A stretch of 63,985 nt of DNA, the filler included, from Candidatus Limnocylindrales bacterium (GTDB lineage: Bacteria > Moduliflexota > Moduliflexia > Moduliflexales > JAUQPW01): NCBI GenBank assembly GCA_035559535.1. It is 3 parts of 3 records of this genome, joined end to end, with 100 filler letters (N's around TTAATTAATTAA, not from the genome) between each part and the next. Parts side by side here need not be neighbours in the genome. Positions count along the whole stretch, not along the records: positions 28,339 to 47,230 come from DATMBG010000049.1; 2 more parts are not named here. One strand, 5' to 3'. Shown here one piece after another: positions 1 through 63,985 of this stretch. How positions within the stretch are numbered: position 1 is the first letter of the stretch; the number at the start of each line of letters is the position of its first letter. The position numbers were made by a program, and so were the translations under genes. The notes below the pieces were generated by a model. That model was not told the origin of the DNA, did no database searches, and saw only the letters and a list, made by a program, of their open reading frames with translations.

Positions 1-177
1 TTAACCGGTTATTTTCTCTGGATTTTAATCCCTATTCCTCCCCTCCTAAGGGATAAATTCTACCTCTTAAATGTCAGATTTTTTTACGATTTGGGTTATT
101 GGAGTCCTTCTCGGAAAGATCATCCTTCCACCTGGAATCCCGTTGGTGAGGAGGAGGAAGACCTAAGATTTTTCCTA

Positions 178-186
178 TGGTATAAT
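178..186 (+). promoter_or_regulatory. Candidate extended -10 sigma70-type promoter for the polysaccharide cluster
   Basis: TGG-TATAAT (TGn + perfect -10) about 630 nt upstream of the first gene. Confidence 0.4.
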
Positions 187-815
187 TTCTGCAATTCTTG
201 ACAGGATAAGCGGACTGGTAGATTCGATAACCGAAGAAGGGTATTTTTGGTGTATCAGGTTAGTTCTCCGTTCAATAGCTTGAGTTGATCCAGGAGGTTG
301 CCGTTTGCCTGCTCGGGAGCGTGGGCATTTTGCCCCCTCACTCTCCCCTAATCCCCTATCGACGGAGGGAATGGGAGCTTCAGGAGAGGGGAAAGGTAGG
401 ACAGGCACTTGTGCTCCAGCAAGGCAATTACCCATTTATCCCCATCGAGTTGTTCTGAGATTTCCAAAACGGCATTCCAACAGGAAGTAATTCTTCAATT
501 ACCCTCCTTCAATCCCAAATAATCAGATTATGCTGAAAGCTGTTTGCTTGTAAGTGAAGGGGACGGAGTCTGGGCAAGGACCACACCTTTTAGAGATCAC
601 CTTTACCAGATTTTCTTTCAAACTTATACCGAAAAATCCGGAGTGTGCTGATACAGAGATTTCGGTGGATTGGGTTATACAGCACATTAAGAACCTATCG
701 TTGAAGAAAGCCCGCAGAAGATAATAAGGGAGCGCTGTAGGGAGTTGCTGACTGTACAAGTTCCGGAAATAATTCACGCGACCGATTCACGCCAGGAACG
801 AGGAGATAGATAGGA

Positions 816-1517
816 ATGTTGGAAGATTCTAAGCAACGATCCTATTGGAGACGACGGATTCAACGACATCTCATACTGGCTTTGGTAAGTGGGATACTTA
901 TGTTATTGATTTTCCATACTTTACCTTCCACAAGAAATGTTGTCTTCCGGTTAAGTATGGCTTCTGCCTATGCCGGCCTTACTTTCTTGGGTTTATCACT
1001 TATTATAGGACCCTGGAATGTTTTGCAGGATCGTCCCAATCCCATAAGTACCGATTTGCGGCGAGATGTTGGAATCTGGGCCGGACTTCTGGGTCTAGTT
1101 CACATGATAGTGGGCTTACAGGTACATATGGGTGGGAAGTTTTGGCTCTATTTCCTCTATCCGCCTAATCAATCGCACTTTTTGCCTCTCCGTCATGATG
1201 CTTTCGGTTTCGCCAACTTTATGGGACTGGTTGCAACGCTAATACTGATATTGCTTTTAAGTCTGTCAAACGATTTTTCTCTCCGTGCACTGGGTGTGAA
1301 GCGTTGGAAGGCACTCCAGCGTTGGAACTATGTGGGTTTCGCAGGTACGGTGGTGCATGGTGCGGTGTACCAGTTCATTGAGGAACGAAAACTCTTTTTC
1401 GTGGGACTGTTTGGGGGGATGGTGCTGATGGTAATTATCAGCCAGCTCGCCGGTTTCCAAAAAATTCGCAGGCAGTTAGATCAAGGGAACAGGATAGGGA
1501 AGACCCTCAACCAGTGA
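816..1517 (+). CDS. Ferric reductase-like transmembrane heme-b protein (MsrQ/YedZ-like)
   Basis: About six TM segments; RRDVG..H, LSLSND, LG.KRWK.LQR.NY and a second His match the ferric reductase/MsrQ pattern; SD AGGAG upstream. Confidence 0.75.
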   Translation: MLEDSKQRSYWRRRIQRHLILALVSGILMLLIFHTLPSTRNVVFRLSMASAYAGLTFLGLSLIIGPWNVLQDRPNPISTDLRRDVGIWAGLLGLVHMIVGLQVHMGGKFWLYFLYPPNQSHFLPLRHDAFGFANFMGLVATLILILLLSLSNDFSLRALGVKRWKALQRWNYVGFAGTVVHGAVYQFIEERKLFFVGLFGGMVLMVIISQLAGFQKIRRQLDQGNRIGKTLNQ

Positions 1518-1609
1518 TAAAGCTACTGATATGGCTAATTCCTAATCTGTAAAAGAGGAAAGAATAGAGGAAACCAACTTTTTATCGATGTTTAGAAGAG
1601 TATAGAAAT

Positions 1610-2437
1610 ATGTCTGAGAACCCGCAAATAGGTTCCTATAAATATTACGAACGGCTTTATGAAGTGGAAGGAGAACACTGGTGGTTCAGAGGCATACGTA
1701 CCATTACTGCCGGGATTTTAGATGCCAGGTATCAGGGGGCGAAGAACCTGCATATCCTGGATGCGGGATGTGGGACAGGGGTTACGCTCACCTGGTTGAA
1801 ACGGTATAGTTTACCCAAACAAATAGTAGGCATAGATCTGTCATGGTATGCTTTACAATTTTGTCAAAGACGGGGCCATCCTCTTTTATGTCAGTCCTCG
1901 GTTCTGGAATTACCCTTTAAAAGCAATTTGTTTGATTTGATTGTATGCCATGATGTCCTTCAGCATTTGCCGGGAAATAGTTCCGACAAAATAGCTTTGG
2001 GAGAGTTCTACCGAACCCTGAAGCCAGGAGGTTGCTTGCTTGTGCGGACAAACTCGAGTCAGGGAATGGGCAGGGGAAAGTCTTTAAAAGAGGAAGACTA
2101 TAGGATGTACCGTCTGGATGAGTTATGCGATAAAGTTCAGCAGAAGGGCTTTCGTATTTTGAAAGCAACTTATGCCAATAGCTTGTTGTCTATTTTTCCT
2201 ACGGTCAAGCGTTATTTAAGGCAAAGAAAAAACCACCGTTCCCATCATCATAATCAAGGATTAGCTGTCAGATTGCTTCCACCCCCTCTACGATGGCTGA
2301 ATATCCTTCTGTATGGAGTGATGAAAGGTGAAGCCTGGTTTCTTTCTAAGCCTTCCAGGATATTACCCTTTGGTCACACCATTATTCTTTTAGTTCAAAA
2401 ACCAGGACTTGAAAATGGGGACCATTCCAAAATTTAA
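1610..2437 (+). CDS. Class I SAM-dependent methyltransferase
   Basis: HILDAGCGTG motif I, LPF..FDLI, E..HWWF N-terminus typical of glycan-cluster methyltransferases. Confidence 0.85.
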   Translation: MSENPQIGSYKYYERLYEVEGEHWWFRGIRTITAGILDARYQGAKNLHILDAGCGTGVTLTWLKRYSLPKQIVGIDLSWYALQFCQRRGHPLLCQSSVLELPFKSNLFDLIVCHDVLQHLPGNSSDKIALGEFYRTLKPGGCLLVRTNSSQGMGRGKSLKEEDYRMYRLDELCDKVQQKGFRILKATYANSLLSIFPTVKRYLRQRKNHRSHHHNQGLAVRLLPPPLRWLNILLYGVMKGEAWFLSKPSRILPFGHTIILLVQKPGLENGDHSKI

Positions 2438-2493
2438 AAAAGCCCTGACCTGATTTTCAACCTGTTTATACAGGAGTTTTAGGAAGAGATCCT

Positions 2494-3612
2494 ATGCATC
2501 TGGGAGTCAATGCAATTCGTTTTACAAGGAAATTTACAGGGGTCGGGAGATATATGGAGTGTGTTCTCAAAGAATGGAGCCAGATGGACCTTCCGTTTGA
2601 TAGAATTACACTTTTTACCCATACTCCCCTCCAACAAGAAGTACTTTCATTTCCCTTAGAGAGATATCAGGTAAAAGTAATCGGTAAAAAACTTCCCGAT
2701 CCATTATGGGAATGGAGTTCCTTGCGTTCCCAGTCTAAAGATCTGGATGTATTATTTTGTCCGTCTTATACGATTCCAATAGGCTACACGGGAAAATGTC
2801 TGGTAACCAATCTGGGTCCGGCTGAAAATACCCTGGGAAGTTATCATTGGTGGAGGGCCCAGGTGTATGAACTCTTATACCGATACAGCGCCCATAAGGC
2901 TAACAAAGTATGTGCCTGTTCCCATTCAGTAAAGAAACGCCTTATTGAGGTTTATAAAATACCCCCCCAAAAAATTAAGGTAACCTACTTAGCGGCCAGT
3001 GAGGCATTTCGCCCTATTCACGATCACGTAACTTTAGAGCAGATCCGACGTCACTACATCGGTGGAGATAACCCAGTTATATTGTTTGTCGGTAAACTGG
3101 CCAAACGACATTACATTCCTCATCTCTTGAAAGCCTTTGCTGGCGTGAAAAAAAGTAAAAACATTCCCCACAAATTAGTATTAGTCGGCCCGGATTATCT
3201 AAACTTGAACATACCTGCCCGTGCAAATAAACTCGGGATAGGAGATTCTGTGATTCATATCCCCTATGTATATCATAAGGATCTACCTCCGCTTTACAAT
3301 ATTGCAGAGTTTTTTGTTTATCCCTCTTCAGAAGCAGAGGGCTTCGGTATCCCTGTCATAGAAGCCATGGCTTGTGGAGTTCCCGTTATTACAGTCAACC
3401 AGGGTAGTTTACGCGAGTTTGCGCCAGGAGCCGCCTTTTTAATACAGTCCAGTGCGGTATCGGAGTTACAAAATGCTTTGGAAAAAATGATATATGATGC
3501 AGACCTAAGAAAAGATTTAGCTGCTAAAGGACTTGAACGGGCAAAGACCATTACCTGGCAGATTACTGCAGAGAAAACTATGGAGATCTTATGGGAACTG
3601 GCACAGGCTTAA
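2494..3612 (+). CDS. Glycosyltransferase family 4
   Basis: TGVGRY, LFVG, EGFGIPVIEAMACGVPVI (EX7E motif). Confidence 0.9.
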   Translation: MHLGVNAIRFTRKFTGVGRYMECVLKEWSQMDLPFDRITLFTHTPLQQEVLSFPLERYQVKVIGKKLPDPLWEWSSLRSQSKDLDVLFCPSYTIPIGYTGKCLVTNLGPAENTLGSYHWWRAQVYELLYRYSAHKANKVCACSHSVKKRLIEVYKIPPQKIKVTYLAASEAFRPIHDHVTLEQIRRHYIGGDNPVILFVGKLAKRHYIPHLLKAFAGVKKSKNIPHKLVLVGPDYLNLNIPARANKLGIGDSVIHIPYVYHKDLPPLYNIAEFFVYPSSEAEGFGIPVIEAMACGVPVITVNQGSLREFAPGAAFLIQSSAVSELQNALEKMIYDADLRKDLAAKGLERAKTITWQITAEKTMEILWELAQA

Positions 3613-3691
3613 AAAATATGGCCTCCTTGAGCTCATCTAACCCGGGATAAACCAGGATGAGGGGGGTTAGAAATCACAGAGGTATAAAATT

Positions 3692-4780
3692 ATGATAAGT
3701 TTGCTGAAACGAATGGTAAGGCATATAAGGCTTTCACTTAGAACCATAACTTCGCCAGAAGACAAAACCCCACCCTTTCTGATTTTATTTATTAACTCGA
3801 CCTGTAATTTAACCTGTGAACATTGTTTTTATTGGCGAAGTTTGAATAAAGAGGATGATCTGACACGGGATGAAATAATTAATCTGGCAAAGGAGCTAGG
3901 GCCTCTAGAAAATCTAAATTTATCAGGTGGAGAACCTTTCATCCGACAAGAACTGGGTGAGATCTGTAGATTTTTTATCTCGAATAACAAGGTAAAGCAA
4001 ATTTATATCCCAACCAGCGGTTATTTCACCAAAAAAACTGAGAAACAACTCAAAGAAATATTGAAAGAACCTTCTCTTCAACTCGTTGCCATAGAGTTAT
4101 CCCTGGATGGTATGCCAGAATATCATAACAAATTTAGGGGCAATAATAAATCGTTTGAGAATGCAATGGAAACCTATGATATGCTGGCAGAACTCCAAAA
4201 AATAGATCCCAGAGTTCGTATCCATTCTATTTCTACCGCTACATCTGAAAATATTCATGAAATCATGAAATTGACCCATTACTTGTATGAGCGATGTCCC
4301 GCCATGGATCATCATAATCTGGCAATTATTCGCGGAGATCGGAAGAACCCTTCTTTAAAAGGTCCTCAACTGGAAGCTTATAGAAATCTTTACCAGACGA
4401 TAGCCCTGGTATGGAGAGAAAGGGAGAAAAAACGTTTTGGGGCGATTGTAGAGCCCCTGCTTCAATGGGCAAAATACGAGACCATCCGGCAACAAACTCA
4501 GGTCATACCCTGTATGGCGGGAAGATTGAGTGCGGTTGTGTATGCAAATGGAGATGTCAGCGTATGTGAAATTCATCCTCCCCTGGGTAATCTCAGAGAG
4601 AAAAGTTTTTTTGAGATATGGAATTCACCTGCAGCTCGTAGACTTCGAGAAGATATCCGGGCAAAGAAGTGCTACTGCACGACGGAAATGTTTCTCTGGC
4701 CCAGCATTACCTTTCAACCCCTGCAACTGGTAAAAGCTTTATATGGGGCACGGAGGTGGGAGAAACCCAGACTGGGTTAA
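3692..4780 (+). CDS. Radical SAM enzyme with SPASM/twitch domain
   Basis: CNLTCEHC (CX3CX2C), GGEP, C-terminal CMAG..GDV..C..LGN..C.C. Confidence 0.85.
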
Positions 4781-4809
4781 GGAATCGAACAAGAAAATCT
4801 GCGAAAGAA

Positions 4810-5856
4810 ATGGTTAATATCTTTGCTGAAGAAAATTTGAGATTGTTGGAAGGCTTTCCTCTTTGCTGTCCCCAGTGTAAGGGGATCATCTTACAACAAA
4901 AAGAGAGATTCCTTTGTAAGGTTTGTAAAAGGCAATTTCCTGTCATCGCCGGTATTCCGGATTTCAGAATTTTTGGGGATCCCTATCTCAATTTTGAGAA
5001 TGACTATAAAAGGGCTCAATTAATTGCAGAGAATGCCCCTAAATTTAACTTCCAGGAATTACTTAAATTTTACTGGAGCCACAGCCCTGAAACCCCTTCA
5101 CCATTACGCGAAAAATTTGTCCGAACTGCCCTATTGGCTGAAGCAAAAGCAGAAGGCATCTTAAAGGAGTTAGCTCTCTTTTCTGGGGATCTGATCAAAA
5201 CAAATCAGAACGTACTGGAAATAGGATGCGGTACAGGAGGATTCTTAATATCTGCCGTAAAAACCTATTCCCGTGTGATAGGGATCGACATTGCACTTCG
5301 ATGGCTTATAGTAGCCCGAAAGAGACTTGAAGAATCAGGTAAAAAGGTTCCCTTAATCTGTTGTTGTGCTGAATATCTCCCTTTCCCGGATGGATTTTTT
5401 AATTTGGTCGTTGCCGCTGCGACCTTAGAACATACCCGTGATCAATCCAGGGTGATCTCAGAAAGCTATCGGGTCTTACAGAATGGAGGAATTCTTTTCC
5501 TGAGTACCCCCAACCGTTATAGTCTTACCGTAGAACCTCATGTCTACCTCTGGGGGGTGGGATTTCTTCCCAGATCCTGGATGCCCCGATATGTATACCT
5601 TTTAAAGGGCGTAGGTTATAAGAATTACCGGTTGCTTTCTTATTTTGAGCTTAAAAAATTGCTGAACCCTGTTTTCGGTAAGGTGAGATTCTCGTTACCC
5701 GATGTGGATGATACGATGTTGATTAATTTTAGCCGTTGGAAAAGATTTCAGGTAAAAGTTTATCGAAACTTACGCAAAATATCTCTGTTTAGAGCTCTTT
5801 TCCTTTTGTGCGGACCTATGTATCACATTTTATGTCAAAAAGTTTCTAAGCCCTAA
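4810..5856 (+). CDS. SAM-dependent methyltransferase with N-terminal Trm112-like Zn ribbon
   Basis: CPQC...CKVC...FP...GIP, then VLEIGCGTG; start moved to ATG 4810 to avoid overlap. Confidence 0.8.
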   Translation: MVNIFAEENLRLLEGFPLCCPQCKGIILQQKERFLCKVCKRQFPVIAGIPDFRIFGDPYLNFENDYKRAQLIAENAPKFNFQELLKFYWSHSPETPSPLREKFVRTALLAEAKAEGILKELALFSGDLIKTNQNVLEIGCGTGGFLISAVKTYSRVIGIDIALRWLIVARKRLEESGKKVPLICCCAEYLPFPDGFFNLVVAAATLEHTRDQSRVISESYRVLQNGGILFLSTPNRYSLTVEPHVYLWGVGFLPRSWMPRYVYLLKGVGYKNYRLLSYFELKKLLNPVFGKVRFSLPDVDDTMLINFSRWKRFQVKVYRNLRKISLFRALFLLCGPMYHILCQKVSKP

Positions 5857-5879
5857 TAGAATTTCTCCATGAAATAATA

Positions 5880-6800
5880 ATGTTTCCAGAGAAAAATAAT
5901 AATCTATCAATCATCATAGCCAGTCATAACAGTTTAAAAGAACTCTCACTTTGTCTATCGAGTCTCCAAAGCCAACAGATACCGGCCAATTCTTTCCAGA
6001 GTATCGAGATTATCGTGGTGGGAAATTTATCGGACGAAGAACTTATCCGACTCAAGGAACTTTATCCAACCGTTCGAGTGTTACGAGCGGACCCTCAGGC
6101 TTCCGTACCGCATCTCCGGTCACAGGGCATAAGAGAAGCCCAAGGAGATATCCTTGCTCTTTTAGAGGATCATTGTATACCTGCGCCGGATTGGTATCGT
6201 TCTATTCTTTCAGCACATCGTTCAGGACATCTGGTCGTAGGAGGGACCGTGGAAAATGGGAGTACAGAACGGATCGTGGATTGGGCTGTTTACCTGTTTG
6301 AGTACAGTACCTACATGAAGCCACTTCCCCGCGGAGAAGTGCAACAATTACCGGGAAATAATATCAGTTATAATCGCCGGGTACTTCCTCTATTAAAAGA
6401 CCTGCTAGAAAAAGACCTGTGGGAATCTTTCTGGCATAAGCGGCTCTTAGAAGAAGGAATTTGTTTAATATCAAATCCTGATATGGTCGTCTATCATCAT
6501 AAATCTTTTTGTATCCAGGAATTCTGGCATCTGGTGCGCTTACATGGTCACAATTATGCAGTTTCACGAACCTTTGACGCCTCACATAAAAAATGGCTTT
6601 GGATGGCAGGCGTCTTTTTTTTACCTTTTATTATGTGGTTTAGAATCGGTAAGCGCATTTTAAGCAAACGAAGGCATGTGAAAAAATTTATTCTCGCATC
6701 TCCTTTTCTGCTTTGGTTTAATATAGGATGGACTCTAGGGGAGATAACAGGAACCATTACAAAACGTCCGAAGCCGGAGACAGGATGGACAAAGCCATAA
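5880..6800 (+). CDS. Glycosyltransferase family 2
   Basis: SIII.SHN, LEDH (DXD-like), GNN.SY.R, C-terminal hydrophobic helices. Confidence 0.8.
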   Translation: MFPEKNNNLSIIIASHNSLKELSLCLSSLQSQQIPANSFQSIEIIVVGNLSDEELIRLKELYPTVRVLRADPQASVPHLRSQGIREAQGDILALLEDHCIPAPDWYRSILSAHRSGHLVVGGTVENGSTERIVDWAVYLFEYSTYMKPLPRGEVQQLPGNNISYNRRVLPLLKDLLEKDLWESFWHKRLLEEGICLISNPDMVVYHHKSFCIQEFWHLVRLHGHNYAVSRTFDASHKKWLWMAGVFFLPFIMWFRIGKRILSKRRHVKKFILASPFLLWFNIGWTLGEITGTITKRPKPETGWTKP

Positions 6801-6883
6801 TATTTTACAGGATTTTAGAAGTAAGGAATTTTATTTGTGGAGTTGCAGGACAATCCACCCCGATGAGAGGAAAAATATTTAAA

Positions 6884-7690
6884 ATGGGTAATAAGAACAA
6901 AGGATCCATAGCCTATTTTGACCAGGTGGCTGCCGATTACTTTCAACGGTATTATGAAAATTCGCCCGGAGGTTATGCCCTGCGTGTGCGCCAGGAAAAG
7001 GTATTAGAATTACTCGACAAACCGACAGGTAAGTTGCTGGATGTAGGTTGTGGACCTGGCGTTATGGTTCCTAAGTTAATCAACTTAGGATTTGAATTCT
7101 GGGGAGTCGATGCTTCTCCAAGGATGATAGAGCAGTGTCATAAGGCTTTTGGGAAGGTGAACCGTGCCCATTTTACCGTAGGTAATGCGACAGCCCTGGC
7201 TTTTGCCGATGAATTCTTTGATGTGATCCTCTGTATGGGTGTGATAGATCGCATTAAAGATTATGAAACAGCGATCCAAGAAATGAGCAGGGTGTTAAAA
7301 CCCGGTGGAACGCTCCTCATTACTTTTACTAATTTATTAAGCCCCCATGCGGCCTGGCGGAATTTTGTCTTTTACCCGATGATGGCTTGTCTCAGGCCTT
7401 TGTATTATGGCCTGACCAGGCGACCCCAGCCCCCTGCGTTAGTCTCATTGGCTAGGCTCTATACCCAAAATGCCGCTACCCGTCTGGTAACAAAATACTG
7501 CGGCAGAGTAACAGACGTGGTTTATTTTTATATCAACTTATTTCTATCCCCCCTTGACGAACTTTTCCCCAGGTGGGCTGTATGGACTGCTGAGCGATTA
7601 GAACCCTTGTGCTCTGGTAAGCTAAAATGGTTAGGTGCGAGTTTTATAGTCAAGGCGAAGAAAAGGTCTCATTTCCATGCAACGTCTTAA
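6884..7690 (+). CDS. Class I SAM-dependent methyltransferase
   Basis: LLDVGCGPG, FDVI, RVLKPGG; likely start ATG 6884. Confidence 0.85.
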   Translation: MGNKNKGSIAYFDQVAADYFQRYYENSPGGYALRVRQEKVLELLDKPTGKLLDVGCGPGVMVPKLINLGFEFWGVDASPRMIEQCHKAFGKVNRAHFTVGNATALAFADEFFDVILCMGVIDRIKDYETAIQEMSRVLKPGGTLLITFTNLLSPHAAWRNFVFYPMMACLRPLYYGLTRRPQPPALVSLARLYTQNAATRLVTKYCGRVTDVVYFYINLFLSPLDELFPRWAVWTAERLEPLCSGKLKWLGASFIVKAKKRSHFHATS

Positions 7691-8918
7691 AGTTCTTATC
7701 CTTTCGCGAAACTATCCAAACAAGGTAATGAAAACCCTGGGCCTTTGGGTTAAGAGACTTGTTTACCACATCGCCGAGATTTGTGAACTCAGGGTTATTT
7801 CACCAGTTCCATACTGTCCACCGCTACCCGGATTTCCTGAATACACCAGGTTTCGACAGGTCGAATCCCAGCATAAGGAAGATGACATGGAGGTGTATCA
7901 TCCCCGGTTCCTGGTAGGTTTGGGGTATTCGCTATACAATCTTGAGGCCCTCACTTATTATTTCGGCGTCCGGAGGTTGGTTGATGAGATCCGACATGAC
8001 TTCCCATTTGAAGTGATTCATGCGCACTTCATCTATCCAGATGGGGTTGTGGGGACCTGGTTAGGCCGACGGTATGGAGTTCCTGTGGTAGTCACAGAGC
8101 ATGCACCCTGGCAGGGGTGGATGGACCGGTATCCTTTGGTTCGTCGCCAGGCCGTATGGGCCGCCCGGAAGATTACCCTCCACATCACAGTAAGTAACTA
8201 TGTTCGGACTACTATCGCCTATTTCACAGGAGAACCGGAAAAGATTCGCGTTATTCCTAATGGCGTAGATGGTTCTGTTTTTACACCGCTTAAAAACGGA
8301 GTAAAACCTAACCCCAACCAAATTCTTTATGTAGGGTTCATCAATTTTAATAAGGGGCTTGATATTCTTCTCCAGGCAATGCCCCAGGTGGTTCGACACA
8401 GACCTGAAGCAAAGCTTGTACTGGTAGGGGGAAGCATTTATCGAAATACCCAACTTCAAGAGCAGCGCCTCCGCCAGATGGCCCATGATCTGGGATTAGA
8501 AGGTCATGTTGAATTTATCGGCCCTAAATTGCCCATGGAAGTGAGTCAATATATGAGAGAGAGTGCTGTACTGGTGCTTCCAAGTCGTCTTGAAGCCTTC
8601 GGTTCGGTCATAGTGGAGGCGCTTGCCTGCGGTACTCCGGTAATAGCAACAAGAAGTGGTGGGCCTGAAGATATCATCAATGAAAAAGTCGGTCTTTTGG
8701 TTCCTAAGGAGGATTCAGAGGCACTGGCATCTGCAATTATACAGGTATTAGAACGACGAGATGAATATGACGCCCAGGCCCTTCGTGATTATACCCTTAA
8801 GAACTTTTCCTGGCAGGGTATAGCCCGCCAAACGGTCGATGTTTACAAAGAAGCAATGAATCATTTTCAAGTAAGTTTAAAGAATACCCATCACTTATCC
8901 AGGAGGTATTCGTCATGA
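7677..8918 (+). CDS. Glycosyltransferase family 4
   Basis: IHAHF.YPDG, KG.D.L, EAFGSV.VEALACGTPVI. Confidence 0.9.
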   Translation: MQRLKVLILSRNYPNKVMKTLGLWVKRLVYHIAEICELRVISPVPYCPPLPGFPEYTRFRQVESQHKEDDMEVYHPRFLVGLGYSLYNLEALTYYFGVRRLVDEIRHDFPFEVIHAHFIYPDGVVGTWLGRRYGVPVVVTEHAPWQGWMDRYPLVRRQAVWAARKITLHITVSNYVRTTIAYFTGEPEKIRVIPNGVDGSVFTPLKNGVKPNPNQILYVGFINFNKGLDILLQAMPQVVRHRPEAKLVLVGGSIYRNTQLQEQRLRQMAHDLGLEGHVEFIGPKLPMEVSQYMRESAVLVLPSRLEAFGSVIVEALACGTPVIATRSGGPEDIINEKVGLLVPKEDSEALASAIIQVLERRDEYDAQALRDYTLKNFSWQGIARQTVDVYKEAMNHFQVSLKNTHHLSRRYSS

Positions 8919-10423
8919 GATTTACAAAAGTTGTTATTATCAATCCTCCCAGCCCACCGGGTTATGTTGCCAACAAGGATTCCATGGGAGGATTCGGTCA
9001 ACTCTTCCCTATAGGAGCCACCCTTCTACCCCCCCTGGACATTCCTTACCTCGCAGGTTATTTGGTAGACAAAGGTCTATCTGTTGAAGTGATGGAGGCC
9101 CTGGGGGAAAACTTAACCAAAGAGCAATTGATCCAACGGCTTGTAAAGAGTGGTGATTCAAACGGGGTGGAGCAGATCTTAGTGACCGTGAGGACTTCGG
9201 CTCCTACTTTGGACTGGGACCTCTCGGTATGTACCGCCCTGAAGGAAGCCAACCAAAACCTCGTTTTAGCCATTTATGGGCCTGTAGTTTCCCATGTTCT
9301 GAAACGACTTCAGCAGGAACCCTGCCTGGATTACATCCTGCAAGGGGAGCCGGATGAGACAGTCTACGAACTCACCATCGGACGACCCGAAGAGGAGGTG
9401 CTTGGGATCATCTATCGGCGTGGAGAAACCTGGATAGCTTCTCCCCCCAGGCCTTTCCTGAAGGAACTGGATCGGCTTCCCTTTCCCAAATGGGAACTTT
9501 TACCCTACCATCGATATACACTTCCTAAATCATCCCTCACGGCTCCCGTTCCCTTCTTGCCCATGCTAACCTCGCGGGGTTGCCCCTTTGGATGCCACTA
9601 CTGTCCATATCCCGTTGGTCAAGGGCTACCCTGGCGTTATCGTTCTCCGCGTAATGTGGTAGATGAAATCGAACATCTGGTAAAAGATTTGGGAATTCAA
9701 TACATCCTGTTTCGGGATCCCATGTTTTCACTCCGCCAGAAACGTGTGATCGAGATCTGTAACGAAATTCAACGGCGAGGACTCGTCTTTAAGTGGAAGT
9801 GTGAGACACGACCTGATTGTCTCAATGAAGAGACCTTACGAGCTATGGCCGTGGCAGGATGTGATGGGATTAATTTTGGAGTCGAAAGTGCAGAGGTTGA
9901 GATCCAAGCCAACGTTGGTCGGAAACCGATTTCTCGGGAAGATATCATTGACATGGTAGCCCTGTGCCGAAAGTTGGGAATTAAGACTTTCTGCTTCTTT
10001 ATTATTGGGCTTCCAGGAGATACGGTTCAAACCATCCTGGAAACCATCGCCTTTGCCATCCGATTACGGGCCGATTGGATCCAGTTCACGGCAGCCTCAC
10101 CCTTTATTGGTACTAAACTCCGGGATTGGGCCGTCTCTCAAGGTTTAACGTCGGAGGACGAGTATGCATATATCAACAGCCATGAAGTTACCATCGGAAA
10201 CGAAAATCTGACAAAAAGCCAGGTTGAGGTACTCCACCGGTTTGCCAAGTTTTTTGAACGATACCTTATCAATCGAGGTGGAATTCTCAAAGACGATAAC
10301 CGAAAAGGGCTTCTCTATGGTGGAGCCCGATCTGTAGCCAATTTACTCACCGATTTTTCAGCAAGGATGATTTTCACCCTGGGTCGGAGCTACTTCGAAT
10401 ACCTATATGCCCGTACAGCTTGA
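8915..10423 (+). CDS. Cobalamin-binding radical SAM protein
   Basis: N-terminal B12-binding-like domain, GEPD/LD.LPFP linker, SRGCPFGCHYC, GVES, FIIGLPG. Confidence 0.85.
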   Translation: MRFTKVVIINPPSPPGYVANKDSMGGFGQLFPIGATLLPPLDIPYLAGYLVDKGLSVEVMEALGENLTKEQLIQRLVKSGDSNGVEQILVTVRTSAPTLDWDLSVCTALKEANQNLVLAIYGPVVSHVLKRLQQEPCLDYILQGEPDETVYELTIGRPEEEVLGIIYRRGETWIASPPRPFLKELDRLPFPKWELLPYHRYTLPKSSLTAPVPFLPMLTSRGCPFGCHYCPYPVGQGLPWRYRSPRNVVDEIEHLVKDLGIQYILFRDPMFSLRQKRVIEICNEIQRRGLVFKWKCETRPDCLNEETLRAMAVAGCDGINFGVESAEVEIQANVGRKPISREDIIDMVALCRKLGIKTFCFFIIGLPGDTVQTILETIAFAIRLRADWIQFTAASPFIGTKLRDWAVSQGLTSEDEYAYINSHEVTIGNENLTKSQVEVLHRFAKFFERYLINRGGILKDDNRKGLLYGGARSVANLLTDFSARMIFTLGRSYFEYLYARTA

Positions 10424-10517
10424 AAGGCTGGTAAGGGCAAAACCTTTATCGGTTACTTGCCGGTGTTTCCTGATCTTATCCGGCAAATATCTTGCCTCTA
10501 CAGGGAAGGATTATTTT

Positions 10518-11489
10518 ATGAAGGTACTGGTTACTGGAGCAACGGGGTTTCTGGGATCCCACATCTGCCGACGGATGGTTGCAGAAGGCCATGAAGTTCG
10601 TATCCTTTCCCGTGCGACTTCTAACCTTCAGATTCTAGAAGGGCTTCCCGTAGAACGGATAACAGGGGACATCACAGATCCCCGCCATGTGGAACTGGCC
10701 GTCAAAGATCAAGAGTGGGTCATCCATGCGGCAGCCCATTTAAGTCATTGGAAACGGGATCAGGTATGGCAAATGAGGGTGAATGGGGAGGGAACCCGTT
10801 ACATAGCTCAGGCTTGCCGAAAGGAAGGTGTGAAACGTTTAATTCACGTCAGTTCTGTGGCAGCCATCGGTATCCCAACCGATCCCAGGTATCCGGCCAA
10901 TGAAGATTTTTCCTTCAATCTGGAAGGTTCAGGATTGATTTATCACCTATCTAAGCGGCGGGCAGAAGAAGAGGTAATGGCAGAAGTCACACGCGGTCTG
11001 GATGCTGTGATTGTCAATCCGGCTTCTATTTTTGGACCCTATGGCATCCGATATCGAGGTGCAGAAATGATGAGAAAGGTCCGTTTAACCCGACTTGTTC
11101 CTTATTTCACCGGTGGTATCTGTGTGGTACACGTGCAGGATGTAATTGAGGGAATTTTTGCCGCATTAGAAAGAGGAGTCACCGGTTGCCGATACATCCT
11201 GGGTGGGGAAAACCTCACTTATCAGGCCCTGGTGAAAAGAACTGCCAGAGCTATGAATTTAAGACGGCGATTTATTCCTATCCCCCCCCTGATCACCGGC
11301 CTTGCGGCCATGATCCTGGAGCCCTGGGGCCGTTTACGTAATCGCCGTCCTCGTATTACTTACATAACCCATTATCTGGCCAGCCGATACCACTTTTATG
11401 ATTCAAGCAAAGCCCGCAGAACATTAGGATATGCACCCCGGGATTTCGGAGCCATTCTGGATGAGTGCCTCCGGTTGGGGATGTGTTAG
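10518..11489 (+). CDS. NAD-dependent epimerase/dehydratase (dihydroflavonol-reductase-like extended SDR)
   Basis: VLVTGATGFLG, YxxSK catalytic motif; likely start ATG 10518. Confidence 0.85.
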   Translation: MKVLVTGATGFLGSHICRRMVAEGHEVRILSRATSNLQILEGLPVERITGDITDPRHVELAVKDQEWVIHAAAHLSHWKRDQVWQMRVNGEGTRYIAQACRKEGVKRLIHVSSVAAIGIPTDPRYPANEDFSFNLEGSGLIYHLSKRRAEEEVMAEVTRGLDAVIVNPASIFGPYGIRYRGAEMMRKVRLTRLVPYFTGGICVVHVQDVIEGIFAALERGVTGCRYILGGENLTYQALVKRTARAMNLRRRFIPIPPLITGLAAMILEPWGRLRNRRPRITYITHYLASRYHFYDSSKARRTLGYAPRDFGAILDECLRLGMC

Positions 11490-11490
11490 C

Positions 11491-13179
11491 ATGACGAGGG
11501 TATCTCAATTTAACAGGAGTATCTCAGCTCTGTTTGTATTTGCTACTACCAGACAGATCTTGCCAACCCGATGGAGGATTTTACCGATGGGTCTTAGCTG
11601 GGTAATGCTGAGTCTAAGCTTTATCCTGTTATCTATTCCGGCAAGTGCCCAGGTTGAAATACTCCTCGACAATACTATGACGTATCAAATCATGGAAGGT
11701 TTTGGAGCCACCCATCAAACCTTGATGTTGGGAAATAAAGATACGCTAACCCCGGCACAACGCCTTCAGGCAGTTGATGCACTCTTCAACCAGGTCAGGA
11801 TCACAACCGGTCAGGTACCCAATCTTTTTGAAGCTCCTGCCCATTCCAGTAATCCGTTCAGAGACCAGGCTAATGATAATAAGGATCCTTTCGACATAAA
11901 TTGGAAGGGATTTCATTCCGCTCAATACGGTGATCTCTTTAAACAAAAAGTTATGGATCTTGCTCCTCCAGAAGCTCTTAACGGGCTTTATCCTGCAACC
12001 CAGATCAGCACCCGCTGGGGAGCTAAATGGCTTGGAAAGCTAGGCGTTTCGGATTATAACCGTTACCTGAATGAGTGTGCGGAGCAGGTCCTGGCGGGTA
12101 TCATTTACTGGAAAAATAAGTATGGAAAAGAACCTCGTTATGCTCATCTCTTTAATGAACCGACATCAGGAAACAGGGAGTTGGATCCTATAACAGATGC
12201 TCAGGCCGTAGTTGATATCATCAAAGGGGCCGGGAACCGGTTACGTAAAGCCGGTTTTAATAGGGTCAAGTTTGTTGTTCCCAACGAGGAAACGGAGAAG
12301 AGATCGCTGGAGGTTGCCGCCAAGATCCTGGCCGATCCAGAAGCCAGACAGTATGTAGGGGTCCTTGGCTACCATCCGTATCCCTATGGATCACCGTATG
12401 CTTATATTCCCAACCTTTTGAAGGAATCTGGAACAGGTCATCCCAATCCGGAAGGTATTCAACTTCGGAGACAATTACGTAATCTTGCAGAACCGTATAA
12501 GATTCCCTTATGGATGACAGAGGTATCCCATGGTTACTTCATGGAAGATCATATCCCCGCAACAGCATTTGATGCCTTGAGAGGGCGAGCTATTCATATT
12601 CATGATGAACTGGTCTATGCCCATGCAGCAGGGTTCTTTGGGATGAATAGTATGTGGGATAGTACGATAGATAAACTTCATTTTGAAGGTAATAGATCCA
12701 AACTCCATATCTGGTGGAATATCCTTGCAACCCGACGGCGGTTTGGCAGCGATCCGCCCCAGTTACTCACACGAAATATAGATACCATCGTACTGATTGA
12801 TACGGACCATGATAAAGTTTATATCACGGGTATGGGGTATGCGATAGGTCACTATGCTCGATGGATCCGGCGTGGGGCGATCCGCATCGAAGGGAAGAGC
12901 AGTGATCCCCTTGTCCAGGTTACCTCCTTCCGTGATGATAACCAGGGACGAATTGTACTCGTTTTGATTAACAATGCGCCTGAAAGTAAGATGGTGAAGA
13001 TTAACCTTCGCGGAATTGCTCTAACAGGGAGTCTGGTTGGGGAACAGTCTACGGTTGCAGCGTACTGGAAACCCCTCGAACCCTTTTCAACAACTACCCC
13101 TACCGCTTTCAACTTGACCCTGCCAGCCGAAAGTGTGACGACTGTCGCAGGACAGATAGGAGGATTGAGTAACAACTAA
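11491..13179 (+). CDS. Secreted glycoside hydrolase, GH30-like
   Basis: Signal peptide ending ASA-Q, YQ.MEGFG, FNEP (acid/base), LWMTE (nucleophile), C-terminal beta domain LPA.SVTT; start may be 11587. Confidence 0.75.
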   Translation: MTRVSQFNRSISALFVFATTRQILPTRWRILPMGLSWVMLSLSFILLSIPASAQVEILLDNTMTYQIMEGFGATHQTLMLGNKDTLTPAQRLQAVDALFNQVRITTGQVPNLFEAPAHSSNPFRDQANDNKDPFDINWKGFHSAQYGDLFKQKVMDLAPPEALNGLYPATQISTRWGAKWLGKLGVSDYNRYLNECAEQVLAGIIYWKNKYGKEPRYAHLFNEPTSGNRELDPITDAQAVVDIIKGAGNRLRKAGFNRVKFVVPNEETEKRSLEVAAKILADPEARQYVGVLGYHPYPYGSPYAYIPNLLKESGTGHPNPEGIQLRRQLRNLAEPYKIPLWMTEVSHGYFMEDHIPATAFDALRGRAIHIHDELVYAHAAGFFGMNSMWDSTIDKLHFEGNRSKLHIWWNILATRRRFGSDPPQLLTRNIDTIVLIDTDHDKVYITGMGYAIGHYARWIRRGAIRIEGKSSDPLVQVTSFRDDNQGRIVLVLINNAPESKMVKINLRGIALTGSLVGEQSTVAAYWKPLEPFSTTTPTAFNLTLPAESVTTVAGQIGGLSNN

Positions 13180-13254
13180 CTATCACTAACTATACCTCAT
13201 CGGTGGATGATTTGATGACTCTGTCAGATCATCTAGACTAAGAGAGCGTAAATT

Positions 13255-14541
13255 ATGGAATACTGGAAGGTAGGATTAGTAGGATTAGGTAAATTAGGCA
13301 TGCCCGTAGCTCTGGCTATGTCTATGAAGGGTCATGATGTTATGGGGTATGATATAGATACAGGGAAAATGCAGAAAGAGCAGTTTCCACACCGTGAGGC
13401 GGGTCCAAATGGAGAACCATCCATAGAACCACTCCTCAGGAAAAGTTCCCTCCGATTCGGATCGCTTAAGGAAGTTGTACGCCACGCAGATATCATATTT
13501 TTAGCGGTCCAAACTCCCCATGATCCACGCTACGAAGGAGTAACTCGATTACCTAAAGAGCGGATGGATTTCGATTATAGTTATTTAAAAAATGCAATGC
13601 GCAGTCTGGCGATGGCTATCAAGGAAAATGGCAAAGATAAAATTGTTGTTATCATCTCCACTGTACTGCCGGGCACCATAAGGGGGGAAATATTACCTCT
13701 TATTAACGATTATGTTAAACTGTGCTATAATCCTTTCTTCATAGCCATGGGCAGTACGATCACCGACTTTCTTAACCCAGAGTTTGTGTTATTTGGAGTT
13801 AGAGATAAAGAGGCCGCAGAGAGAGCAAAGCAGTTCTACAGAACACTTCACAACAAACCGTTCTACGAGACCACGATTGAGAATGCAGAACTTATCAAGG
13901 TAGTTTACAATACCTATATTACCATGAAGATCTGTTACGCCAACACCTTGATGGAAATATGCCACAAGATCCCGGGGTGTAATGTGGATGTGGTCACCAA
14001 TGCCCTTGCGTTAGCTACAGATCGCCTTATAAGCTCGCGTTATTTACGAGGTGGAATGGGAGATGGAGGGGGCTGCCATCCCAGGGACAATATTGCCCTA
14101 TCCTGGCTGGCCAGGGAGCTCAACCTATCCTATGACTGGTTCGAACATGTGATGATCTGTAGAGAGAGGCAAACAGAGTGGTTGGCAGATCTCATTGAAG
14201 ACCATCACAGACGTCGGGGTTACCCCCATCATCTGGTGGGTATATATGGGAGGTCGTTCAAGGCTGGAACCAATCTTACCGTAGGCAGTCCGGCTACCCT
14301 GTTAGCTAATATCCTGGAAGAGCGTGGCTTTGAAGTCTGCATGTATGATCCTTATATAGATGCCGGATCCTGTCCCTTTCGGTGGTCGGGGGTATATTTT
14401 ATTGCAACCAATCATAAGGAGTTCAGTGAGCCAGATTGGCATTTCCCCCCCAGGTCTGTTATTATCGACCCCTGGCGTTACATTCCAAAGCGAGAAGGTG
14501 TAGAAATCATCCCTGTAGGAATCAATGAAAATAACTTTTAA
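13255..14541 (+). CDS. UDP-glucose/GDP-mannose dehydrogenase family protein (divergent)
   Basis: GLGKLG Rossmann motif, STVLPG, YNP.F, GGGCHPRD catalytic Cys. Confidence 0.8.
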   Translation: MEYWKVGLVGLGKLGMPVALAMSMKGHDVMGYDIDTGKMQKEQFPHREAGPNGEPSIEPLLRKSSLRFGSLKEVVRHADIIFLAVQTPHDPRYEGVTRLPKERMDFDYSYLKNAMRSLAMAIKENGKDKIVVIISTVLPGTIRGEILPLINDYVKLCYNPFFIAMGSTITDFLNPEFVLFGVRDKEAAERAKQFYRTLHNKPFYETTIENAELIKVVYNTYITMKICYANTLMEICHKIPGCNVDVVTNALALATDRLISSRYLRGGMGDGGGCHPRDNIALSWLARELNLSYDWFEHVMICRERQTEWLADLIEDHHRRRGYPHHLVGIYGRSFKAGTNLTVGSPATLLANILEERGFEVCMYDPYIDAGSCPFRWSGVYFIATNHKEFSEPDWHFPPRSVIIDPWRYIPKREGVEIIPVGINENNF

Positions 14542-14596
14542 CCCCTCTGCCCAAAACAGGTAAGCGTTTGGCTATCAGCCCAATGCTTTTTAACTG

Positions 14597-15667
14597 ATGC
14601 TGAAGAGTTATTCTAACCCTATGGATAAGAAGCCACAACCTCTGGTTAGCGTTTGTATTTCGGCCTACAACGTAAAGCAGGTATTAGGTGCAGCCTTAGG
14701 CTCAGTACTGGCCCAAACCTATAAAAATATAGAGGTTATTCTCATAGATAATGGTTCAACGGATGGTACCTACGATGTGGCCCGGTCTGTTGTTGATGAA
14801 AGGCTTCGTTGTATCCGATTCCCTTCAAACATAGGTGGCTATCAGGCGATGAATGAGGCGATAAAGATGTCCAAGGGTGAGTTTGTGGCCGTCTACCACT
14901 CTGATGATATCTATGAACCTACGATAGTTGAGAAAGAAGTGAACTACCTTCAGACCTATCCCCAGGTCGGAGCTGTATTTTGCCTGGATCATTTCATGGA
15001 TTACGAGGGAAGAATTTTCGGCGGAGCCAGCCTACCCCGGGAGTTTTTGGGGCGGGAGTGGCTGGTATATGAGGAGGTTTTCCCTTTCCTCCTCCGAAAT
15101 AAAAACATACTGTTCTGCTGTCCGACCTTTATGACAAGACGTAAGACTTTAGAGGTTGTAGGACTCTTTAACCCGGAAAAGTACGGCATTGGGGCTGACC
15201 TGGAGATGTGGATACGGATCTTACGTAAATTTCCCGTCGGTATTCTCAATGAACGGCTCATGCGATATCGAGTTGGAAGAAACCAATGGTCTAATCGCTA
15301 TAACTATCTGAGAACGGACCCGGAGGCTTCCTTCTTTGTTTTAGATGACTACCTGGAACAGGATCAATGGCTCCAAAGGCTGAGTCCTACTGATCTGGTT
15401 GAATATACCTTTCATCGTTGCGATGATAACACATTCCGGGCAGCCAATTGGGTGATTCGTGGTAATACCCCTAATGCCCTCGAACTTCTAAAGCAACCCT
15501 ATCCCTGGCGAACCCTTCTTACAAACATCCAACGGCGTAAGCTTCGGGTGTTACTATTACGAATGCTTATATATAGTGGACTAACCCTGGGGGCTGTTCG
15601 TCCCTTAGCCCGGTTTCTCATATGGAGTGAATACAGAGGCCCTAAGTACAAAACCAGAGCGGAATAA
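14597..15667 (+). CDS. Glycosyltransferase family 2
   Basis: VSVCI.AYN, IDNGSTD, HSDD, D..MW.R. Confidence 0.9.
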   Translation: MLKSYSNPMDKKPQPLVSVCISAYNVKQVLGAALGSVLAQTYKNIEVILIDNGSTDGTYDVARSVVDERLRCIRFPSNIGGYQAMNEAIKMSKGEFVAVYHSDDIYEPTIVEKEVNYLQTYPQVGAVFCLDHFMDYEGRIFGGASLPREFLGREWLVYEEVFPFLLRNKNILFCCPTFMTRRKTLEVVGLFNPEKYGIGADLEMWIRILRKFPVGILNERLMRYRVGRNQWSNRYNYLRTDPEASFFVLDDYLEQDQWLQRLSPTDLVEYTFHRCDDNTFRAANWVIRGNTPNALELLKQPYPWRTLLTNIQRRKLRVLLLRMLIYSGLTLGAVRPLARFLIWSEYRGPKYKTRAE

Positions 15668-15787
15668 TTTATTTCCAGTTGAAGGGGTTGAAGTGGCAGA
15701 AAATTTACCCCCTTCACCACGTTATACAACCCTTAATTTTAAAAGGCTGCTATGCGGTAGATTACCATTCCTGGAGGTTACTGAAGT

Positions 15788-16921
15788 ATGATAAATCCCA
15801 CCGATATCAAATTATTCATTGATCCCTTCTCGCACCATTTCCAGCAAGATACCTTGTTTGACATAAACAAATGCAGGCTGGATGGGGATAATATTTTAGC
15901 ACCCTATGTTTATCTGAGAAACTGGTTCGAAGATAGAGGGATTGAAGTTCATACTGCCGATCATCTCTTACAGAGACAGGGGCTTGGGGCAAAGAATGTA
16001 TATATCTCCTTCGGGATCCAGGACCACTATCGTACTCTGGCAAGGTGGCCTGATGTAATACTCAGTGCCTTCTTCGCCTTCGAAGGTCCTATTGTAGAGC
16101 CGACTCTATACCTGGGATTAACGAAAGCACAAAAATACTTCAAACGGATTTTCTCCTTCAGCGATGCTGAATCACTTAAGCCTTTTTTGCGGGGTCCGCT
16201 TCAATGTTTTAAGTTCCATATCCCCCAGTCTTTTGAATCGGTACATGAGGAAATCTGGGGTCAGGAAGACCGAAAATTCCTTGTGATGATCACTGCAAAC
16301 AAGCTTCCCAGGTTGTACTATCAAGAACTTTATACTGAGCGGCGGCGTGCCGTGGAGTACTTCAGTCGAACGGGAGAGATCGATCTGTACGGTGTCGGTT
16401 GGGATGGTCCAGCCCACCGGGTGGGTAAAACACGGGTCCCTTACACGTTTCGTCGACTCCATAAAAGATTTCTGTATTACTGGCAGCGCTTCTCTCCTGA
16501 TCCCCTTTTAGAAGCGTGCAGACGGGTCTATCGTGGACCTGCCATATCGAAGCGCGAGACCCTGGGTCAGTATACCTTTGCCCTATGTTTTGACAACCAG
16601 ATCCTCAATGGCTGGCTTACTGAAAAGATTTTTGACTGTTTCTTTGCAGGGACCATTCCCATTTACCTGGGAGCCCCGGATATCGAAACCTACATTCCAA
16701 AAGAATGTTTTATAGACCTGCGGCAATTCTCGGGGTATGGCGAATTACGTAGTTACTTGAAGTCGCTAACCAAGAAGGATATTCGGCGTTACAAGGAGAG
16801 TGCTAGAGAATATTTGAGATCTCCACAATATCGGCCTTTTACGAAGATAGCTTTTACCGAGCTCATTGCCCGTATTGTGGAGGAAGATACCGGAATTAAA
16901 CTCTTAGAAGCTTCGGTATGA
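15788..16921 (+). CDS. Glycosyltransferase, GT10 (fucosyltransferase)-like
   Basis: Y.F.LCFDN...GW.TEKIFD...AGT.PIY.GA alpha-1,3-fucosyltransferase-type motif. Confidence 0.7.
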   Translation: MINPTDIKLFIDPFSHHFQQDTLFDINKCRLDGDNILAPYVYLRNWFEDRGIEVHTADHLLQRQGLGAKNVYISFGIQDHYRTLARWPDVILSAFFAFEGPIVEPTLYLGLTKAQKYFKRIFSFSDAESLKPFLRGPLQCFKFHIPQSFESVHEEIWGQEDRKFLVMITANKLPRLYYQELYTERRRAVEYFSRTGEIDLYGVGWDGPAHRVGKTRVPYTFRRLHKRFLYYWQRFSPDPLLEACRRVYRGPAISKRETLGQYTFALCFDNQILNGWLTEKIFDCFFAGTIPIYLGAPDIETYIPKECFIDLRQFSGYGELRSYLKSLTKKDIRRYKESAREYLRSPQYRPFTKIAFTELIARIVEEDTGIKLLEASV

Positions 16922-17619
16922 ATCGGGCTATTAATACCTCGGTCCGGCTGTTTTCCGAAAGTTTTACACCTCTCGATCCTGTGGTGGAGATCGGGTCCCT
17001 CTTTCTACCGGGTTATGAGAAACTCTCCAATCTCCGCCCTTATTTCAAGGGACTGAATTACATCGGTTGTGACATCCGTCGAGGCCTGGGAGTCGATCTG
17101 ATTGTGGATGCTCATACTTTGAGTTTCACCGATGGCTCGGTTGGGACGGTGCTCCTTTTTGAGATTCTGGAACACCTCCCCCATCCTGAAAAAGCAATTG
17201 CAGAAGCACGACGAATACTGCGAGATGATGGATTATTAGCTTTGAGTGTTCCATTTAACTACCGTTTGCACGGATTTCCGACGGACTATTGGCGATTTAC
17301 CTCCAGTGGGGTTTACACATTACTGGCCGACTTCCCGGACAAAGTTATCTTTGCTCTGGGTCCCAAAGTGAAACCAGCCTTCATCTTTGCGGTTGCTGCC
17401 AAACGCATTTCACAACATTTCATAGAGAGAAAAGCTTTATTTCAATCCAGGGTTCAAGAAACCTTTCAAAATTCCAGACTTCAAGGGCACATCAGCGTTT
17501 TAAAGGAAAGGAGCAGAGACTTCTTCGGGCATCTCCTCGGACGAGCAGAGTTGTCTGCCGTATTTTTCGATCCGTCGCAGGACGGTGGATATATAAGCAA
17601 AAAACCTCCGAGAGCATGA
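16918..17619 (+). CDS. Methyltransferase type 11-like protein
   Basis: VVEIGS, G.D...G.GVD..D, E.LEH, H..P.DYWRFT. Confidence 0.75.
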   Translation: MNRAINTSVRLFSESFTPLDPVVEIGSLFLPGYEKLSNLRPYFKGLNYIGCDIRRGLGVDLIVDAHTLSFTDGSVGTVLLFEILEHLPHPEKAIAEARRILRDDGLLALSVPFNYRLHGFPTDYWRFTSSGVYTLLADFPDKVIFALGPKVKPAFIFAVAAKRISQHFIERKALFQSRVQETFQNSRLQGHISVLKERSRDFFGHLLGRAELSAVFFDPSQDGGYISKKPPRA

Positions 17620-17763
17620 GGTAAAAGTTGCCGAAATGAGTCAAAAGTAGCTTGAGAGGATTGTTTCGAAACTTGTGATAGTCGGTTTGGTCAAAAGTAG
17701 CTTGAGAACCATTGAAAACTCTACTTAACAAGATCTCTTAAATCCCCAAGCATTGAGGTTTAA

Positions 17764-18705
17764 ATGAGCAATCTTATTTTTATAAGCGGTGATTTCTCCT
17801 CTGGGAGTACCCTGCTCTTTACACTCTTTCGAAAAACAGGAGAATATTATTGCCTTTACGAACCATTACATGAGAAACTACTGGAATATCTCATATGGCC
17901 CCTTCAAGTAGATGAGCATCACTTCTTCGTTGAAAACTACTTCACAGAGTTCAAGGGATTTCGTAAAATCCCGGAATTATTCAATCCGGAATGGGGTACT
18001 CAAAATTTATACTTACCTCCTACAGCCAGGGAAGACGAGTTATATCGCTATCTCAGTTATTTAATTGGAACGGCTTTTGGCCGATCATCCAAGGTTTTGT
18101 TAAAGGAGAACCGGATAACTTTTCGATTGGGTTGGATCCGTGCTAATTTCCCCTATGCCAAGATCATCCATATTTATCGAGATAAACAAGCTCAATGGAA
18201 TAGCGTTGTCCGAAGAGTACAGGCGCATCTCGGTAGAGAGGATGTGGGACAGGGAGAGGTAACATTTGAGGGATTCAGAATGGCCTCCTGGTGTGAAGAC
18301 CTTAAAAGCATATTTCCGCAACTCGATGCGAAACACTTTAAAACAGGATACGAACGATTCTGCAAGTTATGGGAATTAAGCTATGCTGAGAATCAACGTT
18401 ACGCCGATATATCTATTGATTATTGGGCGTTAACCCATGATTTTGAAGTAACCTTTGAACGGATAAGGAATTGTATCGGCGGCAACTTTGATATTCCCTC
18501 CCTCAAGCAATTTGTTATTCCTCCTGAGAAGCAGAAGCCACTTGAAAGACATCCATCAGGCATAAGGCGGCGCATACAGAATTTATTAGAGGAAATCGGG
18601 CGAAAATATTCAAAAACTGTCCTTCTGACCCGCTCCCTCTTACAGGGGAGAAACAACCTGGTGAAAAACTTATTGAACTCAAGATCCAGACAAAAGAGCA
18701 GATAA
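17764..18705 (+). CDS. Sulfotransferase-family protein
   Basis: IFISG..SSGSTLL 5'-PSB-like loop, YEP, LKE.R, FP.AKIIH.YRD...W.S 3'-PB motif. Confidence 0.7.
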   Translation: MSNLIFISGDFSSGSTLLFTLFRKTGEYYCLYEPLHEKLLEYLIWPLQVDEHHFFVENYFTEFKGFRKIPELFNPEWGTQNLYLPPTAREDELYRYLSYLIGTAFGRSSKVLLKENRITFRLGWIRANFPYAKIIHIYRDKQAQWNSVVRRVQAHLGREDVGQGEVTFEGFRMASWCEDLKSIFPQLDAKHFKTGYERFCKLWELSYAENQRYADISIDYWALTHDFEVTFERIRNCIGGNFDIPSLKQFVIPPEKQKPLERHPSGIRRRIQNLLEEIGRKYSKTVLLTRSLLQGRNNLVKNLLNSRSRQKSR

Positions 18706-18722
18706 AGAATGGAAATATAATC

Positions 18723-19808
18723 ATGGCAAGAAGGACCTCTACAATCATCTCTCAAGATATCGAGCATATTATTCAAGACCTCAGGGATCATTTTCAGGCC
18801 TTAAGGGGTACGACTCTTCTGGTTACAGGTGCAAATGGCTTCTTATGTAGTTACTTTGTCGAGACGGTAGCTGTTTTGAATGAAAAAGGACTGAATCCGC
18901 CTTGTCAGGTAATAGTCGTAGATAACCTGCAAACAGGTTTTTCCGAGCGGTTCAAGCATCTGGAAAGTCGAAAAGAAATTTGTTTTATCCAACAAGATGT
19001 AACGTTTCCTGTAAACCTGGATCAAAGGGTGGATTGGATCATCCACGGTGCAAGTATTGCCTCTCCTACCCTTTATAGGCAATATCCGCTTCAAACGATT
19101 GATGTCAATGTAATAGGCACCCGACAAATGCTGGAGCTGGCCCGTCAAAACCGGGTATGGAGTATGCTTTACTTGAGTACCAGTGAAATTTATGGGGATC
19201 CGGATCCGGCCTTCATCCCAACTCCAGAAGAATATCGGGGAAATGTATCCTGTACCGGACCTCGGGCCTGCTATGATGAATCCAAGCGTTTAGCAGAGAC
19301 GCTTTGTATGACCTACTATCGACTTTTTAAGATCCCGGTGAAGATTGTGCGACCTTTCAATGTGTATGGACCCGGTCTACGATTGGAGGATGGACGCATC
19401 ATCCCCGATTTGATGAGATCCGTTCTTCATCGTCAACCCCTAGTGTTATATAGTAACGGTCGTGCAACCCGGGCCTTTTGTTATATTACAGATGCGGTTC
19501 GCGCCATGTGGTATGTGTTATTGTCCGATACAAACGGCGAAGTGTTCAACGTTGGGAATGATGAAAAGGAGATCAGTATTCGAGAACTTGCAGAATTAGT
19601 CCGTCAAATTGCAGGTCCCCCGTGGTTAGAGATTGAATATCGAGTCAGCGAGGATGTGGATTATCTGAAAGATAACCCTCAGCGTCGCTGTCCTGATTTG
19701 ACTAAACTACGAAGGCGGTTTCCCTGGCAACCCAAAGTCTCCCTGGTTGAGGGATTGAAGCGAACTTTGTGCTCCTACCTGGAAGGGTCTGCAATAAAAG
19801 ATATCTAA
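18723..19808 (+). CDS. UDP-glucuronate decarboxylase-like NAD-dependent epimerase/dehydratase
   Basis: TGANGFL, ASIASP, STSEIYGDP, GPRACYDESKR, R.PD. Confidence 0.85.
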   Translation: MARRTSTIISQDIEHIIQDLRDHFQALRGTTLLVTGANGFLCSYFVETVAVLNEKGLNPPCQVIVVDNLQTGFSERFKHLESRKEICFIQQDVTFPVNLDQRVDWIIHGASIASPTLYRQYPLQTIDVNVIGTRQMLELARQNRVWSMLYLSTSEIYGDPDPAFIPTPEEYRGNVSCTGPRACYDESKRLAETLCMTYYRLFKIPVKIVRPFNVYGPGLRLEDGRIIPDLMRSVLHRQPLVLYSNGRATRAFCYITDAVRAMWYVLLSDTNGEVFNVGNDEKEISIRELAELVRQIAGPPWLEIEYRVSEDVDYLKDNPQRRCPDLTKLRRRFPWQPKVSLVEGLKRTLCSYLEGSAIKDI

Positions 19809-19869
19809 ACATTAAACCCTGGATGGTAAAATAAATGAACTGCGACTTAAAGTCTGCTGAGGAATTTAA

Positions 19870-21219
19870 ATGCGTATAGCCATTGTCGGAACAGGTTATG
19901 TAGGATTAACGACCGGGGTCTGTCTGGCCTCTATGGGTCATGAGATGAGTTGTGTGGATATCGTACCTGAGCGCGTAACTGCCATCAATAATAGGAAAGT
20001 GCCTTTTTACGAACCTGGACTGGCAGAAATGCTTTCTAAGGTGGTGGCCAGCCGGCGACTCTATGCGACTACCGATCTGGTAGAAGCTATTACCAGAAGC
20101 GAAGTAACGTTCATCACCGTCGGCACACCTCAAAGTGACCAGGGCATTGATTTATCCTATATCGCAACGGCGGCCCGGCAAATTGGATATGCTTTACGTC
20201 ATGTCTCTGATTATCACCTTGTCGTTCTAAAGAGCACCGTGGTGCCCGGTACGACAGATACGCTGGTACGTAACCTCCTTGAAGAAGGTTCTGGTTTACA
20301 AGCAGGAGAATTTGGTTTGTGTATGAATCCAGAATTCCTGCGGGAAGGCTCGGCTATCCATGACTTCATGAATCCGGATCGCATTGTGATTGGTCAATGG
20401 GATGAAAGGTCCGGGCAGACACTGGGGGAAGTCTATAAACCGTTTGACTGTCCCAGAATTTTTACCACACTCCGTAACGCAGAGATGATAAAGTATGCCG
20501 CCAACGCTTTGCTGGCGACTTTGGTTTCCTTTAGTAATGAAATAGCGGCACTTTGCGAAGTTACCCCTGATACAGATATTAATGTGGTTATGCAGGGTGT
20601 GCATCTGGATCGCCGACTATCGCCCGTGATTAACGGGGAGCAAATAAAACCGGGTATCCTCAATTTCCTGTGGGCTGGTTGTGGTTTTGGTGGAAGCTGT
20701 TTACCAAAAGATGTAAATGCCCTGCGAGCCTATGCACGTGAGCGCGCTATAACCCCTTACTTACTTGATGCCGTGATGACTATTAATAGCAAGCGGCCCG
20801 CAATCCTGGAAAAGCTAGCTGAAGAAGCTTTGGGATCTTTAAGAGGGGCTGTCATAGCTGTGTTAGGTCTGGCCTTCAAACCCGGTACCGATGATCTACG
20901 TGAATCTCCTGCTCTAACAGTTATTAAACTCTTGCTAGACAAAGGGGCTATCGTAAAGGCTTATGATCCCTTCGTCGCTTCAATACCCCCGGAATTAGGA
21001 TTTGATAACTTGGCAACTCTCTGCAATACTCCGGAAGAGGTCTTAAGAGATTCCGATACGGCCATAGTTGTGACAGCTTATCCTGAGTTTGCAGAATGGG
21101 ATTGGACTACCTTGTGTAATTCGATGCGACGTCAGATCATTATAGACGGTCGCAATATCCTGCGTAAGGTTTCATGGCCCAAAAAGGTTAGGTATATGGG
21201 TATTGGCCAAGTCAATTGA
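19870..21219 (+). CDS. ugd: UDP-glucose 6-dehydrogenase
   Basis: GTGYVG, KSTV.PG, NPEFLREG, GFGGSCLPKD, GLAFKP.TDD.R.SP. Confidence 0.85.
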   Translation: MRIAIVGTGYVGLTTGVCLASMGHEMSCVDIVPERVTAINNRKVPFYEPGLAEMLSKVVASRRLYATTDLVEAITRSEVTFITVGTPQSDQGIDLSYIATAARQIGYALRHVSDYHLVVLKSTVVPGTTDTLVRNLLEEGSGLQAGEFGLCMNPEFLREGSAIHDFMNPDRIVIGQWDERSGQTLGEVYKPFDCPRIFTTLRNAEMIKYAANALLATLVSFSNEIAALCEVTPDTDINVVMQGVHLDRRLSPVINGEQIKPGILNFLWAGCGFGGSCLPKDVNALRAYARERAITPYLLDAVMTINSKRPAILEKLAEEALGSLRGAVIAVLGLAFKPGTDDLRESPALTVIKLLLDKGAIVKAYDPFVASIPPELGFDNLATLCNTPEEVLRDSDTAIVVTAYPEFAEWDWTTLCNSMRRQIIIDGRNILRKVSWPKKVRYMGIGQVN

Positions 21220-21235
21220 AAATGGGTGGGTTTTA

Positions 21236-22366
21236 ATGATTAAAGTTTCGAAAGGATGTTTAGGAGAAGAAGAACTGGCTGCAGTCCGAGAAGCCTTCGA
21301 ATATGGATACTTTGGGTTGGCCTCCAAGGTCATCGAGTTTGAGGAAGCTTTGAAGAACTACCTTGGAGCCAAACATGTTATTGCGACTAACACGGGTACC
21401 GCTGCACTTCATCTTGCCCTCGATGCCTTAGGGGTCGGAGAGGGGGATGAGGTGATCGTTCCCTCACTGACATTTGTAGCCTCCTTTCAAGCAATCAAAG
21501 CTACAGGGGCTACCCCTGTGCCTTGTGATGTTGAATACGATACACTCCTCATGGATCTTAACGATATGGAACGGAGGATCACGCCAAAGACTAAGGTCCT
21601 TATGCCGGTACATTATGCAGGAAATCCCTGTAACATGGAAGCACTACTTGAAATAAAGGAACGATACAAACTTCGAGTTGTGGAAGATGCTGCCCATGCC
21701 TTTGGCTCAATAACCAGCAAAGGACAAAAGATTGGAAGCTTTGGCGATATAACTTGTTTTAGCTTTGATTCCATCAAAAATATCACCTGTGGGGAGGGAG
21801 GAGCAGTGGTTTGTCAAGAGGAAGCACTGGCTGAGCTCATACGGCAAAAGCGGCTCCTGGGAATAAATCGTAAATCTAATTCAACAGCTCCCTGGAGGGA
21901 GCGAAGCTGGCAGTTCGAAGTCACAACCCAGGGCTTCCGTTACCATATGAGCAATATCAATGCGGCTATCGGTATCGAACAGCTAAAAAAGTTAGACGGC
22001 TTTATTGCCCGGCGTAGAGAAATTTGCCAGAAATACGAAGAAGCTTTTAAGAATATTTCCGGTTTGCAGCGACTTCGGATAAATTATCATGAATGTGCGC
22101 CTCATATTTATGTGATCCGGGTAAAAGACGGGCGACGTAATGCCCTGATGCAATTTTTGAAAGACCGTCACATCGAAACAGGGATTAATTACATTCCAAA
22201 TCATCTGCATCCGTATTTTCGAGTGGATGGCTTGACGCTACCTGTGGCAGAAAAGGCTTATGAAGAGATTCTAACGCTTCCTCTCCATTGTGGACTCTCA
22301 GATGATGAGGTTCAGGAGGTAATCCGTTGTGTTAAGCAATTCTTCGAAGAATGCCAGGAGGTGTAA
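21236..22366 (+). CDS. DegT/DnrJ/EryC1/StrS sugar aminotransferase
   Basis: GT.AL, EDAAHA.G, FSF..IKNI.CGEGG PLP-lysine motif; likely start ATG 21236. Confidence 0.9.
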   Translation: MIKVSKGCLGEEELAAVREAFEYGYFGLASKVIEFEEALKNYLGAKHVIATNTGTAALHLALDALGVGEGDEVIVPSLTFVASFQAIKATGATPVPCDVEYDTLLMDLNDMERRITPKTKVLMPVHYAGNPCNMEALLEIKERYKLRVVEDAAHAFGSITSKGQKIGSFGDITCFSFDSIKNITCGEGGAVVCQEEALAELIRQKRLLGINRKSNSTAPWRERSWQFEVTTQGFRYHMSNINAAIGIEQLKKLDGFIARRREICQKYEEAFKNISGLQRLRINYHECAPHIYVIRVKDGRRNALMQFLKDRHIETGINYIPNHLHPYFRVDGLTLPVAEKAYEEILTLPLHCGLSDDEVQEVIRCVKQFFEECQEV

Positions 22367-22368
22367 AG

Positions 22369-23148
22369 ATGAAAGTCGTTATCTTATGTGGGGGTCTGGG
22401 AACACGACTCCGAGAAGAAACCGAATTTAGACCGAAACCTATGGTAAAAATTGGCACAAAGCCGATCCTGTGGCACATTATGAAGTTATACGCGCATTAC
22501 GGCTTCAAGGACTTTGTGCTCTGTTTGGGATACAAGGGAGAGATTATTAAGGAGTATTTTTATCACTATGAGATGTACAATAGCGATTTTTCTGTCTATT
22601 TAGGGAAACAGAAATCTATAGAAGTACACAATTCCCATAATGAGTTAGACTGGCATGTGGCACTCATCGATACGGGAGAAAAAGCCCTTAAGGGAGCCCG
22701 AATCAAAAGGATTGAGCACTTAATAGAAGATGAGCATTTCTTACTGACCTATGGAGATGGGGTTGCCAACTTAAATATTAAGCAGTTGGTTGAGTTTCAC
22801 TTACGCCACGGCCGAATTGGAACTGTGACCGGAGTGAGACCTCCTTCTTTATTTGGTGAACTTCAGGTTCGTGGAGACCAGGTTGAACTGTTTACGGAAA
22901 AACCTCAGACATCCAGTGGGCTCATTAGCGGAGGCTTCTTTGCCTTCTCTCGGAAGATATTCGATTATCTCTCTTCAGCTGATGACTGTGATTTTGAACC
23001 CGGGCCTCTGGAAAAGTTAGCTCAAGATGGTCAACTCATGGTCTATGAACATCGGGGTGAATGGGCCTGTGTGGATACCTACCGAGATCTCGAGCATCTC
23101 AACCACCTATGGTTCACTAACCGAGCCTTCTGGAAAGTCTGGGCCTGA
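22369..23148 (+). CDS. rfbF: Glucose-1-phosphate cytidylyltransferase
   Basis: GGLGTRL.EET..RPKPMV.IG.KPILWHIMK, TYGDG, W.C.DT.RD. Confidence 0.9.
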   Translation: MKVVILCGGLGTRLREETEFRPKPMVKIGTKPILWHIMKLYAHYGFKDFVLCLGYKGEIIKEYFYHYEMYNSDFSVYLGKQKSIEVHNSHNELDWHVALIDTGEKALKGARIKRIEHLIEDEHFLLTYGDGVANLNIKQLVEFHLRHGRIGTVTGVRPPSLFGELQVRGDQVELFTEKPQTSSGLISGGFFAFSRKIFDYLSSADDCDFEPGPLEKLAQDGQLMVYEHRGEWACVDTYRDLEHLNHLWFTNRAFWKVWA

Positions 23149-23293
23149 GGAAGTGGTTTGACTCAGCTTATTCACCATTACCGATAGATCATCGAGCGAA
23201 AAAATATCCAGGGATAAGGAGAAGGTCAAGAAATCCTTGAACCGTTTCTGTTGTAGTGGATTAGAAAATATATCTTGATAAAAAATAAAGGGT

Positions 23294-24865
23294 ATGGGTA
23301 TGATGCCTCCTGGTAGATCCGAATTCTCCTCTGAATCGCAGAGTGCTTTTGTAACTGAAGGGAAAACCAGGCAGGAGTCAGGTATTAACACGTTTTCGAT
23401 ACTCCAAATCATCCTGACAATTGGCGCCATCCAGGTTGCTACCATGGCCTTCAATCTGCTCCGATCGAAGATTGTTGCAGTAACCGCTGGTCCAGAGAGT
23501 GTGGGTGTTATCAGTGTGATTGATCAGGCCGTCGGTTTAATAGCTCTGATAAGTACTTTCAGCCTGCCCTTTGCTTCAGTGAAGTTTCTCTCAGCGGCAC
23601 ACAGTGAAAGCCGGGAAGCCTTTACCAAAGGCTATATAACGTTTCTGCGAGCCTTATTTCTGATTTCACTCCTCGGAACAGGGGTTGGGATTGCCTTGAT
23701 ATGGGGATGGCCAGCTATTTTGGGAAAAGAACTGGCTGAGTATAAAGAAGTTGTTACCCTTGCATTGTTAGCAATTCCGGCGACCAATCTGATAGGGCTG
23801 TTGATGAACGTTATGGCAGCGGCTCAGCGGGTGCGTGCTTCTGCGCTTTTAGGACTCCTAACTGCCATTCTCTTAGCGATAGTATCGGGTGGAGGGATTC
23901 TTATTGCCGGTCTGCACGGATATTATACGGGAAATTTGGCTGTAACTTTTGCCTTAGTCGCCGGAGGTATGTGGTATCTTTTTCGAAGAGAGGGGCTTCG
24001 AATTCACGACAAGCAGGTTAAACTCTTCCAGGAGGTCCGACGTTACCCTCAGGCTTTGAGTTTTGCCGGAGCTTTGTACATAATTTCCTTTACCACACCG
24101 CTGGCATACCTTGTAGCCAGGTATGCCGTTCTTCGTGCAGGCGGCTTCATAGAATCGGGGCTTCTTCAGGCGGCCATGGGTCTTGGACTGGCCCTGAAAA
24201 CGGTTATGCGATCCTCCAACGCTCTGTTCCTGACTCCAACAATGAACAGGAAAGGAGAAAACAGGGAGAAATTTCAAAGAGCCGTCGAGTTTCTGCGCGC
24301 CCTCTCGGTCGTTATCGGGATTATCGCCCTGCCAATGGTGCTGTTCCCAAATTGGTGGTTATTTCTCCTCTATTCCTCCAAGTTTGCGGCTGCCGCACCC
24401 TATGTTTATCTATTCGTTCTATCAGAAGCCATTCAATTATTAGCCGGAGTAAATCAGGCCCTCGTAATTGGATTAGATCATATAGCAATACATGTGAAAG
24501 TCTGCCTCCTTGGGGATCTAGGAATTATGGCCTTTTCATGGTGGCTGGTTCCATACTATGGGATTGGAGGGGTTGCAATGGCTTTCCTCTTTAACGGCCT
24601 TTTGATATTTACCCTTACAAGCTGGTATCTGTGGTCAAATCATAGAATAGTCATCCATAAGTCCATAGGTTGGCTTCCACTTTATATACTGGCCATTATT
24701 GGAGTTGGAGGGGCGGTTTCGAGCTGGTCTGAAGTAAATACGCCTGGATTTCTTATATTAAAGATTTGTCTTTGGACCCTCTTCATCCTCTCTTTGTTTA
24801 AGTTTATAGGAGGTAAGAAGGGTCCTCTCCTTCAAAGCTTGTGGCAGGCATTCAGCCATAAGTAG
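23294..24865 (+). CDS. wzx: Wzx-type oligosaccharide flippase
   Basis: About 12-14 TM helices, R.KI.A...GP..VG start typical of O-antigen translocases, cluster context. Confidence 0.75.
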   Translation: MGMMPPGRSEFSSESQSAFVTEGKTRQESGINTFSILQIILTIGAIQVATMAFNLLRSKIVAVTAGPESVGVISVIDQAVGLIALISTFSLPFASVKFLSAAHSESREAFTKGYITFLRALFLISLLGTGVGIALIWGWPAILGKELAEYKEVVTLALLAIPATNLIGLLMNVMAAAQRVRASALLGLLTAILLAIVSGGGILIAGLHGYYTGNLAVTFALVAGGMWYLFRREGLRIHDKQVKLFQEVRRYPQALSFAGALYIISFTTPLAYLVARYAVLRAGGFIESGLLQAAMGLGLALKTVMRSSNALFLTPTMNRKGENREKFQRAVEFLRALSVVIGIIALPMVLFPNWWLFLLYSSKFAAAAPYVYLFVLSEAIQLLAGVNQALVIGLDHIAIHVKVCLLGDLGIMAFSWWLVPYYGIGGVAMAFLFNGLLIFTLTSWYLWSNHRIVIHKSIGWLPLYILAIIGVGGAVSSWSEVNTPGFLILKICLWTLFILSLFKFIGGKKGPLLQSLWQAFSHK

Positions 24866-24986
24866 AAGAACACTCTGTTAAGAAGGATACCGTCAGTTTA
24901 AACAATGGTTGTGTAGCTTGAACTCATTGATTTATCCTTAAAATAAGAAAGCAAAAGGTAATCGATCAGTGAAAGAGGGTAAAGGC

Positions 24987-26066
24987 ATGTTTCGTGTTGC
25001 AATTATGGGTTTGGGAGCCGTAACCCGAAATATTCACTTGCCGGCATATTCTCAGCTTAGAGATAAAGTGAGTGTAGTTGCGGGATGTGATGTTGACCGT
25101 ACTGCCCGAACTTTTATGAAGAGAAAATGGCATCTGCCAGAGGTGTATGATAATCCTCAAGAACTGATAGAAAAGACAAAGCCGGATATTGTCTCTATAT
25201 GTACCCCTCCTTCCCTCCATCAGGAACAATCTTTAATGGCCCTGGACTATGGTTGCCACGTCTTCTGTGAAAAACCCCTGGCAGAAAGTTTATACCAGGC
25301 CGATGAAATCATAAGGGCCTCTGAAAGAGCCAGACGTCTGGTAGTAGTCAATAACCAGTTTCCTTATATGAATATTTATAGATCCTCAAAGGCACTTATC
25401 GGATCACCCGAATTTGGCCGGTTACTATTTCTCCATGCCTGGCAGACCTTCCATCCTACCGAGCAAACTGAAGCCAGCTGGAGGGGTAAATTACAGAGGA
25501 GATTGTGTTTTGAATTCGGGATCCATGTTTTTGAACTTATTAGATTCTTTTTCGAAGATAATCCTGTCAAGATCTTTGCTCATATGCCGAATCCAATGTC
25601 AGATATGACCTCTGAGGTTGTCAATATAATCTCTGTAGAGTTTTCAGATGGACGGGCGGCATCCATCGTTCTGGATAGATTGAGCAAGGGGCCAGAGCAT
25701 TACCTGGACATGAGGTTAGATGGCGAATTTGCATCTATTTATACTTCTATTGGAGGAGAAATCCGACTTGAAATGGGGTTACATACCCGGGAGAAACGCC
25801 CTTTTCTTGGTTTTAACTTTGTTAAGGGGGGAAAGGCCGTTCTGCAAAATGGAAACCGATCGAAAATTATTGCCAAGGATGGAATCAATCCTTTTGCCTC
25901 AGCAACAGCCGCTCATTTTAAAAACTTTATTGAGGCAATTGAGAATGGAAAGGAACCCAGGGGTCATGCAAGGGATAATCGAAACACTCTGGCGCTGGCT
26001 CTCGCTGCCTATGATGCCGCGCAAGCTAACAGGGCCATAGAAATGGCCCGCTATTTTAAAATTTAA
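24987..26066 (+). CDS. Gfo/Idh/MocA family oxidoreductase
   Basis: VAIMG.G, CTPP..H, HV.CEKP; likely start ATG 24987. Confidence 0.85.
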   Translation: MFRVAIMGLGAVTRNIHLPAYSQLRDKVSVVAGCDVDRTARTFMKRKWHLPEVYDNPQELIEKTKPDIVSICTPPSLHQEQSLMALDYGCHVFCEKPLAESLYQADEIIRASERARRLVVVNNQFPYMNIYRSSKALIGSPEFGRLLFLHAWQTFHPTEQTEASWRGKLQRRLCFEFGIHVFELIRFFFEDNPVKIFAHMPNPMSDMTSEVVNIISVEFSDGRAASIVLDRLSKGPEHYLDMRLDGEFASIYTSIGGEIRLEMGLHTREKRPFLGFNFVKGGKAVLQNGNRSKIIAKDGINPFASATAAHFKNFIEAIENGKEPRGHARDNRNTLALALAAYDAAQANRAIEMARYFKI

Positions 26067-26145
26067 AAATAGTAACGGGTAAAGCGTAAAATGTAAAATC
26101 TGCTTGTAAATACTTCTTTACATTTTACGTCTTTTACATCTTACG

Positions 26146-27159
26146 TTGATTCGAGCTGGAATCGTTGGAGCGGGATTGATGGGTCGTTGGCATGCCTGGG
26201 CCATAAAAAGGGTCGGGGGGTATCTTTCGGCCGTTGCAGATATTGATCAGAATGCAGCCCGGCATCTTACACGCAAGTATCGGGGTACTGTAAGCTTTTC
26301 GAATGTTGAGCAGATGCTGGATCGGATTCCTCTGGATGTGCTCCATATCTGCACCCCTGCGGCTACCCATTATAAGATTGCCGAGCTGGCTATAGAAGCC
26401 GGCCTCAATCTCATGATAGAGAAACCCATGACTCTTCAAGCTCGTGAAGCGGAACATCTTTTTGATCAAGCGGAGAGCCGAGGCGTACTCCTATGTCCTG
26501 TCCATCAATTCCTGTTTCAAGATGGGGTTCTAAAGGCCAGGAAATTACTGCCTCGAATTGGACGGTTGGTCCATATGGAAGGAGTTTTTTATTCGGCAGG
26601 TGGAACTGGTCTAACCCGCGAGCAGCTTGATTTTATCGTGGCAGATATCTTACCCCATCCTCTCTCCCTCATGTACCTATTCCTACCGACAACCCTCCCT
26701 GAGAAGGATTGGTTGGTCATGCGGCCCGGCTATGGAGAACTCCGTGCCCTTGGGGAGAGTTCAGGTGTTACTTTGGTTATTTTCATCAGTATGAATGCCC
26801 GGCCAACAGTATGTTCCTTTCAAATAATAGGAACAACCGGAACGATCCACCTGGATCTGTTCCATGGCTTTGCATTCATGGAACCAGGTAAGGTAGCCAG
26901 GACAAGAAAGATACTTCACCCCTTTGATCTGGCGTTTAGAAGACTATCGTCTGCTACCCTAAATCTTGGACGAAGGATCTTCCAACGCGAACCGGCCTAT
27001 CCAGGTCTCCGACGGTTGGTTGCCGATTTCTATAAAGCAGTACAGACAAGATCTGAGTCGCCTATCTCCCAAGAAGAAACCCTTGCAGTAGCCCGAATAC
27101 GGGATCGGTTGATCCAGGGCGCCGGGCTTGTTAGTTCGGTGGGTCCCAAAGACCCTTAA
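26146..27159 (+). CDS. Gfo/Idh/MocA family oxidoreductase
   Basis: GIVGAG.MG, CTP..TH, EKP, D..PH; TTG start. Confidence 0.8.
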   Translation: MIRAGIVGAGLMGRWHAWAIKRVGGYLSAVADIDQNAARHLTRKYRGTVSFSNVEQMLDRIPLDVLHICTPAATHYKIAELAIEAGLNLMIEKPMTLQAREAEHLFDQAESRGVLLCPVHQFLFQDGVLKARKLLPRIGRLVHMEGVFYSAGGTGLTREQLDFIVADILPHPLSLMYLFLPTTLPEKDWLVMRPGYGELRALGESSGVTLVIFISMNARPTVCSFQIIGTTGTIHLDLFHGFAFMEPGKVARTRKILHPFDLAFRRLSSATLNLGRRIFQREPAYPGLRRLVADFYKAVQTRSESPISQEETLAVARIRDRLIQGAGLVSSVGPKDP

Positions 27160-27180
27160 ACAGGTACAGTCTAACTTTTC

Positions 27181-28059
27181 ATGAAATCGAAGTTATCTAT
27201 CGTAATTGGGGCAAATAACGCCCGAACCAGTATCCGTGACTGTCTGGCTTCATTGGAAAACCAACAAAAAGACCATAACGTTGAAATTATTGTTGTAGAT
27301 AATTCTACCGATGGTACTACCGAGATTATCAGCCAACAATTTCCCAACATAAACCTTTTAAGGACTTCAGAAGCTGACCTCATTCCACAATTGTGGGAAA
27401 TCGGGATCAATCAAAGTACCGGTGATATCGTTGCTATTACAACAGCCCATTGTGTTCCAGAGAAAAACTGGATAGAAGAGATCCTGAAAGCCCATGATAG
27501 CACTCCTTACCCAGGTATAGGGGGAGCTATAGAGAACGATAAATCTGCAGGACTTGTGGAGTGGGCTATTTTTTTCTGCCGCTACAGTCGTTATATGCTT
27601 CCTTTTCCAGAAAGAACTGTCAGCGAAATTGCCGGAGATAATGCCTCCTATAAGAGATGGGTCTTAGATCGTTACAAACAGGCCAGACGTCAGGGGTTTT
27701 GGGAACCTACCGTTCATGCAGAACTCAGGAAGGACGGCCTTCAGCTTTTGATGAAACCGACTATTGTGGTATATCATAAGAAATCCTTCAGTTTACCGGG
27801 TTTTATAAAGCAACGATTCTGGCATGGAAAACAATTTGGTAAGGCCCGTACAGCGAGTCTTTCCGGTATAAAGCGGATTATCTATATTTTGCTATCTCCT
27901 TTGATTCCCCTCGTATTTCTATCTCGGATCACACAACAGGTGCTGATTAAAAAAAAGCATGGGAGGAAATTTCTCTTCTCCTTACCCCTTCTAATTTTGT
28001 TTCTTCTAAGCTGGTCCACAGGAGAATTCATCGGCTATCTATCACCGTCACGGAAATAA
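27181..28059 (+). CDS. Glycosyltransferase family 2 (paralog of 5880-6800)
   Basis: VVDNSTDGT, GG..EN, WA.F...YS.YM.P, G.N.SY.R, FWE...H. Confidence 0.8.
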   Translation: MKSKLSIVIGANNARTSIRDCLASLENQQKDHNVEIIVVDNSTDGTTEIISQQFPNINLLRTSEADLIPQLWEIGINQSTGDIVAITTAHCVPEKNWIEEILKAHDSTPYPGIGGAIENDKSAGLVEWAIFFCRYSRYMLPFPERTVSEIAGDNASYKRWVLDRYKQARRQGFWEPTVHAELRKDGLQLLMKPTIVVYHKKSFSLPGFIKQRFWHGKQFGKARTASLSGIKRIIYILLSPLIPLVFLSRITQQVLIKKKHGRKFLFSLPLLILFLLSWSTGEFIGYLSPSRK

Positions 28060-28108
28060 AGGATAAATTAACATCCTAATCCATTTAATATTCAGAAGAA
28101 TTCAAATT

Positions 28109-28238
28109 ATGAAAATTCAAGTTCAAACCCCAGCAAAACTTAAACGACTCCTCTACCTCCATCTCTCCCAACCCCTTATCTCCCTCACCCTCCTAACCCT
28201 GATCCTGCTCTTCCTGAACACCAAAGGCATATCCCACG
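28109..28238 (+). CDS. 5' fragment of a membrane or exported protein, cut by the contig end
   Basis: Open frame with a hydrophobic stretch running into the gap. Confidence 0.35.
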
Positions 28239-28338
28239 NNNNNNNNNNNNNNNNNNNNNNNNNNNNNNNNNNNNNNNNNNNNTTAATTAATTAANNNNNN
28301 NNNNNNNNNNNNNNNNNNNNNNNNNNNNNNNNNNNNNN
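28239..28338. other. Artificial contig-join spacer
   Basis: N44-TTAATTAATTAA-N44 with stops in all frames. Confidence 0.97.
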
Positions 28339-29169
28339 CCCGCCTACGATACTGGCGGTACCACTCGTTATTTTTCCCGCGGTGACAAGTGCAGGATCTC
28401 TTTCAGGATTCACACTAGCAAGCATCAGTGCGCCACCTCCAAAATTCAAGGCGCCAGCGCCTCCAGCAAACCATCGCGCCGATGAACTCATCCCCGCCGC
28501 TTCAGGGACTGTGCACAATGCAGATGGCCCTGGTTCTCCCGTCATGATCCATCGTGCTTGTCTGCCAGCCGCTTCTGCTACCTCTCGGGGGAGAGCGCCC
28601 GGGTTCGCGGCGCGTATCTGATCTTCGATTTGGGGAATGAGGAATCGATCGACGAATTTGTGCTCGTTGCCGTATACACTGCCGCCGAACACCGAGTACG
28701 TTGTTCCTCCACCGTTGGGATCAACCAGCAGAGTCGTCGCAGGCAATGCGTTGCGAGACTGTAGTGGCGACAAATTCAGATTCATCACCGCCGGGTCCAT
28801 ATTCGTTGCGGCCGCGCTCAGCTCTTTCGTCCAATGCTGTACTTGTGTCCCCGGGGGCATCACGTTCGTAGCTCGATAGGCCCGCCTTGCCTGTGCAGCT
28901 GCTGCCGCAAAATCAGTTCCAGGCGCCGCCTCGGGGATACCTGCCGCTACCGGGGCCGACGGAGCGGCGGAGCGCAGGAGATTCGCGGATAAGGACAGGC
29001 CGCCATTTACGCTGGAGGAGCTGAACGAAGGTGGCGGAAGATATCGTTCTTCCTTCGGTAACGACTGTTGTAACGCCTCTTCACGGGGTGTAGGCGCTGT
29101 TGGATCGACGCACGACTGCATGGTGGGATCGCACTGCGTGCCCATCACGTCAGTGAACAGCAGGGGAAT
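28339..29169 (-). pseudogene. Orphan Rhs C-terminal tip (toxin-like), also cut by the contig end
   Basis: Frame reads *IPLLFTDVMGTQ, resembling the Rhs PxxxxDPxG core end; no Rhs core upstream; visibly higher GC than the flanks. Confidence 0.55.
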
Positions 29170-29426
29170 TTACGAGCACGGGAAAAGCCAGTAACCATTC
29201 CCCTTCGACTATTTCACATTAGCTGTCGACGGTGAGAGGACGTCCCTTATAGTGCTCAACTGCGGGGAAGATGCCTTCCCTAGATTTCTCTAACCTCTGA
29301 GGATCAGTAACTTCTAAAACATCAAAAGGCAATATGCAGGCCTGTTTAACCTCCTTAGAATTACCCGAAAAGTATGAACGATAATTTATGAAACCGAGAA
29401 GGTATCCTTAAAATGGGATCATACTC

Positions 29427-29978
29427 TCAAGAGGCTCTGTAGATCCTGGTCATTTCTCCATAGCAGGTTTCACAAACTCCGTGCGTCAACATCGGCAGAG
29501 AAGTACTTTCGAAAAGCCGCAAATGCCTGACAGCCTCTTCCACCTCCATCCAGGTACCTTCTACATTAATTTTCTTACACCAACTGCACATCCGCAGGAA
29601 CTTCTCCGAATAAACTGCCTGAGATTCGAGCAGAGGTTGATGCTGTCGGTGTTCTATGGCCAACGTCCGTATCCGGAACTCAACCGTGGCTCCCTCAGCA
29701 GGAAATATTCGCATCTCCATCAGTCGTCGGCAACTGGGTGAGTCACACCGAAAACGAAATCCCATCACACGATGATTCCGGATTTGTGTTAAGATGTCAT
29801 GGTAAAGCTGACATGTGGTAGAGTCAACGATGAAGTCCCATAACGAGCGATGGAGTATGTTGGCCGATGTGACCTTCCATCCCCCATTAGCCAGGGCAAA
29901 TCGATCCCACTCCTCGTTTGTGAAAACGATCTCGTCCCGACTGTTCACCCGATAGATAATGTCTCCGGTACTTTCCAT
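29427..29978 (-). CDS. Hypothetical protein: PAS-like domain plus CxxC...HGxCxxC motif
   Basis: I...N..W..FA..N...G.SLWD; C-terminal CSWCKKI...W...LTHGVCETC. Confidence 0.65.
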   Translation of the reverse strand: MESTGDIIYRVNSRDEIVFTNEEWDRFALANGGWKVTSANILHRSLWDFIVDSTTCQLYHDILTQIRNHRVMGFRFRCDSPSCRRLMEMRIFPAEGATVEFRIRTLAIEHRQHQPLLESQAVYSEKFLRMCSWCKKINVEGTWMEVEEAVRHLRLFESTSLPMLTHGVCETCYGEMTRIYRAS

Positions 29979-30454
29979 ATCTCCTTGCTGACCTTTATTT
30001 CCTGGGATTAGGTAGGGACTTTATGGTTCCTTTCCTCCCTAAGAACGGCTCGTGAAAATTTGCCTTCAAGGTTTTACCACCCTTGCTCCTTAGCTGTAGG
30101 GTTGTGTAGGATCATTTGGGTATGATAACGTCAACTACCTCTAACCATGCCGGGCCGCCAGGAATTCCCTCTGTAATCGCTCAACCGCTGACGCTCCAAT
30201 TGTAGGACGAACCAGGAAGTAGCTCTCCTTGTCTTTAAGCGGCCAATCAGAGTAGGGTACCTCCTCCCGGTAATAAAAATATTCCCAAAGAATCGCCTTC
30301 CAGCTTATGCAGCGGACAAGCATCACGTGGCATTCTGTCCCGTTCATCGTGTCCATAGATCAAGTAGCAAGGCTCGCAATTGAGCAAGATTCCCTCAGTA
30401 TAAAATAATAGTTTAATTACTTACACCTCTGTTGTCCATATTTAGTTCCTTTGT

Positions 30455-31012
30455 CTATGGACGAGGTACCTCATACCATAGCGTTACCAGCGGATCGCCA
30501 TCCCGAGCTGTAACCGATATTAACCGTAGGGGAGGGGTTGTGATCGGGCGTGGCAGGAGAGGTGCCCCATTGTCCAGGGTCACGGAAACGATGGTAACAA
30601 TCATCTCGTCGAGTAGACCGTGATCGTAGAACTGGCCGACCAACGCCCCACCACCGACAAGCCATATGTTCTTATCACTTGCCCCTGTGATCATCTGCCA
30701 GTGCACTGGCCTCACGTCCCCACGGGCGAATTCAATGTTGGCACCGTGAATTGTGGGAAGTGTACAGGAAGTTAAGACCCAGACCGGTTGTTCGTAAGGC
30801 CAGGGCTTTGGTTGTTGAGAATTGGGTTGGATATGATGATCCTGGATCCATCAGTAGGTGGTTGCTCCCATGGCAATCGCACCCACTTTGCAGATAAAGG
30901 CTTGATAGTCGGACCCTGTTCCTTCACCGAACTGCAATAACCAGTCGAGGGAATTCTATGGGTTCGAGATAAACCCATCCAGACTGGAGGCAACATAATA
31001 TTGAGTTTTCAC
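30455..31012 (-). pseudogene. Dihydrofolate reductase/RibD C-terminal family pseudogene
   Basis: GTG start with SD AGGAG; YYVASSLDGFI, MGATTY, IWLVGGG.L..QF...GLLDE in one frame broken by in-frame TAG and TGA. Confidence 0.85.
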
Positions 31013-31236
31013 GATCAAATCTCTCCTAAATGTGCTAACGCCTTACGTAACCGGGGCATATAGACCTTTTAAATTACCTGTTCAATTTCTAGTTACCTGA
31101 ATAATTTACTATCCTCCAACCTTTTTGCCAAAGTATGGGGACGATGATCTGGATATTTAGCTTGTCGGTGTACGACTTGCATTCTCGTATTCCTACGTCT
31201 TATTTCACAAACATAGCACTTGATCTCTTCCTTCTG

Positions 31237-31296
31237 GCACAATGCCCAGGTTCAACAACCACACTTTACATAGTTTGTTGCAACGTTTGGTTAGGT
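31237..31296 (-). mobile_element. Degenerate integron attC-like site
   Basis: ACCTAAC-CAAACGTTGCAACAAAC...GTTGTTGAACCTGGGC-ATTGTGC just after a cassette stop codon. Confidence 0.6.
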
Positions 31297-31310
31297 AGCC
31301 GACACCTTGT

Positions 31311-31624
31311 TTACATAAGTTCCGGTTGGGGGTCAGCGCCGGAGGCATCAAGGAAAAATGTGATGACTTCCTCATAAGGAGATGTACCTATGTTCACTGC
31401 GCAATGACAGCATGGTCCGGCTTGTCCCAGTCCGTCATGCTAGAATAGACCGGAACCAGGGTGTGCTCATCGGTATCCTGAAACTCGATGCGGAGTTGTT
31501 CACCGCGCACGGCGACCGTAAAGCGATTGCAGGAGTCCGTGCACCACGGCATCGCCTCACCGGGTTCAAGGGGGAGCCTACGAATCGTAAGATCATCTCG
31601 TTTCGTGATGATTTCCGTTCGCAT
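31311..31624 (-). pseudogene. Frameshifted cupin-like gene (cassette)
   Basis: RRL.LEPGEAMPW...F.V..RG in one frame, continuing as H.AVNIGTSPYEEVITFFLD...PQP in another. Confidence 0.6.
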
Positions 31625-32114
31625 TTTGTGCCCTTTTTACCTCTGGGCAGACTGGTACCTCCACTAGTTTGGGAAGCGGGTGACACGGTGGGTTCACACA
31701 ACAGGGAGGGTAAGCAGAGGCATCAGCTAAGCACTTATCTTCTTGCAAGGTTCTAACTACGAGTAAGATTGCTTGCTTTATACAAGCTCGAACTAAGCCA
31801 GCTGTACCAACTATACATAGGAGACCAACGACCAACATGAGATAACGAGGTTAGCTTTCAAAAACCAAATGAATCGGAATCATGTAAAGGAACGGAAAGC
31901 TCAGTAAAACATATTTAACGCTCTTCGGCCAAATCAGGTGGTGTCGAAGCAGACTTATCGCGGCTAGAATCTACTGGATAACCCAGCAGACATTACTAAT
32001 CTGAATTAATATACTTATTCTGAATCAGACAATAAAATCACAATAAAATAATGATGAAGGTAAGCAATATTACAGCAAGAAACCATAATATTTGTGGTTT
32101 CATTAAGGCTAAGA

Positions 32115-32207
32115 TTCCTAATAAAATACCTGACGCAGACGCACGAGAAAATACTAAACATTCAAGACCATGCCTCGTGCGCGCGTCTGGTTGTATCCTA
32201 TTAGGAA
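32115..32207 (-). mobile_element. attC-like imperfect palindrome
   Basis: TTCCTAATA...GACGC..GCACGAG / CTCGTGC..GCGTC...TATTAGGAA, 40 nt downstream of ORF 32247-32582. Confidence 0.5.
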
Positions 32208-32246
32208 ACAATTAATAAGGGATATCCTTTATCTTATCGAAATCGA

Positions 32247-32582
32247 TCAGCCTGCTTTTTTCATTTCGATATCCCCATCTTTAGTAACGGAAACTTGAAT
32301 GTCTCCTCCAACACCCTTATCAGAGCCGTCTAGGAAAATGATCTCATTGGAGTTACCCTCCCATTGACCATGAATCTTCCAATCAACATCCCATATGTGA
32401 CACATGCCTTTGATAGTGCAGAGGATAAGGGGAAGATCTTTATGCCAAGAAATCCAAAGTCCAGGTTTGGTATTTTCAGTGTGCTTTGCTTTAATCCAAA
32501 AGCTATTTCCGATGTTCTCTGAATTGAAGACGATGATCGAATGGTCAGATTCATTCCTGAAAGTTTTAATGTTAGTAGGCAT
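32247..32582 (-). CDS. Small hypothetical beta-rich protein (probable gene cassette)
   Basis: Strong SD AGGAGG, intact 111-aa ORF, AT-rich, flanked by attC-like sites. Confidence 0.65.
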   Translation of the reverse strand: MPTNIKTFRNESDHSIIVFNSENIGNSFWIKAKHTENTKPGLWISWHKDLPLILCTIKGMCHIWDVDWKIHGQWEGNSNEIIFLDGSDKGVGGDIQVSVTKDGDIEMKKAG

Positions 32583-33071
32583 ATTAACCTCCTAAAAAAG
32601 TTGTTTATCTCATTGGTCAAAGTTCTAAGCTATCCAGATGGGTACTAAGGTGGTGTTGGTATCATATCTCACCCCCCTTCCTCCGAGCATGAACCTAACG
32701 GCGTGATAATTATCTGGAGTGCGAACTGTATTACTTTATTTGGGCAACAACTGGCCTATGCTTTGTTAGTCTAGTTCGGAGTACTTTAAGTTTCTGAAGC
32801 CAGATTGGCTACGAATGGTTCGAGTATTTTGTGGGTCCCGCCTCATGCTGACTAATCCAAAGACTTTGTCCTTAGACGGCATTTAGCTGGCTAATTTTTT
32901 TAGTTTACCCTATACCTCTTTCCAGGGGGAATAAAGCAAAAATAAGTCCTACCCCTAATCTTATCACTGGATAAGGCTATCTAGAAATATTGGGGGCTGA
33001 TTCTACTTAAGGGAAGGCTACTTGTCAAGTAAAAATTGCGAGATCAGCTAAGATCCCTGGGATCAAACCCT

Positions 33072-33788
33072 TCAACCGATCAGGGATAGCCAGGGCTGCC
33101 AACCGCTACACCAACTCACAGCACCGATCAATGCCGCACGATCCTCCATTGTGTCGGTACTCCGGCATTCCCAATGGAATGAGCGGGTATACTGACCTAT
33201 GTGTTCGGTGATGTATTGAACGAGCGTCGGGTGCTCCCTAAGCTTTGCCGTACCGAGGATGAGCTCCTCGTGCAGATGGACTCGACAGCGTGGACGTGTT
33301 TCATCTTGGGCGCAACGTCCACAAACACTCTTACGCCAATAGAAACTTGTCGTTTCAGCGAAAGCTCGTATCTCGGTAAGGTCTCTGCCTTGCTCGAACA
33401 TTTCGCGGGAGGCCATACCACGAGAAGTTGAGCTATAACCTAACTCACACATAAGGCACGGTCCGGTATTCCGGAGGCGGTAGACAACCCGAATTTCTTG
33501 CAGCGGTCCATGGAGGTTGAAGGCAGCAAGCGCACGCTCCGTCAAATCCTCATAGAGAAGAGTAGGCCCTTGCAGGTAACCGTGGCGAAACGCCGCATCT
33601 ACCGACAGGAAGGTAAAGATGTGCCGCTGGCACATCCCCCAGGCTCGACACAACCGCGCCCGCGTATCGGGGACCATGATACTCCCCTGTATAAAGAACC
33701 AGAGGAAGTGAACCTCCCCAGGGGAGGGTCGTAGATCCTCCAGCCGAGACGGCGAACTACCTAAAATGGCACGCGGAGAGATGTCCAT
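33072..33788 (-). CDS. Cys/His-rich hypothetical protein (DUF6062-like)
   Basis: R..L..AWGMC.RH, LY, CLMC, CGRC, C..H pattern suggests metal binding. Confidence 0.6.
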   Translation of the reverse strand: MDISPRAILGSSPSRLEDLRPSPGEVHFLWFFIQGSIMVPDTRARLCRAWGMCQRHIFTFLSVDAAFRHGYLQGPTLLYEDLTERALAAFNLHGPLQEIRVVYRLRNTGPCLMCELGYSSTSRGMASREMFEQGRDLTEIRAFAETTSFYWRKSVCGRCAQDETRPRCRVHLHEELILGTAKLREHPTLVQYITEHIGQYTRSFHWECRSTDTMEDRAALIGAVSWCSGWQPWLSLIG

Positions 33789-33819
33789 TTTTATTTTCCA
33801 GCTTGGGCTCGATTTCTAT

Positions 33820-34080
33820 ACATTTGCGTTCGGAACTGAAGGGAATTTCTTCCAGCCGCGGATACCTGAGTTCTAAATCGGCTAAGGTCCATTCCCCCTT
33901 TTCAGCAGCCACGACTAGGGCTCCTTCTGTGGGATCTCCTTCAATGTCCCAACCCTCTTCTCACTGGACCAGATGGGCGTTATTACAAAGCCCGGCAATG
34001 AGTAGGAGCCGTTTAAGATGGGGATCCGGAGGGGAAAAACTCTTTTGATTCCACCGGAATTCCCCTTGAGGCTCTTACCC
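33820..34080 (-). pseudogene. Fragment of a cation-transporting P-type ATPase (N domain)
   Basis: G*EPQGEF...LCNNAHL.Q*EEGWDIEGDPTEGALVVAAEKG...YPRLEEIPFSSERK with two in-frame stops; not in the ORF track. Confidence 0.8.
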
Positions 34081-34193
34081 CTTTACACGTTCTTAAGTTA
34101 ACCATCTTACTCCTAACCCTCCCTCGTCTTACAAGGAACTTTGACTGCAACGTTCCTTCCCCTGCCGGGGCGAGGGAGGATCAGACTTTCTGT

Positions 34194-34463
34194 TTATTCG
34201 CCTCCCCGCTGGGTAAAGTTTTTTACGAACTCCTCTGCATTTTGCTCCAAAACCTCATCGATTTGATCCATGAGATCTTCCAGATTTTTCTTGATTTCCT
34301 TTCCCTTTTCCGATACGTTTCCACCGGATCTTTCTTCCTTTTCCTTTTGGGGTTCTGTGGGCCTGACAACCCTTTTCTGCTGGTCCACGGTGGCATAGGA
34401 AATTCCCAAAAGTAAATGGGCCTCGGTTTGAAGGGAATCGTGAAATAAATGTTTGAATATCAT
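34194..34463 (-). CDS. pup: Prokaryotic ubiquitin-like protein Pup with a 25-aa N-terminal extension
   Basis: C-terminal DLMDQIDEVLEQNAEEFVKNFTQRGGE is the Pup signature; SD AAAGGAGGT 8 nt before the ATG. Confidence 0.9.
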   Translation of the reverse strand: MIFKHLFHDSLQTEAHLLLGISYATVDQQKRVVRPTEPQKEKEERSGGNVSEKGKEIKKNLEDLMDQIDEVLEQNAEEFVKNFTQRGGE

Positions 34464-34500
34464 CTTAACTTACCTCCTTTCGCCCTTTGAGCCATCTTTG

Positions 34501-34528
34501 GCAGGGGCACGTTGCCACGTGCCCTTAC
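34501..34528. repeat. REP-like palindrome
   Basis: GCAGGGGCACGT-TGCC-ACGTGCCCTTAC, resembling GTAG-type REP hairpins. Confidence 0.5.
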
Positions 34529-34608
34529 TATTTTCTCGCTTTCCTTACGGCTAAAAGGGTCTTGTAAAGCCGGATAAATCCTGCTCTGATTCCAGGTTGT
34601 ACAAGACA

Positions 34609-35778
34609 TCAAATTTTATAAATAACCAGAGCTCCCAGGATACTTAACACCGCCGTATATCCAAAACCTATTGCCGGAGAGACTGTGCTCCATAAAAATC
34701 CTACCACCAGGCTTGAAACAAAGTCCCCAATCCCATTGACAGTAGCTAACATGCCATATCCGGTTCCCCGCACCTCTTCGGGGAGAAGCTCAGCGGCTGT
34801 AGATCCTTCCAGGGCATCTTCCACGGCAATGTAAATCCCTCCTAAAACAAAAAGGATCAGCAAATAGCCGAAGCCCGGCGGAGCCAGGATAAACCCGATA
34901 CCCATAACCCCGGAAAGGAGGTATCCCAAAGCCAGGAGCTCTCGTCGACCCAGTTTATCGCTGAGGGCTCCCACGGGATAGGCCGATAGGGCATAAAGAA
35001 TATTATGGATCACATAAAGGGAAATGGCCAGACTTTCGGCTTTAGCCATTCCATAAATCGGGGTTAGAACCTGGGTGGCCCGTAGGATCAATAAGGTATG
35101 GGCGAAATCTCCCATCCCGAAGATGAAAACGCCTGCTAAAAACAGCTTAAAGCTTCGGGGCGTATCCGTTATGTTCTTGAAAAATTTCATGGCGTGGTTA
35201 GGAGCCCGGGATCTATCCTTGACTAAAAAAGCAATGGCGGCTGCAGAAAGCAGTCCGGGGACCAGGGTTATCACAAAAATAGTCCTTAAACTCAAGTATT
35301 TAATAAAAATAAACGCCAGAAACGGGCCCAACACCGCACCGGCAGTATCCATAGCCCGATGAAATCCAAAGGCGCGGCCATAAGCTTCCGGGGGTACAGA
35401 ATCGGCCAGCATGGCGTCCCGGACCGGTCCTCGCAGCCCTCGACCCATCCAGCCAACTACCCGTCCAATGAGGACGTGCTGCCATAGGGTCGCCAGGGCA
35501 AAGGTTGCTTTAGATACTCCGGTGATTACATACCCGGCCACGGCCAAAGCCTTCCGTTTTCCGATCCGATCGCTGTACCACCCCGACCAGAGCTTGACAA
35601 AGCTCGAGGCTGCGTCGGCTACCCCCTCAATGATACCCAGGGCAGCAGCCGAAGCCCCAATGGTTGCTAGGAACATGGGTAAAATGGCCGTGGCCATTTC
35701 ATGACCGGCATCGCTGAGGAAACTCGCCAACCCCATCCCTAACACATTTCTATTGAACCAGTTCTTCTTCTCTGTCAT
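34609..35778 (-). CDS. MFS transporter
   Basis: About 12 TM helices, G..SDR.GKR motif A, GRAFG.HRAMD, G.LSD..GRR. Confidence 0.9.
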   Translation of the reverse strand: MTEKKNWFNRNVLGMGLASFLSDAGHEMATAILPMFLATIGASAAALGIIEGVADAASSFVKLWSGWYSDRIGKRKALAVAGYVITGVSKATFALATLWQHVLIGRVVGWMGRGLRGPVRDAMLADSVPPEAYGRAFGFHRAMDTAGAVLGPFLAFIFIKYLSLRTIFVITLVPGLLSAAAIAFLVKDRSRAPNHAMKFFKNITDTPRSFKLFLAGVFIFGMGDFAHTLLILRATQVLTPIYGMAKAESLAISLYVIHNILYALSAYPVGALSDKLGRRELLALGYLLSGVMGIGFILAPPGFGYLLILFVLGGIYIAVEDALEGSTAAELLPEEVRGTGYGMLATVNGIGDFVSSLVVGFLWSTVSPAIGFGYTAVLSILGALVIYKI

Positions 35779-36262
35779 ATGCCCTCCCGGGCTCCTTGAG
35801 CGTGAGTAAGGCTTCGCCGGCTAATCCTTTCACATAAGTACTGGGATCCTTGAGCATCCTTTCCAGATCCTCCCGGATCTCCGGATCACCTCTGGTTGCT
35901 AAAGCTCTGACGGCACTCCCACGAACTAAAAAAGAAGGATTATCCAGCAGTTTCGTTAAAACCAGAATGGTTTCTTGATCCCCTATTTTCCCCAAGGCCT
36001 CTGCTATTTCCTCCATTAAAAAATAATCCTTCGTCCCATCCAGAAGATCTAACCGCGGTCCCCTGGCTTCTTGACCCCTCTTTTCTCCAAGAAGATAAAC
36101 CGTACACCTCTGAATCGTCGGGTCCGGATGATGAAGAGCCCGAATGAGCTTCTGGATAGGGCTCTGTCGGTCCAAAGCAGAAAGATCGGCTTTGCAACGA
36201 GGGCATAGAGAGAGATCTTTTGTAAATTCTTCCCAACACGAAGGGCAAAAAAATCTCCTCAT
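35750..36262 (-). CDS. Zinc-ribbon plus HEAT (PBS-lyase-like) repeat protein
   Basis: CPSC..CPRC, then L.HPD...R..LG, AEALGKIGD, VR.SAV.AL repeats; overlaps both neighbours. Confidence 0.8.
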   Translation of the reverse strand: MRRFFCPSCWEEFTKDLSLCPRCKADLSALDRQSPIQKLIRALHHPDPTIQRCTVYLLGEKRGQEARGPRLDLLDGTKDYFLMEEIAEALGKIGDQETILVLTKLLDNPSFLVRGSAVRALATRGDPEIREDLERMLKDPSTYVKGLAGEALLTLKEPGRAYDREEELVQ

Positions 36263-38052
36263 AAGGTTTCTCCCTCCCGGCCTTCCAGGGTCTTTTTTAA
36301 GTTCAGTAGCTTTTTCTTAAGGGTTTGAATCGAGGCTAGTTTTTCATCCAACTCCCTCACCCGCCGTTCCACTTCTCCCTGGCTTTGAACCTTCATTTCC
36401 ATAGCCCTCTTCAAGGCATTTTGAATATTCTCTCGGGTCATCCGAATCTGCCAATCTAATTTATCTTTAAGTTCTCGTACACTACCCTCCATCCGCTCCA
36501 GAAAGTCGTACCGTACCCGCCCCGCGTTCCGGTCCAGCTCGACCGCCACCTTGTTTAACATTTCCCCTAATACGAATTTTCGAAAGTAGGGTTTTGGCAT
36601 CAACAGGGGAACATTATCCAAACCCCATCCCAGCAATTCTTCGGTTTTATAGTATAACCGACTTTGGGAAATTAAGGTTTCCACTCCTTCCAGGTTTTCC
36701 ATGGACAGGTCAAACAGGTTCGCCGAAATTTGCCGAATCTGTTGAACGAGATGGTTTGCTCGGGCCGAAAAACGGGAGGCCATTTTCTCAAAACCCCGCC
36801 GCATTTTCTCATCTTCTGAGGGGAGCCAGGCCTGGAAGGCCTCTTCAATGGATCGATGAAGACAATGATCTAAAGCTTGAACCAGAGCCTTCTTATCGTC
36901 TTTTAAATGGGCTTCATAACACCTTTGAATCGATTCTTTAATGAGGGGCACCTGCTCCAGTTTGAACCACTCCAGGTCCCTATTTAAATCTTCCAGAAGC
37001 TTTTCGACCTCTCCCCGAATAAGTATTTCCATATCTTCCTGCTCTTGCTGAATGATTTGGGATTGGTAGTTGAATTGGTTGATCTTATGCTCCAGATCCA
37101 ACACCGGGGTTTCAACAGCCTTTTTCTCCAGTTTAAAGACCATTTCCGCTTCCCCGACCACCCTTAAACCCTGGTTTAGGGACGATTCTAAGAAGATTTT
37201 TCCTTTACCCTGGAGGAGAAATTGGGATAAGGCTGCCTCAAAACCAGGAAGAAGGCTGGCCTCTATCTTTTCCAGGGAACCTCTTAATTTCCCCTCCAGG
37301 GCCAATTTAGCCGAAATAGGGTAGATCTTCACATCGGAGAGACCCAGATGGGTCTGGATGGCTTTCTTTGAAAATTCCAGGGACTGATCCCTTTCCGACT
37401 CCTCCACCTGATCGATCTTATTCTGGAGAAAGAAAATTTTTCCGATAAACGCTTTAACTTGCTTTAAGAAATCTAATTCTACCTGCGTCAGGGGTGGATC
37501 GACCCCCATTAAAAAAATAGCCGCATCGGCCCGGGGGAGATAGTTCTGGGTAATAACCGTGTTATCCACATAAATAGAACTGATTCCAGGGGTATCCACC
37601 AGGATGACCCCTTCCTGAAGATAGGGAGAAGGATAAAAAACCTCAATCCGTTCCACATTCTTTTCGTTATGGGGATTCCAGGACTCTGTGACATACCCGG
37701 CAATTTCCTCAAAGGGGATCTCTTTCTTGGTCCCTTCCTTAAACCGTACCGTTATTTTCAAGGTCTTCCCGTATCTGATTAACGTAATGATGGAGGTAAG
37801 GGGAATAATGGAAGTGGGTAACAGACTCACCCCCAGAAGGCTGTTAATAAGCGTGGATTTGCCCCGATTGAAATGTCCCAGGATGACCAGGTTAAATTGA
37901 TCCTCCCGGAGTTTCAAGATCAAGGCCTGAAGATCCGTTTCAATCTTTGAATACCCTCCCCCACCCAGGAGTCCTCGAAGAACTTCCAGGTCGGTCAGGA
38001 TGGATTCTTTAAGCGTTGTATAATTGCCAAGGAGAATGGACATATCCCTCAT
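36259..38052 (-). CDS. Bacterial dynamin-like GTPase
   Basis: G1 GHFNRGKST, G2 P.T, G3 DTPG, G4 NKID, ISA, long helical stalk. Confidence 0.9.
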   Translation of the reverse strand: MRDMSILLGNYTTLKESILTDLEVLRGLLGGGGYSKIETDLQALILKLREDQFNLVILGHFNRGKSTLINSLLGVSLLPTSIIPLTSIITLIRYGKTLKITVRFKEGTKKEIPFEEIAGYVTESWNPHNEKNVERIEVFYPSPYLQEGVILVDTPGISSIYVDNTVITQNYLPRADAAIFLMGVDPPLTQVELDFLKQVKAFIGKIFFLQNKIDQVEESERDQSLEFSKKAIQTHLGLSDVKIYPISAKLALEGKLRGSLEKIEASLLPGFEAALSQFLLQGKGKIFLESSLNQGLRVVGEAEMVFKLEKKAVETPVLDLEHKINQFNYQSQIIQQEQEDMEILIRGEVEKLLEDLNRDLEWFKLEQVPLIKESIQRCYEAHLKDDKKALVQALDHCLHRSIEEAFQAWLPSEDEKMRRGFEKMASRFSARANHLVQQIRQISANLFDLSMENLEGVETLISQSRLYYKTEELLGWGLDNVPLLMPKPYFRKFVLGEMLNKVAVELDRNAGRVRYDFLERMEGSVRELKDKLDWQIRMTRENIQNALKRAMEMKVQSQGEVERRVRELDEKLASIQTLKKKLLNLKKTLEGREGETL

Positions 38053-38163
38053 CGAAGTTGAAACATCGCCCTGTTCTGAAATAGACCCGGACAGTCTTTT
38101 TCTTGAAAGGAATCGTAAGCCAGCCCAGGGAACCGTTTTCCCTGTTCCGGTTATTTACCCTGC

Positions 38164-38199
38164 AAAAAAAAACCCTACCTGGGGTTTTTCCAGGTAGGG
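38164..38199 (-). terminator. Intrinsic terminator T2 in the riboswitch leader
   Basis: CCCTACCTGG-loop-CCAGGTAGGG (10 bp) followed by T9 on the minus strand. Confidence 0.85.
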
Positions 38200-38203
38200 G
38201 ATT

Positions 38204-38281
38204 AAAAAATATAACTCCTACCTTCAACCCGGTAAACTTTGAATACAAAAGAAACTTTCTCGGATCGAATGTAGGAGTTAT
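38204..38281 (-). terminator. Riboswitch expression-platform hairpin T1 overlapping the aptamer 3' end
   Basis: ATAACTCCTAC (38281-38271) pairs with GTAGGAGTTAT (38221-38211), followed by ATTTTTT. Confidence 0.7.
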
Positions 38282-38327
38282 CAGCCGTTTTAATCTCCAA
38301 CGGCGGTTCTGGTGAACTCCATCACCT
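38271..38327 (-). ncRNA. Fluoride riboswitch (crcB motif)
   Basis: GGTGATGGAGTTCACC-AGAACCGCCGTT...AACGGCTGATAACTCCTAC matches the GGnGAUGGnGUUCnCC..AACCGC..GCUGAUrACUCCUAC consensus. Confidence 0.92.
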
Positions 38328-38334
38328 AAAAATT

Positions 38335-38363
38335 AAAATAGTATGCAGCCTCCCAAATGTCAA
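38335..38363 (-). promoter_or_regulatory. Sigma70-type promoter driving the fluoride riboswitch leader
   Basis: TTGACA-17 nt-TATTTT, placing +1 at about 38328, the aptamer 5' end. Confidence 0.8.
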
Positions 38364-38429
38364 ATTAAAATTAAAGCCTGTAACAAAAAAGTCTTGTTTA
38401 ATTCGTTTAACTCTGATAAAAACCTATCT

Positions 38430-39110
38430 ATGCGGAAAAAATATCTTCTTTTTATAGTTCTGTTTTTCTGGATCATTCTCTTCGGACTTTGGGGGTTCCG
38501 ACTCTATTTTCGGAGGCCTTTTCAGGTGGTTATGTGTGCCGGGGATAGTATTACGGCTGAAGCTTATCCCACCTATTTGCAGGAAAGATTAAATCAAGCG
38601 GGAATCCGGATAAAAGTTGTCAATAAAGGGGTTAAAGGAAATACGTCGGGAGAATATTTAAGATATCTTACCTCTCACCCGGTACTTCAAGAAGTAAATC
38701 CCCATATCGTCCTGCTTCAGTTAGGTACCAATGATGTAAGAATCGATGGGGATCATACCCCAACCGATCAATTTGTCAATAACCTGAATAAAATTATTGA
38801 TCTCATTCAGAATTATACAGGTCCCCAGGGTCAGCGGCCTAAAATCTTACTGGCTACCGTACCGCCTCTTGTAATCGACGAGAATCATCGCCGGGTTTTC
38901 AACCAGGATTCCCAACGTCGAATCGTCGAGGAAATCAATCCGGCCATTAAAAAAATTGCGAAGTCTCGGGGATTGGCCTTATTGGATCTATATCAGCTTT
39001 TTCAAGAGCATCCTGAGTTTTTAACCGGGGTTCATCCGACGCAGGAGGGATACAAGGCCATGGCAGAGGCCTGGTTTAATCAGCTAAGCCCCCTGGTGAG
39101 CTCTTATTGA
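38430..39110 (+). CDS. SGNH/GDSL hydrolase with N-terminal membrane anchor
   Basis: GDSIT, N.GV.G, LGTND, GVHP...GY; likely start ATG 38430. Confidence 0.85.
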   Translation: MRKKYLLFIVLFFWIILFGLWGFRLYFRRPFQVVMCAGDSITAEAYPTYLQERLNQAGIRIKVVNKGVKGNTSGEYLRYLTSHPVLQEVNPHIVLLQLGTNDVRIDGDHTPTDQFVNNLNKIIDLIQNYTGPQGQRPKILLATVPPLVIDENHRRVFNQDSQRRIVEEINPAIKKIAKSRGLALLDLYQLFQEHPEFLTGVHPTQEGYKAMAEAWFNQLSPLVSSY

Positions 39111-39365
39111 AAAAGGTCAGGCTCAGGGTTAGAAGTTGGGTGTTTCTACCTTTGTGAAATGGGAGAAAGGATTTCTCACCCTTAGCTGGATACGGAGAGA
39201 ACCTTAGGTCGGTTTAGAAAGGGGTCAAAAGCCGGAAGTCACAATAAAACCGGATAAGCCACTCATCTCTCCCTGACCGGATCGGAGGTATGTAAATTCT
39301 GAACTTTGTTATTCGGATTCCTTCTGGTTCTTGACTCCTGCATAATTACATGATAAGGATCAGTT

Positions 39366-40325
39366 ATGAAACTTTGTAAATACCTATTGTTTGGTTGGAT
39401 TTTGTTCCTTTGGGTTCCTTCCCGTTCTTGGGGAGAGGTTAAAAATCCTGACGCCTTGCTGGAATTGACCCGACAAAAGGCTAAAGAAACCGATGCGCTC
39501 CTTCAACAGATTGAAGAGGATAATGCAATTATGGCCAAGTACGTTTTGTTGCTTTTCTCAAATCCACCCGAGAAGCCAATCTATAACCCCCATATCTATA
39601 CTTTTGACGAAACAGGGGTTTATGGGGATCACCAGCAGAAGAGTCAAACAAGTGTTTGGTTTAAAGGAAGGTCGGGTTCACTCCCAGAAGAAGTGATCAA
39701 GCAGATCCGGGCCACCGAATCCATGGAGAAACGGTATAAGGAACTTAAAAAGCGCTATGATTATATAAAATGGATTTACCTGATAACGGCAGAGGGTGTG
39801 ATTCGGGTTTATCCCCGGGAGGCCAAAGCGAAGTATCCTGGAGACTCCGATCCCCGGGAATCCCTGGCCTATGTTTGGGCAGGGCCTGAAAAAAATCCTC
39901 AGCATCAGACCGTCTGGACAGAACCTTACAAGGACCCCCAGGAAAAATGGATGGTGACCTGTTCCACCCCTCTGTATGAGAAGGGGACTTTTTTAGGCGT
40001 TCAAGCCCTGGATATAACCTTGGAGGAGCTGAAAGATAAGGTTCTTAAGGTAAAAGCCGGAAAAAGCAGCGTAGCCCTTTTGATCGACAAAAAAGGAAAC
40101 ATTCTGGCTCAATCTTCCCAGACTAAAGGAGATAAAAAAGAAGAAAGTTTTAACTATACCCATCTGGCTTCTTTACCTGATGAATCTATTCAGGGGATCA
40201 TTCAGAAATTAAGCGAAGGAAGAGAAGGGGTCGTTAAGCTCAAGATCCAGGATCAGCACCGGTATTTTGCCTTTGTTCCGGTTAAAACAACTGGATGGAT
40301 TTATGGGATTATAAGTAAAATGTGA
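39366..40325 (+). CDS. Stand-alone exported dCache-type sensor domain protein
   Basis: Signal peptide; DPR..Y, WTEPY.D, VT.S.P, G...GV...DI, LID..G, TGW; no second TM or output domain. Confidence 0.75.
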   Translation: MKLCKYLLFGWILFLWVPSRSWGEVKNPDALLELTRQKAKETDALLQQIEEDNAIMAKYVLLLFSNPPEKPIYNPHIYTFDETGVYGDHQQKSQTSVWFKGRSGSLPEEVIKQIRATESMEKRYKELKKRYDYIKWIYLITAEGVIRVYPREAKAKYPGDSDPRESLAYVWAGPEKNPQHQTVWTEPYKDPQEKWMVTCSTPLYEKGTFLGVQALDITLEELKDKVLKVKAGKSSVALLIDKKGNILAQSSQTKGDKKEESFNYTHLASLPDESIQGIIQKLSEGREGVVKLKIQDQHRYFAFVPVKTTGWIYGIISKM

Positions 40326-40446
40326 GAAAGATACCGGGGGATAACCTCTAAAAATTTTTCCTTGACTTCTCTATATATTTTTTGTTAACCTAATTGTTTT
40401 AATAAGCTGGTAATAAATTCTTACGGCTTAGAGAAAGGAGTTAGAT

Positions 40447-40863
40447 ATGTCGGAAAATGAGGAAAAAGGTTTCAAAATCATAGATCGAAGAGCTTCGAGT
40501 CAGGAGGCTGATAAGACCTCTAAACCTCAGGAGAAATCTCCTGCTTCGACGCAAGAGGAGAAGAAAGCCGGCGCAGCGGAGGAGAAAGCCGGTAAAAAAA
40601 CTCAACAGGTTCCCTTACCCGAGGCAAGTTTTTTATCTCTTATCTTTACCTTTTATGCTGATGCTCAGATTGGATTAGGTCTGGTTCCTAACCCTCTGAC
40701 TAAAAAAGTCGAGAAAGATTTGGTGAGAGCCAAATATCTTATTGATCTCTTAGGGATTCTCCAGGAGAAAACCAAGGGTAACCTGACCGCTGAAGAGGAA
40801 AGAACGTTAGAAGATATTCTGTTCCATCTTCGTATGATCTATGTCGAGGAGCTTAAAAAGTAA
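40447..40863 (+). CDS. DUF1844-domain protein
   Basis: F.I.DRR, LG...NP...DL..AK..IDLL..L.EKTKGNLT.EE...L...L..LRM.YV. Confidence 0.8.
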   Translation: MSENEEKGFKIIDRRASSQEADKTSKPQEKSPASTQEEKKAGAAEEKAGKKTQQVPLPEASFLSLIFTFYADAQIGLGLVPNPLTKKVEKDLVRAKYLIDLLGILQEKTKGNLTAEEERTLEDILFHLRMIYVEELKK

Positions 40864-40872
40864 TTCCAGCCT

Positions 40873-42834
40873 ATGAGAAGACCTGAGATCGGTTATAGAA
40901 AATATCCGGGTATCCCGATTATTTTACTTTTGATAACCTGGATTCAGGGGTTTGGGATATTGGAAATAGAAGCGGTACAGGGAGGAGAGTCTACAGTACC
41001 CGTGGGACAGGAATCCAAGGTACCCCCGGAACCGAAGATTTCCCCTTCCTCCCTGGAATCCCTTACAGGCCTGTGGTTTGAAGCCGTCGATCTCTTGCAG
41101 AAGAGAAACTATGAAGAGGCTAAACAGAAGTTGAGGGAGGTTAATACCAAAAAACAGGAGGTCGGTTTGGAGAGTCTCATTCCGGCGTCTGATGTGGTAA
41201 TTAGGGAGAGCGAGCTGATAAGGGGAGATTTTGCCGCTCAAGTCGATCTTTTAGAAATGGCCAGCAAATTGGCTCCTTACAATTGGCGGGCCCGATTTGC
41301 TTTGGCCAAACTTCATATAAGTAAAGGAAATCTTTATGGATTCGTGGTAGAGTCCCTTCGGGGTCTTAAGGATAAAATCCTGGATATCTATACCCTTTAT
41401 GCTTCCCTTAACAAAACATTGGAGATCCTGGCGCTCTCTTTATTTACAGCTTTCTCTCTGGTCATCTTATTTTCTTTTGTTCAGGTCCATAGAGCCCTAT
41501 TCCACGACATCCAGGAGCGACTTCCCGGATCTTTACCTCTCCTTCCCATTTCGATTATGGGGTGGGTCTTCCTGGCCATCGTCCTATGGATCGGAGGAGT
41601 CTTCTGGTTCATTCTTTTACTTTCCATCCTGACCTGGGGTTACCTGGAACCTCTGGGTAAAAGGTTTATTAAAGCCTTTTTGGTTTTTGTCTTTCTTCTT
41701 CCGCTGATCCTTCTCATCATGGGCATAACCCTCAACGCGTATCATACTCCTTATATTAAAGCCCTCCGGGATCTCAGTTACGGAATTTATAGCGGAGAAA
41801 CCGAAAAAATTTTTAAAGAAGCTCTGCAATCCGACCCATTCAATCCAGAGGCCAGCTTTTCCCTGGCCCTCATCAACAAGAAAAAAGGCTTCTTAGAAGC
41901 GGCTGAAAAAGGGTATCGAGAACTCATCGAGCGTTCTTATCAACTGGACAAAGTTTATACTAATTTGGGAAACGTTTATTATGCTGAGAAAAAATTCAAT
42001 GAGGCTATCAAAGCTTATGAGAGTGCCTTAGAGGAAAATCCTAAATTATTCTCCGCCCACTATAATCTGGCCCAGGCTCTGTGGCAAGATCCAGGTTCTT
42101 CGGAAAAAGCTGCCGGGGAACTAGATCAGGCCCAACGCCTGGATTACGATCGGTTTAATAAGATTCGGGAAATTGCAGGAACCAGTTCACATTATAACCT
42201 GGTTTTGGTAGATGAGTGGCTTCCCCGATATGCCCCCTTTATAGGTAGTCTTAAACTCTGGCAACCGGGGTATGAAGCCTCTAAAAAGATCTGGAACTTA
42301 TTCTCCAGACTGGATAATCCACTCTACCTGTTGGGGGTTGCTCCCTTCAGTTGGTGGATTTTAATCAAGGCTCTGGATCGCTTCCAAAGAAAAACGGGAT
42401 ATGCCTATTACTGTGAAATGTGTGGAGATCCCATATGTAAGTACTGCCAGCAGGGAAGCGGGACCCGGAAATTATGCACCTCCTGCAGCTATATTTTTGC
42501 GAAGCGGGGTGTGGTGAAACCCGGGAAACGGGAAGAAAAAATTCGCCAGGTCAAACGTTATGAACAGGCTCGACGCTGGACGGCTCGAATTACTTCCCTT
42601 CTGCTCCCGGGTTCAGGTCATATTTATCTGGGATATATGGGAAAGGGTTTTGTTATCGGCGGATTGATCGCCGTCCTTTTCTTTCATTTATCCCTTCAAA
42701 ATATATTCCTTTACGCCTATGAAGGGATTTCAACCCCTAATACCTTTGCAGTCTTTCTCACAGAATGGATTATCCTTTTAAGCATTTATGTATTCACCCT
42801 ACGGGACATTTTTTCTTTGGCACCCAGGAATTGA
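40873..42834 (+). CDS. TPR-repeat membrane protein with Cys-rich Zn finger
   Basis: Several TM helices, NLGN.Y/A.YNLA TPRs, CEMC..C..C..CTSC, LLPG.GH.Y.G TM2-like tail. Confidence 0.7.
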   Translation: MRRPEIGYRKYPGIPIILLLITWIQGFGILEIEAVQGGESTVPVGQESKVPPEPKISPSSLESLTGLWFEAVDLLQKRNYEEAKQKLREVNTKKQEVGLESLIPASDVVIRESELIRGDFAAQVDLLEMASKLAPYNWRARFALAKLHISKGNLYGFVVESLRGLKDKILDIYTLYASLNKTLEILALSLFTAFSLVILFSFVQVHRALFHDIQERLPGSLPLLPISIMGWVFLAIVLWIGGVFWFILLLSILTWGYLEPLGKRFIKAFLVFVFLLPLILLIMGITLNAYHTPYIKALRDLSYGIYSGETEKIFKEALQSDPFNPEASFSLALINKKKGFLEAAEKGYRELIERSYQLDKVYTNLGNVYYAEKKFNEAIKAYESALEENPKLFSAHYNLAQALWQDPGSSEKAAGELDQAQRLDYDRFNKIREIAGTSSHYNLVLVDEWLPRYAPFIGSLKLWQPGYEASKKIWNLFSRLDNPLYLLGVAPFSWWILIKALDRFQRKTGYAYYCEMCGDPICKYCQQGSGTRKLCTSCSYIFAKRGVVKPGKREEKIRQVKRYEQARRWTARITSLLLPGSGHIYLGYMGKGFVIGGLIAVLFFHLSLQNIFLYAYEGISTPNTFAVFLTEWIILLSIYVFTLRDIFSLAPRN

Positions 42835-42851
42835 TCACGGAGACGACTGTT

Positions 42852-44051
42852 ATGGCTCTAGCTGGCAATATTAAAGAGTTTAGCCTGGCAGATATTTTTC
42901 AAATTATCTCTTTACAACAAAAAACCGGGGAGCTATTTGTCAAAGGATCTGAAGGCTCTGTAACGATTATTTTTGAAAGGGGCGTCGTTATCGGTGCTGA
43001 TGCCTCTTTCCGACAGGTAGAAAGTCGGTTAGGCCAGGTTTTGGTCCGAAGCGGAAAAATTACCAAGTTTCAATTAAAGCGGGCCCTCGATAAGCAGAAA
43101 AAAACTCTCCAACCCCTTGGAACCATTCTGGCTGAACTGGGGGATGTGGATATAGAAAGCCTAAGACAGGCACTCTCCCAACAGATCCAGGAAACCATCT
43201 ACCATCTGCTAAGATGGACCGATGGAGAATATAAATTCACACCAAAAAAATCTGTTGAGTACGATAAAAATCTTATCAAACCCATCAATACCGAATTTCT
43301 CGTCATGGAAGGATTCCGAATCACAGACGAGTGGCCCGAGATCGAAAAAAGAATTCCCTCTTTTCAGGTGGTCGTTCGTCGGGTTCCTGGCGCCAGCCTG
43401 CCCAACCCCGATGAGGTAGAATCCATGGACTCCGAGGAGGAGGTTAAGATTTCTGAAAATCAGAAGAAAATCTTTGATTTATTAGAATCAGAAAAAACCA
43501 TCCAGGATCTCATCGATATGAGTCATCTGGGAGAATTCGATACCTGCCAGACCGTCTATGCCCTCATGACCAAGGGTTTGGTAGAAAAAGTTCCGGAAGG
43601 AGAGGTTAAAAAGAAACCCAAAGAGATTTCTTCAAGGGGTTACCCAGGTCTTACAGAAAAGCTTTATGTGCTTGGGGGTATCCTCATGCTGGGGCTGATC
43701 CTGTGGATAGGATTCCAGGTTGGATTAAAAAATTCGGTTTTTCTTTATCCCGGACAATCTCCCACAGGTCTCCAGTTCCTCAAGGAAGAATCGACTAAGT
43801 CTGAATTAACTAAAATGCAAGAGATCTTAACGGCTTACTATGTACGGTATAGGCAATACCCGGCTTCTTTAGATGAATTGGTTATAAAGGGTTTTATTCG
43901 GGAACACGATCTTTATGATCCCTGGGGTCATAAATACCTGTGGACAAAAACCGAGACGGGCATGGTACTGTCCAGTGTCGGGCCCGATGGTAAAGCCCAG
44001 ACGAATGATGATATCCTGGGGAGTCCTTTAACCGGTAGCCTTTTATTCTGA
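42852..44051 (+). CDS. DUF4388-domain membrane protein with MshEN-like motif and GspG-like C-terminus
   Basis: L.G.I..F.LADI.Q.I....KTG.L; RLG..LV..G.I...QL..AL..Q; YP.SL..L..DPWG..Y...S.GPDG..T.DD. Confidence 0.75.
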   Translation: MALAGNIKEFSLADIFQIISLQQKTGELFVKGSEGSVTIIFERGVVIGADASFRQVESRLGQVLVRSGKITKFQLKRALDKQKKTLQPLGTILAELGDVDIESLRQALSQQIQETIYHLLRWTDGEYKFTPKKSVEYDKNLIKPINTEFLVMEGFRITDEWPEIEKRIPSFQVVVRRVPGASLPNPDEVESMDSEEEVKISENQKKIFDLLESEKTIQDLIDMSHLGEFDTCQTVYALMTKGLVEKVPEGEVKKKPKEISSRGYPGLTEKLYVLGGILMLGLILWIGFQVGLKNSVFLYPGQSPTGLQFLKEESTKSELTKMQEILTAYYVRYRQYPASLDELVIKGFIREHDLYDPWGHKYLWTKTETGMVLSSVGPDGKAQTNDDILGSPLTGSLLF

Positions 44052-44785
44052 TGCCCAACATCAGGCTTAAACTCCAATACGACGGAACCTGCTACCATGG
44101 CTGGCAAGCTCAAAGAAATGTAAGGACCGTACAAGGAGAGTTAATAGCCGCTATAAAGAAAATGACCGGAGAAGAGGTAGATCTGGTAGGGGCGAGTAGG
44201 ACAGATAAAGGAGTCCATGCGCTTGGACAAGTGGCCAATTTCCATACTACCCGCCCGCTTCCTGCTTTAGCTTTCCTTAAAGGATTAAACAGTTTAACCT
44301 CCGACGATATTCTCATTTTAGAAGCTGAAGTAGTTCCGGAGGATTTTAACATCCGGTTTGATGCAAAGAGTAAGATTTATGTGTATCAAATCCTTAATGC
44401 CAGAACCCCTTCCATCTACCATCGCAGGTTTTGTTGGTTTCTCAGAGATCGTTTAGATATAGAGGCTATGAGAGAAGCTGCGAAATATCTGGAAGGTCAA
44501 CACGATTTTAAGTCTTTTCAGGCAAGTTCTCCGGATTCTGGATCTACAATTCGAACCATTTATAACATTCGTATTACACAACGTAGAGACTTTATATGGA
44601 TTTTTATCAAAGCAAATGCTTTTCTTTATAAGATGGTCCGAAATATTGTCGGAACCCTGGTTGAGATAGGCCAGAAAAAGAGGGAAATCCAGGAGATGTC
44701 GAAAATTCTTGCTGCACGAGACCGGAAAGCCGCCGGAATCACAGCACCCGCTCAAGGATTATTTTTAGCCAGAGTTTATTATTAA
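44051..44785 (+). CDS. truA: tRNA pseudouridine(38-40) synthase
   Basis: YDGT.Y.GWQ.Q, SRTDKGVHA.GQ, FL.KMVR..VG, TAP..GL.L. Confidence 0.95.
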   Translation: MPNIRLKLQYDGTCYHGWQAQRNVRTVQGELIAAIKKMTGEEVDLVGASRTDKGVHALGQVANFHTTRPLPALAFLKGLNSLTSDDILILEAEVVPEDFNIRFDAKSKIYVYQILNARTPSIYHRRFCWFLRDRLDIEAMREAAKYLEGQHDFKSFQASSPDSGSTIRTIYNIRITQRRDFIWIFIKANAFLYKMVRNIVGTLVEIGQKKREIQEMSKILAARDRKAAGITAPAQGLFLARVYY

Positions 44786-44831
44786 ACAAACCAAATTTTT
44801 TAAACCTTTTTAAGATTATTGTGTCTATTTT

Positions 44832-45410
44832 GTGCAGGAAAGTAAATTTTTAAAAAAAACAGATTTCGAACTGATCGATCTGGCTTTAGCAGGAAGTGAA
44901 CTGGCCTTTGAAGAATTGGTTAATCGGTATAAAAAGGCGGTGTATTACCTTGCTTTTAGAATTGTCAAAGATCATGAGGATGCCGTAGACTTATCCCAGG
45001 AAGCATTTTTTAGAGCTTATCAATCCCTGAAAAAATTTCGTAAAAACTCAAGCTTTCATACCTGGCTCTACCGCATTACCGTTAATTTAGGGATTAACCA
45101 TCTGAGGCGAAATAGAGATAAAGCTCAAGTAGAGTTGGAAGATCTGCATACTGTTATGCAGACAAGTACCCTGGAGGCTCTAGAGTTTAAAGAACTTCAG
45201 GAGGTCGTGAACAAAGCGATAGACCGCCTGCCGGAAAAACAGAAAGTTACTGTAATCTTGCGAGTTTGTCACGGTTTCTCGCACAAGGAAATATCTCAAG
45301 TTCTACAATGTTCTGTCGGGACTGTAAAGGCCAATTATTTCCATGCTATTCGTAATCTGCGGGATTTTATGAAAGGTTATATTTCAACGAAGGAGGAAAT
45401 TACGAGATGA
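44832..45410 (+). CDS. ECF RNA polymerase sigma factor
   Basis: DA.DL.QEAF, F.TWLYRI..N, region 4 S..EI...L..SVGTVK. Confidence 0.9.
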   Translation: MQESKFLKKTDFELIDLALAGSELAFEELVNRYKKAVYYLAFRIVKDHEDAVDLSQEAFFRAYQSLKKFRKNSSFHTWLYRITVNLGINHLRRNRDKAQVELEDLHTVMQTSTLEALEFKELQEVVNKAIDRLPEKQKVTVILRVCHGFSHKEISQVLQCSVGTVKANYFHAIRNLRDFMKGYISTKEEITR

Positions 45411-46093
45411 ACTGTGAAGATGTCAGGATAAGACTCATAGATTATTATGAAGGGGAGCTGAATCATCAAGAGCAGAATTTCTTGGAAGGTCACTTGAGGA
45501 GATGTAAAAGTTGTTTAATTGAGTTAGATCAGTTTATTTATACCCTCGAACTGGTACTTCGATCTTGTTTTGTCCCGGAATTACCCGATGTATTCTGGTC
45601 GCAGTTCACAACCGATGTACTCAATAGAATTCGAAGGGAAAAGGAGAAAACGCCCTTACCCTGGTTTTTCAAATTTCCTCGTATCCAGTTTAATTTTGCC
45701 ATTACCGCCTGGGCGGCTCTGCTCCTTTTTGCTTTGGGATTTTTAGGTTATTTTGGTTATGTGAACTACAAAAAGGATCAAACCCCTTTACCTTTAAAGG
45801 AAATGGTCTTGAAGAAGGAAGAGCTAACCCCCGATATGGATGTAAAAACCCTGGTCAAAATGCTTCAAGAAGATCCCCAAAGTGATGAAAATATGCTGAA
45901 TAGCCTCCTGGGACGGGTGGCTTTAGATAAAGTGGAAGATCTGGCCGACTACGAGCGTGTTCTACTGGAAGTGGGTTCTATTTTTGATCCATCCGAGACC
46001 GATGGAATAGAAGTTTATATCGAAGCGGTGTTAAAAAGTTTAAGTGAAAAGGAAAAAGAAGCTCTTCTCGCAAAACTCCATAATATGATCTAA
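45407..46093 (+). CDS. zf-HC2 transmembrane anti-sigma factor
   Basis: MNC...HL..C..C ZAS motif, single TM, overlaps the sigma stop codon. Confidence 0.85.
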   Translation: MNCEDVRIRLIDYYEGELNHQEQNFLEGHLRRCKSCLIELDQFIYTLELVLRSCFVPELPDVFWSQFTTDVLNRIRREKEKTPLPWFFKFPRIQFNFAITAWAALLLFALGFLGYFGYVNYKKDQTPLPLKEMVLKKEELTPDMDVKTLVKMLQEDPQSDENMLNSLLGRVALDKVEDLADYERVLLEVGSIFDPSETDGIEVYIEAVLKSLSEKEKEALLAKLHNMI

Positions 46094-46121
46094 ATAAAGA
46101 AAGTATAAATAGATAAAGGAG

Positions 46122-46799
46122 GTGAGAATAGTGTCGAGGGAGAAACTTTTGTGCTTGTCCAAAATGATTGTGCTGATGAGCTTGATGTCGATCCCCATGA
46201 AGGTATTTGCCCTGGAAGGAGAGGAGAGTCGATTGCGAAGAAATACGTTGTCCGGAAATAACTTGCAAGGAAGTATACTTCAGGGAAACCTTTCCCAGGG
46301 AAGTATTCCGCAGGGGGGATCTCCCGGAGCTAAAGATGAGGAAATACGTCGAACGTTGGGATTGGTCAGAAATCTCAAGCTGGTTAAAGAGCTCAGTCTC
46401 CCCGAAGATAAGGCCAGTATGGTTCTTGAAAAGCTTAGAAGGATGGACCAGCTACAAAGCAACTTTAACCAGCAACGTCGGGGTGTGGTATCTCAGTTGG
46501 AAAAGCTGGTTAACTCTTCAAATCCGGAACAGTTAGAACTAAAAGCAAAACTTCGGGAACTCAAAGAAATCGAAACGAACTACGTCAGTGAAAAAGAACG
46601 TACTAAAAAGGAAATTTACGATTTGTTGACCCCCCAGCAACGGGCTCAGTACATACTATTTCAGCAGAGGTTTCAGAATGAACTCCGTCAGGTGATTACA
46701 GATATTAGAAGGAATAATCAAACTATAAATACAACCGAAAGTGGCACCTCGGTCCAGCGACTCAGAGAAGGAACTATTTTACAAAATCGTAGAAGATAA
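46122..46799 (+). CDS. Periplasmic Spy/CpxP-like helical protein
   Basis: Signal peptide, L.L...., LT..QRA motif, third gene of a sigma/anti-sigma triad. Confidence 0.6.
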   Translation: MRIVSREKLLCLSKMIVLMSLMSIPMKVFALEGEESRLRRNTLSGNNLQGSILQGNLSQGSIPQGGSPGAKDEEIRRTLGLVRNLKLVKELSLPEDKASMVLEKLRRMDQLQSNFNQQRRGVVSQLEKLVNSSNPEQLELKAKLRELKEIETNYVSEKERTKKEIYDLLTPQQRAQYILFQQRFQNELRQVITDIRRNNQTINTTESGTSVQRLREGTILQNRRR

Positions 46800-46961
46800 G
46801 AGGGAATCTAGGGCCTGGAAAATAGGTAGGAAAATCCTTTGTAAAAGATAAGAATCACTTCTGTATAATAAGTGTCTTTGCGGTTATCAAAGAAACAGCC
46901 TCTTAAGTAGGATATTCATTGGTTTTTCCTTTAAATTTTTCCTTAAAATTTTTGGGAACTG

Positions 46962-46991
46962 TTGACAAGCCATAAAGAGTTATTGTATATT
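46962..46991 (+). promoter_or_regulatory. rRNA operon promoter
   Basis: TTGACA-18 nt-TATATT with an AT-rich upstream element. Confidence 0.6.
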
Positions 46992-47045
46992 AAAAAGTGC
47001 TCCATCTGAACGATGAAGGAGTTTCAGGTGGAGAGGGTTATTGTT

Positions 47046-47057
47046 TGTTCTTTGAAA
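47046..47057 (+). promoter_or_regulatory. rRNA antitermination boxA
   Basis: TGTTCTTTGAAA in the 16S leader. Confidence 0.75.
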
Positions 47058-47123
47058 TTTGAGCGGGTTGATGGAAAAGAAGGAAACGAAGTCAACCTGA
47101 GAGTTTCAAAGTTTTAAGAAGTA

Positions 47124-47230
47124 ATTACGGAGAGTTTGATCCTGGCTCAGAACGAACGCTTGCGGCGTGCCTAACACATGCAAGTCGAGCGAGAACGGGA
47201 GGCAACTCCCTAGTAAAGCGGCAGACGGGT
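47124..47230 (+). rRNA. rrs: 16S rRNA, 5' fragment
   Basis: AGAGTTTGATCCTGGCTCAG (27F site) at 47131, CACATGCAAGTCGA; cut by the contig end. Confidence 0.97.
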
Positions 47231-47330
47231 NNNNNNNNNNNNNNNNNNNNNNNNNNNNNNNNNNNNNNNNNNNNTTAATTAATTAANNNNNNNNNNNNNN
47301 NNNNNNNNNNNNNNNNNNNNNNNNNNNNNN
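47231..47330. other. Artificial contig-join spacer
   Basis: N44-TTAATTAATTAA-N44. Confidence 0.97.
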
Positions 47331-47470
47331 TAGTTCTTCGCCTGGGCCAATCCCTGTAAGGCCAATACCTTGGTAATCGCACTGGTTAAGGTCGTCTTGC
47401 CGTGGTCTACGTGCCCAATGGTCCCTATATTCACGTGCGGCTTCGTCCGCTCAAATTTCGCTTTGCTCAT
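47331..47470 (-). CDS. tuf: Elongation factor Tu, 5' fragment
   Basis: [29 protein letters not shown]. Confidence 0.97.
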
Positions 47471-47555
47471 CTGTAGAGACTCTCCCCGGTCGGTTGTTCG
47501 TTATTCGTTGTTTACTGGACCAACAACGGATAAGGGACAGCCGACAGGAGATGAT

Positions 47556-49634
47556 TTAACCTTTTTTTCCTGAAACAATTTCTTGGGTAATGTTATAGGG
47601 GGTTTCACCATAATGAGAGAACTGCATGGTGTAAGTAGCACGCCCTTGGGTTCTAGAACGTATATTGGTCGCATATCCAAACATTTCAGAAAGGGGCACG
47701 TTAGCCCTGATCACCCGGGCCCCCCCTCGGGTTTCCATATTAAGAACTTTTCCCCTTCGGGAATTTAGATCTCCAATGACATCACCCAAGTATTCTTCGG
47801 GAATTACCACTTCCACATCCATAATAGGTTCTAACAGAACCGGATCTCCCCGTTTACAAGCTTCCTTGAAAGCCATGGATCCGGCTATTTTAAAAGCCAT
47901 TTCTGAGGAATCTACTTCATGATAAGATCCATCAAAGAGCTCAACCTTCACATCCACTACCGGATAACCAGCCAAAGATCCTGTTTCCATGGCTTCAGCG
48001 ATCCCTTTTTCTACGGCAGGTATATATTCTTTCGGAATTACACCTCCCACAATCTTATTTTCAAATTTAAATCCTTCTCCCCGATTCAAAGGACTTACTT
48101 TTATCTTTACATGGCCGTACTGACCCCGACCTCCGGTCTGTCGGATGAATTTCCCTTCGGCCTCAGCTTCTTTCTTGATGGTTTCCTTGTAAGCGACCTG
48201 GGGTTTTCCGATATTGGCTTCAACTTTAAATTCTCTGAGAAGGCGATCTGTGATAATTTCCAGATGGAGTTCCCCCATTCCAGAGATAAGAGTTTGCCCG
48301 GTTTCGGGGTCCACCTTAACTTTAAAGGTAGGATCTTCATGGGTCAGTCGCGCCAGGCTGGTACCCAGTTTTTCCTGATCTGCTTTCGTTTTCGGCTCAA
48401 TAGCAACCGAAATAACCGGTTCGGGAAATTTCATCGATTCCAACACAATGGGTTTATTTTCATCACAAAGCGTATCTCCCGTGGCGGTATTTTTTAATCC
48501 AATGGCGGCTACAATATCTCCGGCGTAAACGACCTTGACTTCTTCTCGTTTGTTGGCATGCATGCGGAGTAAGCGACCTATACGCTCCTTCGTCCCTTTG
48601 GTTGAATTATAAACCGAGGATCCTGACTCTAGAGTCCCGGAGTACGTGCGTAAGAAGGTCAACTGACCTACGTAAGGGTCGTTCATGATCTTAAAGGCCA
48701 GAGCAGACAACGGAGCCTCATCATCAGCAGCTCGGGTTTCTTCCATCTCGGTGATGGGATTGACTCCCAATACCGGTGGAATATCCACTGGAGAGGGTAA
48801 ATAATAGATAACGGCATCAAGGAGAGGTTGAACGCCTTTATTCTTGAAAGAAGCGCCGCATAATACCGGGATAAACGAAACGGTTAGGGTCGCTTTCCGA
48901 ATAGCGCCACGTATTTCTTCCTCGGAGATTTCTTTTCCTTCCAGATATTTTTCAAGGATGACCTCATCGACCTCACTAAGGGCTTCCAGGAGTTTTTCCC
49001 GATAAATCTCAGCATCTTTCTTCAACTCTTCAGGAATATTCACAACTGAATAAGTGGCTCCCAAACTCTCCGTGTCGTATATAATGGCCTTCATGGTAAT
49101 GAGATCCACAACCCCTTTGAAACTTTCCTCTTTTCCAACGGGAATTTGTACAGGTACGGCATTAGCAGCGAGCCGTTCCCTTATCATTTCCACCACATGA
49201 AAGAAATCAGCTCCGGTTCGGTCCATTTTATTGACGAAGGCAATTCGTGGTACACGATACCGATCTGCCTGCCGCCATACCGTCTCGGATTGCGGCTCTA
49301 CGCCACCGACGGCACAAAAGACTGCAATGGCTCCATCTAACACCCGCAAGGATCTTTCAACTTCTACGGTAAAATCCACATGACCTGGGGTATCGATGAT
49401 ATTGATCTTATGGTCTTTCCAAAAAGCAGTCGTTGATGCGGAGGTAATGGTAATTCCCCTTTCCTGCTCCTGCTCCATCCAATCCATGGTTGCAGTTCCC
49501 TCATCGACCTCGCCAATGCGGTGGGTTTTACCCGTATAGTATAAAATTCTCTCTGTTGTCGTTGTCTTACCGGCATCAATGTGAGCCATGATACCGATAT
49601 TTCTACATTTTTTTAAAGGTACTCGCTGTTCCAT
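47556..49634 (-). CDS. fusA: Elongation factor G
   Basis: [26 protein letters not shown]. Confidence 0.98.
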
Positions 49635-49659
49635 CCTTCCTCACTCTCGGATACCGTTT

Positions 49660-50142
<483 letters not shown>

Positions 50143-50248
50143 TCAAGCCTCTAAAATGTCTTTTAAGTGCTTTAGACACTTTCGCTTACTTAAAAACTTA
50201 AAACACTTTAGGTACTTTAGTTTATTCAAAAACTTAAAACTCCTTTAA

Positions 50249-50623
50249 CTATTTCTTCGGTCTCTTAGCTCCATATTTAGAGCGACCCTGGAATCTATTC
50301 TGGACCCCTGCACTATCTAAAGCTCCCCGAATGATATGATACCGTACACCGGGAAGATCTTTAACGCGCCCTCCTCTTACCAGAACGATGGAGTGCTCTT
50401 GCAGGTTATGTCCGATTCCAGGAATATAAGAGGTAATTTCTATGCCATTGGTTAAGCGAACTCTGGCAACTTTTCTAAGTGCGGAATTAGGTTTTTTAGG
50501 AGTTGTTGTGTAAACTCGGACACAAACTCCCCGCTTCTGCGGAGACGCTCTTAAAGCAGGACTATGTGTCTTTGATTTAACCTTTTCACGCCCTTTTCTG
50601 ATCAGCTGATTAACTGTCGGCAT
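50249..50623 (-). CDS. rpsL: 30S ribosomal protein S12
   Basis: [23 protein letters not shown]. Confidence 0.98.
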
Positions 50624-50701
50624 TTAGCAATGAAACAATGAACAATGAACCATTAACTCGAGCTAATGGTTCATTGTTAATTATTAATAAGGTAACGCTA
50701 T

Positions 50702-50730
50702 AATATAACGGTAATTACAAAATCTATCAA
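50702..50730 (-). promoter_or_regulatory. Promoter of the rpsL (str) operon
   Basis: TTGATA-17 nt-TATATT. Confidence 0.6.
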
Positions 50731-50840
50731 GGGGTATCCAACAGGCTTCTGGCGTCTAGATAATTAAACAACAGACCGGGAACGACTTATAAAGGACCAG
50801 AACAATGGCTCATCACGCCCGGTAATTCTGAGCGGTCCCC

Positions 50841-50873
50841 GGGTAGGGGGGGGTTTCAAAACCACCCCTACCC
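50841..50873. repeat. REP-like palindrome downstream of rpoC
   Basis: GGGTAGGGGGGGGTTTCAAAACCACCCCTACCC (GTAG-type hairpin). Confidence 0.55.
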
Positions 50874-50932
50874 TCTGTGAAAACAATCGTGGAAAACTTG
50901 TAATTTTTTATGGCCGCTTATCCGGTAGTGGA

Positions 50933-53900
50933 TTATAAGTTTGCTTTAACAGTGGCTTTTCGATATCTTAACATCCCCGTTCCTGCCGGTATCAGTCGTC
51001 CTACGATTACATTCTCCTTTAACCCTCTCAGGTCATCTACTTTGCCGGAGATGGCGGCCTCTGTAAGTACCCGGGTCGTTTCCTGGAATGAGGCTGCTGA
51101 AATGAAGCTATCTGTACTTAGGCTGGCCACTGTAATTCCCAAGAGTTGGGGTCGTCCTCTGGCAGGACGGCCACCGGCTTTGATAACCCGCTCATTTTCT
51201 TCTTCAAAGGCAAATCGATCCACGTACTCATCCAGTAGAAATTCCGTATCTCCGGGGTCTACTATTTTGACCCTCCGTAACATTTGCCGAACGATGATCT
51301 CGATATGCTTATCGTTGATATTTACACCCTGGAGTTTGTAAACTTCCTGAATCGATTTAACCAGATATTTTTGGACCTCTTTAACACCCAGGACTCGTAA
51401 AATGTCATGGGGATTGGAAGGGCCATCCATCAAAGCTTCTCCGGCCTTGACCCGATCACCTTCTCGAACACTGATATGGACTCCTCTTGGAATGGAGTAT
51501 TCTTTCTCATCTCCACTATCATTACGTACAATCACTTTCCGGCTTCCTCGTGAGATACCTCCAAAGCTCACCACGCCATCAATCTCACTGATAATGGCGT
51601 ATTCCTTTGGTTTTCTGGCTTCAAAGAGTTCCACCACACGGGGCAAACCACCTGTAATATCCTTGGTTTTAGTGGTATCTTTGGGAATTTTGGCTATAAT
51701 ATCGCCTGCAGAAACCACCTGTCCATCTGCTACCTGCAAATGAGCTCCAATGGGAAGAGGAATCTTATAAGGTACCAGGGCCAGAACATCCCCTTGTTTC
51801 ACCCGTTGTCCGTTTTTAACTTCTAACTTGAGATAAGAATCGTGTTCCAGACTGAGAACTTTTTTCTGATCATTATCTCCCAAAATGGAAATAATGATCA
51901 TTCGATCCTTCTCCTGTTTTTCTATTTTGACTACTCCATCGATTTCGGCAATTCGGGGTAACATCACATCTTTGATACGTACCTTGGGTTGAACATCTTC
52001 CTTAAGGGGGATTCCCACCTTAGGGGTTGTTAAACCGGTCACTTCATCCAGATCTTCTTTAACGGTTACATCTTCAAAGGTGACAACACCCGGATATTCT
52101 GTAATGATCAGCGCAGAGTAAGGATCCCATTCAGCCAGGGTCTGATTTTTTTCCACTCGCTGTCCATCTCGAACCTTCAATACGGCTCCGTAGGGAAGAG
52201 GATGTCGTTCCCTTTCTCGACCTTTCTCGTCTAAAACGGCGATATATCCCACACCCGTTTTGCTCAGTACTACCAGATCTCCTTCTTTTCGGGCAACGGT
52301 TTTTAAATCAGAATGGAACTTTACGGTCCCGCTATTTTTAGCCGTTAAAACGGATCTTTCTACCACGATGGCGGTCCCTCCGATATGGAAGGTTCTCATG
52401 GTCAACTGGGTTCCTGGTTCTCCTATGGATTGAGCAGCAATGATTCCGACGGCTTCGCCGATATCGACTAACCTTCGAGTGGCTAAATTCCTGCCGTAGC
52501 AGAGGACACAAACCCCTCGTTTAGCCTGGCAGGTTAAGACCGATCGTATTTTAACACTTACCACCCCGGCCTGTTCTATTTTCTCGGCGTAGTCCTCATT
52601 GATTTCTTCGTTGGCTTTGACGATGACCTCTCCGGTATGAGGATCTTTGATATCATCTAGGGCAACGCGGCCTAAGATACGATCTTTCAAAGGCTCGATC
52701 ACATCGCCGCCTTCAATAATGGCCTCGATATCAATCCCATCCAGAGTCTGGCAATCATACTGGGAAACCGTCACATCCTGGGCGACATCTACGAGGCGTC
52801 GGGTTAAATAACCCGAATCTGCAGTTTTAAGAGCAGTATCGGCTAATCCTTTTCTTGCTCCATGGGTAGAGATAAAGTACTGGAGCACTGTAAGGCCTTC
52901 CCGGAAGTTAGCCTTAATGGGAGTTTCGATAATTTCTCCGGAAGGTTTCGCCATAAGACCTCGCATTCCAGCTAATTGACGTATTTGTTGACGGCTTCCA
53001 CGGGATCCCGAATCCGCCATCATATAAATAGGATTAAACTCTCCTTCACTGGGAGTCTTATGGCCGGCATACCTTCGTTCATCAATTTCCCCTTTTCTTC
53101 CCAGAAGGATCCCTTCCTGCTCCCGTTTCTCCAATTCCTCGAATATTTCTTTGGCAACTTCATCGGTGGTGCGGGACCAGATATCGATAACTTTATTATA
53201 ACGCTCTCCGTTGGTAATGATTCCACTCCGATATTGCTGTTCGACTTTCATCACTTCTTCTTCGGCCCGTTCAATCAACTCTTGCTTCTTGGGAGGAATA
53301 CGGATATCGTCGATACTAATGGAGATCCCAGACAGCGTGGCGTAGGTGAAACCCAAAGTTTTCAATCGATCTAGTACTTCTACGGTCGTCTGATTCCCAT
53401 ACTTCAGGTGAATATCCGCTACCAGCCGCTCCAACTTCTTCTTGGTCATATGTTCATTCAAGAAAGGATACCCTTGGGGAAGGATTTCGTTGAAGAGGAC
53501 GCGACCTACCGTTGTCGTTATGGAGCTTCCGTTAAGTCTTAATCTTATTTTCTCCAGGAGTCCCACTTTTTTATCATCGAAAGCGATTCGGACCTCTTGA
53601 GCATTGGCGAAAAATCTTAAGCTTTTTATACGATACACATCGGTCAGGTCTTTAACTTCGAAACCATTTATAGAGATGATTTTATCCCCAACGGCTAATC
53701 CGGCTCTTTCTGCGGGGCTCTTCTCAACAACTTTAAATACAGAAACTCCTCCCTTTGAAGTCCTATGCCCGTTACCTGAAGCGCTTTCAACGGCATCCAT
53801 CAATTTCACGGCCTCACTCCGAAGGCCCAGTCCTATTTTTGGAAAAAGGATCACATTCTCCTCCTCTTCCCGAGAGAGTCCGAATTCTGCCAGGAGTTCT

Positions 53901-55600
53901 GGGGTTGGGTAATTAAAATCCTCGGGGAAGTTTCCCAGTTTTATCTTTAGAATTGTTTGTTTTTCTCCCTTCTTATCTTCAGCTTCGTCGGAGGGATGGA
54001 TAACCGTTATCTCATCGGGAAGCTCCTGACATTCTTTGGTTAAGTAGTAGATCCCCAGAACCATGTCCTGGCTGGGAAGAGCCAGGGGGAGTCCATTGGC
54101 CGGGGACAGGAGATTGCTGGTTGCCATCATGAGCACTTTGGCTTCAATTTGGGCCTCAATGGAAAGGGGTACATGGACTGCCATTTGATCCCCATCAAAA
54201 TCGGCATTAAATGCCGCACAAACCAGAGGATGGATCTTGATGGCTTTTCCCTCCACCAGGACCGGTTGAAAGGCTTGGATACCGGCGCGATGAAGGGTAG
54301 GGGCCCGGTTAAGTAATACCGGATGTTCTTTAATAACCTCTTCTAAAACATCCCACACCTCCGGGGCTTCCCTCTCCACCATCTTCTGGGCACTCTTCAT
54401 GGTGGTGGTATAACCATGTTCTTGAAGTTTATTAAATATAAAAGGCTTAAAGAGCTCCAAAGCCATTTTCTTAGGAAGTCCACATTGGTATAACTTGAGT
54501 TCTGGCCCTACAACAATAACCGAACGTCCAGAATAATCCACCCGTTTACCTAGGAGGTTTTGTCTAAATCGCCCCTGTTTACCTTTGAGCATATCACTCA
54601 AAGATTTAAGCGGTCGATTCTTGGAGCCTCGAAGAACCCTTCCGCGTCTTCCGTTATCAAACAAGGCGTCTACCGACTCCTGGAGCATTCTTTTTTCATT
54701 ACGGATGATAACTTCTGGCGCTTTAAGTTCTTGAAGCCTTTTCAACCGATTATTTCGGTTAATAACCCTCCGATAGAGATCATTCAGATCAGAAGTAGCA
54801 AACCGACCCCCATCCAGAGGGACCAGAGGCCTGAGCTCGGGCGGCAGTACAGGAATCACTTCCAGAATCATTTCTTCGGGTTTACAACCCGATTTTCGAA
54901 AAGCTTCTACCACTTTAAGTCGTTTGGTAATTTTTTTCTTTTTCTGAACGGAAGATTCTTCTTTAAGTTGCGCCCGGAGTTCCTTAGCTAACTCTTCGAT
55001 GTTGACACGTTTCAAAAGATCCCGAATAGCCTCGGCTCCAATTCCAGCTTTAAATTTCCCGGCATAATCGGGATTTTCCATCAGCTCACGATAACTTTCT
55101 TCTGATAAGAGTTGTCGTTCCTCAAGGTCGGTATCTCCAGGATCAATCACCACATAATTTTCAAAATAAAGAATCGTTTCTAGTTTTTTTAACGGAATAT
55201 CCAGTAGCTGTCCGATTCTACTGGGAAGGCCCTTAAAAAACCAGATATGAGAAACCGGGCAGGCGAGTTCTATATGGCCCAGTCTTTCCCGCCTCACCCT
55301 GGACTGAGTTACTTCAACCCCACATTTTTCGCACACTACTCCCCGATAGCGAATTCTCTTGTACTTTCCGCACAGGCATTCCCAGTCTTTAATGGGACCG
55401 AAGATCTTGGCGCAGAATAATCCATCCCGCTCCGGTTTAAAAGTTCGATAATTAATCGTTTCAGACTTTTTTACTTCCCCATGAGACCATTCTCGAATCT
55501 TGTCCGGAGAGGCTAAAGATATTTTAATGGCATCAAAATTCAGGCTACTATGAGTTCCTCTAAAAAGTTCTAATACGTCTTGCATTCTTTTTAGCCACAC
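50933..55600 (-). CDS. rpoC: RNA polymerase beta-prime subunit with a PDZ-like insertion
   Basis: NADFDGD, Zn-finger Cys residues, QLTMRTFH; start may be ATG 55585. Confidence 0.98.
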
Positions 55601-55658
55601 AGACCCCTAGATCACAGAGCTTTATTTGCTCTGTGTCCACCGGGTCTATGTGACCGCG

Positions 55659-58600
55659 TTAGCTTTGCTGGATCAATTCAACATCCAGAGCCAGGCTTTG
55701 AAGTTCTTTCACTAAAACATTAAAGGATTCTGGAACTCCAGGTTCAAGCACATGACGTCCTTTGACAATAGCCTCGTAGATTTTAGTTCTTCCTACCACA
55801 TCATCCGATTTAACCGTTAGCAGCTCCTGTAAATTATAGGCGGCACCATAAGCTTCCAGGGCCCAGACTTCCATCTCACCGAAACGTTGACCCCCAAATT
55901 GAGCTTTTCCTCCCAAAGGTTGTTGGGTAACTAAGGAATAAGGTCCAATGGATCGGGCATGCATTTTATCATCCACCAGGTGAGAGAGCTTCATCATATA
56001 GATGTACCCAACGGTTACTTCTTGATCAAAGGCTTCCCCAGTTCGTCCATCATAGAGGGTCGTCTTCCCTGTTTCCGGCAAACCGGCCAGCCGCAGCTTC
56101 TCGCGGATGGTTTCTTCTTTGATTCCGTCAAATACAGGAGAAGCAACATATACGTTATCCTTCAAAGAACGCGCAAGGTTTTTAACTTCTTCTTCGTTTG
56201 CCTCATTCAGGAAAGCTTCTACCTCTTTTGCTATTCGGGTTCCGTTGTAAATCCCTTTAATAAGATCTTTTAATTTTTGAAGAGTTTGTTGCTTATTACC
56301 GGAAGGCTGTTGTCCGTTGCCTGATGCCACAGAATCAGAAGCCCTGGATCCTGAGTTTTTATCCCAGGCCTCAAGCTCTTTCAGATATTGAGCGACTTTC
56401 TTACCTAACTCCCGACAGGCCCAACCGAGATGGGTTTCAAGGATTTGACCCACATTCATTCGCGAAGGAACTCCTAAGGGGTTTAAAATAATCTCAATGG
56501 GGGTACCATCGGGGAGGTAAGGCATATCCTCTTCCGGAAGAATTTTCGCCACCACGCCTTTGTTTCCGTGTCTTCCTGCCATTTTATCTCCCACGGATAA
56601 TTTACGTTTAACCGCGATATACACTTTAACCAGTTTGACAACTCCTGGAGGCAGTTCATCCCCTGTTTTCAGTCGACCGGTTTTTTCATTCATAATCGTC
56701 TCCAGGATATGAATTTGATCCATGGCATTTTCCTGGAGCTGGTCCATTTCTTCTTTCACGTCCTGGATTTCCAGGATTTTAATCTTGTTAAAATCTTCTG
56801 TGGGAATCGAAGCAAGTTTTTCAGGCGTGATTTTCTCCCCCTTAGAGAGCAGAACCTCCTGGGTGGTAGGATCCACATAATCCTTGGCAACCACCTTACC
56901 TTTCAAAAGACCGATGAGCTTTTTGCGGAGTTCGTCTTTAACGATCTTGATCTCATCCTCGTAATCTTTTATAATTTTGGCTATTTCGGCATCTTCAATG
57001 CTTAAAGCCCGCTCATCCTTCTCAATTCCCTTTCGGGAGAAAACTTTGACATCGATCACAACCCCTTCGATGCCTTGGGGGGTATAAAGAGAAGCATCCT
57101 TTACATCACCGGCTTTTTCTCCAAAGATCGCCCGCAAGAGTTTTTCTTCCGGAGATAGCTGAGTTTCTCCTTTGGGCGTTACCTTCCCCACTAAAATATC
57201 CCCGGGCTTAACTTCTGCGCCGATTCGGATAATGCCACTTTCATCTAGATTGCGTAAAGCTTCTTCACTGACGTTGGGAATATCCCGCGTGATTTCTTCT
57301 CGACCCAGTTTGGTATCCCGGGCTTCGATTTCACATTCTTCGATATGGATGGAAGTAAAAAGATCTTCCTTAACTACTTTTTCACTTACCAGAATGGCAT
57401 CCTCAAAGTTATAGCCCCCCCAAGGCATAAAAGCCACCAGCACATTACGGCCCAGGGCTAACTCTCCGTGGTCGGTTGCAAATCCATCGGCGATAACTTG
57501 GCCGGCTTTAACCCGTTCTCCTATTTTCACCAGGGGAGTTTGATTAATACAGGTATTTTGATTCGAGCGCTGGAATTTGGTCAAATTATAGATGTCCACC
57601 ATGGAATTCGCTTCATTCTCTGAATCCTGGAAATAGTTGGTTGAGTACCGGTCTACAATTTCAGATTCCCCATCTGCCCGAATGACGATACGACGAGAAT
57701 CCACATCCTCTACCACACCCGAGCGTCTGGCAATAACCAAAGCACCAGAATCCCTTGCGGCGATTCGTTCCATTCCGGTTCCAACTAAAGGAGCATCTGT
57801 TTTAAGTAAGGGAACGGCCTGACGTTGCATGTTGGAACCCATCAAGGCCCGGTTTGCATCGTCATTTTCCAGAAAAGGAATTAAAGAAGCCGAGACACTG
57901 ACCAGCTGTTTGGGAGAAACATCCATGTAATCCACCTGGTCGGGTGGAACCATTACGAATTCACCGCGACGTCTGGCAGAGATGCGATCCCGAATAAATC
58001 TTCCTTCTTCATCTATCTCTGCGCTGGCCTGGGCGATGGTATATTGTTCGTCTTTGAAAGCCGCCAGAAATTCTATTTCATTGGTCACACGAACGGTTCC
58101 ATCTTTATCCTTGACGACTTTTCGATAGGGCGTTTCTATAAATCCAAAATCGTTGATCCGGGCATAGGTACTTAAGCTCGCAATCAACCCAATGTTAGGT
58201 CCTTCTGGAGTTTCAACCGGACAGATTCGCCCATAGTGGGTCGGATGCACGTCCCGCATTTCAAACTCAGCACGTTCACGGCTTAATCCTCCTGGTCCTA
58301 AGGCACTTAGCCGCCGTTTGTGCGTAAGCTCGGATAGTGGGTTCGTTTGATCCATGAACTGGGAAAGTTGCGAACTCCCAAAGAACTCTTTGACAGCATT
58401 GGTAACCGGTTTGGCGTTGATCAGATCATGGGGCATGACCGTATCCAACTCCTGTAAACTCATACGTTCTTTGGTAGCTCGTTCCATCCGCACAAGTCCA
58501 ATTCTAAATTGATTCTCCAGGAGTTCTCCAACGGAGCGAACCCGGCGATTTCCAAGATGATCGATATCGTCTATGTTTCCTTCTCCCATTCGGAGCCGGA

Positions 58601-60071
58601 GCATGTATTTAATAATCTCAATGAGGTCTCTAGAATCTAAAGTTCTGTGGTCCAAAGGCTTATTTAATTTCAGCTTTTCATTGACTTTTAATCGACCTAC
58701 TCGGGAAAGATCATAACGTTCTGGATTGAAGAAAAGGTTTTTAAAAAGTTTTTTCGCACTATCCAGCGTAGGGGGATCCCCCGGGCGGAGCGTTCGATAG
58801 ATCTCTATGAGAGCCTCATCCTTACTCTTAATAGGATCTTTCTTGAAGGCGTTACTCAGGGCATCTCCACCCACGGAGTTGTCTATCAGAAGGACTTCGA
58901 TTTCTTGAATCGGGCTCTGGACAATACGAGCAATGGCTTCTTCACTAATTTCCTCATTACAGGCCAGAATAATCTCTCCAGTCTCTGGATCTACGATATC
59001 TTTGGCTACCACACATTCGGTGAGGTGTTGGGAATATACCGGAATCTCTTTAATTTGGTGTTGCTTTGAGAGTTTTAAAGCCCTTTTCGTAATTTTCTTA
59101 TCTTTCTCTAAAATGACGGTCCCATCCGGAGCGATTACATCTGTTGCTGCGGTAAAGCCCCGAAGGAATTCATCCAGTGCATCTGGACTGGAAACCTTTA
59201 AATCCGGGTTGATGACCACCGAGCAAGTTTGGCCTTTTAAGGATTTATCAACCTCATCAAATTTGAAAGTGATAATATCATAAAATGTACGCAGGATATT
59301 TTCTGTTGAATCCAGATTCAAAGAATCCGGTAGCGTTTCACCTCTTTCCTCGGCTTCCTTTATTTCTTCTTCAACGATATACTGAAGAGCTCGGATAAAG
59401 GTACTTACTAAGATTTTTCGTTTTTTATCGATACGGACATATAGATAATCTTTATAGTCAAATTCAAGCTCCAACCAGGATCCTCGATACGGAATTACCC
59501 GGGCGCTGTAAAGGATTTTGCCACTTGCATGGGTCTTTCCCTTATCATGGCTGAAAAATATACCCGGAGATCTATGCATTTGACTGACGACGGTTCTCTC
59601 TGTCCCATTTATAATGAAAGTTCCTTTGGGAGTCATCAGGGGGATTTCCCCAAAATAGATATCCTGTTCTTTAATGTCCCGAACCGATTTTGCTTTTGTC
59701 TGCTCGTCTTGTTCCCAGGTAACCAATCGAACTTTTACCTTAAGAGGTGCCGCATAGGTCATGCCGCGCTCTCTACATTCATTTACTTCATACTTAGGTT
59801 TCAAGAAGTAGTAGCTATCAAACTCCAGACGAGCCATTTCATTGAAATCCACTATGGGAAAGACGCTCTTAAAGACCTCTTGCAATCCGATATCTTTTCG
59901 TTGTTCCGGAGGAGTATTAATTTGCAAAAATTTCTCATAGGATTCCTGTTGGATCTCTATGAGATTAGGGATCTCCAGTATAGTGGGTATTTTGGCAAAA
60001 TCTAAGCGGTTTCGACCGGTAGAAGTTATTTCCTCCAAAAACTTCGGAGTTTTCTGTTTAGTTTCTTGCAT
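55659..60071 (-). CDS. rpoB: RNA polymerase beta subunit
   Basis: [33 protein letters not shown]. Confidence 0.98.
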
Positions 60072-60204
60072 TTTTTGTCCTTAGTGCACGACACGGATTC
60101 TGATACGAATACACCGGTTTACAACTTAACCGGTGTATTCATAACAAAATCCGTGTCGTACGCAACTGACAATCTTATACGAGCGTACCGCTGCGCGCCC
60201 GTAC

Positions 60205-60588
60205 TTATTTTATTTCAACGGTTCCACCCGCTTCTTCTATTTTTTTCTTAATGTTCTCTGCTTCTTCTTTGGAAATGCCCTCCTTGATAGGTTTCGGAGC
60301 GGCCTCAACCAGGTCCTTAGCTTCTTTTAAACCGAGTCCTGTTAATTCCCGGACAACCTTGATAACCTGGATCTTTTTCTCTCCAGCCCCTGTTAAAATC
60401 ACATTAAACTCTGTTTTCTCCTCTTTCTTCTCAGCAGGAGCCGCCACCGTGGTAGCAGGTCCTGCAGCTACAGGAGCCGCAGCTGTTACACCAAACCTGT
60501 TTTGAAGGGTCGTAACCAGTTCATTGAGTTGTAGAACCGACATATTTTCGATGAAGGAAATTACATCCTCCATGGTAACCTGTGCCAT
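60205..60588 (-). CDS. rplL: 50S ribosomal protein L7/L12
   Basis: [25 protein letters not shown] 60588 has SD AAAGGAGA. Confidence 0.97.
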
Positions 60589-60649
60589 TGTTTCTCCTTT
60601 GGTCAAAAATGCAATACGTAATGCGTGGATACGGTAGAGGGTTTACGCA

Positions 60650-61171
60650 TTACGCATTCGCTTTTTTATCTGCTATTGCCTGCAAGGTATAAATAAGTTG
60701 TCGTAAAACCCCCTGTAAGGTCCATACTAAATTTGTAATAGGTGATTTCATCGTCGCCAGTAACTGGGCGAGTAATACTTCTCGGGAGGGGAGTTCCGCA
60801 AGCTTCTCTATTTCTTGAGGACCTAGGGGCGTACCGTCGATAACCCCACCCTTGATTTGAAAGTTCGGGACATCTTTAGCAAATTTTGTTAATACTTTTA
60901 TGGGAGTTGCCGGATCTCCCTGGAAGAAGGCAACCCCGGTTGGGCCCGATAAAAATTGTTCTAGGGGTTGAAACGGGGTATTCTGAATAGCAAGCCTGGT
61001 CAGAGTGTTTTTTACCACTTTGTATTCTACCGGAAAGGTTCTGAGCTGCTTTCGCAATCTGGAAATTTGATCTACATTTACACTTCGAAAATCAACACAA
61101 ACGGCCAGGGAGCTCTTTTCAAAACTTTTCTTCAGAGATTCGACTTCTTCAACTTTTTCAGGTTTAACCAT
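60650..61171 (-). CDS. rplJ: 50S ribosomal protein L10
   Basis: VVKNTL, GPT, LA.LPSRE.L. Confidence 0.95.
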   Translation of the reverse strand: MVKPEKVEEVESLKKSFEKSSLAVCVDFRSVNVDQISRLRKQLRTFPVEYKVVKNTLTRLAIQNTPFQPLEQFLSGPTGVAFFQGDPATPIKVLTKFAKDVPNFQIKGGVIDGTPLGPQEIEKLAELPSREVLLAQLLATMKSPITNLVWTLQGVLRQLIYTLQAIADKKANA

Positions 61172-61183
61172 AGTTTAAGTACG

Positions 61184-61888
61184 CTAGCGGATTTCCGCTA
61201 CGACTCCCACAGGATCTAGCCTTATCCCCGGGCTCATCGTAGTAGAAACTGCTATACTGCGAATATATTGACCTTTGCTGGTAGCAGGCTTGAGTCTCAG
61301 GACCGTTTCCAATAAAGCTTTGGCATTCTCAATGAGTTTTTCAGCCGAGAATGACTTTTTCCCGATGGGAGCATGGATAATTCCTGCTTTTTCAACCTTG
61401 AAATCCACCTTACCAGCTTTAGCTTCCTTTACCATTCTTCCTACTTCAAAACCCACCGTTCCGGTCTTCGGATTCGGCATAAGCCCTCGAGGGCCCAGGA
61501 TTTTACCTAATTTGCTCACAGCTCCCATGAGATTAGGGGTTGCGATAACCCGATCGAATTCAAGCCAGCCCTGCTGAATTTTTTCTATATATTCATCTTT
61601 TCCCACATAATCAGCTCCGGCCTCCAGGGCTTCTTTTTCCTTCTCGCCTTCTGCAAAGACTAAAACCCGGACCGTTTTACCTATTCCATGGGGAAGTACA
61701 ACCGAACCACGAACCATTTGATCGGCTTTTCTGGGGTCTACGCCCAGTCGGATAGCCATCTCCACAGTCTCATCGAAGTTCGCATAGGCCACCTGTTTAA
61801 TCAACTGGATTCCTTCGGACAGGCCATACTTTTTATTTCTGTCGATCAATTTGAGGCTCTCCTGATATTTCTTACCATGCTTTGGCAC
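61184..61888 (-). CDS. rplA: 50S ribosomal protein L1
   Basis: [24 protein letters not shown] start at 61888. Confidence 0.97.
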
Positions 61889-61967
61889 AACCTTAAAAAG
61901 GATGAAGGTTAAAGGAGGAAGGAAGAATCTATACCCTGAGCTCTTCCTTCCCCCTTTATTTCTCACC

Positions 61968-62393
61968 TTATTCGACGATTTCGATTCCCATACTTCGAGC
62001 CGTTCCTTCTATAGTTCGAACGGCCGCTTCAAGAGTATCGGTATTGAGATCTGGCAGTTTTAACTTTGCGATTTCTCGAACCTGAGTTTTAGTCACTTTA
62101 CCGACTTTATTTCGATTGGGTTCTCCAGAGGCCTTTGCAATCCCTGCAGCTCGTTTGAGGAGGACCGCAGCCGGAGGAGTTTTTGTAACAAAAGTAAAAG
62201 ATCGATCTGAATAAATCGTTACAATGACAGGAATAATCAACCCCTCTTGTCCTTGGGTTTGAGCATTGAATTGCTTACAAAACTCCATGATGTTAACCCC
62301 ATGTTGACCCAAGGCAGGTCCTACGGGAGGAGAAGGATTTGCCTGTCCAGCCGGTACTTGTAATTTCACCTGAGCCACTACTTTTTTAGCCAT
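61968..62393 (-). CDS. rplK: 50S ribosomal protein L11
   Basis: [21 protein letters not shown]. Confidence 0.98.
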
Positions 62394-62471
62394 TCTGATA
62401 AACTCGAGGAGGCAGGAATGCGGAAATCATTTTCTCTGGTCCCCGCGTCTCCGTGTCCCCTTGTCCCCGCA

Positions 62472-63005
62472 TTACGTATTTTTCTCGACCTGCAAAAACT
62501 CTAATTCAACAGGCGTAGATCTACCAAAGATGGTTACCATCACCTTTAACTTCCCTTGTTCTGGATAAACTTCATCTACCACTCCAACAAAATTGGTGAA
62601 AGGTCCATCGATGATTCTAACTTCTTCACCTTTGTTGAACATCACTCTGGGCTGAGGTTTCTCTGACTTTTCCTTCATCTGTCGGATGATAGACTCCACT
62701 TCCGACTCTGGCAGGGGAGAAGGTTTGATCCCTCCAACAAATCCAGACACCTTCGGGGTATTTCGAATCGCATACCAGACATCATCCGACATCTTCATTT
62801 TGATGAAAATATAACCAGGGAAGAATTTCTTCGAATATTCCTGCTTTTTTCCGTCTCGGATTTGAACTTCAGGGGCTTCAGGTATAACAATCTCTTGAAC
62901 GTGATCGGACAGTCCAAGGGATTTTATACGCTGTTCTATATTGGCCTTAACTATTTTCTCAAATCCTGAGTAGGTATGAATAACGTACCACTTATAGGAA
63001 GACAT
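62472..63005 (-). CDS. nusG: Transcription factor NusG
   Basis: WYVIHTYSG.E, FPGY, KOW domain GPF..F.G, IFGR.TPVEL. Confidence 0.97.
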   Translation of the reverse strand: MSSYKWYVIHTYSGFEKIVKANIEQRIKSLGLSDHVQEIVIPEAPEVQIRDGKKQEYSKKFFPGYIFIKMKMSDDVWYAIRNTPKVSGFVGGIKPSPLPESEVESIIRQMKEKSEKPQPRVMFNKGEEVRIIDGPFTNFVGVVDEVYPEQGKLKVMVTIFGRSTPVELEFLQVEKNT

Positions 63006-63042
63006 GGGTTCTAACTTAATTTAAACTCACGTAGAATCCTTG

Positions 63043-63228
63043 TTACCTTTGCAATAAAAACTCGACCGCTCTGGAGAGAATCAAATCTATGACTCCCAGA
63101 AACAGTCCCATAAACAAGGTTGTAACAATGACAACGGTTGTAGCTCCTATGACTTCTTTCCTGGAAGGCCAGGAAATCCTTTTTAGTTCATTTCTTACCT
63201 CTTGGAGGAAGACCCAGACTTTTTTCAT
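63043..63228 (-). CDS. secE: Preprotein translocase SecE
   Basis: EL..ISWPSR.E plus one TM, between tRNA-Trp and nusG. Confidence 0.92.
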   Translation of the reverse strand: MKKVWVFLQEVRNELKRISWPSRKEVIGATTVVIVTTLFMGLFLGVIDLILSRAVEFLLQR

Positions 63229-63301
63229 GATAATTCTCTAAAAATTGAGCAATTTTTATCTACCGGCAAGTCCCACAAATCCACTGACTTCTTTTTGGAA
63301 A

Positions 63302-63377
63302 TGGCAGGCCAGGAGGGTCTCGAACCCCCAACCCCCGGTTTTGGAGACCGGTGCTCTACCAATTGAGCTACTGGCCT
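63302..63377 (-). tRNA. trnW: tRNA-Trp (CCA)
   Basis: AGGCCAGTAGCTCAATTGGTAGAGC...CTCCAAA...GGTTCGAGACC...GGCCTGCCA cloverleaf with encoded CCA. Confidence 0.95.
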
Positions 63378-63488
63378 TTCTTACCTGAAATCATCCAAAC
63401 AAATTACTTACTGAAAAGAAGAAAGTGGACGAGGTATCCTTTATTCACAAACAGGGAGCAAAGAAGAGAGCGGGATAAGTCTCATCCC

Positions 63489-63638
63489 TTATTTAGTCTC
63501 TCGATGGACCGTATGTTTTCTGCAAAATCGACAAAACTTTTTAAACTCCAGTTTATCTTGAGTTCTTTTTTTATTCTTTGTAGTGGAGTAATTTCTCCGT
63601 TTACACTCCGTACAGGCTAATGTTACAATCTCTCGCAT
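63489..63638 (-). CDS. rpmG: 50S ribosomal protein L33 (Zn-binding type)
   Basis: Manual translation [22 protein letters not shown]...[15 protein letters not shown]; not in the ORF track. Confidence 0.95.
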
Positions 63639-63880
63639 GCAGCAGGTCTCAAAATAATAAAAGGTTAAGGGCCAAAAGTTAAAGGAACGATCTTCCCTTA
63701 ACCATTGGCCTTTAGCCTTTTATAAACCAGGATTCAGGAGTTAAGTAAGCGATCTGGAAGATTTCTGTTGTTTTCGTGGAAGCACAGGGGCGGGTCAAGA
63801 TCCGATCCCTAAGGTTTAGGATCGGCTACTTAGCGCTCGAGGGTATTTTCTTTCTCCTGAATCTTTTCTCCTGACTCTCT

Positions 63881-63985
63881 CTACTCAAGAATATCACTGA
63901 CCACTCCAGCCCCTACCGTCTTCCCTCCTTCCCGTATCGCAAACCTCAACTCCTTCTCCATCGCAACCGGTGTGATCAACTCCGC
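63881..63985 (-). CDS. tuf: Elongation factor Tu, 3' fragment (second copy)
   Basis: [31 protein letters not shown]. Confidence 0.95.

What the first reader, a model, noticed from the sequence alone, without database searches (positions are those of the whole stretch)
33072..38363. Fluoride-riboswitch-controlled dynamin / Zn-HEAT / MFS / Pup unit
Seen: a TTGACA-17-TATTTT promoter, a consensus crcB aptamer at +1, terminators, then three overlapping genes (dynamin-like GTPase, Zn-ribbon HEAT protein, MFS). Pup, a P-type ATPase relic and a Cys/His-rich ORF follow on the same strand, with no clear U-tailed terminator between the MFS and pup. No Fluc/CrcB or CLC-F exporter is present in the unit. 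Known: fluoride riboswitches usually control Fluc/CLC-F exporters or fluoride-sensitive enzymes, and bacterial dynamin-like proteins remodel or repair membranes. Inference: an undescribed fluoride-stress module combining membrane remodelling, a candidate new fluoride exporter (the MFS) and possibly protein tagging.
Basis: partly seen in the sequence, partly recalled or inferred. Interest (0 to 1): 0.88.

Follow-up and report, generated by a model that had tools for sequence, protein, structure and literature searches.

The report
Fluoride-switched bacterial dynamin operon
A fluoride-sensing RNA switch heads an operon for a dynamin-like membrane GTPase, a small zinc-ribbon HEAT protein and a transporter, and the same switch-dynamin pairing recurs in unrelated bacteria, pointing to a branch of the microbial fluoride response that I found in no paper I could search.

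Summary
Rfam places a fluoride riboswitch at 38265-38335(-) (55.5 bits, cut-off 34). It sits behind a TTGACA-17-TATTTT site and before two terminator hairpins. Next come overlapping genes for a BDLP/IniA-type dynamin-like GTPase, a Zn-ribbon HEAT protein and a NorA-like MFS. A Pup gene, an 85-codon P-type ATPase relic and a 238-aa Cys/His ORF follow on the same strand.

The key test was recurrence. Of 13 other loci encoding a homologue of this dynamin, 6 have a fluoride aptamer directly upstream. Two more have one 2.3-3.3 kb upstream in the same gene string. One has a weak match and 4 have none. The linked loci fall in three separate clades of the family.

An MFS recurs in 5 of the 13. The dyn-HEAT-MFS-Pup order is kept in three lineages. 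The Cys/His ORF belongs to a real family distantly related to DUF6062.

Membrane repair, fluoride export by the MFS and fluoride-induced pupylation remain inferences. A close relative's genome carries a separate riboswitch-CrcB operon. No searched paper holds both "fluoride riboswitch" and "dynamin". This scan noted the same link before on other DNA (56 notes).

The parts
38335..38363 (-). sigma-70-like promoter TTGACA-17-TATTTT
   Evidence: 10 of 12 matches. Conserved in L001. Consensus match only; such sites are not enriched over shuffles in this region.
38265..38335 (-). fluoride riboswitch aptamer (crcB motif, RF01734)
   Evidence: 55.5 bits, gathering score 34, E 1.1e-12. The P1 pair changes U-A to C-G in L001. 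P1 and the pseudoknot covary across 14 aligned aptamers.
38203..38282 (-). terminator T1: the aptamer's 3' strand (38282-38271) pairs with 38221-38211, followed by U6. This is the switch-controlled terminator.
   Evidence: minimum-free-energy structures. Identical in L001.
38164..38199 (-). terminator T2: 10-bp G+C-rich hairpin followed by U9. Its 5' strand CCUACCU can also pair with AGGUAGG of T1's 3' strand.
   Evidence: top terminator hit. (alternative pairing: energies tie in the window, T2 is preferred in L001). Conserved in L001.
36259..38052 (-). dynamin-like GTPase, 597 aa (probable true start 38043)
   Evidence: Model pLDDT 80.4. Best structural matches are IniA 6j72 (E 4.6e-21) and BDLP 2j69 (TMq 0.74). 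P-loop GHFNRGKST, DTPG and NKID are present.
35750..36262 (-). Zn-ribbon (CPxCW...CPxC) plus HEAT-repeat protein, 170 aa
   Evidence: Family of 20 proteins with the ribbon cysteines conserved. Also follows the dynamin gene in L001 and L011.
34609..35778 (-). MFS transporter, 389 aa, DHA1/NorA-like
   Evidence: 96% identical to the L001 copy. 56% identical to the MFS of the dynamin-toroid-MFS string in L013.
34503..34526 (-). 8-bp palindromic hairpin in the MFS-pup spacer, without a U tail on the minus strand
   Evidence: Absent from L001 through a 21-nt indel, so it is not a conserved terminator.
34194..34463 (-). Pup paralogue, 89 aa, C-terminal GGE, with an AGGAGG Shine-Dalgarno sequence
   Evidence: It is a second Pup copy in G001, in addition to the canonical dop-pup-prcB copy. 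It holds the same position in L001 and L011.
33826..34080 (-). relic of a P-type cation ATPase gene (residues 368-452 of 925)
   Evidence: The gene is intact in L001, and present up to the contig end in L011 and in the long X3 contig.
33072..33788 (-). 238-aa Cys/His-rich protein, a distant relative of DUF6062
   Evidence: 233 representatives at E <= 1e-3; invariant C53, C111, C114, C159, R169, H171, W226, G229. for the DUF6062 relation. Model pLDDT 93.8.
33040..33057 (-). terminator-like hairpin just after the last ORF; probable 3' end of the unit
   Evidence: It is followed by a TTGACA-17-TAGAAT site at 33028-33000.

Best explanation
This is a chromosomal operon switched on by fluoride. Shown here: a full-scoring fluoride aptamer lies just downstream of a promoter-like site. 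Its 3' strand is also one arm of a U-tailed terminator (T1), the classical transcriptional ON design. The genes behind it encode a BDLP/IniA-fold dynamin-like GTPase, a clade-specific Zn-ribbon HEAT protein and a NorA-like MFS, with overlapping reading frames. Homologues of this dynamin sit behind fluoride aptamers in distant lineages. Inferred: when cytoplasmic fluoride rises, the ligand-bound pseudoknot withholds T1's 5' arm. T1's freed 3' arm (AGGUAGG) can then capture the 5' arm of the second terminator T2 as it is made, so the polymerase passes both and transcribes dyn-HEAT-MFS. It probably runs on through pup to the Cys/His gene. The dynamin is the conserved effector. Most likely it binds the cytoplasmic membrane through the tip of its helical stalk and remodels or reseals it under fluoride stress. 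That would preserve the barrier and the pH gradient that govern HF entry. The HEAT protein would act as its adaptor in this subclade. The MFS would be an efflux partner with an unknown substrate (fluoride itself or a stress-related solute). The extra ligation-ready Pup would raise the capacity to tag damaged proteins for the proteasome. My odds: regulatory link of riboswitch to dyn-HEAT-MFS about 0.85; membrane repair as the role about 0.35; pup and the Cys/His gene on the same transcript about 0.5.
For: Aptamer: 55.5 bits. T1 overlaps the aptamer, and the leader folds at z = -5.26. Leader, promoter and both terminators are conserved in L001 with a compensatory P1 change. Recurrence over the 13 other dynamin loci with upstream sequence: an aptamer lies directly upstream on the same strand in L001 (57.7 bits), L002 (32.2), L003 (32.9), L012 (26.2), L017 (32.4) and L018 (29.8). 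In L002, L003 and L012 it ends about 20 nt before the start codon. It heads the same-strand gene string in G005 (tandem, 53.6 bits, 2.3 kb upstream) and G009 (49.6 bits, 3.3 kb upstream). The sub-threshold hits show covarying P1 and pseudoknot. Linked loci occupy three well-supported clades of the family tree. G001 has only 2 aptamers in 5.5 Mb, so adjacency by chance is negligible. Fold: IniA and BDLP are the best matches, and a low-confidence, partly hydrophobic tip lies at residues 453-481. The order dyn-HEAT-MFS-Pup is kept in the window, L001 and L011. The operon Pups are closer to one another than to G001's canonical Pup. All 8 genomes of that phylum have Pup-ligase homologues. No promoter-like site and no U-tailed terminator lies between the MFS and pup.
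Against: Four of the 13 loci (L013, L014, L015 and the G001 paralogue L022) have no aptamer in the sequence available. L016 has only a 20.1-bit match (E 0.38). Five of the six adjacent aptamers score below Rfam's gathering score. T2 is a strong terminator with no obvious ligand dependence. With the aptamer sequestered, the anti-T2 fold and the T2 fold tie in the window (-31.6 against -31.5 kcal/mol), and L001 prefers T2. The relay is therefore a kinetic idea only. No expression data exist. Nothing here shows membrane binding, GTPase activity, transport of fluoride or pupylation. The tail of the unit is decaying: the ATPase is lost here, and the Cys/His core is deleted in L001 and in the long X3 contig. 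That speaks against a tightly selected six-gene module. The bona fide DUF6062 genes of this phylum are not near any aptamer that I found.
Confidence: 0.55

Rival explanations
1. Compensation for a poisoned enzyme. Dynamin-type GTPases could be trapped by Mg/Al-fluoride transition-state mimics. The switch would then supply extra (or more tolerant) GTPase, as fluoride riboswitches do for enolase and pyrophosphatase. No dedicated membrane-defence role would be needed.
For: In related loci the dynamin shares riboswitch-led strings with Mg-dependent phosphoryl-transfer enzymes. These are enolase and phosphoglycerate mutase (G005, G009), MutS-type ATPases (G005, G009), and pyrophosphatase and enolase behind a second aptamer 7 kb away in L002. 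In L015 enolase directly follows the dynamin. A P-type ATPase, a classical metal-fluoride target (recalled), was part of the ancestral array. G001 has a riboswitch-less paralogue at 49% identity.
Against: G005 and G009 each show only the riboswitch-linked copy at E <= 1e-40. G002 shows only one copy at E <= 1e-30. An ON switch in front of the sole copy does not fit topping up a housekeeping enzyme. Fluoride sensitivity of bacterial dynamins was not tested here.
Confidence: 0.2
2. The transporter is the point. The MFS is a new fluoride (or HF-related) efflux system, and the dynamin and HEAT proteins only help to insert, cluster or protect it.
For: An MFS lies in the dynamin gene string in L001, L013, L014 and G005. 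In G009 an MFS has its own aptamer directly upstream. The family is conserved at 59-67% identity in many lineages. Its nearest solved relative is the exporter NorA. A non-canonical transporter (BenE-I) can raise fluoride tolerance in a crcB mutant (PMC13104614, abstract read).
Against: L002, L003 and L012 have the aptamer and the dynamin but no adjacent MFS. The riboswitch-led MFS of G009 is only 29% identical to this one. The closest homologues in five other genomes of the phylum (33-36%) lie elsewhere. The close relative G001 already has a riboswitch-CrcB operon. No MFS fluoride exporter is known to me (recalled).
Confidence: 0.15
3. Leftover linkage. T2 stops essentially all transcripts, so the aptamer plus T1/T2 is a short stand-alone or decaying unit. 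The dynamin operon would be driven from an unrecognised promoter, independently of fluoride.
For: T2 is a strong, apparently unconditional terminator conserved in L001. Equilibrium folding does not favour bypassing it. The 120-nt spacer after T2 differs by about 70 nt between the window and L001.
Against: No promoter-like site was found between T2 and the start codon. The aptamer is under selection, as shown by the compensatory P1 change. The same gene family is directly aptamer-led, about 20 nt from the start codon, in L002, L003 and L012.
Confidence: 0.07

Closest known systems
Classical fluoride-riboswitch operons (crcB/Fluc, eriC-F/CLC-F, mutS, enolase, pyrophosphatase; the Bacillus cereus crcB transcriptional ON switch)
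   Same: Same RNA family (RF01734) and the same logic: a terminator overlaps the aptamer's 3' strand. Passages of Weinberg 2010 (PMC2864571) describe overlapping terminators and mutS and ion-transport genes downstream. Relatives of this organism have such strings (CrcB, Na+/H+ exchanger, MutS, enolase).
   Different: The effector genes are different: a dynamin-like GTPase, a Zn-ribbon HEAT protein and an MFS, with no Fluc or CLC-F in the unit. There is also a second, stand-alone terminator behind the first. Dynamin is not named in the passages that I read. No paper in the library holds 'fluoride riboswitch' together with 'dynamin'. I could not open Baker 2012, and supplements are closed, so gene lists there may bear on this.
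IniA of the mycobacterial iniBAC operon, and BDLP of Nostoc punctiforme
   Same: These are the best sequence and structure matches: 2j68 E 7.7e-23 and 6j72 E 6.3e-15 by sequence; 6j72 E 4.6e-21 and 2j69 TMq 0.74 by fold. Both have one G domain plus a folded-back helical stalk. IniA is likewise a stress-induced dynamin (the PDB entry calls it isoniazid-inducible).
   Different: Only 16-18% identity over the structural alignment. The inducer here is fluoride sensed by an RNA, not cell-wall drugs. The partners (HEAT, MFS) differ from IniB and IniC. Membrane fission or fusion activity is untested.
NorA and other DHA1 drug/H+ antiporters of the MFS
   Same: Full-length sequence match (residues 16-368, E 2.2e-10) and MFS_1 domain architecture.
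   Different: The relation is distant. This protein belongs to its own uncharacterised family, conserved at 59-67% identity. Substrate unknown.
Pup-proteasome system (dop-pup-prcBA-pafA)
   Same: The Pup domain scores over both curated cut-offs and ends in GGE. The related genome G001 has the canonical locus and two Pup-ligase homologues.
   Different: This is a second Pup copy placed behind a fluoride-led operon, away from dop, pafA and the proteasome genes. Among the 8 genomes of the phylum, only G001 has it.
Pfam DUF6062 (PF19538), an uncharacterised Cys/His family
   Same: A profile of the 238-aa ORF's family picks out the same three genes that PF19538 hits in G005, G006 and G008. 2 of 39 family members reach PF19538 weakly.
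   Different: The window protein itself gives no PF19538 match, even at E <= 10. No solved fold resembles its confident model.

Membership tests
Fluoride riboswitch (Rfam RF01734) | Covariance-model score at or above the gathering score over the whole model | tested here: met
   55.5 bits against 34; model positions 1-64 of 64.
Fluoride riboswitch (Rfam RF01734) | P1 and P3 helices and the pseudoknot, with conserved core nucleotides | tested here: met
   cmscan alignment. Compensatory P1 change against L001. P1 and pseudoknot covary across 14 aptamers.
Fluoride riboswitch (Rfam RF01734) | Lies in a 5' leader, with an expression platform that competes with the aptamer | tested here: met
   T1 uses the aptamer's 3' strand and is followed by U6. 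The next gene on the strand is the dynamin.
Fluoride riboswitch (Rfam RF01734) | Binds fluoride and changes gene expression | not testable with these tools
   Needs in-line probing, a transcription assay or a reporter assay.
Bacterial dynamin-like proteins (BDLP / IniA type) | Dynamin-type G domain with G1-G4 motifs | tested here: met
   PF00350 100.2 bits against 27. GHFNRGKST, DTPG and NKID are present and are invariant columns in 38 homologues.
Bacterial dynamin-like proteins (BDLP / IniA type) | Helical neck and trunk folded back on the G domain, with a membrane-contacting tip | tested here: met
   Model pLDDT 80.4 with five long helices. Full-length matches to IniA and BDLP, TMq 0.63-0.74. 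The tip (residues 453-481) has low confidence, so membrane contact itself is only inferred.
Bacterial dynamin-like proteins (BDLP / IniA type) | GTP-dependent membrane binding or remodelling | not testable with these tools
   Needs a GTPase assay and liposome assays.
Major facilitator superfamily, DHA1-like exporters | MFS_1 domain over the cut-off and a full-length match to a solved DHA1 member | tested here: met
   PF07690 141.2 bits against 33.4. NorA E 2.2e-10 over residues 16-368.
Fluoride exporters (Fluc/CrcB, CLC-F) | CrcB or CLC-type domain in the unit | tested here: not met
   No such domain in the unit's proteins. PF02537 is found elsewhere in the relative G001.
Pup (prokaryotic ubiquitin-like protein) | Pup domain over the curated cut-offs and a C-terminal GGQ or GGE | tested here: met
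   PF05639 58.1 bits against 27. TIGR03687 48.9 against 41.45. Ends in GGE.
Pup (prokaryotic ubiquitin-like protein) | Ligase PafA (and Dop) present in the same genome | tested here: inconclusive
   The window's genome is not held. All 8 genomes of the phylum of the 92%-identical relative have 2-3 Pup-ligase matches.
DUF6062 (PF19538) | Match to the Pfam model at its cut-off | tested here: not met
   The window protein has no match even at E <= 10. 2 of 39 relatives match weakly, best E 2.1e-4. A profile-level link exists: a distant relative, not a member.
HEAT-repeat proteins | HEAT repeats over the Pfam cut-off | tested here: met
   PF13646 70 bits against 27.7. PF03130 35.9 against 20.9.

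The most novel reading that the evidence does not exclude
A dynamin-like GTPase is the core of a widespread, undescribed second arm of the prokaryotic fluoride response. That arm would act on the membrane and on protein quality control rather than on ion export. Around the dynamin sits a recurring set of accessory families: a Zn-ribbon HEAT adaptor, a dedicated MFS family, a ligation-ready Pup paralogue and DUF6062-like zinc proteins. This window would then be one of the few places where all five lie in one riboswitch-led array. In this reading fluoride damages membrane integrity and proteostasis directly. One paper reports fluoride inhibition of the Clp protease in Streptococcus mutans (PMC12700350; search listing and start of abstract only). 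The operon would repair both kinds of damage.
Probability: 0.3. Interest if true: 0.85.

Novelty: new variant of a known kind. Interest (0 to 1): 0.72.

Why it matters
Fluoride resistance in microbes is currently explained by two exporter families plus extra copies of a few fluoride-sensitive enzymes. A membrane-remodelling GTPase that is repeatedly wired to the fluoride sensor, in distant lineages, implies a target or defence layer that the current picture lacks. It would also give bacterial dynamins, whose physiological triggers are mostly unknown, a defined and experimentally tractable inducer. The riboswitch acts as a free functional label for four poorly characterised families: this dynamin clade, the Zn-ribbon HEAT proteins, this MFS family and the DUF6062-like proteins. 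The tandem-terminator leader is a compact test case for how one aptamer might control two terminators.

Tried and rejected
1. Whole-genome searches of the window's own genome: none is held. Statements about CrcB and Pup ligases rest on the relative G001.

2. Complex prediction of the dynamin with the Zn-ribbon HEAT protein (after two queue refusals): no verdict (score 0.00, mark 0.32). It says nothing either way.

3. RNA evidence: no RNA holder is listed for 33000-38400. No statement on expression is possible.

4. Reads and contigs showed only DNA variants. X2 has near-identical pieces. One long X3 contig is L001-like. Low-depth X7 contigs cover part of the Cys/His gene, and one skips 352 nt of the HEAT gene. 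Small-share holders are not used to name a habitat.

5. Wider census. The phylum of G002 and G003 gave only the self-match (1 of 401 genomes each). I could not reach Bacillota, Desulfobacterota or Acidobacteriota genomes that hold named homologues.

6. I considered the 70-aa ORFs after the dynamin in L014 and L016 as possible Pups. They are unrelated hydrophobic peptides.

7. Equilibrium folding does not establish the anti-T2 relay.

8. Fold searches for the Cys/His protein gave no Foldseek match at E <= 0.001. The best VIA-align Z was 4.6. That is no proof of a new fold.

9. A profile of the Cys/His family found no further member in my loci. The bona fide DUF6062 genes of this phylum are not next to aptamers.

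10. I could not open Baker et al. 2012. What I say of it is recalled.

Full report
**What is there**

cmscan finds two Rfam families in the window: a tRNA, and a fluoride riboswitch at 38265-38335 on the minus strand (55.5 bits, gathering score 34, E 1.1e-12, whole model). A TTGACA-17-TATTTT site ends at 38335, so transcription would start about at the first helix of the aptamer. Promoter-like sites as a class are not enriched in this region (6 found, 9.0 +/- 3.4 expected). The site therefore counts only through its position and its conservation in a relative.

The leader folds far better than shuffles (z = -5.26, 0 of 200 as good). The aptamer's 3' strand (38282-38271) pairs with 38221-38211 in a long hairpin followed by U6. 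This is T1, the usual fluoride ON-switch design. A second hairpin, T2 (38199-38173, 10 pairs, 7 G-C, then U9), follows at once.

Behind the leader lie three overlapping genes:
- Dynamin-family GTPase, 36259-38052 (Dynamin_N 100.2 bits).
- A 170-aa protein with an N-terminal CPxCW...CPxC ribbon and HEAT repeats, 35750-36262.
- MFS transporter, 34609-35778.

Alignment with L001 suggests that the real dynamin start is ATG 38043, behind GAGGGA.

Further down the same strand lie:
- A Pup gene, 34194-34463, over both curated cut-offs, ending in GGE, with an AGGAGG ribosome-binding site.
- A fragment of a P-type ATPase gene.
- A 238-aa Cys/His-rich ORF, 33072-33788.
- A terminator-like hairpin at 33057-33040, followed by a new promoter-like site at 33028.

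The rest of the window is ordinary chromosome: a polysaccharide-synthesis cluster and the rplKAJL-rpoBC-rpsLG-fusA region. No CrcB or CLC domain appears among the ORFs that I scanned.

**Relatives of the whole array**

No genome is held for the window. A genome-collection scan with the dynamin found L001 (92% identity, an unclassified MAG, handle G001). It has the same leader, the same three genes and Pup, then an intact 925-aa P-type ATPase and a 103-aa ORF.

Nucleotide alignment and tblastn show that the window keeps only ATPase residues 368-452 (33826-34080). In L001, by contrast, the Cys/His gene has lost its 486-bp core in frame. A low-depth contig of another run covers part of that core (32109-33449). 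A 32-kb contig of a further run has the L001 form. I therefore take the window's Cys/His gene as the full version and its ATPase as the relic.

A third lineage, L011 (81% identity, contig cut inside the dynamin), has dynamin-HEAT-MFS-Pup-ATPase in the same order. So the order up to Pup is kept in three lineages, while the tail decays independently.

**Is the riboswitch-dynamin link more than local?**

I collected every locus that my scans gave: 3 from genomes, 8 from metagenome contigs and 3 new places in the 8-genome phylum of G001. L011 lacks upstream sequence, which leaves 13 loci besides the window.

- Aptamer directly upstream on the same strand, 6 loci: L001 (57.7 bits), L002 (32.2), L003 (32.9), L012 (26.2), L017 (32.4), L018 (29.8). 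Only L001 passes the gathering score. The others show the covarying P1 and pseudoknot of the family. In L002, L003 and L012 the aptamer ends about 20 nt before the start codon.
- Aptamer heading the same-strand gene string, 2 loci. In G005, tandem aptamers (53.6 bits) precede enolase, phosphoglycerate mutase, dynamin, MFS and two MutS-type genes. In G009, a five-aptamer island has one aptamer before the mutase, one before an MFS, and one before MutS-MutS-dynamin.
- Weak match, 1 locus: L016 (20.1 bits, E 0.38).
- No aptamer, 4 loci: L013, L014 (only 1 kb upstream on the contig), L015 and G001's paralogue.

That makes 8 of 13, or 9 with the weak match. G001 has two aptamers in 5.5 Mb, so chance does not explain this.

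In a maximum-likelihood tree of 19 homologues, the linked loci fall in three starred clades: window+L001; G005+G009; L002+L012. Unlinked ones are interleaved among them. The family is large: 618 proteins at E <= 0.001 among the candidates scored, some named from Thermincola, Desulfobacca, Pelotomaculum and Terriglobales. I could not sample those groups. In the phylum of G002 and G003 the gene is rare (1 of 401 genomes in each of two searches).

**The proteins**

Dynamin. The AlphaFold model (pLDDT 80.4) has a G domain and five long helices. A low-confidence, partly hydrophobic tip lies at residues 453-481. Its best structural matches are IniA and BDLP over the full length (E about 1e-21, TMq 0.63-0.74), in line with the sequence matches.

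HEAT protein. It belongs to a small family: 20 proteins including the window's own, about 165 aa, with the ribbon cysteines and a tryptophan conserved. Four of its members come from contigs of the same length as contigs holding dynamin homologues (12685, 2981, 35813 and 171913 nt). This hints at a conserved pair, but it is not proof.

MFS. It is 96% identical to the L001 copy and 56% to the MFS of a dynamin-toroid-MFS string in L013. It is 34% identical to an MFS upstream of the dynamin in L014, and 26-31% to the island MFS genes of G005 and G009. Its family is conserved at 59-67% identity in many lineages. NorA is its nearest solved relative.

Pup. All 8 genomes of the phylum have Pup-ligase homologues and a canonical Pup. 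Only G001 has a second Pup, the one in this array. The array Pups of the window, L001 and L011 resemble each other more than they resemble G001's canonical Pup. The spacer between the MFS and pup is conserved, has no promoter-like site and has no U-tailed terminator. Its one hairpin is missing in L001.

Cys/His ORF. It has 233 representative relatives (42 at E <= 1e-30). Invariant residues include C53, C111, C114, C159, R169, H171 and a GWCSGW tail. The model is very confident and all-helical (pLDDT 93.8), with no convincing solved relative. The window protein itself does not match that model, and 2 of 39 relatives do so weakly. My family profile, however, picks out exactly the three genes that PF19538 hits in this phylum. 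It is a distant relative, not a member.

**How it probably works, and what is weak**

T1 gives a standard fluoride-dependent readthrough. T2 is the puzzle. T1's 3' arm (AGGUAGG) can pair with T2's 5' arm (CCUACCU). With the aptamer held closed, the window's minimum-energy fold uses that pairing and lacks T2. But forcing T2 costs only 0.1 kcal/mol, and L001's fold keeps T2. A four-segment relay, like a trp-type attenuator (recalled), is therefore only a kinetic hypothesis.

For function, the sole firm statement is that fluoride sensing is repeatedly coupled to this dynamin. I favour membrane repair or remodelling, because of the BDLP/IniA fold and because some genomes have only the riboswitch-led copy. 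The rival is compensation for a fluoride-poisoned GTPase. It draws on the company of enolase, mutase, pyrophosphatase, MutS and a P-type ATPase. The MFS-as-exporter idea is neither supported nor excluded.

**Literature and earlier notes**

No paper in the library holds 'fluoride riboswitch' with 'dynamin' (0 papers). The 8 papers holding it with 'GTPase' are, by title and abstract start in the search listing, unrelated to this link. Passages of Weinberg 2010 (PMC2864571) and of Sherlock and Breaker 2020 (PMC7266159) list mutS, K+/Cl- transport and formate hydrogen lyase, but not dynamin. I could not open Baker 2012, and supplements are closed. This scan has 56 earlier notes in at least 42 genomes on the same link. 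I used them as leads only.

**Verdict**

This is a new variant of a known kind: a known riboswitch with an undescribed, recurrent effector.

Noticed in passing
window 50933-55600 (-): The RNA polymerase beta' gene (1555 aa) carries a PDZ-like insertion at about residues 609-657 (PDZ_6 E 7.3e-10, PDZ_2, PDZ).
   Followed up: no
L002 491-552(-)/577-638(+); L012 5218-5278(-)/5304-5366(+); L017 559-618(-)/644-700(+): Back-to-back divergent pairs of fluoride aptamers, about 25 nt apart. In L012 and L017 one member leads to the dynamin. In L002 one leads to pyrophosphatase-DUF211-...-PIF1 helicase-enolase.
   Followed up: partly
L054 (G009:C12:151500-171000) and L053 (G005:C3:628000-640000): G009 has a fluoride island with five aptamers in about 10.6 kb, two of them overlapping in tandem. 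G005 has a tandem pair. The enolase genes in both strings appear split into two ORFs.
   Followed up: partly
L055 (G001:C78:24500-31649): A riboswitch-led string: Na+/H+ exchanger, DUF190, CrcB, a double DUF190 that also gives a P-II match, a further DUF190, and two MutS domain-V genes. Three DUF190 genes surround one crcB.
   Followed up: no
L003 7899-9625 (G003): The aptamer-led dynamin homologue of this small (about 1 Mb) genome is split into ORFs of 256 and 308 aa. It is probably a broken gene.
   Followed up: no
L002 6976-7800(-); L013 7856-8689(+): A protein of about 275 aa with a prenyltransferase-like alpha-alpha toroid domain lies next to the dynamin in two loci. It takes the place of the Zn-ribbon HEAT protein.
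   Followed up: no
window 35789-36142: A low-depth contig of run X7 (depth 4.4) skips 352 nt of the HEAT gene. This may be a lineage in which that gene is deleted.
   Followed up: no
window 29978-33000: An ORF-poor stretch downstream of the unit. It is only 78.5% identical to L001 over 32416-33215, against about 90% elsewhere, and may be a zone of gene decay.
   Followed up: no
window 38058-38137: About 70-78 nt between T2 and the dynamin start are absent from L001 and from the long X3 contig.
   Followed up: partly
window 816-28059 (+): A 27-kb same-strand polysaccharide-modification cluster. It holds glycosyltransferases, several SAM methyltransferases, two radical-SAM proteins (one with a SPASM domain), a sulfotransferase and sugar-nucleotide enzymes.
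   Followed up: no

Follow-up and report, generated by a model that had tools for sequence, protein, structure and literature searches.

A second pup gene in a cluster headed by a fluoride riboswitch in a Candidatus Limnocylindrales bacterium

The genome of Candidatus Limnocylindrales bacterium (GCA_035559535.1) carries, besides a canonical pup gene, a second copy that stands apart from mpa, dop, prcB, prcA and pafA (the PPS genes) and is the fourth gene of a same-strand cluster headed by a fluoride riboswitch. On balance we think it probable that this orphan gene is a paralogue that was recruited into a fluoride-responsive cluster, where it would raise the supply of Pup for the single PafA/Dop/Mpa system of the cell. 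It is usual to regard pup as one gene linked to its ligase, and to our knowledge the role of Pup outside Actinobacteria is largely unknown. A second pup under an RNA sensor that is specific for its ligand would name fluoride as a condition in which tagging is needed, and one that can be tested with a simple inducer. Our literature search found no paper joining the fluoride riboswitch to pupylation, ubiquitin-like proteins or dynamin.

An orphan pup beside a complete canonical locus

The window, that is the whole stretch of 63,985 nucleotides that was analysed, consists of three separate contigs joined by N spacers (C47, positions 1-28238; C49, 28339-47230; C54, 47331-63985), and the orphan pup lies 5.9 kb into the 18.9-kb contig C49 (Table 1). 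Its product passes both curated models of the family, PF05639 (E 1.7e-15; 58.1 bits against a cut-off of 27), in which residues 33-89 align with model positions 11-69, and TIGR03687, pupylate_cterm (48.9 bits against a cut-off of 41.45). It ends in Gly-Gly-Glu, the Gly-Gly-Glu/Gln ligation end expected of Pup, and the clear Pup C-terminus reported in a preliminary description of this DNA is thus borne out by the model searches. A related Pup (P0002), also of 89 aa, is 87% identical.

Table 1. Features of the riboswitch-headed cluster, in order of transcription (positions in the window).
Feature	Position	Strand	Remarks
Sigma-70-like promoter match	38335-38363	minus	TTGACA, 17-nt spacer, TATTTT; directly upstream of riboswitch; consensus match only
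Fluoride riboswitch aptamer (crcB motif, RF01734)	38265-38335	minus	55.5 bits, gathering score 34; full model 1-64
Terminator 1 (expression platform)	38211-38281	minus	long hairpin, 5' arm is the aptamer's 3' ACUCCUAC segment; then U-run
Terminator 2	38173-38199	minus	10-bp GC-rich hairpin, then U9; kept in G001
Dynamin-like GTPase, first gene after riboswitch	36259-38052	minus	597 aa; Pfam Dynamin_N 1.7e-28
HEAT-repeat protein, N-terminal zinc ribbon	35750-36262	minus	170 aa; HEAT_2 2.2e-19, DZR 0.0036
MFS transporter	34609-35778	minus	389 aa; MFS_1 4.9e-41; 29-nt overlap with HEAT gene
MFS-pup spacer	34464-34608	minus	145 nt, between MFS stop and pup start
Orphan pup ORF	34194-34463	minus	89 aa, ATG start, end ...QRGGE directly before stop codon
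N-terminal extension of orphan Pup	34389-34463	minus	25 codons from SD-preceded ATG; start signals conserved
Pup core	34194-34388	minus	64 aa ending GGE; curated models; residues 57-89 predicted to dock on PafA
SERCA-type Ca2+ P-type ATPase remnant	33825-34082	minus	258 bp; blastn 93% to G001 gene
Cys/His-rich protein	33072-33788	minus	238 aa; widespread family, 209 homologues; distantly related to DUF6062

The same genome (G000 below) has one complete mpa-dop-pup-prcB-prcA-pafA locus, on contig C36 and nowhere else, which provides PafA ligase, Dop, Mpa/ARC and the 20S proteasome as a single set. With its own pup in this locus, and with both copies present again in a MAG from a sister genus (G001), the earlier suggestion that the orphan encodes a second Pup holds. 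The reading that it is the genome's only pup, merely relocated, is excluded by the complete pup-bearing locus on C36. The preliminary description had also remarked on the lack of pafA, dop, prcAB and arc/mpa in the window; tblastn likewise finds no mpa, dop, prcB, prcA or pafA there, nor any on C49, although this lack means little because the window is made of three separate contigs joined by N spacers. Iyer et al. (2008; PMC2588565) describe pup as 'invariably' adjacent to a PafA gene. The orphan adjoins neither dop, pafA nor the proteasome genes, which is a feature of its context and not of the protein. Thus, compared with the canonical Pup of Actinobacteria and Nitrospirota (PF05639/TIGR03687; mpa-dop-pup-prcB-prcA-pafA), the orphan passes both models, keeps the GGE end and the C-terminal helices and is accompanied by the full enzyme set in its genome, but it is a second copy away from the PPS genes, sits in a riboswitch-headed cluster of membrane-stress genes and bears a 25-aa extension.

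Orphan and canonical Pup of this genome are identical at 42 of 64 core residues (a hand count on the alignment); Y-to-F and V-to-T substitutions lie close to the C-terminus. Synonymous sites between the two genes are saturated, and a DQQK...P..PQ.EK motif is common to the orphan and canonical Pup of this genus only; the orphan is therefore likely to be an old pup duplicate. Between G000 and G001 the orphan core differs with a pN of 0.032 and a pS of 0.158, and is thus under purifying selection; with five amino-acid changes in the orphan core against one in the canonical core, the orphan evolves faster than the canonical copy.

The gene cluster behind the riboswitch

The aptamer is the sole RF01734 match in the genome and is kept in G001 (57.7 bits). 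Its surroundings have the usual anatomy of fluoride riboswitch regulons (crcB motif RNA, RF01734), with promoter, aptamer and competing terminator, although the promoter is to be read in the light of four sigma-70 consensus matches found in the region where 5.1 were expected. In the predicted fold of positions 38160-38345 on the minus strand (MFE -65.5 kcal/mol, z -6.2), terminator 1, whose coordinates were taken from the dot-bracket string, competes with the aptamer for the aptamer's 3' segment. Transcripts begun at the promoter near 38363 would, in the absence of fluoride, end at this terminator, which overlaps the riboswitch; with fluoride bound, the aptamer would keep its 3' strand, the terminator could not form, and RNA polymerase would read into the genes for the dynamin-like GTPase, the HEAT/zinc-ribbon protein, the MFS transporter and Pup. 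Terminator 2, which is strong and follows the riboswitch-controlled one, might block this read-through.

The four genes follow the riboswitch in that order and on one strand, and the first three overlap, the HEAT gene starting 4 nt inside the end of the dynamin gene. G001 retains the whole locus, riboswitch and pup included, with some 90% nucleotide identity, and a metagenome contig (L098), which begins inside the dynamin gene, keeps the part from there to pup, with a pup 68% identical. The dynamin-like GTPase is 92% identical in G001 and 81% in L098, and the HEAT protein is kept in both. The MFS transporter shows 39% identity to the riboswitch-adjacent MFS of a Rokubacterial locus (L089), whereas homologues in its own order (sister family) are just 29-36% identical. 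Transporters are among the genes that fluoride riboswitches control, but here the putative controlled set is the dynamin-like GTPase, the HEAT protein, the MFS transporter and pup. CrcB was not found in this 95.8%-complete genome, so that the usual exporter is apparently missing; the genome does encode two CLC homologues, both of the long form.

The ancestral transcript would also have run into the Ca-ATPase and Cys-rich protein genes. The P-type ATPase gene is intact directly after pup in G001 (TIGR01116, 3.3e-236 for the protein) and in L098, where the gap is 45 nt. The genes past pup are decaying, the ATPase being lost in G000 and the Cys-rich gene gutted in G001, and the distal cluster may therefore be under weak selection. 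The 238-aa Cys/His-rich protein belongs to a family with no Pfam assignment, resembles DUF6062 in its N-terminal part and shares 47% identity with an ORF at L089, the riboswitch locus from Rokubacteria. Its AF2 model is confident (pLDDT 92), but the lowest E that Foldseek returned from the PDB was 0.54 and the highest Z from VIA-align was 4.4 (98 residues at rmsd 4.2), so that no fold could be assigned. The dynamin-like GTPase, MFS, DUF6062-type and 238-aa Cys/His-rich proteins make up a fluoride island conserved across phyla, and none of them has an assigned role in fluoride tolerance.

Recurrence in Rokubacteria, regulation and role

Riboswitch-pup pairs were surveyed in 81 Rokubacterial genomes and nine genomes of the bacterium's own order. 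The Rokubacterial genomes yielded 94 pup matches and 40 RF01734 riboswitches, eight of which precede a pup on the same strand, seven at 48-112 nt before its start codon and one at 1 kb before a remnant. All eight pairs come from genomes with more than one pup, of which there are 14; the 64 genomes with a single pup have none. The neighbouring families recur as well: DUF6062 is present at six of the eight loci (within about 60 nt after pup at 5/7), an MFS transporter at five and a dynamin homologue (26-37% identity) at four. A metagenome contig, L176, is a further case. In two collections with 158 pup loci together, tblastn detected no PPS gene at 27; the Rfam scan took 24 of these, leaving out L120, L149 and L152 (1-1.4 kb each), and matched a fluoride riboswitch in three (G001, L089 and L176). 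Distance from the PPS genes is itself the norm among the Rokubacteria sampled, as none of 29 Rokubacterial pup loci without a riboswitch had a PPS gene within ±1.5 kb.

In both groups an extra pup stands under RF01734, and genes for DUF6062-type zinc-motif proteins, dynamin-like proteins, MFS and USP lie close by. They differ in that the Rokubacterial pup is the first cistron, 48-112 nt past the aptamer, whereas here it is the fourth, 3.8 kb downstream, and in that the Rokubacterial riboswitch-linked proteins, of 66-68 aa, have no extension. In a Pup tree, built on 63 columns only, the orphans of this lineage form one clade (100/99) and the Rokubacterial riboswitch-linked Pups another (90/95), and the groups do not join; a single origin of both may nevertheless be envisaged. 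The pairing in an unrelated phylum hints that protein tagging belongs to the fluoride stress response.

These observations bear on whether the orphan pup is transcribed from the riboswitch at all. That it lies on the riboswitch-controlled transcript, across 3.8 kb and the 145-nt spacer, would agree with the shared strand, with the overlaps among the upstream genes and with the finding of no terminator in between. Alternatively, the gene could have its own promoter in that spacer and be a dosage duplicate that came to lie behind a fluoride operon by chance, without being regulated by fluoride here. The gap between MFS and pup (145 nt, and 240 nt in L098), where the upstream genes overlap, would fit this, as would the state of the spacer, which is poorly conserved in L098 and has acquired mobile palindromes (a REP-like 24-nt palindrome at 34503-34526 is missing from G001); alignment of G000, G001 and L098 showed conservation only around the SD site. 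The spacer could hold a promoter missed by the sigma-70 scan. However, neither a minus-strand terminator nor a sigma-70 match was found in it, nor any Rfam match at the gathering threshold, and the gene order is identical in three genomes of the lineage. Moreover, Rokubacteria and L176 offer an independent case in which riboswitch and pup are directly coupled, with the same partner families, which makes a chance neighbourhood unlikely. We therefore regard an independently expressed duplicate as improbable. The preliminary description had raised fluoride induction as a possibility, and the architecture, in which RF01734 and its terminator platform head a same-strand cluster, and the Rokubacterial recurrence both lend it support.

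If the orphan is indeed induced by fluoride, the simplest consequence would be a larger supply of Pup. The extra Pup would need no deamidation, because its C-terminus is already Glu, and could be ligated by the single PafA of the genome and handled by its single Dop, Mpa and 20S proteasome, giving more tagging capacity during fluoride stress. Use of the resident ligase is in line with structure prediction: the C-terminal helices of the orphan Pup are predicted to fit the binding groove of PafA, with a model score of 0.74 against 0.00 for the best control; among complexes of solved structure 116 of 157 reach the mark used, as do 2 of 215 mismatched pairs. At least 50% of contacts agree between runs, pLDDT of the partner is 49-51, and on the Pup side only residues 57-89 make the interface; resemblance to PafA-Pup structures already solved may account for the pass. 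As to why fluoride should call for Pup, Mg-fluoride species might trap Pup on Dop-type active sites, or fluoride-poisoned proteins might need clearing. The former is a possible rationale, extrapolated from an in-vitro crystallisation result in which, according to PMC8599861, Mg-fluoride species bind between ADP and the residue at Pup's C-terminus in Dop. A wider and more tentative proposal, which we consider possible though doubtful, is that pupylation is built into the bacterial response to fluoride stress and was recruited on two or more occasions (in this lineage and in Rokubacteria). The riboswitch would then turn on a dedicated Pup paralogue along with the dynamin-like GTPase, MFS and DUF6062-type zinc proteins, and the extra Pup would replace Pup locked by Mg-fluoride on Dop/PafA or mark fluoride-poisoned enzymes for the proteasome.

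Paralogous tags that share one conjugation machinery, perhaps for different conditions, have a parallel in SAMP1/2/3 of Haloferax, where several ubiquitin-like modifiers depend on one activating enzyme; fold and chemistry are unrelated, and the parallel is an analogy only. UBact is a Pup-like tag outside Actinobacteria: it is reportedly a Pup homologue of Gram-negative phyla with longer conserved N-terminal parts (Lehmann and co-workers are said to have described it in 2017).

A different role for the orphan would be that of a specialised Pup, which tags or binds its membrane-associated neighbours (the dynamin-like GTPase, MFS, P-type ATPase and Cys-rich/DUF6062 proteins) or acts as a decoy for Mpa/Dop, and does not serve bulk degradation. 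Its divergence from the canonical copy, including the substitutions near the C-terminus, and its tight co-location with the same families in two phyla, with DUF6062 so close behind pup in most of the Rokubacterial loci, could be taken in this sense, and Pup has been proposed to modify membrane proteins in some non-actinobacterial lineages (PMC2588565). Against this, the helices that bind PafA are conserved, and the docking predicted for them is the usual one, PafA being the sole partner modelled. The Cys-rich family is moreover widespread, with named sources such as Anaerolineae and Desulfomonile, neither of which is known to carry Pup. This role seems to us distinctly unlikely, and we prefer that of added supply.

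The N-terminal extension and the assembly

The start of the orphan ORF is marked by an AGGAGG Shine-Dalgarno site 9 nt 5' of the ATG, and the in-frame GTG at codon 26, from which a 64-aa protein would be made, has none, in agreement with what had been read from the sequence earlier. ATG and SD are kept in G000, G001 and L098, with a frame that survives a 9-nt indel, and the translations of all four orphan orthologues contain the extension. For the extension, pN is 0.083 and pS 0.267. Judged by these signals, the extension is probably translated. The internal GTG was rejected as the true start, there being no SD at that site and no start codon at its position in L098. Internal start codons do occur near the canonical position in most of the order's pups, and dual initiation may take place in these genes.

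The preliminary description took the leader as the mark of a specialised Pup, made distinct through localisation, processing or engagement of the ATPase. The Pup N-terminus is the part threaded by Mpa, and besides its conserved open frame and start the extension is hydrophobic, with a mean Kyte-Doolittle value of +0.42 where the core has -1.46, and aromatic, with F/Y/W/H at 6 of 25 residues, which could suit such a function. But in this genome the canonical pup, too, is an ORF of 89 aa, with an unrelated 25-aa extension of its own and an ATG behind an AAGGAG site, and each of the 12 pup ORFs read (11 from this order, one from an outside genome, G014) is extended, whereas the fluoride-linked pups of Rokubacteria are not. 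The extension therefore characterises the lineage and not the orphan. Both possible lengths of the orphan also fall inside the range of 50-90 residues already given for Pup by Iyer et al. (PMC2588565). That the leader makes the orphan special thus seems very unlikely; among pups in similar contexts, those of G001 and L098 are extended and the Rokubacterial riboswitch-linked ones are not. An SD-driven extension on every Pup read in this order bears instead on how the Mpa ATPase engages the N-terminus of Pup.

We give next to no credence to an artefact, in which the second pup was binned from another organism or misassembled: the genome is a MAG in 58 contigs with 4.07% estimated contamination, and C49 is short, but the independent MAG G001 has both pup loci, the DQQK...P..PQ.EK motif of the orphan is otherwise confined to this genus's canonical Pup, GC content is 45.8% in C49 and 45.7% in the genome, the stretch came out with 0 differences when the likely source run was assembled independently, and two other studies contain the stretch or a relative. 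Contigs from the three DNA runs confirm no more than that the assembly is right and that the organism or its relatives are present. The MFS-pup junction is covered by small contigs in the second study and by a 32-kb contig in the third.

Two pup genes in one genome

The product of the orphan pup is a Pup according to two curated models, PF05639 (E 1.7e-15; 58.1 bits, cut-off 27; residues 33-89 aligned to model positions 11-69) and TIGR03687 (48.9 bits, threshold 41.45). The preliminary description, which had read a Pup with a GGE end and a strong Shine-Dalgarno (SD) site at the upstream ATG, was borne out as to the family by the HMM search. It had also seen no proteasome or ligase genes in the window, and tblastn of the window likewise found none. 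This carries little weight because the window is made of three N-joined contigs of one MAG (C47, C49 and C54), and for the same reason arguments from neighbourhood across 28.3 kb and 47.3 kb (spacers 28239-28338 and 47231-47330) are void.

The orphan lies on an 18.9-kb contig (C49) of an assembly of 5.6 Mb in 58 contigs (95.8% complete, 4.1% contamination). A search of this genome gave two Pup matches and two Pup-ligase-family matches, and the earlier claim of a second Pup holds: there are two pups and one complete Pup-proteasome (PPS) locus, on contig C36, encoding an AAA ATPase with proteasomal OB domains (609 aa), Dop (506 aa), the canonical Pup, PrcB (263 aa), PrcA (229 aa) and PafA (463 aa). 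No further copies of these enzymes were found elsewhere in the assembly. Both pups also occur in the sole other genome of the genus (G001), and all seven sister-family genomes have one pup each.

The two paralogues are identical at 42 of 64 core residues, counted on the alignment, and share a motif found in no other pup of the set compared. Synonymous sites between them are saturated (pS 0.94), and the duplication is therefore old. Between the two genomes of the genus the orphan core gave pN 0.032 and pS 0.158, which, from small counts (5 non-synonymous and 6 synonymous differences), indicates purifying selection; the orphan changes more quickly than the canonical copy, whose core has a single amino-acid change.

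The region was also recovered in other assemblies. When the probable source run was assembled independently, window 32800-35200 came out identical, with zero differences; in a second study, small contigs align with the pup region at no less than 99%; and a 32-kb contig from a third study carries a version like that of G001. The first 4.7 kb of C49 (window 28339-33000) has low coding density, few ORFs (183, 124 and 111 aa, none with a Pfam match) and only patchy similarity to G001; C49 breaks off 107 nt into a 16S rRNA gene.

The fluoride riboswitch and its gene cluster

Features of the orphan pup cluster (window coordinates)
Feature	Position	Strand	Remarks
Sigma-70-like promoter match	38335-38363	-	directly ahead of aptamer
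Fluoride riboswitch aptamer (RF01734)	38265-38335	-	55.5 bits; gathering score 34
Terminator 1	38211-38281	-	long hairpin, 5' arm supplied by the aptamer itself (its 3' segment); then U-run
Terminator 2, strong	38173-38199	-	in tandem after terminator 1 behind aptamer
Dynamin-like GTPase	36259-38052	-	first gene after riboswitch
HEAT-repeat protein with zinc ribbon	35750-36262	-	4-nt overlap with dynamin-like gene
MFS transporter	34609-35778	-	29-nt overlap with HEAT gene; then 145-nt spacer, then pup
Spacer palindrome	34503-34526		24 nt, perfect stem
Orphan pup	34194-34463	-	ATG start, 89 aa, C-terminus QRGGE, AGGAGG nine bases 5' of ATG
Inverted repeat	34090-34190	-	just 3' of pup stop
ATPase remnant	33825-34082		258-bp piece only
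Cys/His-rich protein gene	33072-33788	-	238 aa, intact; next after ATPase remnant

The riboswitch is the only one of its class in the whole genome, in which CrcB was not found and the only two CLC homologues are long open frames (616 and 684 aa). This single riboswitch would drive the MFS transporter of the cluster, which may be the organism's fluoride-related exporter. A scan of the MFS-pup spacer gave neither a coding-strand terminator nor a sigma-70 match. The spacer palindrome is absent from G001 and has three copies in our genome at up to 3 mismatches (C6, C37 and C49).

Synteny is conserved in relatives. In G001 the order from the riboswitch (57.7 bits) through the dynamin-like, HEAT and MFS genes to pup is the same, nucleotide identity is about 90%, and a SERCA-type P-type ATPase gene comes next, intact. 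An independent metagenome contig, L098, which starts within the dynamin gene, continues with HEAT, MFS, pup (86 aa, 68% identical to the orphan) and, 45 nt later, the ATPase; its MFS-pup spacer holds a different inverted repeat insertion. Downstream of pup, G001 is the opposite of our genome: it keeps the whole ATPase gene, and of the Cys-rich gene just the two ends are left. The 238-aa protein belongs to a widespread family (209 homologues, typically 230-260 aa) for which no Pfam assignment was obtained. Its invariant residues (C53, H56, C111, C114, C156, C159, C168 and H171) suggest two putative metal sites. The AF2 model is all-alpha (pLDDT 92), and neither Foldseek (best E 0.54) nor VIA-align (best Z 4.4) turned up a relative among solved folds. 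The inverted repeat after the pup stop, CCTCCCTCG ... CGAGGGAGG, seen by eye and kept in G001, encloses a smaller hairpin (AAGGAAC ... GTTCCTT) and could be a terminator, a processing site or a repeat element.

On balance, we lean slightly towards the orphan being a fluoride-inducible supply of Pup. The suggestion of a second, possibly fluoride-induced Pup has stood as to the second copy (the C36 locus), and fluoride control is argued from riboswitch architecture, synteny and recurrence. The analysis establishes family membership, paralogy, synteny, riboswitch anatomy and recurrence; the mechanism that follows is inferred from them. Fluoride binding would block terminator 1. Read from sequence and fold, the 3' arm of this hairpin (GGUAGG) and the 5' arm of terminator 2 (CCUACC) are complementary, so that a fluoride-bound aptamer could relieve both terminators in relay, the freed arm pairing with CCUACC. 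Transcription would then continue through to pup, and the single set of PafA, Dop, Mpa and proteasome would use the extra Pup. Two purposes, both speculative, can be proposed. Dop crystal structures (PMC8599861) show Mg-fluoride species between ADP and the residue at the C-terminus of Pup; intracellular fluoride might likewise lock Pup onto Dop-type enzymes and raise the demand for it. Alternatively, the extra Pup might serve clearance of fluoride-inhibited proteins. A full-text literature search, with subscription journals outside its scope, gave no link of the fluoride riboswitch with pupylation, ubiquitin-like proteins or dynamin; among the matches listed, papers on fluoride and pupylation concern, by title or start of abstract, inhibitors, proximity labelling or crystallography, and nothing relevant on Pup paralogues appeared among those listed.

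Riboswitch arrangements vary among the relatives. G001 has a second one on its contig C78, ahead of a gene resembling, by eye, a Na/H-exchanger and then a small ORF, which we presume to resemble DUF190. In the sister family, one genome (G008) has five within 11 kb (C12:159588-170173) and a sixth, sub-threshold, on C18, and another (G006) has two overlapping tandem aptamers (C3:629861-629977), with its canonical pup about 10 kb away and an MFS homologue that carries an in-frame TGA 5 kb away.

The N-terminal extension

The 25-residue extension of the orphan is probably translated, judging from several features of its sequence. Its ATG and SD site are present in both genomes and L098; the difference in G001 is a 9-nt, in-frame indel; where the orphan has its internal GTG, L098 lacks a start codon; and the motif GIS[YR]AT stands directly ahead of the core in all four orphan orthologues. 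The pN/pS of the extension is 0.083/0.267 (4 and 4 differences). The proposal that this leader marks a specialised second Pup was not borne out. The canonical pup is also an 89-aa ORF, with its ATG behind AAGGAG and an unrelated 25-aa extension, and the search for extended homologues found an in-frame upstream ATG, giving 84-97 aa, in 12 of 12 pup ORFs (11 from this order and one from G014, outside it), with a GGAG/GAGG-type site by eye in 11; riboswitch-linked pups of Rokubacteria have 66-68 aa and lack the extension. The extension is a trait of the lineage, not a mark of the orphan, and within one genus extensions share the motif QH.WHS. Because a start codon close to the customary site survives in many pups of the order, long and short isoforms are possible. 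In hydrophobicity the extension exceeds the core (mean Kyte-Doolittle +0.42 vs -1.46), and it is rich in aromatics and His. Iyer et al. (PMC2588565) give a Pup length range of 50-90 residues.

PafA from this genome (34 alignment rows) was modelled with the orphan Pup (12 rows); the complex scored 0.74 and the best control 0.00, where the mark is reached by 116 of 157 solved complexes vs 2 of 215 mismatched pairs. Contacts agree between runs to 50% or more, with a partner pLDDT of 49-51. Predicted contacts are confined to Pup residues 57-89, and the extension plays no part in the interface. Because a PafA-Pup complex has already been solved, this pass is one of likeness, not of binding.

Riboswitch-pup pairing in other lineages

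Two collections yielded 158 pup loci, 27 of them without a PPS gene by tblastn. An Rfam scan of 24 of these found a fluoride riboswitch in three: G001, a Rokuibacteriota MAG locus (L089) and a high-GC metagenome contig (L176), where the aptamer lies about 220 nt ahead of a 64-aa pup followed by metallophosphoesterase and Na/H exchanger genes. Among 81 genomes from the order of the L089 genome, 78 have pup (94 matches; 64 genomes with one, 14 with two or three), and 30 carry 40 riboswitches in total. Eight of the 40 are just upstream of pup on the same contig and strand, seven with 48-112 nt from aptamer to pup start codon; the eighth locus, L089, has a DUF6062 gene in between, and its pup is a 20-codon C-terminal remnant only. 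Every one of the eight loci belongs to the group of 14 multi-pup genomes, and the 64 genomes with a single pup have none. One of these 64 (G073), an unpublished genome on which no conclusion here hinges, has its riboswitch on a different contig from its pup. PPS genes were found in none of 29 non-riboswitch Rokubacterial pup loci (±1.5 kb; among loci L187-L218), and contigs without a pup match (G060:C206, G045:C10 and G041:C258) hold dop and pafA at a spacing of about 1.8 kb, so that an unlinked pup is the rule in the sampled Rokubacteria.

The riboswitch-pup link extends to a phylum-level lineage beyond Rokubacteria, with a different layout and shared partner families; what is new besides is that the N-terminal extension belongs to the lineage. 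Searching the window proteins by tblastn against the eight Rokubacterial loci found DUF6062 proteins in six, USP proteins in six, MFS transporters in five and dynamin-like GTPases in four (26-37% identity to that of the window); as the loci are 6-19 kb long these counts are minima, and an unseen family may still occur. At two loci (L219 and L225) a second, convergent riboswitch drives the dynamin-like gene.

Fifty Pup cores, each the last 62 residues of its ORF (L195, from an unpublished genome, was left out), were placed on a maximum-likelihood tree of 63 columns in which many forks stayed unresolved. This lineage's orphans, three in number, come out as one clade (100/99), grouped weakly with pups of their own order, and six of seven riboswitch-linked Rokubacterial pups form another (90/95), separate from the non-riboswitch Rokubacterial pups (98/96). 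The riboswitch-linked label takes four changes on the tree and forms one group in zero bootstrap trees; the well-supported branches by themselves are compatible with a single origin of the linkage. Independent recruitment of the pairing in the two phyla is the simpler reading. The window MFS transporter is 39% identical to that beside the L089 riboswitch vs 29-36% for homologues of its own order, and the 238-aa protein, whose N-terminal part is DUF6062-like, shares 47% identity (E 4e-48) with an ORF of the L089 locus. The closeness of these MFS and Cys-rich proteins suggests a transfer of parts of the fluoride island between phyla.

The 20-codon ORF of L089 (10001-10060, + strand) consists of the C-terminal helix and GGE. 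A GGAGGAGGGG site precedes the ATG it has of its own, a DUF6062 gene stands on either side, and it is either a remnant or a mini-Pup.
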